From the NCBI GenBank assembly GCA_020891255.1, contig BQFW01000013.1, positions 2,596,026-2,660,025 of the forward strand: a stretch of 64,000 bases of DNA, in the 5' to 3' direction. Within the stretch, counting starts at the first letter, position 1. Each line of letters opens with the position of its first letter. Positions 1 through 64,000 of the stretch are shown here, piece after piece. The notes beneath the pieces are model-generated. The model made no database searches, was not told the origin of the DNA, and saw nothing but the letters and a program-made list of their open reading frames with translations. This stretch comes from Entomortierella parvispora E1425 (Eukaryota > Fungi > Mortierellomycota). The position numbers were made by a program, and so were the translations under genes.

Positions 1-22
1 CTCGCTTGTGCTGTAGTCTAGC

Positions 23-2322
23 ATGATCTTCTATTCACCCGACCCCGACCCCGTCTACCCCACGGTCGATGTATACCATTATCTGGACTCCAACCCCTGC
101 CTTGTTCCTCCAGGCAAAACTGTCTTTATTGACCCAGAGACTGGTCGCTCTTTGACCTTTGGCCAGTTCTTGCTCGAGACTCGACAGTTTGCGGCTGGTC
201 TGCAAGACTCCTTGGGGTTCCAGGAACGCCAGGTCCTGGCTGTTTACTCTTGCAACCAGGTACGGGTCGTCATTGTGTAACCCAGGTTCGCCCCGATCGT
301 CGTTCCTGAATGGCCACGAGCTAACAAACATTTTTGTGATTTTGTCTGGTAGTACGACTTTGGAATCCCTGTCCTCGGTACTCTTTGCGCTGGTGGTATT
401 GTCACAACCGTCAACCACTCGTATACCCTTGATGAGGTTGTTCACCAGCTTACAGACTCGCAGGCTCGTTACATCGTTACCACGGTGGATCTCCTCCCTA
501 CAGCCACAAAGGCAGCAGAGATTTGCGGGATTGCCCCTGAAGCCATCCTTCTCTTTGGAGATAAGGATGATGCTTCATCAGGAAAGAAGGCCTACAGAAG
601 CATCCTTGGCAAGCGCCTTGCAGAGCCAGCAACCTTGGCAATGGACGACATCGCATACCTCTGCTACTCCAGCGGCACCACCGGTAAGGAATTGATCCGG
701 GGTTGATCTGTCTGTCGGGAACGCTGGTCACAGGTGGATGTGACTAGACTGACCAGGCCATGCGAGGTTTCAAGGCACGCAAGTGTTACAGAGGCAGGAA
801 TACGAAGGAGAAAAGGACAAACGAAGGAAAAAAAAAGGTTTTCTAAACACATTCGCACCCCGCCCTCATGGCAATTCGCCTGTTCCTCAGCAATTCTTCG
901 CTGGGACAATTATTTATATTCGGACTTCGATCGCCGGGAGCAGCTGTCGTCTCTTAGTGGTGGAACTACACCATGGATCACCGATCGCCCTGGGTCACGG
1001 ATGGGCTATATGCAGCAGTGGGTTGGGAGCAATAACAACACTGAGTGCTGACAGATACATTCATCATTACATTACATAGGCAAGAGCAAAGGCGTGATGC
1101 TCACACATGGAAACATCACATCCAACCTTGTGCAGATCATGAGCTATGATGCAGAGGTCATCAAGGAGAAGAACCTGGTCGTTCTCGGATTCCTGCCTCT
1201 CTACCATATCTATGGTCTCATGAATTGTCTTCACATCTCGCTCATCACCGTAAGGACCTTATTTCCCTGCTAGAACACAATCAATGGAGGCATCTACCTC
1301 AATAGACCCCCTGTCCTAACTCTCGTTGACCATCTATCCTTAGGGCACTGAAACTATCATCATGCCAAAATTTGATCTTCCTTCCTTCCTTCAAAACATT
1401 CAGACCTACAAAGTCACCAACACCTTCATCGTGCCCCCAGTGGCTCTAGCGCTTGCCAAGCACCCTATGGTGAAGAACTACGACCTCAGTTCCCTTCGCC
1501 ATATTGCGTGCGGTGCTGCCCCACTGCCCAAGGATCTCTGCCGTATGATCGAGGCTCAGTTGGGCGTTTATTGTCGACAGGGATTTGGAATGACAGAGGC
1601 TTCTCCATTAGTTGCTTGCTTGAGACCCAAAGCGAATGGCCCTGACGGCTCTGTTGGCCCTCTTGTAGCCGGACTGATGGCAAAGGTCGTCGATCCCTCC
1701 ACCGGAAAAGGTACCTAGACCCTTTTCGTTTTTTTGAGGTGCTTCTTTTAGAACAATGGTGAGGCTGACGTTAACTGTTCTATTTGATAATTTAGAGATG
1801 GGGGTTGGTGAGCAAGGCGAGTGGTTGCTAAAGGGCCCCAACGTGATGAAGGGATACTTGAACAACATCGAGGCTACAAAGCACACCATCCGCGAGGACG
1901 GATGGATGCACACCGGTGATATTGTCTACGTTGACGAGAACCACAACTGGTTCGTGGTTGATCGTCTCAAAGAGTTGATCAAGTACAAGGGATTCCAGAT
2001 TCCTGCCGCTGAGCTCGAGGCGCTCCTTCAGACTCATCCCAAGGTTCTCGATGCTGCCGTTATCCCTGCCTATGATGCCAGTCAGGCGACTGAGATTCCC
2101 CGCGCGTATATTGTCCTTCACGATCCAGCCGAGGCCTCTGATGAACTCAAAAAAGACATTGTAGACTTTTTAACTTCCAAGGTTGCACCTCACAAAAAGT
2201 TGCGAGGAGGAGTCGTTTTCACGAACGAGATCCCAAAGTCCGCCTCTGGCAAGATCCTGCGCAAGGACATCGTCAAGTTTGATCGCGAGCAGGAAGCAAA
2301 CCCTCAAAAGGCCCACCTTTGA
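23..2322 (+). CDS. 4-coumarate-CoA ligase/luciferase-like AMP-binding acyl-CoA synthetase, 543 aa, probably peroxisomal
   Basis: Exons 23-259, 353-683, 1080-1249, 1344-1710, 1796-2322 with GT-AG introns (1632 nt, in frame). Motifs YSSGTTG|KSKGV, GFGMTE, GWMHTGD and PKSASGKILR; C-terminal AHL fits PTS1. Confidence 0.9.
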
Positions 2323-2767
2323 AAGAGAAAAGAGATGTTGCTTCAGAGCCGCCACACTTATACCATTTTCTAGGGCGTGCTAGAAAAGAATAAAGATCTT
2401 CCCGCGGAAGACGACACTGAGTTTGCGTAAGCTAAGCCCTTCTTTTGCAACATATTGGAAACGATTTGGAGTGAAATGAGAGCCGCGTTCCACGACACAG
2501 TGAGGACGGCTGGGATGGGTGGATGGGACGATTGGCAGTGCTCACAACAATAATCTCAGCAACAGCAGCAGGGCAAGAAAAAAAACAGAAAAGTGGTTGG
2601 AAAAGGGTACAAATCAAGTCTGGACTGTTGGACGACCATGTCGACACTGACGGTTGTGAGCAATTGCTGTCTCGCTCATTTTTTTTTCTCCTTCCCTTTC
2701 TTTTTTTTCTTTTCTCTTTCTTTGTCCTCACCCCTCCGTCACTTTTCCACCGCTCCTTTTCACCAAC

Positions 2768-4086
2768 ATGGTCAACCATCACAACCACGGCCACCAGCCC
2801 AATGAGACTGATGCTCTTCTTGAGCGCGCCGAAGCCGGCGTTACCCGAGTTCGTTATGAAGCTCGCAGCAAGTGGTCTGGTATCCGCCACAAGGTACTTT
2901 TACTTGGAGTTTTCCCGCCGCTTCAAAGTCGCTTGACCATCACTGCTCCTTACAAGAGACGACGAACAGGAGTGCAACTGATGTGATATTTTGTTGCAAT
3001 GACAAGTCGACTTGAGGACTGACGCTTCATCTCCCGTGTTTATTTGTTTCACCAGTCCAGAAAGGCCTTTGCCGAGTTCCTCGGTACCGCCATCCTGGTT
3101 GCTTTCGGTTCCGGAGCCATTGCCCAGCTTGTCTTCTCGCCCAACAACTCTTGGTTCACCATGTCTCTCGGCTGGGGTCTTGGTTTGACCTTTGGTATCT
3201 ATGTCTCTGGAGGAATCTCTGTAAGTTCAAGTTGGCCAAAAATAACCCCCTCGTTTTCTGTGACTTTTGGTGTTCCTGAGCTATTGCGCCAAAGGACGGT
3301 GCAATGACCTCTTGTCTGTTTGAACTGTATCTGTTTCTGGACAATACGACAAGAAAACCAAGAAACTCGAAAAGTGGCACAATGGATCCCTTCAACCATA
3401 AACGCCCTCATTGTCTTTTCTTCAAACCACATTTCGCGCTTCCCACGCAAATCCGCCACCCCCGCCGCTGAACAACCCGACTGATTTTTTTTTTCTGTCT
3501 CGGTTGCAAAATAATGTAGGGTGGTCATTTGAACCCTGCCGTGACTCTTGCCATGGCTATCTTCCGCGGCTTTGCCTGGGCTGATGTTCTCGTTTACTGG
3601 ATTGCCCAGTTCGCCGGTGCCTTTGCCGGTGCCTTGATCGTCTATATCACCAACTACTCTGCTATCCAGGCTGCCAAGCCCGAGGCCACCGTCGGCATCT
3701 TTGTCACCGGTCTCCAGACCAAGGATGTCACCACCACCGCTGCTTTCATTGCCGAGTTCCTCGGAACCGCTCTTCTTGTTCTCGTCATTCTCTCGACCTC
3801 GGACAAGGGCAACACCCCCGCTGGCAACACCCAGCCCCTCATCATTGGACTCTCGCTCGCCGCCATCGGTACCTCGTTCGGTTATGAGACTGGCTTTGCC
3901 CTCAACCCCGCTCGTGACTTGGCCCCTCGTCTGTTCACCGCTGTTTTCGGCTGGGGCTTTGAGGTCTTCACCCGCCAGGGATGGTACTTCTGGGTCCCAA
4001 TCGTTGCCCCCTTCTTGGGTGCTATCGGTGGTGCCTTCACCTACGATGCTTTGGTCTATGCTGGCCCCAGCCCTCTTAACAACTAA
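2768..4086 (+). CDS. Aquaglyceroporin (MIP family), 285 aa
   Basis: Exons 2768-2893, 3056-3220, 3520-4086. AEFLGT in TM1, GGHLNPA, and second box NPARD typical of aquaglyceroporins. Confidence 0.93.
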
Positions 4087-4529
4087 ACTGGTTATCAATT
4101 GACCCTTTCGTACATAGTAAAATAAACATTTTTTTTCTTTGCCTACTGAGAAGGGTGGTTTATTGTCATTTATTATTTTCGTTCCGTTGAGACAGATGGA
4201 GAGCTCTTCGAAAACTTTCCAGGATGATAGTCTGCTAGAGCATCGTTTCAGCACCATGAAAACCACTCCATGCCAAAGTTTGTTTGCGCGCCACAAAAAG
4301 AAAGAAAAAAAAGGGAGACGCGAATTGTTCGCGTTTTTTGCACCACCGTTCAGGATCATGCGAATCACCGTTATATCAGTCCGTTCAGCCGTCAATCATA
4401 AAAACAACAGCTAATATCAACCAGCGTTTGATGACGGTGCACCACCGATGCCTTAGCCAAAGATCATCATAAATGGAGGGTCATCATTTTCATAGTGAAA
4501 ACCATTTCTAGGTCCCTGAACAACTCTGC

Positions 4530-4537
4530 TATAAAAA
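4530..4537 (+). promoter_or_regulatory. Candidate TATA box
   Basis: TATAAAAA about 120 bp upstream of the ATG at 4651. Confidence 0.35.
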
Positions 4538-4650
4538 CCAAAGCCTGTCACCTCAAAGTAGCCAGGTACTCGACTGTCCACTGCTCAACTCTCACCCATA
4601 ATCACCATACCAGAGACCCAACAGACAACAGCAAAGCAACCCTCTCCTCA

Positions 4651-5100
4651 ATGGCTCCCCGCAAGGTTATCCTCTTGTTGACGGTCACTCTCCTGGCCAC
4701 CGCTCTTTTCAATGTCTCGTATGCAGCTCCGGTCTCTTCTGAGGTCACGTCCCTATCCAAGCGTGGAGACGATTGCGACGACGACTGCGATGACGACTGT
4801 GACGACGATAGCGACGACGATGATGACTGTGATGATGATTGTGATGATTGTGACGACAACCACCACCACAAAGGCAACGGCGTTCGCATTGTTCGTGTCC
4901 CAAAACCTTTCCCTGTGCCCTCTCCTTTCCCAGTCCCAGCTCCTGTGCCCGTTCCAGCTCCAATCCCAGTTCCAGCTCCAGGTCCTATTCCTGGCGGCTT
5001 TGCAGGCCCTGTAGGTGCGTTTGGCGGCGCGCCCTTTGGTGGACCCCTTGGCGGACCCCTCGGCGGACCCATTGGACCCGGTGGACCCGGCCCTTTCTAG
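4651..5100 (+). CDS. Secreted 149-aa protein: signal peptide, KR site, (CDDD)-type Asp/Cys repeat, HHH, Pro-Val and Gly-Pro-rich tail
   Basis: Intronless ORF from MAPRKVILLL; hydrophobic leader; SKR/GDDCDDDCDDDCDDDSDDDDDCDDDCDDCDDNHHH. Confidence 0.75.
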   Translation: MAPRKVILLLTVTLLATALFNVSYAAPVSSEVTSLSKRGDDCDDDCDDDCDDDSDDDDDCDDDCDDCDDNHHHKGNGVRIVRVPKPFPVPSPFPVPAPVPVPAPIPVPAPGPIPGGFAGPVGAFGGAPFGGPLGGPLGGPIGPGGPGPF

Positions 5101-5403
5101 AGGCGCAGCCAGTTTTTTTAGATCGACTGACCACTTTCCCGATCCGACATTAATCCACGCTACCTTGACTTTTCAGTCTGCAGTTCTACGCTTAGTGCCT
5201 ACATGAAGACGTAATAAAGAAGAAAACAGAAGCAAAGAGAAGTGGGCGCAGCTCCGCTGGGGCACAGAGGATGAGTCGCGATGGATGCATATGAATAGCA
5301 GTCACGTTCTAAGCCACACTCCCGGACCACAATTGAACAAAAAGAGGCACGAACCTTGGTCTCTTGCGGCCTTAGTTCATTATTCATTCCCACCACTCTC
5401 ATC

Positions 5404-8400
5404 ATGGCTACCGTCGTCATTGCCCAGAAGGCTGCCGCGATCCCCTATGGTACTTGCTGACATGATGGCTTGCCTGCTCGATTGATTGCGTACTTACTGG
5501 CAGGAAAACAGACGTGAAATCTGACTTGGGACTGGACTCTGGATCTACTTATCGATGCATGCAGGGATCTGGACAATGCCCACAACGATTCAATCAGTCT
5601 CTTTCGAGACCATCACCGGGAAACATGGAGCGATCCTGAATCTAACAGAGGCGTATTCTTTCTTCCCGCGTCGTCTTCACTAGCGCCCATTGCGCTTGTT
5701 GCTGCTTTGAACAACCCCGCTGTTGCCAAGGTCGAATACAAGAACGTTGCTTCTTTGGCTGAGCACGGTAACGCCACCGTTGCCTTGGTTGCCAATGGGT
5801 AGGTAGCTTTGTTGCCCTTCTCTCTGCTCATCTGACGCTTTTTTTTCAAGTCATCGCGCCTATCCAAAAATCTTGTCATTCTAACATTATGTGCTTTCCA
5901 CATCTACAGAACTACCTTGACTTCCGTCAGCGCCATCTTGCGTTACATTGTCCGCTCGCACAAGAACACTCTCTACGGCGCCAGCGCTGCCTCCACCAGC
6001 TTGGTACTTTCTTGATCCATCAGACATCGCTGTCGTTCACTTCAATTCCCTTGATCGCGCTTTTCTAATTGATCCAGTTTATGCCCGTTGTAGATTGACG
6101 AGTTCATCGACAGAAGCCAGGATATCATCAACTCTACCGACTTCAAGTCCTTGGACGTCATTCTTCAGCAGCTCAACCACCACTTGACCCTTCGCAGCTT
6201 CTTTGTCGGCTACAAGGTCTCCGTGGCTGATATCGCCCTCTGGGGAGCCCTCAAGGCCAACGCCATTTTCTCTCGTCAGCTCAAGACTGGCAAGGATCTT
6301 GGAGTTTATCTCGGACGTTGGTTCAACCACATCTCTGCCCAGGCCTTCGTTGCTGTTGGTCTTGCTGAGTTGGCTAAGGCTGCTGAGAGCACCAAGACTG
6401 TAAGTCCATGGCACCATAACTGATTTGGGCAGGATATCAGGATAATCAAGGGCGACACATTCTTAACATTTAAGTACCAATACTTAACATTTAAGTATCG
6501 CATACTTAACATTCTTAACATTTAAGTATCGCATACTTAACATTCTTAACATTTAAGTATCGAATACTTAACATTCTTAACATTTAAGTATCGAATACTT
6601 AACATTCTTAACGTTTAAGTATCATATACTTAACACACTTACTCTATTGCAATGATAGGCTAAGACTGCTGATCAGGGTTCGTTCGATATCAACTTGGTG
6701 GACGCCGAGATGGGCAAGGTCGTTACTCGTTTCCCCCCAGAGCCCTCTGGTTACCTTCACATTGGACACGCCAAGGCTGCCCTCTTGAACAAATACTTTG
6801 CTGATCAGTACAAGGGACGCTTGATTGTCCGCTTCGACGACACCAACCCCTCCAAGGAGAAGGAGGAGTACGAGCACTCTATCAAGGAGGATCTTCTCTT
6901 GATCGGCATCGACACTTCCGTTGTCTCGTATACCTCTGACTACTTTGATCAGATCTACCAGTATGCTCTTACCCTCATCAAGGAGGGCAAGGCCTACTGT
7001 GATACCACTGGACAGGAGCAGATGCGCGCTGAGCGTATGGACGGAATTGCTTCTCAGTGCCGTGATCTCTCTGTTGAGGAGAACTTGCGTCGCTTCGAGG
7101 AGATGAAGAACGCCACCGAGTTTGGCTTGACCTGCTGTCTCCGTGCCAAGATCTCTGTTGACAACCTCAACAAGGCTCTTCGCGACCCTGTCATCTACCG
7201 CTGCAACCTCCTCCCCCACGCCCGTACTGGGTAAGATTTCCAGCCTGCAGTTTTTTCTTGCCGCTTGATTTGTTTCGCTCTTTCTAACCTTGCATCTTCT
7301 TGCACATTCTAGTAACAAGTGGAAGATGTACCCTCTCTACGATCTTGCTTGCCCTGTTGTCGACTCTCTCGAGGGTGTTACTCACGCTCTCCGCACAGAC
7401 GAGTACCATGATCGCAACCCTCAATACCAGTGGTTCCTTGACAACCTCGGTCTTCGCCAGGTCCACATTTGGGAATACAGCCGTCTCAGCTTCGTCTACA
7501 CCTTGATGTCCAAGCGTAAGCTTACCTGGTTTGTTGACCAGGGACGCGTCTCTGGATGGGATGATCCTCGCTTCCCCACCATCCGCGGTATTCTCCGCCG
7601 TGGTCTCACCATGGAGGCCCTCAAGACCTACATTCTCATGCAGGGTGCTTCCACCAACTATATCACCTTGGAGTGGGACAAGCTCTGGGCTGTCAACCGT
7701 AAGCAGATTGACCCCATTGCTCCCCGTCATACCGCCGTCGAGGGCTTGAACAAGGTCAAGGTCACTGTTTCCGGAGCTGATGCCTATAACCTCAAGGAGG
7801 TCCCCCGTCACAAGAAGAACGAGGCTTTGGGCAACAAGAGGACCGCCTATGGCCCCACTCTCTGGATGGACCAGGCTGATTGCAAGGAGCTCGAGGTGAA
7901 CGAGGAGGTCACCTTCATGGACTGGGGTAACGCTTTCATCCGCAAGATCGAGAAGAACGCCGAGGGCATTGTCACCGGTGTTGAGGCTGAGCTTCACTTG
8001 GAGGGTGACTTCAAGAAGACCAAGAAGAAGTTGACCTGGTTGGCCGATGGCCCCGAGCTGGTCCAGGTCGACCTCATGGATTACGATTACCTGATCACCA
8101 AGAAAAAGATTGAGGAGGAGGATGAGCTCAAGGATCTCTTGACCCCTGTCAGTGAGTTCAAGACCCAGGCCGTCGCTGATGGTAATGTTGCCGAGTTGAA
8201 CAAGGGCGATATCATCCAGTTCGAGCGCAAGGGTTACTACATTGTCGATGCCGTCGCCACTGGCAGCGCCCCTGCCCGTTTGATCTTGATCCCTGACGGC
8301 AAGGTCGCCTCCATTGCCTCCAAGGCTGCCCCTGTCACCATGACCGAGCAGAAGGATGCCAAGGATGCCAAGAAGAAGAAGGAGAAGGGTGCCCCTGCCG

Positions 8401-8708
8401 CTGCCGCTGCTGCCCCCGCCGTCTCGGGCAAGAAGGCCAAGGCTGCTGCCCATGCTGCTGCCAGCAAGCCCGCCCCTAGCTGGACTGGTCCCGGCCCCAA
8501 GCCTGAGGAGATTGTCGAGTTGGAGGCCAAGATTGATGCCCAGGGATTGAAGGTCCGTCAGCTCAAGACCGACAAGGCTGATGCTGACCAGGTCAAGGAG
8601 GCCGTTGATGAGCTCCTCTCCCTCAAGAAGCAGCTCCCTATCCGCATTGAGGCTCTTCAGTCCTTGGCTGCTGCCGCCTCTGCTGCCGCCGACAGTTTCA
8701 GCTTGTAA
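5404..8708 (+). CDS. GUS1: Cytoplasmic glutamyl-tRNA synthetase, 842 aa, with N-terminal GST-like and C-terminal WHEP-like domains
   Basis: Exons 5404-5449, 5684-5798, 5910-6003, 6094-6399, 6659-7230, 7313-8708 (2529 nt). TRFPPEPSGYLHIGH (HIGH), LMSKRKL (KMSKS-like), GWDDPRFPTIRG and FERKGYY. Confidence 0.95.
6457..6635. repeat. Intronic 31-bp AT-rich minisatellite, six palindromic units
   Basis: Unit acattcttaacatttaagtatcgcatactta; contains TAAGTAT-nnn-ATACTTA. Confidence 0.9.
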
Positions 8709-8940
8709 ACAAACCCCACCCAAAACGTCTTTTTTGACGTGCAGGACCCCATTGAAATGCCACATTATTAAAGGTGAAATTTTTTTATTAAGGATAAGAA
8801 TGGGATATATGGTACAAAAGGGTGGCTTTATGAAAGGGGAAAAGAAATGAAGTGAATGAAGAAGGGTATGGACAAAGATCGTAGCAAATGGGTGGTGTTT
8901 TTTCTCTTTTTTTTTTTCCTGTTTTTTGTAGGTTCATAAA

Positions 8941-11900
8941 CTATTCCTCTTCTTCCTGGATCGCGGCAGGCGCGGCTCCAGGGCGCTTGCCCATTGCTAC
9001 TGCCATACTCTGGCGTCGACTCGAGTACGAATCTCTCTTGCCTCCGGCTCCATCATGATCGGCACCACTGGATCCCAGACTCTGATTTCCATGCAAGCCC
9101 GGGCTACCAGGAGGGTTATATCCATGGCTAGTATGATTCGAAGGCACCGAGGCGCCTCCCAATCCTCCCAGTCCGCCTAGAGCCACGCCGCCGTATTCGC
9201 GTTTGGGGAACAATCCAGTGCGGGGTCGAGGGTTGAGTTTCATGGCCGCTGTCGCCTCATAGCCCGCATTCGGGACATTTTGCTGGATACGCAAGAGCTG
9301 CTCCTTTTGAAGTTGCTGAAAGTTTTGTTGTTGTTGAAGCGTCATGTTGGCCATCGATCCTGTACTGTTGCGGTAACCTCGACGTCGTCCTGCAAATGCA
9401 TTGGGGGGTCCGTTTGCAGCGGCCAACGAGGGACCAAAAGATGGAGAGGTGGATCTGGTCTGGCTGGCGCCTTGTCCATTCAAGTTCTTGGGCACGGTGG
9501 GTACATCACCTGGAGGCGTGGTGCCGGGCAATCCTGGTTTTGACAGCCGCTTGGCAGCCAAGGGCTGGAATCCATTAATGACTTTCCGAGGCGTTCCATC
9601 CCGATAGTCCTTGATTTTCGCCTGGTTGGAAAAGTGCTGGTCAAATGACACCAATGGCCGTGATGAAGAGGGTGGGGAGGACGATCCTTGGAATCCTGAA
9701 GACAACTCATCATCATCTAAATCATTACTGATGGATGCTCGGTTGTAGGAAAGGCTGCTCCTTGGAGGAGGGTAGCTTGTCGAGAGTATGCTTATCTTGG
9801 ACTCCTCTAGCAGCACCGAGGCCTTCTCCGGCAGAGGTTCGGATGTCTCCAATGCTTGAACACTAGCTTGAATCATCACATTTTCTTGGGTCGAAGTTGG
9901 AGGTGAAGGAGGAGGCGATGGAATCAAGCTGCATCCATCCGTGAAATCCACTCTAGGCTCGGTATTCTGCTGATGTTGGACAGGATTTTCGCCTTGACGG
10001 GCTGGCGAGGATCGCTGAGCCACATGACTGTCCCAAGCTCCACCTTCAGTACACTCAACCTTTGTCAATGAAGACGAAGCCGATATAGAAGGGGAAATGG
10101 TCAAGTTCTTTTGTACCTTGTCCACACTTGGTTTACGAACGTGGCCGGCAGACTTTGAAAAGCGCTCGCCTTGTCCTTGAGCAGACTCTGCTGATCCATG
10201 AAGGTCTCGAGGCTGTAGAATAGGCAAAGGAACACTCTCTAACAGCCCATCCAGCGAGTTGTTAAGACTCCTTATTGTCCGTGATCCCGATCCATGAGTT
10301 GATGAGCCCTCTTGAATCTTTTCCAAGGTAGGAAGTTCATTGGAGCCGGGCATAGATACACGTTCACTGGAGGTACGGCGACTCATAGAACCCGACCTCG
10401 AAAAATGCTCGTCGTCCTGACTCGTCCTTCCATAGCCATGGCTGGCCCGATCCATTTCGCCGCCACGGCGAGGAAGGGATGGAGAGGCTGAAGGCGAATG
10501 GAATGTAGACTTTGATAGGGAAGTGCGCGAGAGGTTTAGGGACGACTTCCTTGATCCCGATCCAGTATTTTCTAGGGTCAAACCAAAAATATTTCGATCT
10601 CGCATGCTGCCGCTAGTACTGCTCCTACGACTGTCAATACTACTCAGACTGGCGCGCTTGGATGGCTGGGTGGGCGAAGTCGAGGTAGCAGCGCGGGGAC
10701 TGGAGGGTTCAGATCTGTCCTGGCCCATTGTGGTAGAATCATTCGACTTTCGGCCAAGGGAGGCAGCCGTGATACTGGTCCTACTGGTAGTACGCTTCTT
10801 TGGGCGACTTTCGTCTTGAAGAACCACCCCGTCACCAAAAGTTGCAGGGTCATCTGAAGAAGCATCCTTTCTTTCCTTTGAATGAGGCATCGTCGTCTCT
10901 GAAGAATCTGCCAGTGATATGCTGTTGCGTTTGCTGTCCTTGCTTTCCTTGCGCGAGTGTCCACTTGAACGGGGTTTTTGGTCTCGCGTTGATTCATCAT
11001 GGACTAGCGTAGGAATCCAAGTTGGATGTTGCGCAAGTGGAGAAGAGGGAACAGATTTCGAGGGCTTGAAGGGCGAGAACGCTGTCATCAACGAAGGCAT
11101 GGCCGTTTTGGACGATTTGATGGACGCCTTGCGAGCTACCGGGCCACCCTTTATAGGGATCTCCACAGGATGGGACCGAGAGCCGTTGTTCATAACTGAA
11201 GGGATTTGTAATGACGGCGTGCTATTCAGTGTATCGTCTGGGTTACGTTGGGATTTGTCTCCCTTTTCCTCTCCTTTGTCTATGCCTGGTGTCTTTTTTG
11301 AACTGCTCACTCCAAGCGCCTTCTTCCTGGATCCACTGGACTGCAAATGACCACTGTTTGTAGCTGCTACGGCTGCTGCAACGATATCACTTATTTCATG
11401 CTGATGGCCCCGAGACGCTCTTGCAATCGGGATAGCAGAGGAAAGATGTGGTGACGACGGCGGGGAAGGAGAATGGGCACGTTCCGGTAGAGTTGGCTGG
11501 GCGATCAGAGCTGCAGCGCGGGCAGCCGCAGCCACTGCACGCTGACGCTCTTCTGGCGAAATCTTGGCAGACGAAGGCGACGAGGAAAATGAAGCAAGTC
11601 GTTGACGAATGCTCATACTTGGAGCGGAGCTAGCCAAATTTGCCGTGTTGGAGCCTGCATTGTATGAAGAAGAGGCTGAAGACGAATGTCCTTGACCGTT
11701 TGGTGATTTCCAAATGGGCTGAAAGAAGCTGGCGGGAATGGCGGGTATTTGCGGTCTGGCCTCGTCAGAGGCCGTTGAGGTTGTACTTTTTGATCCAGAA
11801 GACACTGGCACAAAGGAATCCGCTGTTGAATGTGAGCGATTGTTCAGCCGTTTGGGCACCTTGGCAGTGCTTTGTGGAGCAGGGCTTCGATTCAGAACAG

Positions 11901-14900
11901 TTCCAGTGGCGCTTTCTGTAATCCAAGTCATAAAGCCCCCCTTCTTTTGCGGGGCTTCTAATGTCTCCGTAGCCGAATCCAGAGTTGCGAGATGATCTGA
12001 AGACGCAGCAGCATTAAATCCTACAGCGCGAACAGTTGCGTGTCCCGATTCGATGACTAAAGAGCTCGTGCTAGCAGACTTGAAGGCCAAGGAGCTAAGT
12101 GGAGAATGTACAGAAGGCTGCTGCAGCAGGTGTTGAGAATACGGGTGTGCTGGAGGGGCTGGCAGCGGCTTTGGCGTGGTCGCATATGTTGTTGTGGAAG
12201 AGGTCGAAGACGATGCTGAGACGGTCGAAGCAGCAAAATGCTTGGGCGGCACTGGCGAAGGAGGGTACGGTGATGGAGAGTACTCTGAAGGATTGCTATC
12301 CACATCGCTTGAGGGGCTGTTAAAGAATCGATCTTTGATAGAGTGCAGGATTCCCTTGCTTTTACGTCGCGGTCTCTCTGAAGGGATAGCAGGGCCTTCC
12401 CTCTCTGGCAACTCCCAAGAGGAATGGGGGGTTGAAGAGGTTGAAACGGATACGCCGCTGTCCTGAATAGCTGCACGTTCGGTTACTGGTGTCTGTCCCG
12501 AAAGAGCCTGCTTCTTCTCAGTGTTCTGGATGGGCGGCAGCTCTTTGGATTCGAAGGGATGAATCCTTGCGTGGTCTTCGGTCAGCTGGAGCTTCTCCCG
12601 GATAAGTTGCTGCTTCTCCACTTTAAACAGCTCTATTTCCAGTTTACACCTCTCCAGCTCGTCTTTCAGCTTTGCTCTTTCCTGTTCAAGTTCAGCCTCG
12701 TGTTGGCTTTGCTGTGACGATGAAGAGAGCGCAGCCGTCAATGACGGAGAGAGCGCCTGTGGATACATGAGGTTTTGTTGGCTGGAGGTTGGACTTGGGT
12801 CCGACATGGGTCTGGGCGATCTCTTCCCGCTTTCCATGGAGACCAAAGCGCTGTTGGGCACCCCTCCAGTCGAGCCTACACCGGTTATCGTTGAAATATC
12901 CATTAAGGCTACGCTTTGCTCCCAGTCAACAGTTGTCCCATTCTCCAATGCTCGCTGTCGTACTTGATCGACCAAGAGGCACCAGAGACCATATCCAGGG
13001 TCACAGGCGTTTGCAGGCACGCTCTTTATGAGAATGTCTTGATCGAATCCAATTTTGCCTAATGTCATAAAGAGCCGTTGTTCGAACGCATTGGAGGGAA
13101 AGCCGCCGTTGGGTGTCGATCGTGATTCAGATGGCCCATCGTTATAGCCGGACCCATACCTCGGAAAGGTCTTATTGACCATTGGTGAGGGAGATGGTAG
13201 GGGTGAAGTCATGGGAGATGGGACTGCGGCTCCGCCAGAGAAAGAGGCTCGGAGGGTGTCACCAATGGGATTGAAGGTATAGGGCGACATGTTCCCCCAT
13301 GCACCATTTGGATACTGGGCGAGTGGTGAAGCGTACTGAGGCGAACTGCTGTACATGTTGGGAGGAAATTGCTGGGTCGATGGTGCAGGGTGAATCTCTC
13401 GCTTCGTTAAAGATCCCTGACGTCCGTGATGCACCGACTGAGATGGGTCGTCTTGACTCTGAACTTCCTGCTCATCCTTTGCTTCCTCTTGTTCATCATC
13501 ATCGGAATGAGGCGTCCACCATGGGTGATTCAGTATCTGTTCGATGGATAGGCGTTCGTTGGGGTCTTCTTTGAGAATCCCTTGTATAAGATCCTGGGCA
13601 TCTGTAATGATGGAATCATTAGTGAACGTTCTGAGTGGAGGGTGGAACTCTGGATATTTTCGTACTCCTGCCTACCTTTGCAAAAGAATTCTGCAGGCAA
13701 GTCGTAATCCAGATCGACAATCTTATCCTGAACCACCTTTTCATTGTCATCATCAAAGGGGAGATATCCTGCCAACAGTGTATATAGAATCACGCCCAAG
13801 GACCAAATATCAGCCTCTGTATTGTAAAAAAAAAAAAAAAAAAAAAAAAAAGTTAGCACCACCAATCCTGTTGAACATGTCCGCTGAGCGATCCAGTCTC
13901 TTCTCCGTAGACTGACCTGGTCCTGAGTACTTCTTTCCAACAATGATCTCTGGGGCGGTATAGGCAGCCGAGCCACAATATGACTCTAACAGCTTTTTTG
14001 ACTCGCACTCGCGGGTGAATCCAAAGTCGATAAGTTTGATGTTGTTGTTGTTGTCAAGAAGGATGTTTTCGAGCTTGAGATCGCGGTGGACAATCTTGCG
14101 TATGTGACAGTACTGGATCGCAAGACATATCTGTCTGAACCATCGCTTCGCCAGGGCCGGCTTGCAGCGTCCGTCACGGATGAGTGCCTCCAGCAGTTCG
14201 CCCTTTGGACAATACTCCGTGACGAGGTAAATTTTTGACTCTGTGGTGAGAACCTCGTGCAGGTGGGCAATATTCGCATGGCACAGCCCGCGCCAGTGGT
14301 AGATCTCGCGAGTGATGATGGCGGCATGGGCCTTGGCCACAATCTTGACGGCGACTTGCTGACCGGTGAGGGCATGGGTTGCCAGCTTCACCTTGCCATA
14401 CGTGCCTAAAATCAGAATGCAAGCGTTAGTGCTTTGAGCATTCTGCAACAAGCACGGAGAGCAGGGGAAACACAAGCAGGCATAAACGTTCGGCAACATA
14501 TGCAAAAAATAAAAGACTGTTACCTTGTCCGATGACTTCTCCGAGGTGGTAGTTGCCGACGGCCTTGACCTGCGCCGACTGAAGATCTTTGAAGAGATCG
14601 TTCAGGTCTGCAGCAAGCTGTAAGTTGCAGTCAACCGTCAGAGACAGTAAAAAGAGAAAGAGAAAGGATAAAAGGAGTCAGTAATGTCTCGAAACAGACA
14701 ACTTGTCACAGACCGATGCCAGAGAAAAGCAAAAGCGGCAAATGCCGCGAGAGTCAAGATATGGTGTGTCCGTCTATCCACAGCAGGGCTACCCAGGCGC
14801 TCTCTTGAGATTAAGTAAAGACCAAAGGCAAGGGGGTGCAGGAGTGAAGGGGGAGGGCAAAGAAATAGGGGAAGTGGTGCTCTCACTCTATCTTTCGTCT

Positions 14901-15133
14901 AATGATTCAAATGCATGGTGCAGCAGACAAGGCAGCACTAGCCAGATTTCTCCCTTTTCCGAATTCAACACGTAGGAGAGGGCCATGATGACGAGTCGAT
15001 TGGAAGAGGGTTGACTGCATTGATTGGTCTCGAGTGGATGGGAACGCAGGGAGACTAGACAGCAATGGTCAGGGACGGGATGGTACGGTACCTTGGCTCG
15101 CTGGTTTCGAGCCGCTGGCCGGTTAGAGCCCAT
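8941..15133 (-). CDS. CAMK-group Ser/Thr kinase (Ppk16/MARK-like), about 1808 aa with a long low-complexity C-terminus
   Basis: Exons 15133-15092, 14617-14524, 14405-13917, 13816-13676, 13601-8941 (5427 nt). GQG|[25 protein letters not shown] and DIWSLG. Confidence 0.9.
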
Positions 15134-16222
15134 ATGAGGGTGTGGGATGAATGATGGCTGGTCGTTGTCTGAGAGGGAGGGGAAGACAGGGAGAGGAGTC
15201 TGGAGAGAACAAGAGAGAATGGCAGGTCAAAGAAGAAATGGCGGCGGAAATGAAAGAAATGAAGGAAATGAGTGAAAGAGTCGTGTTTCGAGCTGGACGG
15301 GCAATGAAAGATGTATCAGAGGTCCATGGGTGGGGTCGTGGAGCGGGATGGGATTGAACGCAAGGAATCAAGGAATCAAGGGAGGAAGGAAGAGAAAGGG
15401 AAGGGAAGGAAAGGGAAGGAAAGGAAAGGAAAGGAAAGACGGGAAGGGGAGAGGGAGGGGAGAGGGGGGTACAGATGAAAGATGGAGCGACGGCAAGACT
15501 GAAGAGGAGGAGCAGAAAGAAAAGAACAAGAAGCACGATGGCGGATGATGCTGATGATGACCATGATTGACTTGGTGTCAATTCAAGCCAGGGCCTCGCT
15601 CGCTCAGGCACACTGCACACACAGGCACAGAACAGAACACAGGCACACACGCAGCAGGTGAGACTAAATTACCCGGGATAATTAATAATTTATGCTCGGT
15701 GGTTGCGGATAACATCAGGATAAAAAATATAGTAGTCTCGGCCGTGCAGGCTCACCATGCACACGCCACCAAACTGAATCTGCCCTTGCATGTGTGTGCC
15801 GTGTTTTCAATTCGCTTCTCGGTCGCACAGCACAACACACTTTGGCATCATCCATTGAAACCTTCTTCTTGTATGTACGCTAAATTCAGTTACAGGCCAA
15901 CTTGCCTCCTGCAGCCATGTTCATGAAACCATAGATTCCAATATGACGCCGGCCAATCTTCCCAAAATCCAAGCTATGTAGAACACAAAGGACTACAGTA
16001 TGGGGTAACACTTTTCATTGCAATTCTACAACAAAAATGAGATGAATGCAGAAAGAATGAAAGGTTTGTAGTCGCAGAGAGAACAAGCAGACCAGAAAGA
16101 GAGTAGGCACACAGTGTTGTCCAAGCGCGTGTGATCTGTGGGGGAGAGAGGCACCAGGAGAGAAGTCCTATTCTGCAGGGAAACAAAGAGGGAGTCCGCC
16201 TGCCGTTCTGCTTCTCTGCTTG

Positions 16223-16253
<31 letters not shown>

Positions 16254-17304
16254 GTTTTCTGCAGGTTCACCTTCGCGCTCATTGACCTTTGTCTTCTTCG
16301 TTCCCATCTACATACTTGAATTCCGCTTCATGGACTACCACGCCAGGATCGACAGATCATCCGGCCTTGCCGACTGACTAGAGTACACTAATAGCAAGAT
16401 ATGGTCATTGAGGTCACGGTTGACCATACCTTTGTATTTCTTTCTCCTTGGTGATCACCGCATACTACGCCATTACAGCAGAGTGCAAGGCCATCTGGAA
16501 ACAACTGGGGCTGATGGTTATCCATAGTGCCAACTCTTCAGAGGTAATTGTAGATCTAGCAGTCGAGAACAACGAGAGGAGAAATACGAGCAGCTGGCCA
16601 TCAAGGATTGGCCTTGAAAGAGCTGCCATGATTTGTGTCGCAATATCACCGCTCCTACCAGCTCCTCGACTCTCACCAACGACAAGTAATTTTGATTAAA
16701 CTTGTTATTATCCCTCAGCAACACTGACCTAAATGTCCTGCCTGTTTGTTATCACCTGTTCAGAAGCTACATAGGCAGTCCATGCGACCTGACGCGTTCT
16801 GCCACCAAATGCGTGCTCCGTATGAACTGCATCTACCGCGGGTCCAATTCTTCATGTCTCATCTCAGTCCTTTATTTCAATGTACTTTTGTACTTTTATT
16901 TTTAATGCACTTTGCATCAAATAGAGAAAAAAAACCTACCTCTTCCATCCTGAAGTGCACTGTCCAACAACTGATCTTCTCCGTAATAGGTGAGCCTCTG
17001 TCGCTTTGTCATTACACCATCTACAGCTTCGTGTAGTTGATGCCGTGTCTTTTCCCGCTTTTCTTTCGCGGCGATATTGGCAAAGAAGGATTGCTCATCC
17101 TCTTTCCAAATCTTGGACTCCCATTCTCTTGTCAAGCGAGTAGCCGTCTCTCGGAGGACCTGCACCTGGTTTTTCATCAGACTTGTCACGCTGCGTTTCC
17201 GTTCAAAAAAAAACACGTATCGACTGAAGTGGAATGAGATTCCTGTCTGAGATAACAATCGGCACTTGTTATTTCCCTAGCGTCCTTCTTTATCTCTCTT
17301 GTCC

Positions 17305-17800
17305 TTGATCTCTACATTCTTGATCCAATGGAAATAGTGCACCTCCTGTGAGGAGTGGATCGGAGCAATGGATGAGGTCATATGAAAGGGGCAGCTCTTC
17401 AAAACTTCGTCTGCTCACCCTCATGGACCCACGAGTCTGATGGAGATCATATTGCTCGAATTGCAGCACTACCACCACAGTCAAGAATTCAAGAGAATAG
17501 GAAGCTCTGAACAATGGTGGCAGGGTCATATGGAGGGACAGTCCAGCGCCCTCGCATAGCCTACGCGTCCCTCATGGACCCACAGAGCAATGAAAGCAAC
17601 AATTCAAATCCAGCGTCACCACGACAGAATCATGGAGGTCGTAGCAAGAAGTAGTCCAGCGCCTCGCATAGCCTGTAGCTTCTCATGGACCCATGGTGGA
17701 CCCCGCTCGCATCTCATTCTCAACAGTCCGTACATAACGCCATGCATGACCCTCGCCAACAAATCTCTTTGCCACTCTTTCCTGTGTTCCTGTCTCGCCC
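17305..17800 (+). repeat. Dispersed repeat, left copy; inverted relative to 39325-39995
   Basis: Reverse complement aligns by eye over about 480 bp with 39325-39810; contains AGTCCAGCGCCCTCGCATAGCC at 17540 and a 1-nt-deleted copy at 17653. Confidence 0.85.
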
Positions 17801-18079
17801 TGGTGTGCCCCATGTGTAATGGTGCGAAGATTGTATTTCGGTGACGTAATTATGGCGTGGATTGTCCTTCTTTCTCGACTTATAAATCACACCTTTTCAC
17901 ACAATCATGCCGCCATCTTCTCCCCTCTTCCCAATCATACCTCAGTCATACCTTCGTCTTTTCATTTTGTCGCATCTTTCACCCCCGTTGTTCGATTCCT
18001 TCATTAATTGCCCAGTCAATACAATAAGTAACCATTGACGCTTCTGAGTTAAGGTAACACGCCTCTTTACCCCTCCTCC

Positions 18080-18640
18080 CCAGTGATGTTTTCCCTCTCA
18101 TTGCACGACTTTCGGCACGTGTATGTTACCTGTTGTCCCGCCAAGGAGATCGTCTCATCCTACGATTGGCCGACAAAATGCAGCCTGCATATTACCCTCT
18201 GATTGTCCCTCAGTGATGGTTTCCCTCTCATTGCACGACTTTCGGCACGTGTATGTTACCTGTTGTCCCGCCAAGGAAACATGTCACATCCTACAATGGC
18301 CGACAAAATACAGCCTGCATATTACCCTCTGATTGTCCCTCAATGTGAGGTTTCCTCGCATTGCACGACTTTCGGCACGTGTATGTTACCTGTTGTCCCG
18401 CCAAGGAAACATGTCACATCCTACAATGGCCGACAAAATACAGCCTGCATATTACCCTCTGATTGTCCCTCAATGTGAGGTTTGCCTCGCATTGCACGAC
18501 TTTCGGCACGTGTATGTTACCTGTTGTCCCGCCAAGGAAATCATGCAAGGAAATCATGTCACAATCATACAATGGCCGACAAAATACAGCCTGCATATTA
18601 CCCTCTGATTGTCCCTCAATGATGGTTTTCCCTCTCATTC
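18080..18640. repeat. Tandem array, 130-bp unit, about 4.2 copies
   Basis: ttgcacgactttcggcacgtgtatgttacc recurs at 18101, 18231, 18361 and 18492. Confidence 0.95.
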
Positions 18641-18713
18641 ACGGATTGTTTTACGCCATGAAATTTCATTGATTCAGTATTTTTCACATGACAAACTTTG
18701 TCTAGATTGCGCA

Positions 18714-21191
18714 ATGGGAGAGGAAATCTTCGACAACCACCAAAACACGAACAGGGATGAATGGAAGGACGCTATCGACGAAAATAGGCCTGGATCGGGA
18801 TATTTTCTATCTTTGAAAGGAAGAGTCGAGTTCCGACCCTCGGATTACATGGTGTTCCGAAAGCTAAACCTGTCCGATGCACAGCAAATTCTCAGTGGAG
18901 TGGGCAGAATGGATGAAATATTTGAAGACCAGTAAATATGCGCATGTCCAAAGAAGAGCGGTGGCTGCTTCTACCCTGACCGTTGACGACATTTTCAAGT
19001 TCTACAAGGACCGAGTCCTCGATAACCACGAGTTGGGAATTCTCGGTGAGACCTCTGGGCAGGTCGTGAATGTAGCGCATCATTTGGGATCCGTTTTGCA
19101 AGAGCGCCATCGTATGTACTGTACATATGCTTAACGTCTTTTTTTTGTTGGAGTTGTTTGTTTCTTAAAATCGAAATTATTTATTCATTATCTCTAGGAC
19201 CACCCAGTCGCACTTCGTCGATTAATTCAGAATTGCTAACTCTGCCTCCCGGTGAGAATGACCTGGATGCAGATACATCGGCCAACCATGCTATGAAAAA
19301 TCAAGCCGTGCGCAGCAAAGGCAAAGCTGGTAGTGTTACAGAAGGGTCATCAACTTGTATATACTTAAGGAATAACGCACTACTGACCTCTTATATCATG
19401 TTAATATGTTTTAGTTGCAGGACCTTACACGGCCGACCAAACAAAGAGTGGTGCGTCAGCTTTATGGATTTGAATTTCTGCTCTGTTAGGAAACATCCAC
19501 ACTCTGACAGCTCACTTATTTGTTCTTTTTACGTTTAGCATTGAACCCCGATACAAAAAAGCGCAGTGGGAAGCAGACAAAGGCGGTACAGTTAACCAAG
19601 AAGCGCAAAGTGGCCAATGACAATTTGAAGGCTGCTCGCTTGGACCTTCACACCGAGAGCCGGAAACGGCGGTACGATTTGCTTGACAAAGATCGTTTTT
19701 GGCGACTAAGTTCGGGCCGTGCCGTGGAGACCGTCCTTTTCCAGGCAAGTATCCAACATGGGGCTACAGCAAGGTATAGTCATCAAGATTTTTCTGAGAT
19801 AGCGCAGCCTGCGTGAAGCTATAATCGGATGAACTAATTTATGACTTCCTTCGTCAGCATTTGCTCGTATGTTGTTGACGTTACTTGTAGGACGACCAAG
19901 GCTCTTTTCAGAAATGACGAGTGGAATGAGATTGTTGCCATGTCCCACTTCGAACTACCTCAGATTCCTCGTCCAACTCTTCTCTTTCTTGAGAAACTCC
20001 GGAAGAGTATAGTATCGGGTGTGCACCCAAACTACGTCCCTCTACCCGATCCTAACACAATGGATGCCAAAGACATAATGGACTGTATCCTGGCGCAGAA
20101 AACGGCCGCTGAATGGTATAGTGCTACATTTTATTACACAACTCATGTCTATTGGTTTGCAGGTGACTTACTATTGATCTTTCTGTCAATTCCACAGGTA
20201 TTTTCTATACCACAAGGAGCCTTCACCATTCACCATTGACGACCTATCTGAAGCATGGTGGGCACGTGAGTCGTGGGCAGCTTTGCACGACTTTCTTCAC
20301 GACTTGCCTTCCATTTTCATGGTCGACGGGGAAAAGCGAGGACTAGACAGTTCTCGTAGAAGAAATATGGGTCGCCAATACAATCCGGAAGAGCCCGCAA
20401 GGAAACGAATCGGAAGGAAACTGGATCTTATTTGCCGAGATGAAGAGCTACTTCATGACTGGATGGTTATCGAACGTATGAGACACTGGGATCCCCAGTC
20501 AACAAAACTACTCAGGGAGTTTTGGTGCGATGTACTTCGCGAGACCGTCACAATCGCCCACAACAGAATGTTTGAGGTTCCAGCTACCTTCCGACACTCA
20601 TGTACCTTTTTCGGTGGTTATACCGGAGGTAAGAGAAATGCCTTTCGTTCATTCAACAGATTACGCTGTGATGTCTCTCAGCATACAAATAGTGTCCTGT
20701 CATATTGGTTATATAGATACTGGCTTTGGATTCCTACAAATCCATCCTGCGACAGAGAGCTCATATGTACTTTTGTTGGATCGTCAACCACACTACACAT
20801 TGCCGCGGAAAATCGGGGAGATGCGTGAGCCATTCCAAGGGCTCGTCAAACTTCTTCGCATTAGAGTGTGTATACTTGCCATCACAAAGACTTGAGATTT
20901 ACCCTTCTGGATTCACACTTTTCTAACAACTGTCCATACAATTATCATTAACAGACTGCAACCAAATCCACCATTGAGTTATATCGCGAGCTGCTCTTGC
21001 CACAGAGCTCCCCTGACGGCGATACCGGGCAAAATGAAGAGGATGAGGAAAACGTGGATCTTGGCTGGATGACGAATGACCCGGTGGAGCAATTTGATGC
21101 GAACAATGTTGTGGTGTCATCGCCACTTGACCCGGATGATTTTCCTCCAGAGTTCGAAAGCGACCCAGGATCTGCCAGTGAAAACAATTGA
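18714..21191 (+). pseudogene. Multi-exon gene with a putative PD-(D/E)XK-like (CR-REase type) nuclease domain; apparent frameshift near 18875
   Basis: Spliced segments FWRLSSGRAVETVLF, ICSYVVD, DDLSEAWWARESW and RIGRKLDLICRD...WMVIE parallel the 36968 gene. The first exon changes frame with no usable intron. Confidence 0.6.
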
Positions 21192-22253
21192 TCGGGCATA
21201 CATGGCGTTTACAAGTGAATGGAGCATATTGATTGGACTGGTAGAGTCCTGATTAAGCAGAGCGCTGTCCAAAAGGCAGCTTTTTTTCAGGACTCCATAC
21301 CCAAGACTTCCAAATCGCACAAACAGACCAAATCAGCTGTTATGAATAAACCCACCATCTCTCCAATAATCCACTTGTAAGTGGCGCATTGCAAACGGAT
21401 AGCACTGCCATACCACAACTCCAACAAACACAGCCCGATTACACCACTACGCCGACATCACCCACACCAATTGATCAGGGTAGCGGCGAATTTTTTTTAT
21501 CTCTGGCCGCCTTTGCCCAGTGCAACTGGGCAGGGTAAGATCAGTGTGTAATAATGAAGTTTATTTGAGTAGTACTGGACCCCAAGGCTGGGTACAGTGA
21601 ACCACTCACTGCCCCAGGAAGAGGACTCTGGAAAAGCGTAGATCGGCTCCACATAACCAGAGCGGTTCTCACTCTGAGTTTGCAAACTCAATAGCCACAT
21701 CTGTTCCTGTAGCCACCTTCCCTTAAGAGGAACCAAACATCACAGTGTTATCGCCAATGCTTACCTTGGTTTGGGCAGCATGGGATCATTGAATCAACAC
21801 CCCACATTTCTCTTTCCGGCAGGACCCGCAATTGTCGTGAGCTTGTTGCTGATGTAAGGAAACCTCCGCTAGTGTGACCTGATTCTTCGCTCTGTGGAAC
21901 GAATTTCTCCATTGAGAAAGCATGTTCATAAGGATGTTCCTGAAGGTTGAATAGTTCAAGCGTAGATGTTGGTGAAAACCTGATTCCAAGGTTTTTTTTT
22001 TTCTTCAAAGTTTGAACTTGGATTTAATTTTTATGCTTGAGTTCACGATTGGTCACAATCGAATAAAAACAGAAACCGGTTTAAACAGGTTATGGTTTCC
22101 CAGCTCCATCTTGTACTCAACAGAGCAACAGGTACAAATGGGATGCAGATGGCTATGTTGCACCATCTGACAGTATATAAATCAACCGTGGGCCCACAAA
22201 AAAACAAAAGAAAAAACCAAACTCCCTCTTCCCTTCTTCATCACAAAATCGCC

Positions 22254-23300
22254 ATGACCGTCTTGTCCCGCTTCTCAAACAAAGTTGTCATCGTCACAGG
22301 TAACACATTTCCCAAGTCAAGATGATACAGTCCTAGAGGCCATCGTAAATACCGTGGTCATGGCCAAGAACCACGAGCAACAACAACAGAAGGCTCATCG
22401 ACGTCTCTTCCTGCTTCTTTTTCTCATTTTATTTCGCTATCAAACAGGCGGTGGCTCTGGAATTGGCCAGGCCGTTGTCCGCCGCGTGGTGTCCGAAGGT
22501 GGCATTGTCATCGCCATTGATGTCAACGAGACTGGATTGAAGGCCGGAGTCAAGCAGACCGAGAAGATCGCCGCTGCCGGTGGCCGTTACTCGTTCAAGG
22601 TCGGATCCATTTCGGATGAGGAGACCGTCAAGAAGATCATTCAAGAGGTTGTCGATCAAGAGGGTCGCTTGGATGTCCTCATCAATGTTGCTGGAATCCT
22701 TCGTTCCAGCAAGTTCACTGAAACCTCCCTTGAGGGTAAGAATGAGTCCCATTTTTTTTCACAAGCTAAAAGCCTGCGAAACTGCTCTCTGCCACTTTGC
22801 CTCTCCGCCGGTTCCCGTTGTGACCAAACTTAACACCATGCTCTTCCTTGCTCCCGACAGAATTCATGGAGCCAATCACTGTCAACTTGGTTGGTACCTT
22901 CCTCACTTGCCGCGAGGCCATGCCCCACCTTATCAAGACCAAGGGTAACATTGTCAACTGTGCCTCTACCTCTGCCCGCTTTGGTCACCCTTACATGGCT
23001 GGCTACTCTGCAAGCAAAGGAGGAGTCGAGGCTATGACCAAGGCTCTCTCTTGGGAGTACATGAAGGAGGGAGTCCGTGTGAATGCCGTTTGCCCCGGTG
23101 GAATTAGCACTCCTATGAAGGAGAGCCAGGGCGAGCGTATGGGTGGATTGGACCAGTCCTTGTTCGCACATTTGATGCGTATCGATTATACCTGCGGAGA
23201 GCCCGACCATGTCGCCGCAGTGTTCGCCATGTTGGCTTCTGCCGACGGCAGCTTCATGACCGGAGAGATCGTCAAGGTCGATGGTGGTGTCCACAACTAA
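22254..23300 (+). CDS. Classical short-chain dehydrogenase/reductase, 257 aa
   Basis: Exons 22254-22299, 22448-22735, 22861-23300. TG|GGSGIG, NVAG, YSASK, RVNAVCPG and VDGG; TATATAAA at 22174. Confidence 0.92.
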
Positions 23301-24551
23301 GAATAATAAAGGACTAATTTATGTAACAGCATGTACCAACCAATATTATCACCCATCCGCTCAACACAATCTTCGGCAAAGTCGATGGCGGAAGGTTGAA
23401 GGGACACAAACGGCCACCACTCGAAACTTGAGCCGGCGGGTTTGTTTTGACGAGAGCCACAAAAGAATACATGTTAAATGACAGTGCTGTTGCCTTATCC
23501 AAGAACGTCTCTCGAAGGTTCTATGCGTGCTTCATGGTCTGGGTCCATGATCACAGTTCCCTTGACCAAACACAGCATGGGTGTAGATTTTTGCTCACCA
23601 TCATTATTTCCCCACAAGACAGGAAATAGCGACTGCTTTCTGAGGTCCACCACTGATCGCCACCATTCCTTCTGCTCGCTCGTCCCATGTCTGCCACATC
23701 TGCATTCAATCCATTCCACCTCCATGGCCAAGATCATGAAGCCCTTCTGACTTGTTGCTTGAAGTCCTCCTTCGAATGTATTTCAAGACAAGAATAAATC
23801 TGACAATCAACTCCATGGCGCGTCTCGGTTTCAGTTGATCCCACCAACAGGAGGCGGATTCACGTACCTTCCCACGATGTCTCCCATGTCCCAAAGGAGA
23901 TCCCAAAGGGGATCCCGCCGGGGCTACCACAGCTACTGCCAAGAGACGGCCGGGCCTGACTCAATTGGTAAAGCTTAGCAACAAGAACGTGAATGAGATG
24001 GATTGAATGCGTCATCTACCCTCCAAGAGTGCTGTTCAGGAGGGCCAAGGCATTCAGAAATGTACTCATTAGGCAGTTTCCCGCCATTGGGATCATACTC
24101 ACTGTGATGTCTTGCGGAGGCAAGTGCCATTTGAGGACGGATACTGGCCCGACTTGCATTGATTCGAACGAGCCAGAATCGGTGGAGGTGGTGGGCTTGA
24201 ATAGAGACCCTGATTTGAGAGGTAGCTTGGAGATACGCAATGCTGCCGTATGTAGCAGCGACAACAGTCCATCGGAATTGCTAGGCAATTCTGCTCCAGA
24301 GCGAGCAGTCTCGTGAAGGACAAGTCAATAAAACCAACTGCCTTCCTTGCGTATCACCACCGTGTTCTCCTGAGCTGCATGTAGCCATAGATAAACGCCT
24401 TGAATGATGGAAGAAGTAACGATAGCGTGATATTGCTTATAAGGGGGCAAGAGGGGTGGCAAGGCAAGGGCGGGGCTCTTTATTCTAGGCGCGTGTGTCT
24501 GCCCATTAAAGCGGACAAGTCTGCAAAACGACCTCCAGTGATGCACCTAGA

Positions 24552-24854
24552 TTACTTGTTTTGGGCGAGATACTCAAGCGCTTTGGTGCCAACGTAGCGC
24601 CGCCCAGCGTTGTCTCCGGCAATCCATTCTTCCGGAGGAAACAAGTCGAAAAGGCCGACCTTGAAGAGCGTAGGGATCGAAAGCTCCAGTTCCTTCTCGA
24701 TATCGCCTCGGGCACCCTCGTTATAGCAGGTAACGTTGTGCAACATCGTGGCAACTGTTCCAGTCTGAACCTTTGTTCCGTCCTTCAGTGCAACCGCAGG
24801 AAGCGATTCTCCATCTGCCAGAATCTTTTTGTTGATGTTGGCCAGGCTACTCAT
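24552..24854 (-). CDS. Intronless 100-aa hypothetical protein
   Basis: Globular-looking composition; motifs VQTGTVATMLHN and KVGLFDLFPPEEW..G...GRR.VG; TATAAAAAG upstream on the minus strand. Confidence 0.75.
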   Translation of the reverse strand: MSSLANINKKILADGESLPAVALKDGTKVQTGTVATMLHNVTCYNEGARGDIEKELELSIPTLFKVGLFDLFPPEEWIAGDNAGRRYVGTKALEYLAQNK

Positions 24855-26421
24855 GGTTTAGCTGTTGGTTTGGTGGTTTGGTGATATGGAGGAAAGGAAT
24901 TGTTGTGGGTGGTGATCGCAGTGGACAGAGCTTTTTATACCTTTTTCTTTTTTTTTTTTCTTCTTATTCTCTTTCAGCTGCCAGCAATCTCAGAGCCATG
25001 TTGTCATAAAATTAGGCTCGTCACCATCCCCTCCGCCAGCCGACAGTGAGAGGGGCTGGTCGCAGAGTCGGGGGTCCATTGGAGCTGTGTGTGCACTTCT
25101 CCAACATTCTGATTCACGCCGTGCCAAGGAAATAATTTTTACATGGTGTGGAAGGGCGTACACACAGCTCTATTCGACCCCCGACTTCACGACCAGCCTC
25201 TCCAAAAGGAAGAAATGAGGGTTTCCTCTTTGGGAGGATACTTTCTGTGAGCTACGCGCCTTGTAACTACGGCCGCAGTCGTGTTAGGAGAACGTGTTGC
25301 ACCTACAGCTTCGCCCGCACCTGCATCATGTGGCGTTGGAATCGCAAGAAAAAAAAAGAGGTGTTTATTTCGCCCTCTACACGCTCACTGGCCAATCCAT
25401 TCTTAGGACAGTCAGAGAGAAGCTATGGCAGGCGTCATGCTCTCAGGGTCGTGCCTGTTCACAGCGCACTCTTTAATTGCATTGGCAGCAAACGCCACAG
25501 GCCTCACGAGCGCAGCCGTTGGGACAGTTGGGGAAGTTGGGGAAGCAAATGGCAAGACAGTTTCGCTCAACCCTGATAACGAACAAAAGACAATAGTCAG
25601 CATGCCGAAAAAGAGGAATAAAGAACCAAAAATAGAGATATCGCGCCAACTTACAGATGGTTATCGACTTCAGGCTTGGGCAAAGCTGAAGACATGGATG
25701 CGAAGGCCAACACAGCAAGTGTGAAAGTGAGGATAGCAGATGTAGCTTTCATGGTTGTGAGTGAGAGTTGTATTTGATGGAGGGGTTTGGTTGAAAAAAG
25801 AAAAAGAAAACGGGGGCAACGAGATGGAATTTAAAGAAAAGCCAACAGCTGCAGTTTTTTGCGAGGGAACCTTCGAGGCCCTCTCGGATAATCCCTCGTG
25901 GAGACCTCGTCCTTTCTGATGAGAAGAGCAATGGCTGCTGCCGAATGAAATGGGATGTGCTGTCCAGCGATCCAGAAAATGATGGCCTAACTACACCTAC
26001 TGCGGGGTCACAAGGATCCAAACCCTCCTTTTTGGCCCACCACGGGCACGTCTATGCCGTTGAACAATCAACGAGTCGCCGCTGTTTGGTGACACACAAT
26101 CTCCCATGAGCTCTAAAAAGACCCTTTTATTTTGCCCCAGCCCTCGGCGTCGCTGATTTTCCGTGAGAAACAGAGCCCACTATTACCAACATCGTGAAAA
26201 GTTGAGGCGGCGTCGAGTGAATGACTGTGGCTCCTGATGTGAAAGCGCAGCACTCCATTGTCTCCATATTCCGCATACTTTCGCGACTCTGGACACGGAC
26301 TATTTCTTCCAAAGAAGGAGAAGAAGAAAAAAAGTCGTTAAAAGCGTCATATGTTATCATACTCGTTCTTTTCTCTCTCAATTCCTCACTTTCTCACTTT
26401 TTTCCTGACAAGTAACACACC

Positions 26422-26729
26422 ATGAAATCCACCACTGCCATCTTTGCCTTCACCTTGGCCTGCTTGGCCGTTCTGTCCACCTCGACTGCCAAGCCAATCT
26501 CAGAGAACCGCCTGTAAGTCAACCTGGTCTCTTTTGAAAATGGCCACCCTACATGGCGGAAACGAGAAACTACAAATAGTAGCTTACCAATTCCCTGGGC
26601 GCTCTCCTATTCCTGCATCTATTTAGTGAGCCGAGAAGATGTCTTTCTTTGTGCGCGCCCATTTACACCAACTGCCCCAACGGTTGTGCCCACAAGGACT
26701 GCTTCGGAGACTGCTGCGAATGCCTCTAA
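26422..26729 (+). CDS. Secreted 64-aa prepropeptide releasing a 29-aa, 8-Cys peptide (not in the ORF track)
   Basis: Exons 26422-26513 and 26627-26729, intron GTAAGT...TTTAG, 195 nt. MKSTTAIFAFTLACLAVLSTSTA-KPISENRLEPRR-CLSLCAPIYTNCPNGCAHKDCFGDCCECL. Confidence 0.85.
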
Positions 26730-29260
26730 AGTCAGATCTAGTTTACTGACAGTTAACAGATTAAAAAAAAAGACGGGTGAGAGGTGATCAGGTGGTCATG
26801 ATCTCTTGCTCGTTCCCAGAACTTACGGTCTTGCCAAGTGACGCCCAGGCTGTGGACTACGCGCCGCATTCAAAAATGCTGCAGAGTGGCTCTTTTTATA
26901 GATGCCATGATTGTCGCCGTCAAATGGACCATGGTCCCACAAAAGAAAATTTCATGGGAACTGAGTGGGGAGAATTCTGCAGTTGCTGACATCCGACCGA
27001 CTCGTTCTGATGTCGAAGAGGTTCATGAGCCTTTGCTCGCACGAAAAGTCGAAAAGTTGCTGTACCAATGCTGCATTGGCGAAGGGAGTCTCCTGGGGTG
27101 TTGAATGAAGAGCTGGACCTAATATGTATTTGGTGAAGACTTGATCAGCGAGAAAGCTCTAGTTCCTTGATAGAGTGAAGTCTGGGGTCGCCGCTTGTTG
27201 ATCCAGATACAAGATTTGGTCTGATTCTCAGCCATACTGCAAAATACCTGTTTTTTTAACGGTGGTGCTGATTTGGGATACCTGGTTGTGCGGCTGCTTG
27301 GCATTTGCTGGTTCAAACGTTGGATAAAGTGATATCGGGTTTTGCTCTCAGCCCTGTTGAAAAGCCTTTGCTCTAGCTGATGGAAACAACAGCCGTTGTC
27401 TATTGCAGTCTCTGACAAATCCGATGCAAAGCAAAGTTCCATACCGTTGCCATGATTCGGAGTTTGAGTGGATTGTCTTGCTAAAGGCAGACGCGCGAGC
27501 ACCCTAGTGAAGCAAGCACAAGGGAGCTGTCGATGGATTTCAGCATCACCTAATGACCCAAAGAATGAAATGTCAGCATTAGTGAACTCGACTTGTCCAT
27601 CCCAACGGAATGTTGGAATGTTCTATACAGGCATGCAGCAGTTGAGAATTACGAAATTACAATTGCCACGACTCCATGCGCGCCAGACATGGCCCAGGTG
27701 CATCCGCGTGTCCTGCCTCCTGCTGAAATCGACTGTCTCAATGAATCCGTGTATTTTTTGAGTTGGACATCTGACTGAAGCGGCGGCTGTTCCTCCTCGA
27801 GTGCAAGAAGGTGGAGTGAGGAGGCTACAGGTCAAGGAAGGTGAAGGTAGCCAAAGGGGAGGTGGTCCATGCGAGAGGTCAGACAGGGCGAGAAAGGATC
27901 GATTCTTTATTTCCGTGCAAGGTTGGAAATGGCGGCTGAATTTGTGCTTTTGTTTGAAGTTGTGGTCAGCGCTCTCCTCCCTGCTGCTGTTCTCAAGTGT
28001 TGTCGCCATCCACTACTCAGTTCTATGAAGCGCCATGAACGACGTCCAATAAACTGCTCCATCCTTGATGCTCGGTACTCTGTTATTTTGCCAGAAGCTC
28101 TTGCTATGTGCAAAAACAGTTTTTTATTTACATCTTTCATTCGTCAAGGACGAAGAATTGTCACCCTTTTTCTAGGGTGGCACTGAGCTCGAAATAGAGG
28201 AGAGCTAGAGACCCTTTTTTTGATGCGAGCTAGAGCTGCTCTTGTTTGAACCATGCTGCTGTTCGTGCTGCTTGTTAGAGCCAGAGTGATCCTTGTCATT
28301 GCGGTGATCGTTGGGGTCGCGCTTGAAGTTGGATTGGGTCGAGGCGCCGTGTTGACGCTTGGGGGGGTTCGACAATTGCTCATTGCGCTGCTGAGCGAGC
28401 TCGGATGCGCTAAGGCCCTTCTCGGAAGCTTGTTGGTGCTTGTTCATGACGTGGTAAAAAGGCGGGTGTTGTGCGGGAAGATTGAGGTGAATGAGAGGAG
28501 ACGAGGGAAGATGAGTTTGCGGGATTGCAGGTCTTTTATGAATCCTGCTGCAGCACTCTTGTTGGTATGGTAGGTCGATTTCCTCGATGTCTCAAAAAAA
28601 AAAAAAATCGGAAAAAAAAATATGTCACCAGACGTCAAAGACCTTTTTTTTTTTGTTTTGTCTCGTTCCAAGTGGATATGAACCACTGTCGGTTCACCTT
28701 GCCCTCAAGGAGTGGTGCGTTGATAGTTTGCCACTGACCTGCCACATTGTCTACGGGACGCGTCGTCTTGGTTGTGTTCAGAGGACCCCCGTACACAGCA
28801 AAGAAATCGACTCAAGATACGTGTCGTAGGCTCAATCCAGTTGCGGTTCAAACGAAGGGATTGGTGATACCGGGCTGGAGGAGGCTAAATACGCCAGCGA
28901 TGCAAAAGTCAAACGATATCAATTGACGTTCAATTGACAAAGACAGAATTGACCCGCCAAGAGTGTCGGAGTTCAAGGATTGACCTGTGCATGGAAGGAT
29001 CGCCCTCTGGCTGGCTTGCAGTGCACTTGAGCCCATGACCACGTGGTCGATTTTGTCCCGGGTTTACGCCTCTGGTGTGCACCCAAACGAAATGAAGGCG
29101 CCATCGATCGAGGTATCAACGTCAGGTACATGTAGTTTTTGCTCACAAGCAACAGGTGGCGTCGAGCTTATCTGGAGATAGTGACTCAGGGCAAATCATT
29201 CTTCTCTCTCCCTTAGCTCTTTCATCCCTCTCCTCTCTTCCCTCTCCCCTCAGAAAAAAA

Positions 29261-29812
29261 ATGTCGCCAACCAACATCATTGTCCGTTCAGCGAACCCCT
29301 CCGACGTTGGTGCTATCCTGTCTCTTATTCATGAGCTGGCCAAGTACGAGAAGGAGCCTGCATCTACCGTTGAAGCTACTGAGGAATCCTTGTTGAAGAC
29401 GCTTCGATTCACACCACCTCACCCGACATCCCAGAACTTGGCGTCATGCCTCTTGGCTTTTGTGCCCTGTTCTCCTGAACCCGTCGGATTTGCCCTCTAC
29501 TTCACCAATTACTCGACTTGGCGGGGTCGTGGAGGCATTTATCTGGAAGATCTTTTTGTCAAGGAGTCAGTCCGTGGACAGCGTGTTGGAAAGCGGCTTT
29601 TGGGCGAACTGGCCAGAGAAGTCGAAGCCATGAATGGTGGCCGCTTGGAATGGTCTGTTTTGAAATGGAACGAGCCCAGTATTCAGTTCTACAAGTCCTT
29701 GGGTGCCGTTGTCATGGATGAATGGCATACAATGAGGGTGGATGGTGAGGCATTGACAAAGCTTTCCAGGAACGGAGAGGGCATCGAAGGAAAGAGCACA
29801 ACACTTATGTGA
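29261..29812 (+). CDS. GNAT N-acetyltransferase (SSAT/polyamine acetyltransferase-like), 183 aa
   Basis: ELAKYEK, YSTWRGRGGIYLEDLFV, RGQRVGKRLL and WNEPSIQFYKSLGA. Confidence 0.92.
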   Translation: MSPTNIIVRSANPSDVGAILSLIHELAKYEKEPASTVEATEESLLKTLRFTPPHPTSQNLASCLLAFVPCSPEPVGFALYFTNYSTWRGRGGIYLEDLFVKESVRGQRVGKRLLGELAREVEAMNGGRLEWSVLKWNEPSIQFYKSLGAVVMDEWHTMRVDGEALTKLSRNGEGIEGKSTTLM

Positions 29813-30003
29813 AAATCAACACGGAGCGTGAGATTTCCTTGCTGCGCAATAAAAACGAGTTCTTTTTTTTTTTTTTTTTTTTTTTATTGATTGGTGCCTT
29901 GAGCGCTGCTCCTTCGGCATTGGATTGTGGGAAGCGACTACGTATTCGAATCGGGAGGAAGGCGAAGAAGCCCAGCTTTGCACGCTCTCTCCCTTTTTCT
30001 CAT

Positions 30004-32302
30004 TTACTCATAAAGACGGCGACGTCTCATCGAAGCGGAGCAGGCATTGCCCTTGGTCCAAACACTGTTACTGCCCGGGGTATCGCCCTGAGTCCACCAC
30101 TGAGCGGTATAAATGTAGCCCCCATAAACGACACTAGCTCCAGAGTTATATGCTGTGGTCGAAGACCAAGCGGCAGTGCTACCACAGGAGCCAGGAGCAG
30201 GAGCCGATCCACCTCCACTACCACTGCAGGCACCATTGTCAGTCCAAGGAGCGCCAGCCGTGGGGACATTGTTCTGAGACCACCATTGAGCGGTGTATTG
30301 ATGTCCATTGTACGAGACTACAGCACCACCATTATAAGCAGTACTGGCAGACCAAGCGGCGGCCGTGCATCCAGAGCTGGGGGGAGATGTAGGTGAGGCA
30401 GAAGCCACAGCTGTCGTGGTCTTGGTCGGATTGACTGTGGTGGTGGGCTGAGTGGCGCTGATGGAAGTGGGGGCAGTTCCAGCAGAAGTAGAGCTAACCA
30501 CAGCACCACCTGGCTGGGGAATAGTGCCCGAGCAGCGAGCTGCAGATCCAAGTGCGGCTTTACAGATTTGTTGTGCAACAGAGGATGCCTCAACGTTTGT
30601 AGGGGCTCCTTGGGGTTTGTACAATTCCCAAAAGAACTAGAATGTCATCAAACGAAAGAGGAGAGTCAGTTCTCTTGAAAGAAGGAGAACAATTGTGGTC
30701 ACCAAATCACTTACACCTCCGTTGGCTCCAAAAGTGGAAAGAATCGTGGTGAGCTCGGATTGAATCAAAGGAAGCTGGTGAGTGGGGTCGTGAGTGGGAT
30801 CTGGGTAGGCGGGAGTACCGATTTCATAGCCGACCTGGGCTGACATTCCATTCGCCGAGTACGTGTTCATGTAGTATTGAACCTGCTCGCTCAAAGTACA
30901 GGCTGTTGGTGTTGGGCACTCGTAGTCCGATTCGTTGTCCGACAGATCGTAGGTCATGATGTTAACACCACCACTGTTGGCGATACCATTGTAGAGATCG
31001 GGATAGAACTTGAAAACGTAGTACCAGATATCCTTGAGGTTTCCACCCCACCAGTCCGATGAGTCGCCACCAGCTGCGGCGGCAGCTGTCGAAAGCTTGA
31101 GAGTGGGATCAATTGCGGCAATGTTGAGAAGAACATCCTTCATGATGGCGCTGTACTTGTAGACGGTTTGATAGTTGGTCCAAGGGCCTTCACTGGGACC
31201 ATTCCTGAAATAGTCGGCGTGCCACATCTCCTCGTAATCTGTCCGTGGATTTCAATGGTGGTAGGTGGATCAACGTTTAAGATGGGTTAGGGGTTGGGAA
31301 GTGCAATTGAATGGACAATCCGATTAATGAGATCAACGGTTAACGTACCAATATCAACTCCAGCAAGGCCAAGATCCTTGGCCAAGTAAACCAGGTCCTG
31401 ATAAGGGTCGCGGTTGACTGTACTGAAGTAGTTGTCTCCCGGCACCGTGACAACCATCGAGTTATTGGTATCGGTCCACTGCAGGCCTTTTGTCGTAGTG
31501 AAAAGTTGAAAACGCTTGTTAGATTTCGGTTCATCGTTGACTCAATATTCAGCGTGATGGCTTCATGATCTTTAGGACAATTGCTCCTACCTGGGTTCAA
31601 GTTGGGGTGGAAGACTGGATAGTCTCCTCCGGCAGTGGCTATGACATATTTCTGAGCAGCCTGCCAGGTGCTAGAGTATGAGGGCTCTGGGAACACGGCA
31701 AAATTGGCAAGTGTAGTACCCGCGCTCTGAGGCTCGCAGGTGTAACACCACTGATTTGCAATTGTGCAGTTGGCAAGACCTCCGAAATCTGTGATCTCGT
31801 AGTAATTGGAATTGTCAGTGGCGCCGTAGCTTGCGATCGAGTAGTACGTGTACATGTACTATTGCGCGAGAGAAAACAGGCAGTTAGAGAGAACTGAAAG
31901 GCTGCACTGGCAATGACAATATTCATGTTTATCCAAACGTACTGGAAAGCATCCGTAGTCCCATCCTCCTACGGAGAGAAAGACCTCAACGCCGCCGGCC
32001 TGAAGAGCTGCCACTTTTGTCTTGATATCTGCAAAACCATAATCGCCCGAGGTGGCATAGTTCAGTCCTACGTATTGGAGGGTGTTTGATCCAGGAACAT
32101 AGGCTAGAGTTGGACTAGCAAAAGATAAATAGAGACGATTGATGGGCACAGTTGCGGCATTCTGGGCCAGAGCCTGAAGCTTCGAAGGTCCATCAACTGG
32201 ATCCAAGAGAAGATATCCTCCGACAACAGGGGTTGCTGCCAGGGCGCTGCAGGCAAGAGTTAAGGCCGAAGCAATTGATGCGTAGGCAGCTAATAAATGC
32301 AT
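30004..32302 (-). CDS. Secreted GH18 chitinase with Thr/Ser linker and two CBM5/12 chitin-binding modules, 640 aa
   Basis: Exons 32302-31943, 31858-31591, 31486-31349, 31238-30715, 30636-30004 (1923 nt). LSVGGW, GVDI|DYEE (DxDxE), GG|FFWE, and two W...Y..G..V.Y.G..Y.AQWW modules. Confidence 0.88.
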
Positions 32303-34687
32303 ACTTCTGGGTGGACGTTGCGATGGAGGGGAAGAACAGATGTTGAGTTGAGAGGATGTGTTCGCTGCAGGCGCCGAAAGCATCATTTATACGTTTTCGC
32401 TACCACCGTCAAACTGTATGTATGGGAAACCAGCGCCCACCTTGGCCCTATGTTGCTCCTGGAGGGGGGGTTTTTTTTAGCGCGATTGGATTTGTGATAA
32501 GGTGGACCCCTGCCCACAGACCCACAGATCCATTGACGAATGTGCCCAAGGGTAAATTTGTGGACACAATCTGTCATCTGCAAGGGACCTTGCTTTGGTG
32601 CACCCACAGATCCCTGCTGTCATCGATCTTTTGTATTTTAGCTTCCTTTTTGGACAGCTGGTTCATCCGTGCAGAGGAGATATCTCTTTTCACTTTTTTT
32701 TTCATACCGCAAATATTCCCAGTGCCCTTCCTCTCAATGAGGTGGATGATGTTACTGTATGTATGTCTTTGGCGTTGTTGATGCACGAGAGAAAAAAAAA
32801 GAGATGGTGGTCGATGCCATCTGTAGCGCAAGAAAGATGTTTCCCCGAGACCAAGGTGCGGGCAAGAGGAATGTGGAGAGGCAGCCGATGAAATGTTTTT
32901 CCAGATCGGCTCAATGACACGTCTAACATTTGTGGGACAACCCACCAACGACTCAAAAAGTTTGTGGCCAACGATAGTCCGTGGTAAAAGATTACCATCG
33001 ATAAGGAATGTGGAACCGTGCGGACCTCGCGAGTGAAAGAACACGCTCTTTCAAGTTCGAAAGGAGCAGCCGACAAGCCAACATCATGGTTTAAATTGTT
33101 CATCGATACCACAATCGCATTTTTTTCTTCACCATCATCCACTTTATTGAGCCTGGATTGCTTGTATGATTAGGCATCATCTGTGCTACTCGCCGTTGAC
33201 AAAACCCCATTGATCACATATCTTGGTTGATGCACACGAGTTCTTTGCGGTGCGCTCTTGTCGCTCACTCTTTAATAGAGTCCAGGCCTTTCTTTCATCC
33301 GACAACCACCACTTTCGTCGTATTACCTGCATACACGGTGAACATTTCATTTCCTAGGTCCCGATCCAACTTCTACAACTGCATGGACCGCCGAACTGCA
33401 TCCCTAAAGTTTAGATCGATAGCGAAGGTATTGCTCTCAGAAGGGAAAGAACGGCTCACCCTAACTTGCGAATCTCCCCTTGATCATGACCTTGCAGGAT
33501 TGCATGTACACGCAGTAGTTGCTATAGTCGGAGGATCCTTTATCCCTCACGTGGTTGACTGACACTTTACCTGGTTTGGACCGGCCGAGTTCTCTGGATC
33601 CGTTGTAAGATGAAGAGGGGCTCGGTACCATAATATCCTAAGAGTCAAGGTATTCCTTGCTTCAAATTTCGCTCAGACCAGAGAGATCATCGCCTAGAGA
33701 GGGCGGGAGAGAACGTGTTTGAGACCCCTCAGGACGCTGGAATTGTTGTTTGCATCAGCCTGTGGATCCCAGCCTGACTTGTGGATATCTGGGCTCGATG
33801 ATTGCGTCGCAAGGACTCAGAAAAAAACAAGAAATCAGCTGTATTCCCCTCTATTGAGCTGGAGACGTTGGAGCTAAGCTTCGGGAATCCCGCTGTTGGG
33901 GAACGCCCTGGTTAAATCTGATCGAGTCATTGACATACTTGTAGCGGTGACTCTGTGTGTTGGCTTGGAGTCTAAACCAAGGAGTTGATGCCCCGCCTCC
34001 AAGGAGATATCTCTGTAGTGAACCTTGCTGATTGAATTGGGCCATCTCACCGATCAGGTAGCTCGTCGACCTGTGAGTCGAAAATGGCGGGAATGGAGAG
34101 GGGAGAAGTAGTGCAACCCGCCCCTCATAGATCAGAGGCCTCTGAATCCTTCACAGACAGTCAGACGAGGTCGTGATGGTATTCTTGGTTGTGGGGCTAG
34201 GGCAGTTGGAGCCTGATGGTGAGGAGAAAGCCACAGAGGGGGGACCGCGTCCATGAATATGTTTTGACTGTGGATATGAGAAAAGCCCAGGGCTGCTTCC
34301 GTCCAAGTTCCTGAGACTGATGAGTATAAGCATACAAGTGGAGGACACGGTTGGTGCTTTGACAATGAGTTTGGGCGGTGCGAAGGACGGACGCGTGGTG
34401 GAAGAGAACGCCGCGGGGTCATGGTGAAGGAGCTGTGGTTGTGTGTGGACAAGAGACACCGCCGCAAGGCGAGGCGCAAAACAAGGTGATCGTGTTTTAG
34501 GCTTTGCCGCAGCAACGCCGCAAGTGTGGTGACACCACGATTGATCGCGGCAGAAGGAGTCTCGTTTTTCTTCTTTCGAGGGTTGGAGGAGCATGAGGCA
34601 AGAAGTGCTCAGCAGTTGGATGCTGATCGCCCGTTTGTTCTCTCTCTCTCTCTCTCCTTCTTTCTCTTTCTCTCCCTTTTGTTCCCA

Positions 34688-34752
34688 CCTTCCTTCTTTC
34701 CTTCCTTCCTTCCTTCCTTCCTTCCTTCCTTCCTTCCTTCCTTCCTTCCTTC
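34688..34752. repeat. (CCTT)n microsatellite
   Basis: About 15 near-perfect units just upstream of the WW gene ATG. Confidence 0.9.
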
Positions 34753-34774
34753 AGACACGCCCTCATCGCCAAGG

Positions 34775-35485
34775 ATGTCCGCCAAGTCGCCACCATCATC
34801 CCAGAATCACCAACACACGCCAACACCAGAGTGGAGGTCAACGCCAAGTGCATCAGGTGCAGATCCCGCCCTTGATTTCGTCCTCGCTTCTGCTCCTACC
34901 CAGGGACAGAACACACCGCTCGTGATACCATTCTCATCGGCCCCGTCTACTCCCTCCCCGGCTCCTACGACAAGTGACCCGAGTTCTCCAGCAACCAACA
35001 ATGGAGCAACAGGACTTGCACCTACCAGCGTTATCCCTTCCGCGTCAGGATCAAGCCCCTTGCCCGCAGGATGGGAAAAACGCCAGGCACTCGATGGACG
35101 CCCCTACTATGTAAATCATAATACGAAATCGACCAGCTGGGAGGACCCCAGAACAGCAGCATCAATGGCGCCTACTTCTACCACTTCTCCATCAACACCT
35201 AACACCAACCCTGCTGGATTATCTCCATTGGCTGCAGGATGGGAAAAACGCCAGACATCCGAGGGGCGGCCCTACTATGTGGATCATAATACCAAAACAA
35301 CCTCCTGGGTGGAACCCAAAACCGAGGCTGAATCAAGTCCCTTGCCCGCAGGATGGGAAAGGCGAAAGACAGCTAAAGGGCATCTTTATTTCGTGGATCA
35401 TAATACCCACACGACCACCTGGTTGCAGCCCAGAGCAACAACAGCAACAACAGCAACAACCACTCCACCAAAGCTGAAGCAATAG
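34775..35485 (+). CDS. Stand-alone protein with three Rsp5/Nedd4-type WW domains, 236 aa
   Basis: [61 protein letters not shown] and [31 protein letters not shown]; stop at 35485. Confidence 0.85.
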
Positions 35486-36967
35486 CGTCGGCTTCCCGCG
35501 AATCCATCGGCCGCTCTTCCTTTCGCTCTCTCGTATGCTTCTGCTCAAGGTCAAAACATATCGAACACGACGACGATGTCGATGCCGATGCTGGAGCCTA
35601 CCACACAGGCCAACCAGTGACAGAGGCACCAGTTTTCTATAGTGACCCACAGGGACTGTACCCACTCTCTTTGGACAAATATACTCTCCAGCTCAAACTC
35701 CACCCTTTTCAGGCAGATCGACCTACCCAGTAGCAACACTCACCTGCTCAAAGTCACCTTTCCGCAGGTGTTCTTGGCCTCAGTTGAACTATCCTGTGGG
35801 CATCCCTGTGCCTACTTTACTCAACCTCTATACTCTGCACATGGTCAGTCTACACTCACAACAACAATAAACTTAGCAAATTGCTGGAACACAAGAAGTC
35901 CCCTCAAAAGATTAGAGCTATATTTGTGAATTATTATTTACCGTGTTGATATGTCTCCATACTAGCATCGGATGAGGCCGTACCACTTCCCAGCGCATGG
36001 GTAGCAGTGGATGTAAGATAAATCCTCGTCCGACCTTTTATATTATCCAACTTTTGCACCTTCACACCATTTTAGTATCACCATGAGCTGGACCCATCAT
36101 GTCCAGGGGAAGATAATAAACGGTTGGTTTGGGTAGACCTGACGGAACCTATTGTTGTTTATCCGAGCATGGTCATCGCTGTCACATCCTCGACGAGATT
36201 GGCACGCTCTGCAGACAATGGGCAATGGGATTCTTTGCTGGTGTCACATTCATTCTGGGTGCCTTGCCATCAGATAGGGCTTCCTCAATATTGATTCCTC
36301 TTTATCCCAAACACTTGCAGAACAAATTGAACTGCTGGCCGGGGCAATTGCTCCTTATTACACCGTTCTGCCTTTCCGTAAGCACTTTACTACGAAACCC
36401 TGCTTGATCGCTTTATTCGCAGCATCGTTGAGAGTGACGATCGCCGGAGAACCTGATACTCCCATCCAGTTTCTTGGTAACGAGTCAAACCATCTCAAAC
36501 CCGTTATTGTTGGTCCACGTACCAATCCAGTGTGCCGCGACGCGACAAGTTGTATGAGTTGGCAGGGCAGAGTGATCTAACCACAGACGCGAAGTCAGGA
36601 GGCAATGGTCAAGCCAACAAACAAGCCAACAGACAAGCACTGGTTGGCATACCAGCAGCGCATGCGGCAGAGACTTCACCTCTCTTCAGTCACTGAAGGG
36701 ATGGTGGCGTGTTTTTTTTATTGTTTTTATGTCAGTTTCTGAATGCTCATCCTTATCAGAATTCTACAAGGGGTCATATGTCACAGCCTCTCAACCTATC
36801 CATCACCCTGTTGTTATCATGTTTACAGATGAAAGAACATGTATTCAGAAACATCAAGTACCTTTTTTTTTAGGGCGCCACAGAGCAAATGTCATACAGT
36901 GCTGCAATCCGCACACAGAAGGGAAAAAAGAGTGGAGGGTGAACGGGCCTCGCCTCAAGACAAGGTC

Positions 36968-38950
36968 TCAAGACAAAGAGATCTCAGGTACCGTCTCCAC
37001 CGCAGTAAGATCGGTGTCTGGAATGAGATGGGGTGAGGTCAAGGTGGCTGCTAGCTTATCATCATGGGAGCCGGGGTCACTTCCTCCAACAGAGACAGAA
37101 GTCCATTGGGGAATCTGCTGGCCCATCCTAACCATTGCCTTGCGGAAGACCAGTATTCGCTCCAGAACCCCTAGTACTGCCATGGTATTCTCCTCTGTCC
37201 ACATATTGGGAAGCGAGACCGATGACTCTGTGCATAGCTGATAGAAGCGTCCTGGCCTCTGTCGCATGGTGTACAGGGTTATGGTAAGAGCAGAAATACG
37301 AGCCCCAAACGTTACGAGAGTGTCGCGAATGTTCGTCGTCGCCGCATCTCGAACACTGTCATGCATATCCTTGGTCATTTTCGCGAGCTTGCGGGTATCA
37401 TCGAGAGCTTTGCTTCCATTTGGGCCATTGTCTTTTTTGGCTGCCTCGATTGCGCAAAGCTCAAATCGCGAGAGCTTTGTGATGACTAGACCATCCGCCT
37501 TATGGCCAGTATACTGGCGCTCCTCTCGCGTCCGGTTTTTGTTTCGGCGATGGCTCGATGCACGTGAATGAGCTTCACCCGGTTGGTACTCGAGACGGAA
37601 CGGGCAGTGCATCAGCACCCCAATAAAGTGCCACAAGACGTGAGTGTACCAAGATTCTGTAGAGTCCGTGGGTACTACCATCCCTACTTGCCGGTATATT
37701 GTAAACAGGTACTGTATACTGAAGTGAGCCGCCTCCTGGAACTCATCATCCGGCTTCTTCTTTAGACTATTACCAACAGTACGCCAACCGCTGGTAGCCA
37801 GTAAGTTCCGCAAATGGTCTGGTGGCAGATTGTATTTTTTCAAGAACGCTTTCTCCGGTGGTGATAGGGCGGAAAGTTGTTCCGTACTTCGATCCATTAG
37901 GGTAGTTTTGAGGAGTGCTCGGTCCGTTTCATCCGTCACCATTTGCAAGATCCCCTTCACGTCCTCGATAATGAAGGAGTGTAAGGCCGATTCTGATGGT
38001 AGTTTTTCAATGTGGTCCGCCAGTAGGTTGTCTAGAATGGCTCCAGAAGGCAGTTCCCAGGCGTTTCCTTCATATTCGTCAAAATTCTTCCTGAACAGTG
38101 TTCTCATCTTAAGAATCGTAGACGGCGATAGCTGCCCTCCACTGATCGTACTGCTCCTACTGCTGCCACTGCCACTACCGCTGCCGCTGCTGCCATTGCT
38201 GCCATTACTGTTGTTATTGCTGCTGCTGCTGCCTGCCTTGCTCCCTTTTGATTTGTTTTGTGTGACGCTCTGTCGTGGTGGCAAATAGGTTACATCCGGC
38301 ACACTCGCAAGACCAACAGGCGACGTTTCTGGAATCCGAGGTGCAGCAGCAAAGGCAGCCACCAGACTAGGAAAATTGTCGAAATGTTCGAAGACGTTAT
38401 TATTCCCAGCAGTAAAGTAGTCCTTCAGCTTGTTCCACGATCTCACGATGCCAGATGGAGGTGGGGGCGGATCTACATCCAACAGGAAGCTGTGAAAGCC
38501 CTCAATCGTTGGTGCCGGTGCTGGTGATTGCCACATTCTTGCAACGTATTCGACAGCTAGAGTCTCATGCTTGGCCGGGCGACTTCCAAACAACTCAAGT
38601 GCTAGCTGTGCCTTCAGAGAAACGAAGCTATCGTCCTAGAGAAATATAATACACGTGGAAACACTCCTGGATTAAGATGTGACCCCCTCGTACCTCCTTC
38701 GCCCTGAAATGTGGATATTCTTTACAGCTGAAGATATGCCAAGGTTGCTGATGATCGAGTTGTCGCCGTCGCTTACCAGATGGTTATCACTACCGACATG
38801 GTCAACCTTTGCTATTTGCGCACCAGGGTGCTAAAGGTGGTAAGACTTTTAGTTGGCTAACTCATTGTCTCAACTTTTTACAGCGCGATATAACGTCTCC
38901 ATCGTAACATGACTTACATCCAAAGTCTGCTCTGATGGTCGTTTACTCAT
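36968..38950 (-). CDS. Hypothetical protein with a putative C-terminal PD-(D/E)XK-like (CR-REase type) nuclease domain; 5' exons uncertain
   Basis: Open frame 38593-36968 with WELPSGAILDNLL, HSFIIED, ESWYTHVLW, GEAHSRASSHRRN and GHKADGLV...IEAAK. A possible first exon MSKRPSEQTLD starts at 38950 but its phase join is unresolved. Confidence 0.7.
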
Positions 38951-39324
38951 ATTGAGACGACAGTTTCTATTGTCATAATCACCATCAATGAAATATCAGT
39001 GGGTTTCGGACTTAGGATTTCAAAATAATAGGAGTTATCTCAGTTATAGATTATTACCTTTGACAGTACGTCTGTTATGGTTGTGCAGGTGATTGCCGGT
39101 AATTGCGATGAGTTGTGGTGAGGAATGGCGCGAGGCGTTTCATGCATCAGCGCGAAAAGGTGGTTAATTAAAAGTCGAGATGCCTACGTCACCGAAACGC
39201 TGTAGCTGCAAGTTCAACGCGTTGACAAGTTGCCGCAGTCGACACCCATGCACCCAATCACCATTTTGTTTCTCAATTCACATCCAACAATTATCACAAG
39301 GCCAGGATAACAGGATAACGGCGG

Positions 39325-39995
39325 GGGCGAGACAGGAACACAGGAAAGAGTAGGATAGGTAATGGTTTTGTTCGCAAAGGTCATGCATGGCGTTGTGTAC
39401 GGACTTTTGAGACTGAGATGCGAGCGGGGTCCGCCTTGGGTCTTTGAGAAGCTACAGGCTATGCGAGGGCGCTGGACTGCTTCTTGCTACGACCTCTCCA
39501 CTTCCTGTGGTGGTGGTGCTGGATTTGAATTGTTGCTTTCGTTGCTCTGTGGGTCCATGAGGGACGCGTAGGCTATGCGAGGGCGCTGGACTGTCCCTCC
39601 ATATGACCCTGCCACCATGGTTCAGAGCTATTCTCTTGAATTCTTGAATGTGGTGGTGTGCTGCAATTCGAGCAATATATTCTCCATCAGACTCGTGGGT
39701 CCATGAGGGTGAGCAGACAAGGTTGTGAATGCTGTCCCCCTCCATATGACCTCATCCATTTCTCAGGTTCACTCCTCGCTGGGAAGAGCAGGGATCTATA
39801 TCGCGTCCGCAAGAGATCAACTCCTTGGGTCCATGAGAGGCCACAGGCTATGCGAGGGCGCTGGACTACTTCTTGCTATGACCTCACCATTCTTGGTGGT
39901 GCTGTTGATCTTGAGCTGTTGCGAGTTGATTGCTCGTTGGATCCATGAAAGACGCATAGGCTATGCGAGGGCGCTGGACTGTCTTTCCATATGAT
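39325..39995 (-). repeat. Dispersed repeat, right copy, about 1.6 tandem units of about 389 bp
   Basis: GGCTATGCGAGGGCGCTGGACT is exact at 39457, 39571, 39846 and 39959. Confidence 0.88.
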
Positions 39996-41449
39996 CTCTC
40001 TATGGGCGAGGCTTACACCCTCTGCTTATGGTGGCGTTGCAATTGATGCTGTTGTCGTCTTCAGGGATGGCATTGGCTATGGTGATCAGAAGTCTTCGCT
40101 CAGCTGCGGTTGTTTTCACGACTGGGTGATTGGGACCACCGTGCTGTGCGGGTTAATAGCATCAATGGGGCTGTACGGTTATGTTTGGCTATTCCGTTCA
40201 CTAACCATTACTCTTTTTTAGGTAGGAATTTCGGCGTTGGGTCTCTTGATGGAGATGGCTGCTCTATTTCACTTGGGTTTGGCGCTCAGGATTATCGGAA
40301 GCACTCCATTGGACTTGTTGACGTGCTGTTTGTTGCAACGGTATCCCTCGACCTCTGAAGAAACGGTGAGCTAGTCGCTTGTAGTGGATGGTGAGTAGAG
40401 TCGACCGCCTGTGCAGTTGTGTCGTAGTGGATTTACATCTCTTGTATTCTTACATGTAACGAAAGGAATAAAGTCCTAGCTGCCACTGTACCTTGCGATC
40501 CCTTCTTGTACAGTGCACATCGTCGGTCTCGTAGAATCCTTGCATTTAGCCCCATGTCCCATTGGTAGTTACTCTTTAGCAGAGACGCCGAACACTCCTT
40601 CCTCTTTCCATTGTGCAGATCGATTACAGGTTGAATTGATTGCTCATAGCGCGTTTATTATTGAAGGCAGACGATAGTTCTCTCCACCTCTTTCACTTCT
40701 CTCTCCACCTTCTCTTCCCTCTCTATCCCCTCCTCTCTCCCTTCCATTTCATGGTAGTATTAATGGTATCTTATTATTTATTATAACCACGGAGTATAAT
40801 ATATACCATACCTTCACGCCTCTCAAGATTGTTACAGAGATCCCTATAGGAGTGTTGCAGTATCCTAGCTGTGCGAATTGTCTCTTGTTCCTGCCAAAAA
40901 TCATCTTTTTTTCGGTAGACCTTCCATTGTTTTTGGAGTTGAAGGCCTGTCTGATGAGCACAAAGTGCTCGCTGGCGATCATTCGGGGATGACTATATAG
41001 GCCTGCAGATGATGAAACTCTTGCTTCTTTCCAACCCCACGAAAGAACTCTCGCATCGAAATCTGCACGTGCCGTGGAGGTAAAGTATTGCACCTGCGCG
41101 AACCTCTCACATAAAACGAGTCGCTGAGCCAGGTTGATGGGTGACAAAACAAGATCTTGCCAGAACCTCATCTGCCTCGACGGGAATCATGCCAATCCCA
41201 ACGCACTGAAGTAATGGGCTGGTTTGAAAGCAAGCACAACAAAAACAAACAATTTGTGGGTGCCAAAATAACAATCAGAATCAGACCATCATCGACGCGG
41301 CACAGTCTACAAGCAAGTGAGCGGGTGAAAGAGACAAAGCGAGACAGAGAGCGACGGACTGGGAGAGTGAGAGTGAGAGAAAGCGAAGAGACAGAGAGAG
41401 TCAAGAGCAGAGAGAGAGTGTGTGAGAGAGACAGGGTGAGAGTGACTGA

Positions 41450-41780
41450 GGCAGAGATTGAGTGAGTGCCTTTTGGAGAATAATGCGTCCCTGAACTCGC
41501 CGTCTGTCTCCCTCCTTTCTCTCTTCCTTGACATCTCTCAACACTCAACTCATTTCTTGCATCTAACTTGCCTCGTCTATTGCATCCCTCTCGTCTCTTG
41601 CACGCTTGCATCCAACTCACCAACTCATCTCTTGTGTCCCTCGACTCTCTCGCCGTTCTTGTATCCTGCATTCCACAACTGTTGTATCCTTCCCTTCCCT
41701 CTCTTGTCTCCTGCATCTCTCTCGTCTCTTGGATTCCTCTTCTTTTTTGCATCTCTCTCTCTCGTCTCTTGCGTTGCTGT
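41450..41780. repeat. Pyrimidine-rich 'tcttgcatc' subtelomeric satellite
   Basis: Same motif family as 48820-49430 and 61990-62480. Confidence 0.7.
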
Positions 41781-41802
41781 TGGAAAAAATACATGTATTT
41801 AC

Positions 41803-43245
41803 TTAACGCTGACTTCTCATTGCCAGAAATGTGGCCATTCCAGAGAACACTAGTAAAAGACTACAGGCGCTCGAGTACTGCGCTAAATTTGAGTTAGGAA
41901 AGTAACCCTGCATATCGCCCATAGACATGGTCATATTGACCGGATTTGGAGGAGTACTGCTGGCAAGGTCGCTGGACTGCATATCTTGAAAGCCCATGGC
42001 ACAGGTCACTAAGCCCACTGCATAGACAGACTTGCCCAGGAAGCCATGGAATTGTCTAAATACACGCTTGTGCTCTGCGGTCTGTTTCTTGCGGGCGATG
42101 TGAACGTGGAACCCTGCCAAGATTTGGAGGGTCCAGAGGAGTAAAAAGACTATCCCGGTCCATGAATGGGCGCTGTAGAGCGTAAAGAATGGAAAAACGA
42201 CTGGTTGAGGCGAGAGTTTCTTGTAGTAGACAATGGCGCAGAGTCCTCCGACGGCACAGATAAGTCCCAAAAGATGGCAAGCGACGTGGTAATATCTATC
42301 ACCAAAAAAAAAATAACATTAAATATTTGCGAAGGAATGTTTACATTGTCCAAAAATACGCGTGATGATCGATCGTACTTGATGAGGGTGCGATTCTTGG
42401 TTAAGAAACCGATCAGCGGCGAGGAATAGGCTAGGAGGGCCTCCTGTGTAAAAACCACAATGAAGAGAGACATGAGGAGAGCGTGCCAACCAAACAGGTT
42501 CGCCTCCTGGAAGCCAATACCGCCCTCGGCCTGATAGATCCATAAGAAGAGGATGATCAAGAAGATGACGGCGATAAAACGTGGCAGTATCGATCGAGTA
42601 AACGCATAGGGGGTTCTTGAGGGTTTCGGTTCCACTTCGGCGTCGATTTGACTGATTTTGCCGCCATCATAGTCAGTGTGTCCTTGTTTGCCAAAGCACA
42701 GGAATCCAATGAACGATCCTCCGACAGCAGAGAGCAGCAGGGATGCGTTGAAAGTCATGACGATCAGCATGAGGACCCAGCCAAGGAGGAGCTCGAATGC
42801 TCCCAGAGCTGCCAAAGGCAGTCGTTCCTTGTAAATTTGAAAGCGCGAAAGACTAACGCCTTGCTGGGCGCATTCATTGGTATGCTTTTTGTAATTTTCT
42901 AATGTGTATAATATATCTCACTATTAGTTAGTTGGATCCATAGAGTTTGTTTCGAGAAAAAGAAAAGGTTTTCAAGAGCAGTATTTCACCTTGCAAGCTG
43001 AAAACATAGTTCGAGACAGCAACACGTAGAGTAGCGAGCGCAACGGTAAAGACGATGGTGCCGAAATATCCCGCTGCGCTGGAGATCATCCACGATCTGA
43101 AAAGAATGTTATCTCCTAGGCCAAAGTGCAAGAACTGGTTGCAAGCAGAGAAGGGCTTAGTTGTCATCCTACAAACAATTATACGATTGTGCAAAAGCAA
43201 GGCACCTACCATCGAGCCCATTGTTGTGGATCCATTCATGTCCAT
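41803..43245 (-). CDS. Ctr copper transporter-cytochrome b561 fusion protein, 397 aa
   Basis: Exons 43245-43210, 43134-42990, 42898-42379, 42295-41803 (1194 nt, in frame). Ctr part: MDMNGSTTMGSM|FLHFG..DNILF..W, LMLIVMTFN (MxxxM), GSFIG (GxxxG). b561 part: GWH, YYH, SAHSWTG and FHGFLG. Confidence 0.88.
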
Positions 43246-43603
43246 TTTGCTATTTCTTCTTAAGCAGAGGGAGGATTTCTGGAGCGGAAAGTGAAGTGAG
43301 GACAAGTGCGAACAACGCAGCAGGGAAAGGGATGAAGAGCGAGAAAAGAAAAGAAGGTGAGAAAAAGACAAAAGGGTGGGGGTGAGATGACAACCACGAT
43401 AAAGTTATGACAGGGCCAGGGAAAAAATGACAGGGTCGGGAATATTTGACAAGGTTGCCTGACATTCAACTTTTAGCAGATGGAGGACCTCAGCGGTTTT
43501 TTGACATACTTTAGCCGGCCGTTTTCTATTGGACAACTCCTTCTGCAGCACCGGAGTAATCCTCGGACAACATCCAAAATGGAAAGTGCGTGGCAGATGG
43601 AAC
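42802..43603. repeat. About 800-bp tract identical to 46033-46834
   Basis: Six-frame translations are identical at offset 3231; by eye, differences appear only outside the tract. Confidence 0.9.
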
Positions 43604-43874
43604 AAAGTAAGGCAAAACAAGAGAGCTGTCAGATTGGCAAAAAATATTTTGACAGACTCGATCCGACTCGGTCTGGGCACGCAAACGTCAAAATCAGGGC
43701 ACTCGCACAATCCAGACCGATGGACCTGGAAGGCAAAAAAGAAAAAAAAAACACAAGCACAACAGTCACGCACCTCTTTATTTCCTTGCAGAGCAGGAAA
43801 TAACGACAACAGCTCGCGCCATTGCTCATGCTTCTTGGTCCTCTCCTTCTTCCATTATTATCCCCTTACGACGC

Positions 43875-45730
43875 TTGCGTTGGTGTTTCTTCAAACCGTC
43901 TGCTTTGTTTCGTGGAACGCAAACCATGTCAAGTACTCCCCCTGTCTGCATGCACTCTGCCATTACAATTGGAACCTCAACGTTGCAATCAAGTTCAAGA
44001 AAATCAACGGACTTGCAAACTATGATACACACAGACCCTTCCTCTGGGGCGTCTCCATTCCCGACGTCAATCAGGATGCAATCAAAATGCTCAGTGTCCT
44101 TGAAGTGAAGACCGAGCTGAACAAGCAGGCGATTGTTTCCCAAGAACCTCGATGACAACACCGACTTCGTTGCCCAAGGATCACCATCAGGTAATGTCTG
44201 CGTTTTTCGTTAATGCTGCGAAAACTCCTGTACATGCGCTCATACAAACTACTCTTGCTTCTAGGCGTAATGGTTGTGTATCAGCATGCCAACGTAACCA
44301 TGGCAGCGGCGCTCAGTCCGATGTCCATAATCCAGTATCTGCTCATCCCTCTTCAAGGTCTCCCAGCTTCCCCCTCTCTATACTCAGATAAGCCTGGTGA
44401 GTCAGCTGCGCGTGTCCTGCTTAGGTGCACCTATTACCGTCTTGCTCATCTCTTTAGAATAGTCGCATTGACTACCATAGCAACAGGACTTATTGTATGC
44501 GGCAGGATCTCGTGGAACAGGATCTCTGGAGCAGGGAAGAGCGGACAGTAATGGCTCATTCGGCTTGCCAAAATCTGCACATTCTAGAACCCAACAAGTG
44601 GTGCAGATGACATCCTGACCAACTATTCGTGGGTCCATCAGCGTCCTGGGATGCAGCTGAAAACATGTGGCCTTTACGTCAAAGCGCATAAGAAGGATCC
44701 CGGATTGAACGACATGCTTGCGTTGTACGGGCGTTGTCAGATACCCCCCAAATCCATTCAAAGAACAACGAACAACAAATCATGGACCGCGTGCGAGATT
44801 TGACATTCGGTCTTCTGTATTTGCAGCTTTTGATTCTGGAGTACAGAGAGAGTATCCACCAGATTCGCCCTCGCCCTCCTGCAGAAGGTGGATACTTCTG
44901 CAAGGCAGCACCAGCCTTCTTGTATGTGCTTGGGGGCCTTTTCAAGGATGTCAGACTGGTGGCTCACGGCTTCCGACTGGTGGAACCTTAGTATCACCAA
45001 CCCTGTGCGTGGACTTGCATGAAAGAGGAACTGAGGCGACCTTTTGAACATGCACCACAGGCACGGCCAGGTTTTATTTTGATTCTGGATGATGTTCAAG
45101 TGCTGGGAATGCTCCCGATGGACCGCCTCTCAACATTGGACATACAACCATTCGGCCCGCACTGGTTCATCTCTACGAGTTCCAGTGAGGTTCAAAAATA
45201 CAGGACGAAGTCAGGATTCGCAACCATACGTTGAGATGCGGAGTTGAGTCCATTATTTGAAGACTTACTTTGGAACAACCATCCGACGAGTGGACGAAGC
45301 ACCTCAACGACTTAATGTATCGAATGACAACAGATTTATCTCAATCAGCACTATTGACAAGGAACTCATCCACGATAACCTATGTTCCAAACTCGTCGGC
45401 ACTCCTCCCAGTCGAGGACGTTTCGAAAATATTTGCCCCTCGATTTCAAAGTATCAAGGACAGATTAGCCATTATCATGGAGGGGGCTCTTGACGTACAA
45501 GGAAGGCTTCCTAGAGTTAGCGGGGGATGTGTTTAACCTGATTCGAGGATACTCAGGCTACTCAGCGACCTATGAGTGGTCATGTTCATGGAAGCAGAGA
45601 TATCATTAGATAGGGAAGCACAATACGGACCGCCTGGCACGAAGTCATGAGCTTGGGACAGTTTCTGGATATTCATTTCTGTCACGATCCAGGCACTGGT
45701 GCTCCAGACATCATGTTTGCATTGTTCAGC
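43875..45730 (+). pseudogene. Degraded Crinkler-like gene (Ubl N-terminus plus P-loop NTPase)
   Basis: RPFLWGVSIPD (CRN LxLWxVSIP-like), ISGAGKS (Walker A) and FILILDDVQ (Walker B-like) in broken frames. Confidence 0.6.
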
Positions 45731-45896
45731 CAGGCTATGAAGCAAACTTTACGTGCTGATTCAAGGAAGACATGCCGAAATGTTCAAGCGACAAAATAAA
45801 GAGCCATGGGCATCGACATCAATCATATTAGCGCATAATTGCTCTATCAGTCATATGGATTACATTGTGCTTCCCTTTTTTTTTTTTTTTATTATT

Positions 45897-46476
45897 TCAG
45901 TGAAAAAAACCTCGCCTTCGACCAAAGCACAGGACTCCAATGACCGATCCTCCGACAGCAGCGAGCAGCAGGGATGCGTTGAAAGTCATGACGATCAGCA
46001 TGAGGACCCAGCCAAGGAGGAGCTCGAATGCTTTCAGAGCTGCCAAAGGCAGTCGTTCCTTGTAAATTTGAAAGCGCGAAAGACTAACGCCTTGCTGGGC
46101 GCATTCATTGGTATGCTTTTTGTAATTTTCTAATGTGTATAATATATCTCACTATTAGTTAGTTGGATCCATAGAGTTTGTTTCGAGAAAAAGAAAAGGT
46201 TTTCAAGAGCAGTATTTCACCTTGCAAGCTGAAAACATAGTTCGAGACAGCAACACGTAGAGTAGCGAGCGCAACGGTAAAGACGATGGTGCCGAAATAT
46301 CCCGCTGCGCTGGAGATCATCCACGATCTGAAAAGAATGTTATCTCCTAGGCCAAAGTGCAAGAACTGGTTGCAAGCAGAGAAGGGCTTAGTTGTCATCC
46401 TACAAACAATTATACGATTGTGCAAAAGCAAGGCACCTACCATCGAGCCCATTGTTGTGGATCCATTCATGTCCAT
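45897..46476 (-). CDS. Stand-alone Ctr copper transporter, 137 aa, ending RRRGFFH
   Basis: Exons 46476-46441, 46365-46221, 46129-45897 (414 nt). MxxxM and GxxxG are intact; it has its own stop codon. Confidence 0.85.
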
Positions 46477-47399
46477 TTTGCTATTTCTTCTTAAGCAGAG
46501 GGAGGATTTCTGGAGCGGAAAGTGAAGTGAGGACAAGTGCGAACAACGCAGCAGGGAAAGGGATGAAGAGCGAGAAAAGAAAAGAAGGTGAGAAAAAGAC
46601 AAAAGGGTGGGGGTGAGATGACAACCACGATAAAGTTATGACAGGGCCAGGGAAAAAATGACAGGGTCGGGAATATTTGACAAGGTTGCCTGACATTCAA
46701 CTTTTAGCAGATGGAGGACCTCAGCGGTTTTTTGACATACTTTAGCCGGCCGTTTTCTATTGGACAACTCCTTCTGCAGCACCGGAGTAATCCTCGGACA
46801 ACATCCAAAATGGAAAGTGCGTGGCAGATGGAAAAAAATAAGGACTCTGCTGGGCCTTGAGAAACAAAAATAAATCAAAGAGAGCTGCCAGAGCTGTCAG
46901 CAGGTTTCCAAAAAATATTTTGACAGCAGACTAGGTCTGGGCACACAAACGTCAAAATCAGGGCTCTCGCACAATTCAGACTGAGCGCTGTGGCCAGAAC
47001 TTTTGCAAGGACCTGCACCGTGTTATTTTGTTGCCCGCAACTGATCGTTCCTGAACTGTGCCTCTCTTCTTGCCTCCCACCTCTGTCAATCCCTCTAAGG
47101 CTCAAAATCAGTCCCAACTGGCGATTCATTCTTCTGCTTTATCAGTCACTAGGATTGAGTTTTTGGTGTTGATTTACATTCCAATGGCAAGGTACGGTGT
47201 TTATTATTACCAAGTCGAGAAAGGCTCAAGTAGCACTGAATCAGTTAGGTCCTGGAACGTGAACGCGCTCCAGCTCTTCTGTCATCCGAGGGCGACGCAA
47301 TGCAGCTGATACAGTAATTCTCGCCTCATACGATTATATGTCAAGGTCTACGGCTGTTTATTTTGTCACTTGAACTCTTTAGCATGCCTTTCTTGAGTT

Positions 47400-48660
47400 A
47401 GCGCTGAACAATTCAAACATGATGTCTGGAGTACCAGTTCCTGGATCGCTCCCTACAATAAAAGTAATATTGGAGCGAGACTCGCCAACTTTAGGAAAGA
47501 GCGGTGGCACAATACCTCCATCGTTCCCAAAATCATGACAGAAATGAACATCCATAATCAGTCCCCCCCAAGCTCATGACTTCTAGTATGGGAGTCCGTG
47601 TCATGCTCCCATATCTAATGATGTCTGGTTTGCCTAGGGACATATCATGTAGATGCATCGCGCCGTTGAAAATGTCTTTTGAGACGACCTTGTCATGGAG
47701 TATCCCTTTCAAGTTTGCTGATATAAAGAAATCCCGATTCCACCTATGAGCAGCCTCCTGAGAACATGTTGCCTGCATGTAACGTTGGCGCCGAGCCAAA
47801 AGCATTCAGGAACCGTTCTCAAAAAAAAAAAAAAAAAAAGGTCTGCTTCCATGAACATGACCACCCATAGATCACTTACTGAGTTGCCTGAGTCCATGCA
47901 TCCTCAAATCAGGTCAAATGCAACCGCCACCCACGCCAGGAGAGCCCTTCCTTCTACGTCCAAAGCCCGCCTTGAATGATGGAAGCTAGTATGTCCTTGA
48001 TACGTTGGAATCGGTCGAGGGCGAGTTTGGCACAGAGGTCATCGTGGATGAGTTCCTTGTCAATAGTGCTGAATGAGATAAATCTGCTGTCATTCGATAC
48101 ATAAAAGTCGTTGAGGTGCCTCGTCCACTCGTCGGATCGTTGTTCCAAAGCAAGTCTTCAAATAATGGATGAGCAGAATTGGTGGCGCAAGTCGCAACAG
48201 AGCCTTTGACCTCATCCTGATGAAGAAGACTGGCGAGCCGAGCCCTTGCTCCAAAGCCCAGTGCTCGATCCTGATCTAACAGGTTTTGTTATTCGTGCAT
48301 CAGGAAAGTCAGCCAACCATTCTGGCAGTCTTTGCTGCATGAAGTTCATTTGCTGAAAAATTGGTACCTGATGAAGAGCCACTAGACCATTCCAGCTCGT
48401 GTCTCAAGGCATGGATGCGAATCTTGACCTCGTCCAACATGGTTGCAACTGGCTGGAATTCGTAGAGTTGAACCAGTATGGGCCGAATGGTTGTATGATC
48501 AATGTTGGGAGGTAGTCCATCGGGTACCTTCCCAGCACTTGAACATCATCCAAAATCCAAAATAAAGCTGACCATGCCAGAGGGGGAAAGAATGTCCGAA
48601 GGTGGAATGAAGGAATGAAGAGAAAGAGATTCACTGCTGTATTTGATTTTGCATTCGAAT
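47400..48660 (-). pseudogene. Inverted, diverged partial copy of the 45.0-45.7 kb CRN-NTPase pseudogene segment
   Basis: Reverse complement of 48000-48170 matches 45250-45400; WILDDVQVLGRYPMDYL parallels LILDDVQVLGMLPMDRL. Confidence 0.7.
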
Positions 48661-48819
48661 GCTTCATGGGGGTGCATATGGAGCATGTGATTGGTTGTCA
48701 TGCCGAACATGCAACAATGGCATGATCGAGTGTCTCGCGCGTACAGGACAGCTTGGACATCAAGGTGCAGTGGCCCTTCAAAACCCACGCCTCTTCTCTT
48801 CCTCTTCTCCGGGGAGAAA

Positions 48820-49745
48820 CCAACCCATCCATCTCGTCCCTTGAATCCATCTCGTCTCTTCCATCCTTCTCGTCTCTTGCATCCCTCTTATCTCTTGCAT
48901 CCCTCTCATCTCTTGCATTGATCTCGTCCCTTGAATCCAACTCGTTTCTAGCATCCATCTTCTCGTCTCTTGCATTTTTTTCTTGCGCGCTTGCGTCCAA
49001 CTCATCTCTTGCATTCCTTCTTGCGTCCCTAGACTCACTTGTCCAACTCGTCTCTTTCGTTTCTTGCATCCCTCTCTCGTCTCGTCTCTTTCATCTTGTG
49101 CATCCTTCGACTTTCTCATCTGCTGCATTCCACAACCCCTGCATCCCTCTGTTGTCTCGACTCTTGCTTTTTTCCACTCTCGTCTCTTGCATCCATTTTC
49201 TTTTTTGCATTTCTCTCGTCTCTTGCATTCCTCTTCTTTTCTTGCATCTTTTTCGTCTCTTTCTTTTATATAGACTCTATCTCTCTTCTTTCTTACATCT
49301 CTCTTTTCTGCATCTCACCCATCGCTTGCATCCCTCTTCTTGTATTTGTATCCTCTCTTGTATCTCTCTTCTTGTTCATCATTCTCCTTTCCTGAACCCA
49401 ACACTCTTCTTTTACCTCTTGCGACCACTGTTTCAACTGACCCAATGCATCCAATTCGTCTCTTGAAGCAAACATCAACAGGTCTTTGTTGAGCCCTGCC
49501 TTTGTTCTTGCTCTCTTCTTCTCTTCCTGTTGTCACAGGCGTGGGCATTGCTTCTCGCTTTCTTCTCCCTTTCCTTTCTCACGCGTTGCTCCCTTCTCTC
49601 TCCCTTTGTCATCAACCACAACTTCTTTTACATCTAATCATACGGAGAAAGCTCATTCAGTCTAGCCAAGGACCAGAGTGGATGTGGGACAAACAAGATG
49701 CATGGAGGAAACATTTCATAATTCCGGCGCGGGCACTTCTCGGAT
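48820..49745 (+). repeat. Subtelomeric satellite plus unique module, paralogous to 61990-62830
   Basis: Shared cccaatgcatccaa...gagaaagctcattca.tctagcca...gcacttctc. Confidence 0.8.
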
Positions 49746-51130
49746 AATTCATGTCACTTTTGCGAAAGGGTATCCTTATGGCATCCGAGACTCGACCACA
49801 GTTGGAAAAGTTCCGCGAAGCAAGTCCAGCCGCCATTCACCTGCGGGTCTCCTCAACAACTGCCTATTCCACCTCAGCGAAGGGACTGCATCTCCATGGA
49901 CTTTGCCGGTCCATTCCCCTGCACTGAACGTGGTGTGGATACGGTCACAGTTCTTGTTGACAAACTCTCCAAGCAAGCGATTTTCGTACCATCAAGATCG
50001 ACAGACACAGCCTCGGATGTGGCACACAATTTTTTCAACCACGTCTTCCATCAGCACGGCATGCCTACAACAGGTTTTTTACGACCGCGACGCCAAGTTC
50101 ACTTTCACTAGCCATTTTTGGACCGCTCTCCACTCCCTCGTGGACACCAAACTCGCCCTCTCCACAGCCTTCCACCCCCAGACCGACGGTCAATCTGAAC
50201 GCGCCATTCAGACTCTCAAAACGATACTGCGGAACTATGTCTACCACAGGATATCCACCTGGGACCTCCTCACGGGATCGGAATTCGCCGACAACAACGC
50301 TATCAATGCTTCCACCGGGTTCTCACCTTTCTTCCACAACAAAGGATTCCATCCACGACTTCCATCGTCATTACCACCAACAACTTCCGTACCATCGGTC
50401 AACCAATTTATTCAGGAGCAACGCGAGCGATAGCGATGCTCAAGTCATGGCTCAAGAGCACCTCCACGATGCCCAACTTCGTCACTCACACCAAGCCCAC
50501 AAACACCAACGCAACCACACTTTCAAGATTGGCGACCAGGGCCTTCTCTCTACAGACCACTCCACTGCCCTAGCGGATCAACATCGCCCATCACGAAAGC
50601 TCCAGGCTAAATTCATTGGTCCCTACACCATATTGGAACAACGCTCACCAGTCTCGTTTCGGTTGGAACTTCCGTCGTCCTTACGCATCCACGATGTCTT
50701 CCATATGGACCGATTACGCGCCTACTCGCCATCACAGGAACGTCTGGGGGAACGCACACCGGCTCGACCACCACCCGAAACCATTGACGGCGTCCAAGCA
50801 TGGGAAGTCGAAGAAATGAGGCTCATGGAAGTTTCTGATTCTCTGGAAAGGATACCCGAGGGAGGATGGCACTTGGCAATGCGTAGCGACCTCCAACACT
50901 GCCCAGACATCCTCAAGAACTATGGCGACCGGGTTGGCGGGATTTTTGTTAAAACGGAAAGGTGTAACAGGATTGGATCGATATCCAACCATAGATCAAA
51001 CTTGGATAGCAAACAACCATAGATCAACTTAGATGCAACAACCTTAGGTCGAACGTAGATAGCGACACATGTATATAAGCAGCATAGATAGAAACCTTCA
51101 ACAAGCAACTTCCGAGCTCTTACTGTAACA
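49745..51130 (+). mobile_element. Degenerate Ty3/Gypsy (chromovirus-type) 3' fragment: integrase, GPY/F, chromodomain remnant, PPT and candidate 3' LTR at 50963-51130
   Basis: ISMDF.GPFP, VDKLSK, STAFHPQTDGQSER, KFIGPYTI and IHDVFH in shifted frames. Purine tract aaaacggaaagg is followed by TGTAACAG...CTGTAACA. Confidence 0.88.
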
Positions 51131-51325
51131 ACTGCTTTGCAAAAAAAAAAAAAAAAAAAAAAAAAAAGACAATCAAAGACTCCTACATCTGTCGCAATGC
51201 AAACTGTTTTTTCAAACGCATTTTTATTTATCTTGCAAGAGACCATGTTGAACATTGATCTGCACGTTTGCTCCGCGAGTTAGCCATCGTTTTACCGGGT
51301 AGAAGGAGCAGGCATCCTAGAACCT

Positions 51326-51856
51326 CTACTCAGTTTTCGCGCAAGACTTCCTGCATTCATCCCTGGTCTTGCACCCCGTCGCGCAATTGGTGGCTGAAGA
51401 GGGAAAGATTGCAGGGGGGAATGTGTCCAGGCACTTCTGGTCGCAACCGCTGCACACGTCTTTGCATGCGTCAACGGCATTGGAGATAAGTGACCCGTTT
51501 TGCCTCAGGATGATGCACGTCTGTACGCAATCGTTGCTGGCGCACACCTCTCCGCAAGGATCCTGTAACCCGAATATGTTCTCGCACCTGTGCTGGCAGC
51601 TGAACACGTTACTGCATGCGGCAAAAGAACCAGGACCGGCATTGGTGACGCAAGCTTCAACAGCCACCCTGTCGCAGGCGAAGTTGCACGGTCCCCCGGT
51701 TTCCTTGCACTTCTTATTCTTCCAAAGGGCTTCTTCCTCATTTGTGACGGGGGCCTGGATGGGGGCCTGGACTCCATCCTGTGGGGTCTCCGGTGTGGCG
51801 AGCGTGGAAGCGACGGCCAAGGTCGTGATCAGCAGGACACTAAACAGGTTCTTCAT
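51326..51856 (-). CDS. Secreted Cys-rich protein, 176 aa, 19 Cys, eight CxxxC motifs
   Basis: Intronless; signal peptide MKNLFSVLLITTLAVASTLA. Confidence 0.85.
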   Translation of the reverse strand: MKNLFSVLLITTLAVASTLATPETPQDGVQAPIQAPVTNEEEALWKNKKCKETGGPCNFACDRVAVEACVTNAGPGSFAACSNVFSCQHRCENIFGLQDPCGEVCASNDCVQTCIILRQNGSLISNAVDACKDVCSGCDQKCLDTFPPAIFPSSATNCATGCKTRDECRKSCAKTE

Positions 51857-52294
51857 CTTGAGAAATTGATTCGCGAAGGCTTTAAGAAGAGACGGTGATG
51901 ATGATAGTAGAGAAGTCTGGTTGGAAAAGGCAGGAAGAACTAAAGATGACAGGAAGAGGGGATTTGACGAAGATGTTGTCAGGGTTTAAATAAGGAAGAA
52001 GAAAATGTTTTCACGCGTATGGATTGTCATTCAGTGGCTGCGTCGCATTATCAGATTGATATTAGGGACTTCGAAAGCGTGCATTTCAAGCATGTCCAAC
52101 ATCAGTGAAAGGAGATAACATCGCTTTTACCCAAGTCAAGAGAAATAAAGGGGCAGATCCAAATTCTAGGCGCGATGGCGTAGAATGAGGTCATATGCAG
52201 ACATATTCTAGTACACTCTCGTGGTAAACCTGTCTATCCATCATTTCAGGGGCCAAGGCCCGCATTCCTCGTAGGGTGCCATAGTTCGTCATAA

Positions 52295-52617
52295 ATGGGC
52301 AAAACTTCGTTGAGGGGGAAGGACTTGATCCCTAGCTGTGCCCCTCCATCGAAGTTTTGCCCAAGTTTGCCCAAGTTTGATCAAGTGTTCCTCCTTTTGG
52401 AGGAATGTGTGTGGAGGTCTGCTCCAACATCCAAGTTTGCCAAGTTTTACCCTTTTAGAGGAATTGTGTTCGGGTCTGCTTCTCTCAAGGGTCTCTCGGC
52501 ATAGACTGGCACGAAGATAAATGAGGCAGAGGCGTGCGCGTCTGGGCAAACTTGGGCGAACTTGGGCAAAACGTGGGCAAAACTTGGGCAACTTGGGCCC
52601 ACTTGGGCAAAAAGAAC
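52295..52617. repeat. Cluster of ACTTGGGC(AAA) motifs in opposing orientations (foldback/MITE-like)
   Basis: ttgcccaagt repeats at about 52355-52445 face acttgggcaa repeats at about 52545-52615. Confidence 0.65.
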
Positions 52618-53089
52618 TAGCTAGTGCCATGTTGGCGCCACCATGAAAACACGCGTCTCTGACGCGACTCCAACAGGGAACGGTCGAGGGCAACGCCTTG
52701 CGTCCATTCTTCTTTCTGATTTTTTTCTTCCCTCTTCCCTCTGCCTGCATCACCACATCATTGTCCTCTCTCCCTCTCTTCCCTTTCTTCTTGTCCCTCT
52801 CTTCTCTTTCCTCTTGTCCCTCTCTTCTCTTCCCTTTCTCTTCCCTCTCTGTCTTCCCCCTCTCTTGACTTTCTCTTGATTCCCTTCCCTGTCTTCCTCT
52901 AACCCCTCCTTTCGCCCTTTCATTTCGCCTTTCCCTCCCATACCTCTCACCCCTAGCTTCTTCCTGCGTCCCCGCAGCTTGTGCATGCCCACCCAAGGGA
53001 GGAATGATCTGCAGTCACTGCTGAAATCGAATGACACTTTGTGGCTACTGCTGCCCCCTCCCCCCTCCCTGATCAGATAAGGATAAAAA

Positions 53090-55960
53090 CCAAGGACCTG
53101 TTATCGCGGGATCGACCTTGAAAAAGCTGCCTTGATCTCATGATCTGTGCCACAATATGGGCGATGCAAGTCTCTGCTCCTTCTCGAGCCATCAGGAACT
53201 CTCTTGCATTCCACTCGGTCGCCAACTAAGTGGATATATGAAGTACATGCCCATCGACTGAGCCATGTTCGGTCGCTTGTTTTCGGTTTACAGTTGTTTT
53301 TGATGTGCCGCGTTTCCTGTGAAGCCCATCTCTTCTGTTGATAGACGGCCTAACCCAAATGTTCCTCTACTTTGTCCTCTTCTAGCTTTCGTGGCCTCTT
53401 TCTCTGTTGGAGCACCACTGTCTAAATCAAGATCCTTTCATATTGAGGCAGGTGAGTGCCACGAGCAGCGCAAGGACAGTGAGGAGGGGAAAAGTACACG
53501 ATCCTGTGTTGCGGTTATCTGCTTTTGTGGGGCAGATTGATCTCATTTAGAAGAAAAAGCGGAGGAACAGCCTTTTGCGATTGGCTGCTGAGAAGGCATA
53601 CGCCCGAGCGAGGAAGTTCCACGAGACTCGAATGAGATAGTCGTTGTTCTCTTGATGCACCTCTCTGTCGTAGCCTTTATCTTTCTTGCTAATGAGAGGA
53701 TAGCCTGCTCAGTAGTCCTTGTCGTGCGTATCCTTCTCTTCGATCCCTGGATCACTGAGGGAAGCAGAACAGATACATGTCCAATGGTAGGGTGCGATCG
53801 ATGGGTGAGCGCGCAGGAAGAGGCTATGAAGGTAGACTCAGAGCATTCGTTCATGGTCGGATTGATGGAGACCCGCTTGTCCTTGACTTAGAACCAAATT
53901 CCGGCTGGCTTCAGAGGAAGCTGGCCAGTTCTCTTCGCCAGAGCACAACAAAACGAAGGGGCTACATCCACTGTGACAACTCTCGCTCCGTGCCTACGTT
54001 AGGATGCACATGTCCATCCAGGGTCCAAGGAAAGAGCAATCTTGGAGAGGCACTTTGCAGCCGCTGGTACAAAAAAAAAAAATGTCAACGACTGTGCACC
54101 GTGTTTTCGTTTGTTGTCCGCATCGCATGGACTGATCGTTCCTGAACTCTCTTGCCCTTCTCTTCTCTTTCCTCTTGCCCTTCTCTTCTCTTTCTTCTTG
54201 TCCTTATCTTCTCTTCCCTTCCACTCCTCTCGACAATCATCCCAAGACCATTGTCGAGGGGAAAAATGCGCGTTGTTATTTGTTGCCGTTGGGACTGATC
54301 ATCCCTGAACTAGTCTCTTTTTCTCTCCCTTCCCTCCATCTCTCTTTGTCTCTTACCTTCCTAGGCTTGCCATCTCGTCTCTTCCATGCCTCTCATCTCT
54401 TCCATACCTCCTCTTCCATTTACAGCATTCGCTCATGCCGGACAGATGGGTGCTAACCCGACCTTGACTTGTTGGAAACAAATGCCCTTCAGCTCCAGCA
54501 GCAGAGGGAACCTCAAAAAAAAGGGGGGACAAATGTCCTCATGTTCTGACACGTCGATCCAGTCCATTCCCTGCGGCGCGACAACGAAGAGAATTGGAAG
54601 AAGATATTGCGCTGCCGACTGTGGCATCTATCTCCACATCAGAGTGGACATATCTAACCAAGGGAGGAGTAATTCTTGGAGGAGCAGTTTACAGCTGCTG
54701 GCGAGAAAAAAAAACCCCCCAAGAGCCCCGCCTCCTTTTTGTTTGTTGTCGCATGGACTGATCGTTTCTGTCTCCTCATGATGATCGTCTCTTCTCTTCT
54801 CTCTCGGTCGTCTCTCTTTTCCCTGTTGCATGTCTCTTCTCTTCTCTCTTGCTCGTCTCTTCTTCCGCCTTGTCCCTTTCCTCTTTTCCCTCTTTCTCTT
54901 CTCTTCTCTTCCGTCTTGTTCCTCTCGTGTCTTCCCTCTCTTCTCTTCTTTCTTGCTCTTCTGTTTCTTCTTTCTTCGTCAGGTATTCTCTTTTAACTTG
55001 TCTGGTCTCCCCCCTTGCATCGCTCTTTCGTCTGTTGCATTCAACTATTCTCCCTCCCTTCTTCCTTTCTTCTCTTCCCTCTTGTTCGTCAGTCTTGATC
55101 GTTTCTTCTCTTCCTTCCCTCTTCACTTCTTCACCCTTGAACTTGTTGGTCGCAATACGTGAGTTTCGCGCTCGTCCCCTTCCCCTTCGTTACTTTCCCC
55201 TCATCCCTCTCTTCTCTTGCATCCTCTGTGACAACCCCGAAAGGTGCGCTTGCCTGCCCAAGGGATGAATGATATGACGTCTTGAGGTGAAAGTGCTGCT
55301 GGCGCAAAAAGAAAAAGCAAGCGCAAAAGAAAAGGACCCGCATGGACCAATCGTTCCTGGTCGCCTGTCATTTTGTTTGTCTCCGCTGTTGTCTCCTCAC
55401 GGAAAGACCAAGACTCCATGTTGGTCCCTTCTGTGCCTCTCTTCTCTTCCCTCTTGGTCGCCTGTTGTCTCCCTCTTGCCCCCCTCTCGTCTTTCCTCAC
55501 TTCTATTCCCGTTTGCCCCTCTCTTCTCTTTGATCCCTCCCCTGTCCCTCTCTTCTCTTCCCTCTTGTCTCGGGCGAGTGCAGCCTCCTTTTGGCCAAAA
55601 AAAAAAAGAATCGAGGGGAAGAAGCGTGCGTTGTTGATTGTTGCTGGATTGATCGTCCGACTAATCTGATCTTGCCCAGTCAGTTCCATCTCTCTCGTCT
55701 CTTGCACAGCCAACTGGTCTCTTGCATCAAAACGGGTCTCTTGTATTCATCTCGTCCCCATCCAACTTGATCCTTCTTCCAACTCATCTCTTGCATTCTT
55801 CTCTTGCACAAGGGACGCAGGAGATGAGCTGCAGCAAGCGTCCCTTCTCACCTTCTCTCACGTTTCCTGCGTCGCTCTTCTCTCTCGTCTTTTGTATCCC
55901 ATCCCCCTTCTCTCTTCTTGCATCCCCTCGTACTCTTGTGTCCCCCTCGTTCTCTTATTT
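53090..55960 (+). repeat. Subtelomeric segmental repeat, left copy
   Basis: Colinear with 59030-62100, from ggatcgaccttgaaaa.gctgccttgatctcatgatctg onward. Confidence 0.85.
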
Positions 55961-56474
55961 CTCCCTAGTCCCCCTAGTCTAACCTCTTTCGCCTTTCGCA
56001 GCCACCGGCTCAGTAGGAAAACGTGCATCCGGAAAACGTCCTGCCACATTATTATTATTATTAGACTAGTAGTAGTCTATATCGCGCGGCAAAATGAAAA
56101 AAAGGTTGACAACAATGGAGCATGCACCCTCCTTTTTTTTTCAACAACATTGTCTTGGGTCTTCCATAATGCAACCAAGCTGATTTGCCCTGCTGGACAC
56201 AGACACATGAATGGAGCATGCACCCGACGGGTAAAATGACTTTTTTTTCAAGTCAATTGAGAGCCTTGTCGGAGGCGCAAAGTTTTTTCCATTTTACACT
56301 CGATTTATTTTGCGCATGTATTAGGGAAGCACAATGGGCGCGTGAATGATATCACCGAAGTAAATCGCAGCGATGAGAATCGCATGAGCTGTGTGCATCG
56401 CACTGACCGCGCTTTTCTGACTGCGGCAAAAGGCACTCTTCACCACTTTCCACTTTCATCACCTCTCGCTAACG

Positions 56475-58954
56475 ATGGAACGAAAATACTGGTGCATCGA
56501 CGATGGAAGAGCCATTGGCAGGCCCTTCTCGGTCACTCTTACCAAACCTCATCCCGACGTTGAGGACCTCCAAATGGCCATCAACGATAAATTGAAGCTT
56601 CGAACACCATCGATGAATCTCATCCTTTACAAATGGACCAAGCCTCATGACGCTGACAACAAGAGCATACTTGAGGTCGAGAAGCTACCCGAAAAAGTGG
56701 AGCTTGATCCACAGAAATTTGTCTCCAGTCTTGCACTTGATGCAGATACCTATATCCTCGTCCAAAAACCACCAGGTAATGCAGCTTTGCCTTTCTCTAA
56801 TTGTTGCTCGTGCTGTGGTCATCATGTGACGATTGTTTGTCAATTCAGTTGTTTCCTTGTGAGCCTTATTGTTCTAACCTTGCCTTTTCACCATGTCCTA
56901 GATGAAGCTCGTCCTAGCTCGCCGCAGTTAGGTATGTCAATCATGTAGTAGCCCACGTAGAGCACCCCTGTGTCTGATGATTTTTCTAATTGTTGCTCGT
57001 GCTGTGGTCATCATTGTGGCGACTAATGTACTTCCCACGATGTTCATCTTCATAGGAGTGAAAAGAGCTCGCACTGAAGAGAATCTCGTTCAGCCATTCC
57101 TCAAACGATTCCATCCAAACAGCACAGTGTACATGCAAATACGTCCTCTTGTCTACTACGCTGATCAAACAGACAACAACAAACCTCTTATCCAAAGAAT
57201 TCATAATGGTGAATTTGTTCGAGTGTTTGGAGCCAGGGCCTCCGGGAAATCTTCCCGTATCGTCGACGCCATGGAAGTACTGAAAGACTTCTACGAGTGC
57301 TTTTAGTAAGTAGACTATAGTGTTTATTCGGCTCCTGTGTGTATCAAGCTATCATCTCAAACTAACTACCTCTGAAACAGTGTTGATTTCTCGGATTTGA
57401 CTCTCTCCAGCGAAGAAGCGTTCTGGTCGTCTCTTTGCAATATTCTGAAACTGAGCGGCACTCCGCTTGCGTTCAACAGCGTACACGGATTTCACAATGC
57501 CTTCAATGCGGAACACAAGAGATGGACTCGACAGGTGGTTATTTTCTTTGACGAGTTCGATAGGCTTCATGAGCCTTATGCCGTCGACATTTGCTCTTCA
57601 ATGTTAAGCCAACTTCGTAGTATCAGGAACGAACCCTCTAGAGGATCAAACAAACCATCGCACGTCATCCGCTCGATCGTTTCTATTGGGACGTATGCTA
57701 TTCTCGAGTTAAACCAAACAGAATCTAGGCTCTCGCCCTTCAACTCCAGTGACAACTTTCAAAACAGAAGTCTTTCAATGGACCAAGTACATGACCTCTA
57801 TCGAGAGTTTGCAGCAGATCGCCGCATGACCATAGACAACGATGTTGTTGGATGTATCTTTTCGATGTGTAATGGGTAAGTGGTGACAGCAAATTGTGCT
57901 GGGATGCTGACCCCGATACTGATCATGATAGCTCTCATGTAGGCATGCGGGACTGGTCAATATATGTGGCGTTGCGTTGGAAAAGAGCCTTTCCATGATG
58001 CCTCTTCCCCTACGAGTCAACATGACTCATTGGGAATCCGTCGCCAACAGAATTATCGTTGCTATGGAATCGTACGGAACATTCCAGAGATTAATCCGTG
58101 ATCTCCGTGGAGAATCAGAACACCAAAAGGCGGCACTGGCTTTCTATCGATCTCGCTTCCTTGGAAATGCAAGCGATGTGACGCTACAGGTGACTGCCCA
58201 TCCCGACCGCGAGCTCGCAAGATTCTTAGTGGCTCTTGGTTTGTTGCTTGCAGAAGAAGAAGACGGGACAGGGGACGGATTCAAAGTTGCATCGCCTCTT
58301 ATGGACTCTTTCGTTCTACAAATCGTGATTCCGTCTATGTACCGCAACGCCCCCACTACTTCACCTCCACTCCGCGATGGGTCACTGGATGTAATGGAAA
58401 TCATCAAATCCGCACTTCATTTTTTCGACAAGCTGTTCATATATCAGGCCCACGGGTTGTCGTACAAGTCGTCGCCATACGCTGTTCTTGTGAACGGTTC
58501 TCGAAGGCAGTCTGTGCCTCGAGAGAGTGTATATGATTCGGAGATGACGAGAATTTTTAGGAACTGGCTTTCTACTCTACATGGCTATGAAGTTATAGGT
58601 CAACGTCATATCAGCAGTTTATACTGTGATATCGTGCTCAGAAGAGGTGTTGAACAACCCCCTATTGTGTTGGAGTTGTTGGCGACCTCGACTGCTGTTG
58701 AGATCCAACAATATATCGAAAGAACCGTCAGGTACAAGAATCTCATGGGAACAAACGAGGGATGGGTAGTCTACTTCACAAGGGAAGACAACTACCTCCT
58801 GCATCCATATTGGCCAGGAAACGGGACATTGGACACTGGCATCAAAATGGTCCATATTTGGCACAATCAGCACTTCACCGAGGTCCGTTTGAGCGCCAGA
58901 TGGAAGACTTCGGATGGACAGATGATTACAGTCGACGGCGAGCGTGTAATTTGA
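56475..58954 (+). CDS. Intact Crinkler (CRN)-type effector: Ubl N-terminus, P-loop NTPase and REase-fold domain, 695 aa
   Basis: Exons 56475-56775, 56902-56931, 57056-57305, 57381-57875, 57943-58954 (2088 nt). YILVQKPP (HVLVxxP-like), GARASGKS, IFFDEFD, GHAGLVNICG, PRESVYD and CDIVL...IVLELLAT. Confidence 0.85.
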
Positions 58955-59029
58955 GATCCTCCCATGCACTACCACACTTGCAAGTATGCGTGGAATCCAC
59001 CAAGTGCAGAAAAGAGAAAAATAAGAGGA

Positions 59030-62000
59030 TGGTTATCATGGATCGACCTTGAAAAGGCTGCCTTGATCTCATGATCTGTATCGCAATATCGGCAATGTAT
59101 GTCCCTGCTCCTTTTCGAACCACCAGGAACTTCGATCAAACTTGGCATGTATTTCCGTTGTAAGATTGTTATCATCTCTCAGCAATACGGACATGGCATA
59201 CATAGGTCCCGCTCTCCTTCGTCAGGTCCACCTTGTTATTATTACCTGCCAGATGATGAGTCACTTCCCCCTAGTTCGCTTTGATTCAGCCTTAGGCCTG
59301 TACATCCTACACCACACAATTGTATGTGGCTCCTTACCTTGTCATAATAAACCATGCCTTTCGGCCCTTTTCTTATTCTTGCCCTGTCTGATCGTGACAA
59401 CGACTTTTTGTCTCCTGGCTAACATCGATCAATATCGTGACTTGTCTCCCTTGCACTCCAGATAAGTCATGGGAAAAGAATCGAGACAGAGTGTCTTGGG
59501 GTCCTTGGGGTTGCACTTGAGGAACAAAGTCAAGTCGTGTCAGCTTTCTTCTCATGTATCGCTGTCCTCCCAATTCTTTCTTACCTTTGTCTCTCCCTTC
59601 GTTTCATCTTTCTTCCATCTTGCCTCTTGCATTCCACTCGGCCGCCAACTAAGTCGATATATGAACTACATGAACTACATACCCATTGATTGAGCCAGGT
59701 TCGGCCGCTTGTCTTCTGTTTATAGTCCTGATTGTTGATGTGCCGCGTTTCGCGTGGAGCCCATCTCTTCTGTTGATAGACTGCCAAACCAAAATGTTCC
59801 TCTACATTGTCCTCTTCTAGCTTTCGTGGTCTCTTTCTCTGTTGCAGCACCACTGCCTAAACCAAGATCGTTTCATCTTGAGGTAGGCGAGTGCCATAAG
59901 CAGGGCAAGGACAGTGAGGAGCGGAAAAATACACGATCCTGTGCTGCGATTATCAGCTCTTGCGGGACAGATCGATCTCTTTTAGAAGAAAAAGCGGAGG
60001 AACTGCCTTTTGCGATTGCCTGCTGAGAAGGCGTCGGAGCGAGGAAGTTCCACGAGACTCGAAAGAAATAGTTGTTCTTTTGATGCACCTCTCTGTCAAA
60101 GCCTTCATCTTTCTTGCCTAGTGAGAGGATAGCCTGCTCAGTTGTCTTTGTCGTGCGTGCCCTTCTCTTCAATCCCTGGATCACTGAGGGAAGCAGCACA
60201 GATACATGTCAAATGGTAGGGTGCGATCGATGGGTGAGCGCGCAGGAAGAGGCTATGGAGAGCATTCTTTCATGGTCAGATTAATGGAGACCCCGCTTGT
60301 CCTTGACTTGGAGCCCTATTCCCAGTGGCACCTGTGGAAACCGGACGCGGAATCCAAAAAAAAAAAAGAAAAAAAAATCGCGTCTTGACGCGCTTTCCTC
60401 TCCGCCAGAGCACAACAAACAGAAGGGACTTCGAGGAAGAGGTCGCACCATCCACTGTGACAACTCTCGCACCGTGCCTGCATCGAGATGCACATGTCCA
60501 TCCAAGGTCTAAAGAAGGAGCAATCATGGAGAAGCACTTTGCGGCCGCTGGCACAAAAAAAAAGTCAGCGACTCTCCACTGTGTTGTCGTTTGTTGTCCG
60601 CATCGCATGGACTGATCGTTCCTGAACTCTCTTGCCCTTCTCTTCTCTTTCCTCTTGTCCCTATCTTCTCTTCCCTTCTATTCCCTCTCGACAATTATCC
60701 CAAGACCATTGTAGAGGGGGAGAAATGCGCGTTGTTGTTTGTTGCCGTTGGGACTGAACTGGTCTCTTTCTCTCTCCCTCCCTCCATCTCTCTTTGTCTC
60801 CTACCTTCCTAGGCTTGCCATCTCGTCTCTTCCATACCTCTTTCTCTTCCATTTACAGCATTCACTCATGCCGCACAGATGGGTGCTAACTGACCTTGAC
60901 TTGATGGAAACAAATGCCCTTCATCTCCAGCAGGCAGCAGAGGAAACTTCAAAAAAAAAGTGGACAAATGTTCTCATGTTTTGACACGTCGATCCAGTCC
61001 ATTCCCTGCGGCGCGACAGCGAAGAGAACTGGAAGAAGACATTATTGCGCTGCCGACTGTGGCATCTATCTCCGCATCAGAGTGGACATGTCCATCCAAG
61101 GGAGGAGTAATTCTTGGAGGAGCAGTTTACAGCTGCTGGCGAGAAAAAAAAAAAACCAAGAACCCTGCCCCCATTTTGTTTGTTGTCGCGTGGACTGACC
61201 GTTTCTTCTCCTTTTTGCTCTCCTCTTTCGGAACTCACTATCTTCCCCGTTGCTTCTCTCTTCTCTTCTCTCTTGCTCGTCTCTTCTTCCGCCTTGTCCC
61301 CCTCCTCTTCTCCCTCTTTCTCTTCTCTTCTCTTCGGTCTTGTTCCTCTCGTGTCTTCCCTCTCTTCTCTTCTTTCTTGCTCCACCGTTTTCTTCCTCTT
61401 ATTTTCCTTTGACGGTGTTTTCTTTTCTCTTGAACTTGTCAACTGTCCGTCTCTTCTTTTCTCTCCCTTCTTTCCTTTCTTCTCTTCCCTCTTGATCGTC
61501 TTTCGTCTTCTCTTCTCTCTTGTTCGTCAGTCTTGATCATTTCTTGTCTTCACTCTTGCACTTTTTGGTCACACGATGTGAGTTTCGTGCTCGTCCACCC
61601 TTCCTCGGGATGACAGCGCAAAAAAAAAAAAAAGCACAAAAGGGACCCGCATGGACTGATCGCACCGGGGTCGTTTGTCTCAGCTTTTGTTGTCCTCTCG
61701 TCCCCCTCTTCTCTTCTCTTCCTCCTCTTCTCCTCTTCTCCTCCCTCTTGTTCCTCCTTCCTCTTGTTCCTCCTCTTCTCTTTCCTCTTGTTCCTCCTCT
61801 TCTCCTCCCTCTTGTCCCTCCTGTTGTCCCTCCTGTCCTCTTCCCTCCCAAGACCAATGTTCTTTTGGATGGGGCCAGTGCAGCCTCCATTTGTCAAACA
61901 AAAAAGGCCGAGGGGGAAACGGGCGGTTGTTGTTTGTTGGATGGAGCGTCCCTGAACTTGTGTCTTTTTCTCCCGTCTGTCCCTCCTTTCTCTTGCCATC

Positions 62001-62100
62001 TCAAGCCATCCTCCTTGCATCCATCTCGTCCTCTTCATCTCGTCCCTTGCATCCCTCTCATCCCTTGCATCCCTTTCTTCCCTTGCATTCGTCGTTTCTT
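59030..62100 (+). repeat. Subtelomeric segmental repeat, right copy, with about 450-bp insertion at about 59150-59620
   Basis: Diverged direct repeat of 53090-55960. Confidence 0.85.
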
Positions 62101-62830
62101 GCATTCATATTGTCTCTTGCATTCATCTTGTCTCTTGCATCGTTTGACCTTCTCGTCTCCTGCATTCCACAGTTCTTGCATCCCTCTCTCTTGTCTCCTG
62201 CATCCCTCTCTCTCGCTCGTCTCTTTCTTTGCATCCCTTTCCTCTCGTGTCTCTCGTCTCGATTCCTGCATCCTTCCTTTCTCCTCGACTCTTGCATCCT
62301 TACCCTGTCCTCCCGTGTCTTGCATCCGTCTTCTTTTTTGGATCTTTCTCCTCTCTTGCATCTCTCGTCTCCTGCGCCCCTTTTTCTTTTTGTATCTCTC
62401 TTTTCTGTTGCATCTCTCTTCTCTGTTACATCTCTCTTCTTTGTTGCATCTCATCTCGTGCATCCTTCTCCTCTCTTGAATCCAACTCACATCTTTCACG
62501 TCTTGCAGCCGCCGTCTCATCCGACCCAATGCATCCAACTCGACTCTTGCATCAAACATCAGCGGGTCTTTTGTGCCCCTGTCTTTGTTTTCGCTCTCTT
62601 CCTTTCTTCGTGTTGTCGCAAGCTTGGGCGTTTCCTCTCGCTTTCTCCTCCCTTTCTCACGCGTTGCTCGCTACTACTCCTTCCTTTGGTCGTCAGCCAC
62701 AACCTCTTTTACATCTAGTCATACAGAGAAAGCTCATTCAATCTAGCCATGAAGCAGAGTGGACATGCGACAAACGAGATGCATGCAGGAAACATGGTCC
62801 TTAATCAGGCTCGCGCACTTCTCAGGTAAG
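61990..62830 (+). repeat. Satellite plus module paralogous to 48820-49745
   Basis: tcttgcatc-rich tract followed by the shared module. Confidence 0.8.
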
Positions 62831-63864
62831 TCCTCTCTACCATCAGCTGATAGATTTCTCTTCCCCTTCGGCCGAGCATGCAGTTGCAGTTGCCAGGAAT
62901 GAGACTGCTCCAGGACAAGGTCACCGCAATCTCGTGTGTTTTGCCCCTCGTCTCTGCCATCTTGTTCCTACTTTGTCTAGCTTGTGCAGCTTTTAATAAA
63001 AAAACTAAATGACAAGTTCACGAGCTGACGTTCTTGTCTACATGCAAGATGAGGAGAGTAGAAACTGATTGAGAGAGCTACCAGTTCCTCGCTGAAGTCT
63101 CGAGAGAGCAAGCATGTGTACGGTTCACACTCGATCTCCTGTTGCCTGTGGATTGTCCTTTCAAGCGCCCAACAGTCGTTCTCTGACCCCAAACTGCAGA
63201 CTTTGCTCTTTTCTCTTCTCGTACTTCATGAAATCCATCTACGAAGTGTCATGAGTGGCGGCTATCTCTTAGCTCTTGTCACCACTTCACTCCTCCATCT
63301 TGGAGAGAATTATTTTTTTTTCAAAAAAGGATGAATATAATAACAGCAATTACGCATCAACTACATTGTCAATCGTCGGTTTTTCTTCAAGAATGCAGAC
63401 CTCTGATGAATAGGCACCTCCACATATGAAAATCACCTTGGTTGTCAACGTAGATGTCAAGAAACAAGCGTTCGATTTTCATAAAAAAAGAGATTCAAAA
63501 ATGCAATTGCTCAAGATCCACCTTATGGATTGACGATGTTTTTGGCCAGATGGAATACTTATGGTGAGAGCTCTCTAATGCACCGTATCTTATGTCTCTA
63601 CGAAGGAAAAAAAGCACCTTGTTTTTATATCTTCAGAAAAGCAAGGCCGAAGCCGGATTCGAACCCGGGAGAAAAAGTAAACAAAAGGATATACCTAATT
63701 TTAGTCCAGAAAGTCCAAGCCACCCAAATTGCAGATATTTCCTTTTTAGGACAAAACAGAAAGTGCATCTTACGGTCGATCTGAATGGCGCAAACGATGC
63801 ATGGACGCTCCAGGACGTCGTTAAACTGTTCAAGTACGCGAGTTTAGGGCGAATAAACTCTAAA

Positions 63865-64000
63865 TTAAGGTTTAGGTTTTTAGGGTTTTTTAGGGTTTTT
63901 TAGGGTTTTTTAGGGTTTTTTAGGGTTTTTTTAGGGTTTTTTAGGGTTTTTTAGGGTTTTTTAGGGTTTTTTAGGGTTTTTTAGGGTTTTTTAGGGTTTT
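63865..64000 (+). repeat. Telomere, (TTTTTTAGGG)n
   Basis: 12 AGGG-containing units from 63877 to the window end, G-rich strand pointing outward, preceded by degenerate ttaagg and tttagg. Confidence 0.95.

Follow-up and report, generated by a model that had tools for sequence, protein, structure and literature searches.

A Ctr copper channel subunit fused to a cytochrome b561 in Entomortierella parvispora: a candidate reduce-and-import protein encoded by a single gene

The minus strand of a 64,000-nucleotide stretch of the Entomortierella parvispora E1425 genome (contig BQFW01000013.1; hereafter the window) carries, from 43245 to 41803, a gene that encodes a Ctr copper transporter domain and a cytochrome b561 in one polypeptide. 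Our preferred reading, to which we give a probability of about 0.7, is that this single gene for a nine-helix protein joins an N-terminal Ctr Cu(I) channel subunit to a b561 cupric reductase, with reduction and import coupled. What we infer within this reading is that Cu(II) is the substrate, where the electrons come from, how copper is handed from domain to domain, how many chains assemble, and which membrane contains the protein; for the last of these we favour the cell surface.

The earlier note on this DNA had described four canonical exons forming one 397-aa frame, and this gene model was recovered when we rebuilt it from the sequence: splicing of the three introns (75, 91 and 83 nt; all GT..AG) gives a single frame of 1194 nt and 397 aa with no internal stops. 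Exon 1 (43210–43245; all features of the gene are on the minus strand) supplies the start codon and a short ectodomain rich in Met, MDMNGSTTMGSM, which has an NGS sequon; the ortholog P0148 has the same beginning. Exon 2 (42990–43134) encodes the FLHFG motif and Ctr TM1, and its end at 42990 coincides with a block end in L004, a spliced Podila contig described below. Exon 3 (42379–42898) covers the Ctr cytosolic loop, TM2, TM3, the linker and b561 TM1–TM2, and so holds the domain junction; it includes the MxxxM motif in Ctr TM2 (M104, 42770–42768; M108, 42758–42756) and H199 in b561 TM2 (42485–42483). Exon 4 (41803–42295) encodes b561 TM3–TM6, H237 (42288–42286), H277 (42168–42166), H317 (42048–42046), an invariant MQSSDL motif, the Met-rich sequence MTMSMGDM (41911–41934, accompanied by an NMT sequon) in the outer TM5–TM6 loop, and the stop codon.

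The Ctr domain occupies residues 1–130 of the 397-aa protein and the six-helix cytochrome b561 approximately residues 160–397. Between Ctr TM3 and b561 TM1 lies a polar linker (residues 131–160; 42600–42689), entirely inside exon 3, that contains no stop, Met or intron and varies in length among aligned relatives. Consistent with the claim that Ctr runs into b561 without a stop, intron or Met, a 221-aa ORF is continuous across the junction. Since the junction lies within exon 3, splice choice is unable to part Ctr from b561, and since the next in-frame Met after M108 is M203, a separate b561 has no start at the junction. The GenBank protein P0093 (E. parvispora, 370 aa), named automatically as “solute carrier family 31 (copper transporter), member 1”, matches residues 28–397 at 100% identity; its model begins at M28 and leaves out exon 1 and FLHFG. 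The 397-aa start is backed by the Podila verticillata ortholog P0148, which is also 397 aa long and aligns without gaps at 76.6% identity, and by an equivalent upstream ATG in the transcript contig L004.

We compared the individual exons with Pfam profiles at the curated cut-offs of 25.3 bits for Ctr (PF04145) and 23 bits for Cytochrom_B561 (PF03188). Exons 2 and 3 both exceeded the Ctr cut-off, at 26.4 and 39.1 bits, respectively, and exon 4 scored 60.1 bits with Cytochrom_B561. In the ortholog P0148, Ctr matched residues 12–129 (55.5 bits, profile positions 1–151) and b561 matched residues 198–337 (82.4 bits). All of the Ctr motifs quoted in the earlier note were located: MDMNGSTTMGSM-FLHFG, MLIVM (M104/M108) and GSFIG (G121/G125). 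The N-terminal ectodomain is very short, with 12 residues ahead of FLHFG, and has methionines at positions 1, 3, 9 and 12, one of them just ahead of TM1. Hydropathy peaks concur with the AF2 model in the placement of the three Ctr helices; TM2 carries MxxxM and TM3 carries GxxxG. We conclude that residues 1–130 are a Ctr/SLC31 Cu(I) channel subunit, which is predicted to contribute to a trimer pore and to take up copper.

The b561 half contains FGWH (H199), KYYH (H237), SAHSW (H277) and FHGFLG (H317). A phmmer search with this half matched Arabidopsis CYB561B (4o6y, E = 6.8e-10) and human Dcytb (5zle, E = 1.5e-8), and H199, H237, H277 and H317 align opposite conserved histidines of both structures, which, from the literature, we take to be heme ligands. 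A profile built from 13 fusions matched Ctr1 (6m97, E = 8.6e-16) as well as b561 (4o6y, E = 1.4e-18; 5zle, E = 7.7e-15); an ESM Atlas look-up of exon 3 gave weak b561 and Ctr leads at most. The AF2 model, with a mean pLDDT of 83, has nine helices in a three-plus-six arrangement, the same as that given by hydropathy, and a disordered, low-confidence linker (pLDDT <50; P0093 residues 107–121). Using Foldseek, the b561 part superimposed on 4O6Y and 5ZLE with TM scores of 0.86 and 0.84, rmsd of 2.7–2.9 Å and sequence identity of 18–21%. Ctr1 structures, which sequence profiles did recover, were absent from the Foldseek results for the whole model, probably owing to the small size of the three-helix domain. 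STEAP structures were weak Foldseek matches, with E above 0.2, and no exon had a Pfam match to FAD/NADPH-binding or ferric-reductase transmembrane families (NOX/FRE, STEAP). The half also includes EALLAYSSP and flanking Lys/Arg residues (KNRTLIKYYH, KRVFRQFH), which may be compared with the ALLVYR-like cytosolic ascorbate site. The domain scores, the superpositions and the aligned histidines bear out the proposal of a six-helix b561 with four histidines in order, and we conclude that the C-terminal half is a two-heme cytochrome b561, with heme binding predicted. The reductase of the fusion would act like the NOX/FRE or STEAP metalloreductases, by analogy, and belongs to neither family.

Ctr proteins have their N-terminus outside and their C-terminus inside the cell (PMC6437178). 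Given this topology, the b561 domain would begin in the cytosol, so that H199 and H277 would bind the outer heme, and H237 and H317 the cytosolic heme. The domain order and topology thus hold for the suggestion that a cytosolic Ctr C-terminus fits a cytosolic b561 N-terminus, and the sequons NGS, NAS and NMT are all on the predicted outer side. The outer- and cytosolic-heme histidines are arranged in the same way in canonical b561 proteins.

The b561 subfamily to which the fusion belongs bears several signs of a link to Ctr. Its outer TM5–TM6 loop consists of 16.4% Met (294 of 1795 residues), as compared to 2.9% in the remainder of the protein, and 49 of 79 such loops have at least three Met. 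MxM and MxxM, with which Ctr ectodomains handle Cu(I), are frequent in these loops. This Met-rich segment directly follows the invariant MQSSDL and adjoins the outer heme; the enrichment holds in stand-alone b561 proteins too, including those of chytrids, and the Met-rich loop is absent from three fusions (P0032, P0057 and P0063). In two proteins of one fusion clade, P0019 and P0130, b561 is followed by Cys-rich tails (CCEKCAC and CCDQCQCG); stand-alone Ctr proteins have similar Cys-rich copper-binding tails at their cytosolic ends.

Gene neighbourhoods point in the same direction. In the chytrid Podochytrium sp. JEL0797, a Ctr gene lies head-to-head with each of two subfamily b561 genes, and between these b561 genes are another two Ctr genes; Physocladia obscura has another divergent Ctr/b561 pair. 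At the Podochytrium locus (L001), these six genes, four for Ctr and two for b561, are packed into 5 kb. One of its Ctr genes, at 5155–5649 on the minus strand and head-to-head with a b561 gene, is uncalled (Pfam 82.6 bits); a 288-aa gene with no family match is called on the opposite strand, with its end at 5097, beside the uncalled Ctr. Four loci with stand-alone b561 genes, from metagenomes and other genomes (L006–L009; two of the four are near-copies encoding the same protein), had no Ctr within 5 kb, and hence the pairing is not universal. Across fusions and the neighbourhoods that we examined, the only recurrent partner of the subfamily was Ctr; no iron permease or oxidase recurred. The substrate of the b561 subfamily defined by MQSSDL and the Met-rich loop is probably copper.

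If our preferred reading is correct, electrons would enter b561 on the cytosolic side, from ascorbate or its fungal analogue erythroascorbate, and the two hemes would carry them across the membrane, where Cu(II) would be reduced at the outer (extracytosolic) face. Next to the outer heme, the Met-rich TM5–TM6 loop and the conserved MQSSD motif would then catch Cu(I), which would be passed to the Met-rich N-terminus of Ctr, to the MxxxM filter of the pore, and on into the cytosol. Ctr channels carry only Cu(I), and environmental copper is Cu(II). Counted against this reading are the symmetry mismatch between a Ctr trimer and a b561 dimer, the form in which b561 proteins have been crystallised, the b561 loci with no Ctr nearby, the three fusions that lack a Met-rich loop, the lack of a yeast-type CuRE in the promoter, and the action of b561 proteins on Fe(III) and monodehydroascorbate. 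Each activity has a precedent: the b561 protein Dcytb reduces both ferric and cupric ions, the latter in cells (PMC4425144), and Ctr1 is a Cu(I)-selective trimer in which the MX3M methionines form the filter (PMC6437178).

The same chemistry could instead take place in a vacuolar or endosomal membrane, with the protein reducing stored luminal Cu(II) and exporting Cu(I) to the cytosol, much like the yeast pair Fre6 and Ctr2. We consider this unlikely, although it has more in its favour than the other alternatives. The predicted topology is the same for a lumen and the cell exterior, and the location is favoured somewhat by the ectodomain, which is unlike the long Met-rich ones of high-affinity surface Ctr1, and by the fact that many b561 proteins, such as those of chromaffin granules, lysosomes and the plant tonoplast, work in organelle membranes. 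However, the outer Met-rich motifs and N-glycosylation sequons fit the cell surface equally.

It is far less probable that the b561 domain is a ferric reductase, an ascorbate recycler or a channel-gating redox sensor, and that the fusion serves regulation or co-localisation without any hand-off of copper. Characterised b561 proteins do reduce Fe(III) and monodehydroascorbate (PMC4425144), and sequence does not reveal the substrate. Against this, the Cu(I)-type MxM/MxxM motifs in the outer loop beside the outer heme are found subfamily-wide, and the recurrent partner is Ctr rather than an iron permease or oxidase.

Fusions of this kind extend well beyond the window. An exhaustive HMMER search with exon 3 yielded many proteins of 350–490 aa that match both halves. 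Both domains were present in 35 of 150 scanned sequences (149 that were fetched and the window’s own model), and two more were found later, for a total of about 37. The holders include Mortierellaceae, the chrysophyte Chromulina nebulosa (EukProt) and MMETSP transcripts with complete fusion ORFs; metagenomic contigs carry intronless single-ORF Ctr-b561 fusions. On the metagenomic contig of P0063 (ENA ERZ27310456), 4 kb include two divergent fusion genes (449 and 437 aa) and a 162-aa stand-alone Ctr. Thirteen fusions at 31–38% identity all have M104, M108, G121, G125, H199, H237 and H277, and 12 of them retain H317. Conservation of the motifs of both domains at this level of identity indicates that both halves are under selection.

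The Mortierellaceae fusions form one clade in a b561 tree, with 100% support, and across the tree as a whole the fusion state is scattered, with at least eight changes of state, at least four of which are forced by well-supported branches. We therefore set aside a single origin of the fusion. The number of fusion events is uncertain, because the tree is a quick one and because metagenomic proteins that appear to be stand-alone, on contigs of ~1 kb, may be truncated. Full-text searching, with subscription journals outside its coverage, found no description or test of a Ctr-b561 fusion. The earlier suggestion of novelty therefore stands insofar as no characterised example was found in the literature, but this genome is not alone in having the architecture, given the ~37 fusions in several lineages. 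The proteins are in public databases under automatic names with both Pfam domains, and hence the architecture is open to any reader of those databases.

The fusion gene shares most of its Ctr-coding part with a second copy ~3.2 kb upstream. Copy 1 of the duplicated block (42691–43612, minus strand) takes in exons 1 and 2, the two introns and the part of exon 3 that codes for Ctr as far as the end of TM3, together with promoter and 5′ UTR sequence of ~370 nt; it is identical to 45922–46843 at 915 of 922 positions (99.2%). The second copy belongs to a tandem paralog (45897–46476, minus strand; exons 46476–46441, 46365–46221 and 46129–45897) that encodes a stand-alone Ctr of 137 aa, ending seven residues past TM3 (..LCFGRRRGFFH*) and scoring 41.3 bits with Pfam Ctr over its exon 3. 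Five of the seven differences between the copies fall within 113 nt of the breakpoint, at the 3′ edge, and all five are nonsynonymous (G93K, S117A, F123V and F126V); ~800 nt of promoter, exons and introns are identical.

Several independent assemblies cover the domain junction. Contigs of the source run bridge both duplication breakpoints (41500–42761 and 45352–45992) with zero differences, and the shared duplicated part has ~2x depth in that run. In strain X3, a single contig of ~94% identity spans 41741–43612, i.e. the whole gene, and in each of strains X4 and X5 one contig extends over 41807–42840, which corresponds to b561, the linker and Ctr TM2–TM3; an additional non-source run, X6, gave two short fragments with no joints. 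The same two-domain protein is encoded in four other Mortierellaceae genomes (Entomortierella chlamydospora, Haplosporangium, Dissophora and Podila). A Logan contig from Podila sp., L004 (SRR6256867), includes both domains and runs from 5′ UTR to 3′ UTR. It matches the P. verticillata genomic locus L005 in a colinear way, apart from three segments, of 74, 80 and 119 nt, that it lacks, and these sit exactly at the three intron positions of the window gene. We conclude that L004 is a spliced mRNA that runs through both domains, and that one mRNA for Ctr and b561 is established in the congener Podila; a transcript ended or spliced between the domains, which the earlier note would have taken as contrary evidence, is not what the congener makes. 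That misassembly or a faulty gene model at the border of the near-identical duplication (breakpoint 42691) has joined separate Ctr and b561 genes is hardly credible: the duplicated block does stop exactly where the Ctr domain ends, and the second copy there is a stand-alone Ctr, but the junction lies in one exon with an open frame and no Met to begin a separate b561, contigs from four runs bridge it, orthologs in four other genomes have the same architecture, and a spliced transcript contig crosses it. The Ctr-b561 fusion is a genuine single gene, and the artefact reading is contradicted.

The tandem arrangement is shared with P. verticillata, where locus L005 has near-same boundaries (419–1329 and 3621–4534, at 96.5% identity) and an intact stand-alone ORF. 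Orthologs in Entomortierella and Podila have about 79–84% DNA identity. As the same tandem is found in Podila and the paralogs are closer to each other than orthologs are, the duplication is old and has been homogenised by gene conversion. In strain X3, position 46893 is joined to 43630, more likely due to loss of one repeat unit; the idea, drawn from X3, that copy 2 is a recent strain-specific duplicate was dropped, since Podila has the same tandem. The Mac1-type CuRE (TTTGCKCR), a yeast consensus, has no site in either promoter copy, and its count in the window is below chance.

The stand-alone paralog raises the possibility of a mixed assembly, in which two fused chains would form the b561 dimer and one stand-alone Ctr would complete the pore, giving a dedicated copper reduce-and-import machine. 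This proposal is speculative, and we think it improbable. It would explain why a truncated Ctr with the same promoter is kept beside the fusion in two genera, and why gene conversion keeps the two nearly identical; it would also explain the metagenomic contig with two fusions and one stand-alone Ctr.

The surroundings of the two genes are repetitive. Contig depth over 43600–45900 and 47000–48600 is 200–2000 in two strains, as compared to ~80–150 for single-copy sequence, and inverted repeats (45055–45730 and 47403–48583) bracket the stand-alone Ctr copy. The high-depth spacer and flank with these inverted repeats are probably transposon remnants. Putative integrase/RNase H-like ORFs are nearby, at 49678–51022. 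An imperfect repeat with an 18-nt period (units like TCTCGTCTCTTGCATCCC) occupies 41400–41780, just past the stop codon of the fusion, and 48832–49388, ~7 kb away; it yields long spurious ORFs on both strands.

Reductase-assisted copper uptake by Ctr is known; what is new is a b561-type reductase, its physical fusion to the channel, and the Met-loop signature of the subfamily. In yeast, Fre1/Fre2 work with Ctr1/Ctr3 at the surface and Fre6 with Ctr2 at the vacuole, in each case as two separate proteins. As proposed for the fusion, copper in the yeast systems is reduced from Cu(II) on the outer or luminal side, and Cu(I) passes through a Ctr trimer to the cytosol. However, the yeast FRE proteins are NADPH/FAD-dependent, NOX-type enzymes encoded by separate, unlinked genes, whereas in the fusion an ascorbate-type b561, without a nucleotide-binding domain, shares its polypeptide with the channel. 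Mammalian Dcytb (CYBRD1, 5ZLE) matches the fusion in its b561 fold and four histidines, and mammalian CTR1 (6M97/6M98) has the MX3M filter in common with the Ctr part (PMC6437178), but these are two separate proteins. Arabidopsis CYB561B (4O6Y) is the best solved match to the b561 half (TM 0.86; profile E = 1.4e-18), although it is stand-alone, without a Ctr. The alignment to it does not reach MQSSDL or the Met-rich loop. That to Dcytb likewise ends ahead of the loop, and it is for this reason that no Met-rich loop is aligned to Dcytb. CYB561B is a six-helix, two-heme transmembrane oxidoreductase that depends on ascorbate. DOMON-b561 proteins (CYBDOM) likewise combine a b561 electron-transfer core with a second domain at the outer face, but there b561 is joined to a soluble domain that binds heme or sugar, and not to a subunit of an ion channel.

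To our knowledge, the question of which reductase feeds Ctr, and with what physical coupling, is settled for the yeast FRE proteins only, and is debated in animals (Dcytb, STEAP). A natural fusion is evidence from genetics that a Ctr channel can have a b561-type enzyme as its dedicated copper reductase, and the chytrid head-to-head pairs and the Met-rich outer loop back the same conclusion. The fusion would also offer a compact, single-gene system for hand-off from reductase to channel, and it points to a route of copper acquisition, in early-diverging fungi and protists, that has had no characterised member.

Follow-up and report, generated by a model that had tools for sequence, protein, structure and literature searches.

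The methionine-rich segment MTMSMGDM lies between the last two helices of the cytochrome b561 domain of a Ctr-b561 fusion protein encoded in the window (the whole 64,000-nucleotide stretch of Entomortierella parvispora E1425 DNA analysed here). Comparison of related sequences shows that it is a recurring trait of a b561 clade, existing without fusion to the copper transporter, and not an addition made for this fusion. It is somewhat probable, in our assessment, that a flexible, Met-rich and probably N-glycosylated arm on this Ctr-partnered clade captures Cu(I) after Cu(II) reduction and passes it to Ctr.

A single minus-strand gene (41803-43245) encodes a Ctr copper transporter followed by a cytochrome b561 domain (Table 1). 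In Pfam searches, the last exon matched Cytochrom_B561 (E 3.6e-16; 60.1 bits versus a cut-off of 23) and the two upstream exons matched Ctr (39.1 bits for exon 2 and 24.7 bits for exon 1). In addition to the profile match, the features of PF04145 membership include MLIVM (MxxxM) in TM2, GSFIG (GxxxG) in TM3 and the stretch MGSM-FLHFGLGDN, which supplies the Met found about 20 residues before TM1 in this family. The heme-ligating His residues of the b561 domain are distributed one each on TM2 to TM5, namely FGWH in exon 2 and H3, H43 and H83 in exon 3; in the clade alignment H43 and H83 are invariant and the H3 column is conserved. The protein genuinely belongs to both PF03188 and PF04145, and a look-up of exon 3 in the ESM Atlas returned generic b561 clusters only. 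Translation of 41803-42294 (minus strand) contains QDMQSSDLASSTPPNPVNMTMSMGDMQGYFPNSNLAQYSS and remains open, reading through GFQDMQSSDLASSTPPNPVNMTMSMGDMQGYFPNSNLAQYSS, up to the stop codon. The fusion is independent of splice prediction and is not a splicing artefact, because exon 2 alone spans both domains, with a linker of about 40 amino acids between Ctr TM3 and b561 TM1 that lies in uninterrupted frame and has no hydrophobic segment. Splice sites were based on GT..AG ends, reading frame and colinearity with annotated orthologs.

Table 1. Features of the Ctr-b561 gene and its surroundings (positions in the window; residues numbered within exon 3).
Feature	Position	Strand	Basis
First exon, MDMNGSTTMGSM: Ctr ectodomain Mets motif and N-G-S sequon	43210..43245	-	translation
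Probable 75-nt GT..AG intron	43135..43209	-	homology to L001 intron; in frame if retained
Exon with Ctr TM1, FLHFGLGDNILFRSW... through TM1	42990..43134	-	Pfam, translation
Intron	42899-42989	-	gene model
Exon 2: Ctr TM2, TM3, cytosolic linker, b561 TM1-TM2 and first His	42379..42898	-	
MLIVM in Ctr TM2	42756-42770	-	translation
Intron	42296-42378	-	gene model
Last exon (exon 3): b561 TM3-TM6 and stop; His H3, H43, H83	41803..42295	-	
Whole b561 TM5-TM6 loop, Q103-S142, predicted extracytosolic	41869..41988	-	
QDMQSSDL, clade-defining motif, outer end of TM5	41965..41988	-	alignment
N-M-T N-glycosylation sequon, overlapping first Met of cluster	41929..41937	-	translation
MTMSMGDM Met cluster, residues 121-128, containing M-x-M-x-x-M	41911..41934	-	
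GYFPNS, conserved distal loop anchor; Y131 and S135 nearly invariant	41890..41907	-	alignment
Stand-alone Ctr paralog, about 3 kb upstream of fused gene	45897..46476	-	sequence comparison

The stand-alone Ctr paralog ends 8 residues after TM3. Over its first 85 codons it matches the fused gene at 100% identity, falling to 91.5% over the Ctr part of the next exon; the intron after these 85 codons also looks identical to that of the fused copy. The 5' identity of the two genes suggests, from their sequences, a recent gene conversion or a partial 5' duplication. The same arrangement of a stand-alone Ctr and a fused gene is present in a relative, L001, where Met positions 1, 3, 9 and 12 of the first exon recur in the stand-alone Ctr and where the homologous first intron is required, its retention leading to a stop. 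An alternative intron of 41 nt after the first 12 codons of the window's gene would introduce a stop and was rejected; what fits is the 75-nt intron with a homologue in L001. Elsewhere in the neighbourhood, the region downstream of the stop codon (41300-41800) holds a GA-rich tract (about 41330-41460; gagagtgagag units) and, after it, a CT-rich tract (about 41500-41790) built of repeated units resembling ctcgtctcttgca; together the two could represent 3' UTR, repeated DNA or a low-complexity pair in inverted orientation. Overlapping open reading frames at 39360-39960 repeat the peptide pattern QAMRGRWT.SCYDL, the repetition of which suggests a tandem DNA repeat of about 100-150 bp.

The Met cluster reads exactly on the minus-strand translation, with M121 at 41934-41932 and M128 at 41913-41911, and it lies between the helix bearing the fourth conserved His (H83) and the final hydrophobic helix, where the first-pass annotation had placed it. 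The loop as a whole contains no K/R, three D/E, five Met and one sequon. It is bounded by the QDMQSSDL motif, in which D104, M105, Q106, S108 and L110 are invariant in 34 aligned sequences, and by the GYFPNS anchor, with the variable Met-rich insert between them; the Met arm begins just seven residues past the outer site described below. At least four Met within eight residues occurred in 1.2% of shuffled exon 3 sequences and in 2.2% of sequences shuffled from the pooled composition, which weakly indicates that the cluster, taken as a single sequence, is moderately unlikely by chance. Its spacing is that of a Ctr-type Mets motif (at least three Met, one to two residues apart, in a disordered extracytosolic segment), the location being predicted. 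In the N-terminus of human Ctr1, the M-x-M-x-x-M arrangement is described as a Met-only motif selective for Cu(I)/Ag(I) (PMC9117721).

The first-pass annotation had also put this loop on the extracytosolic face, on the same side as the Ctr N-terminal Mets, and all topology indicators agree on this prediction. Ctr proteins have the N-terminus outside and the C-terminus in the cytosol, and b561 proteins have both termini in the cytosol (PMC6437178, PMC10691727); with three plus six helices and no hydrophobic segment in the linker, the TM5-TM6 loop would therefore lie outside together with the Ctr N-terminus. Exactly nine helices are present in the AlphaFold (AF2) model of the complete fused homolog P0049 (mean pLDDT 81), on which the fold test was run in place of the window's own joined protein. 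In this model the TM5-TM6 loop is a low-confidence coil (pLDDT about 57-60), and the b561 half superposes on 4o7g (TM 0.81) and 5zle (TM 0.79). In searches, P0035, P0118 and P0049 stood in for the full-length window protein, and the exons were searched separately. The window's protein has 21 K+R on predicted cytosolic segments versus 6 on predicted outer ones, a positive-inside pattern, and the N-M-T sequon of the loop likewise points to the outer side. Its non-membrane Mets are confined to the N-terminus (6) and the TM5-TM6 loop (5).

Annotated orthologs from Entomortierella chlamydospora and Mortierella spp. are 72-75% identical, contain both Pfam domains (81 bits for b561 and 60 bits for Ctr in full-length orthologs) and are named "hypothetical protein". 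KAG0016088.1 and KAF9376221.1 (Entomortierella, Mortierella) are colinear Ctr+b561 proteins with NMTMSMEDMQGY, and the splice junctions of the gene model reproduce the colinear sequence of the annotated orthologs. The stretch N-M-T-M-x-M-x-x-M-Q-G-Y is kept in four of five Mortierellaceae sequences, the fifth having an extra NMT unit, and all four cluster Mets are retained in the fused orthologs of this family.

Beyond the Mortierellaceae, exon 3 served as query in a word-index search and the junction exon in an exhaustive HMMER search; together these yielded 65 clade sequences, corresponding to 64 distinct TM5-TM6 loops including that of the window. The clade is recognised by two elements: D-M-Q-x-S-x-L, which is invariant and placed where TM5 ends on the outer side, and G-Y-x-P-x-S, an anchor that precedes TM6; the stretch between the two loop anchors ranges from 7 to 75 residues and is unalignable between lineages. 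Counting sequences and not independent events, Met accounts for 220 of 1827 residues (12.0%) in the TM5-TM6 loops versus 506 of 15328 (3.3%) in the rest of the same proteins, and for 1.6%, 3.3%, 1.6% and 2.4% of residues in the four other inter-helix loops. Four or more Met are found in 29 of the 64 distinct loops and MxMxxM or MxxMxM in 19, about half of the clade having one Met or none in this loop. The Met enrichment across the family is clearly non-random. Met positions are kept only among close relatives (72-85% identical overall), and across lineages only the composition recurs. Most long clade loops carry N-x-S/T sequons.

The nearest known b561 counterparts are Dcytb/CYBRD1 (PDB 5zle) and Arabidopsis CYB561B (4o6y/4o7g), with sequence matches at E 3.7e-5 and 1.1e-4; they share the b561 fold of six helices and two hemes, the four His ligands, an extracytosolic reductase site and an acidic residue at H4+21 beside the outer heme propionate. 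In Dcytb this residue is Glu180, which hydrogen-bonds the propionate, and Phe184 and His108 form the ascorbate/metal site (PMC10691727). D104 of the window's protein sits at H4+21, equivalent to Glu180. The window's b561 has, however, neither the His at H2+22 nor the Phe at H4+25 of a Dcytb-type site: a phmmer alignment sets Pro31 opposite Dcytb His108, counting H2+22 from H3 gives Lys25, and H4+25 is Ser108, a Ser that is invariant in the clade. With H4+25 a Ser and no His aligned with His108, the outer site is built differently from that of Dcytb and, as judged from these alignments, is not of the Dcytb type. The clade thus differs from Dcytb in having no equivalents of the metal ligand His108 and the ascorbate-stacking Phe184, and from both Dcytb and CYB561B in its own DMQ.S.L motif, its Met-rich TM5-TM6 insert and its fusion to, or clustering with, Ctr. 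Structures of STEAP1 (E about 0.2) and bacterial NOX (E about 0.9-1.3) gave only weak fold matches to the P0049 model.

Linkage of the clade to Ctr is frequent but not universal. Fusions were confirmed by Pfam for P0035, P0042, P0043 (Chromulina nebulosa), P0049, P0061, P0066, P0086 and P0092, and by ORF context for L004 and the P0032 contig. They comprise the Mortierellaceae, a stramenopile-type group with the chrysophyte Chromulina nebulosa and MMETSP transcripts, and the unplaced P0049, P0061, P0086 and P0092. In a quick, unrooted maximum likelihood tree of 48 b561 domains the fused members are scattered, and well-supported branches force at least four changes, in either direction, between the fused and unfused states. 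In the chytrid Podochytrium, four Ctr and two b561 genes lie within about 5 kb, including two divergent head-to-head pairs. At this locus (Podochytrium sp. JEL0797, JADGJG010000104.1, 832-5762) the two divergent Ctr/b561 pairs are accompanied by two extra Ctr copies, and the Ctr at 832-1362, missing from the called genes, was found by tblastn. No Ctr was found nearby at four of the nine loci with flanking DNA. The stramenopile-type fusions (P0042, P0043, P0066/P0120, P0038, P0046, P0056, P0057, P0072 and P0075) have a longer conserved TM3-TM1 linker, FVGYWVGD..FCD...GG..G..R.ALC.P, which is absent from the Mortierellaceae fusion and may reflect a separate fusion event or an additional element associated with the membrane, which might bear on topology.

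Ctr1 moves Cu(I) through Met rings (PMC6437178), and the cupric reductase activity of Dcytb, itself a b561, is reviewed in PMC4425144. Dcytb reduces Fe(III) too. On the basis of these precedents and of the features described above, we infer that the Met arm may be a Cu(I) capture site on a cupric reductase dedicated to Ctr. A cytosolic donor would supply electrons that cross both hemes, and Cu(II) would be reduced at the outer face, beside the invariant motif ending TM5. The adjoining flexible M-x-M-x-M-x-x-M arm would bind the Cu(I) product by its thioethers, as the MxMxxM of Ctr1 does (PMC9117721). Such binding would limit re-oxidation and loss of Cu(I), and ligand exchange would hand the ion to the Met-rich Ctr ectodomain and then to the MxxxM filter. 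Because some clade members lack it, the insert probably serves as an accessory that raises affinity without being essential, by analogy with the distal Mets motifs of Ctr; a Ctr-b561 unit can do without it, as the fused P0061, P0086, P0092 and P0029 show. The substrate could also be iron instead of copper.

Arrangements resembling the proposed arm are found in several copper proteins. The ectodomain Mets motifs of Ctr1 and Ctr3 (MxM, MxxM, MxMxxM) are extracytosolic, disordered and Met-only, often lie beside N-x-S/T sequons, bind Cu(I) for delivery to the MxxxM pore. An MxMxxM of this kind is present in the window's loop and the Ctr N-terminus of the same protein reads MDMNGSTTMGSM, whereas the cluster itself is carried by the reductase domain, in an internal inter-helix loop and not at the transporter N-terminus. 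In CueO, PcoC/CopC and CusF, a flexible Met-rich segment by the active site holds Cu(I) in an oxidising compartment. The likeness of these proteins to the window's loop would be one of analogy, their folds being unrelated and their hosts bacterial, and CueO oxidises Cu(I) whereas the window's protein would produce it.

The first-pass annotation had taken the Mets as a sign that the fusion is adapted, which would imply that the cluster was inserted after, and because of, the joining to Ctr. The retention of the four Mets in the Mortierellaceae fits such a history, as does the distribution of the tri-Met motif among long loops, present in 9 of 10 fused entries (which reduce to about four independent fused lineages) versus 14 of 39 others. 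Conservation among fused orthologs holds within the Mortierellaceae and fails in the fused P0061, P0086, P0092 and P0029/L004, the loops of which are short and have no Met; the insert is missing in three or four fused lineages, with Met-less short loops in at least three. Nor are the Mets specific to fused proteins, since comparison with unfused homologs revealed loops that are equally rich or richer in Met. Gene calls on metagenome contigs can shorten fusions, P0028 being a truncated call of the fused P0061, and free status was accepted only with an upstream in-frame stop or opposite-strand neighbours. The free-standing P0041, P0011 and P0006, each found on an mRNA-like contig where an in-frame stop precedes the ATG, contain 21 Met in 75 loop residues, 8 in 31 and 7 in 30, respectively, and the two unfused b561 genes of Podochytrium sp. 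JEL0797, on the opposite strand from their Ctr neighbours, have the loop ANATMSMSGMEMAGY. A free b561 with no Ctr within 5 kb (L010) shares an intron position with the window's gene, which appears to predate, or to be independent of, the fusion and points to a b561 ancestry older than it. The intron of this free gene (the gene being L010 5314-6283; GCA_025450795.1, JANRHI010011352.1) lies at ..LK|Y.., as does the last intron of the window's fused gene. An insertion driven by fusion is, on this evidence, most improbable.

The clade-wide Cu(I) capture favoured here has also to be set against readings in which the loop serves otherwise. It is unlikely that the insert is a fast-evolving, low-complexity glycosylated spacer without metal function, its Mets having arisen by expansion of ATG-ACN/ATG-TCN codon repeats in an unconstrained loop. 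Low-complexity expansion could indeed yield a recurrent Met composition, repeat-like NMT units being present in P0001, P0022 and P0041, and the unalignable, length-variable loop is modelled with low confidence and is dispensed with by many members. However, enrichment of one rare residue recurs in many clusters of less than 50% identity, and only in the TM5-TM6 loop; M-x-M and N-x-T/S are likewise the style of the Ctr ectodomains in the fused proteins (e.g. MNMDMNMSQSGM), and genomic links tie the clade to a Cu(I) transporter. A metal-binding loop that captures the substrate before reduction, or that senses copper to gate the reductase or the transporter, with no relay of product, is decidedly unlikely: thioethers favour Cu(I) over Cu(II), and inspection of the sequence found His or ATCUN-type Cu(II) ligands to be absent from the window's TM5-TM6 loop. 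Acidic residues do stand among the Mets (GDM, EDM, MDEMMMM), and Ctr ectodomains have also been proposed to modulate permeation (PMC9889885). The location of the loop next to the outer heme end of TM5 would suit a sacrificial antioxidant shield or redox buffer, which would guard the outer heme site from Cu(I)/O2 radicals without any transfer. Surface Mets near redox centres are known sinks for reactive oxygen species. Coordination is nevertheless favoured by the regularity of the M-x-M and M-x-x-M spacing and by the resemblance to Ctr ectodomains, and no Met sulfoxide reductase is known on the extracytosolic face, so that a purely protective role appears highly improbable.

Ctr takes only Cu(I), whereas environmental copper is Cu(II). 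The accepted reducers of Cu(II) ahead of Ctr uptake are Fre1/Fre2 (NOX family) and STEAP in yeast and animals; these belong to other protein families and are not fused to Ctr. To our knowledge, a reductase feeding Ctr is known only for a few model organisms, with Fre in yeast and STEAP/Dcytb as candidates in animals. No description of the Ctr-b561 fusion, the clade motif or the Met-rich loop was found in the literature on b561 cupric reductases and on copper uptake in Mortierella and diatoms. As a tentative and wider proposal, the DMQ.S.L clade may be composed of unrecognised, dedicated cupric reductases, the natural partners of Ctr in early-diverging fungi, stramenopiles and other protists, which would have undergone several independent fusions and in which the Met-rich ectoloop would be a Cu(I) relay convergent with the Ctr ectodomain. 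If true, this would show which enzymes reduce copper for Ctr where the Fre/STEAP paradigm does not apply. With its repeated fusion to or divergent pairing with Ctr, and with a Ctr-style Met cluster near its outer heme, the clade offers a natural experiment on the coupling of reduction and import and on the protection of Cu(I) between these steps, and the fused Mortierella-type protein a compact, single-polypeptide system in which to study this coupling.
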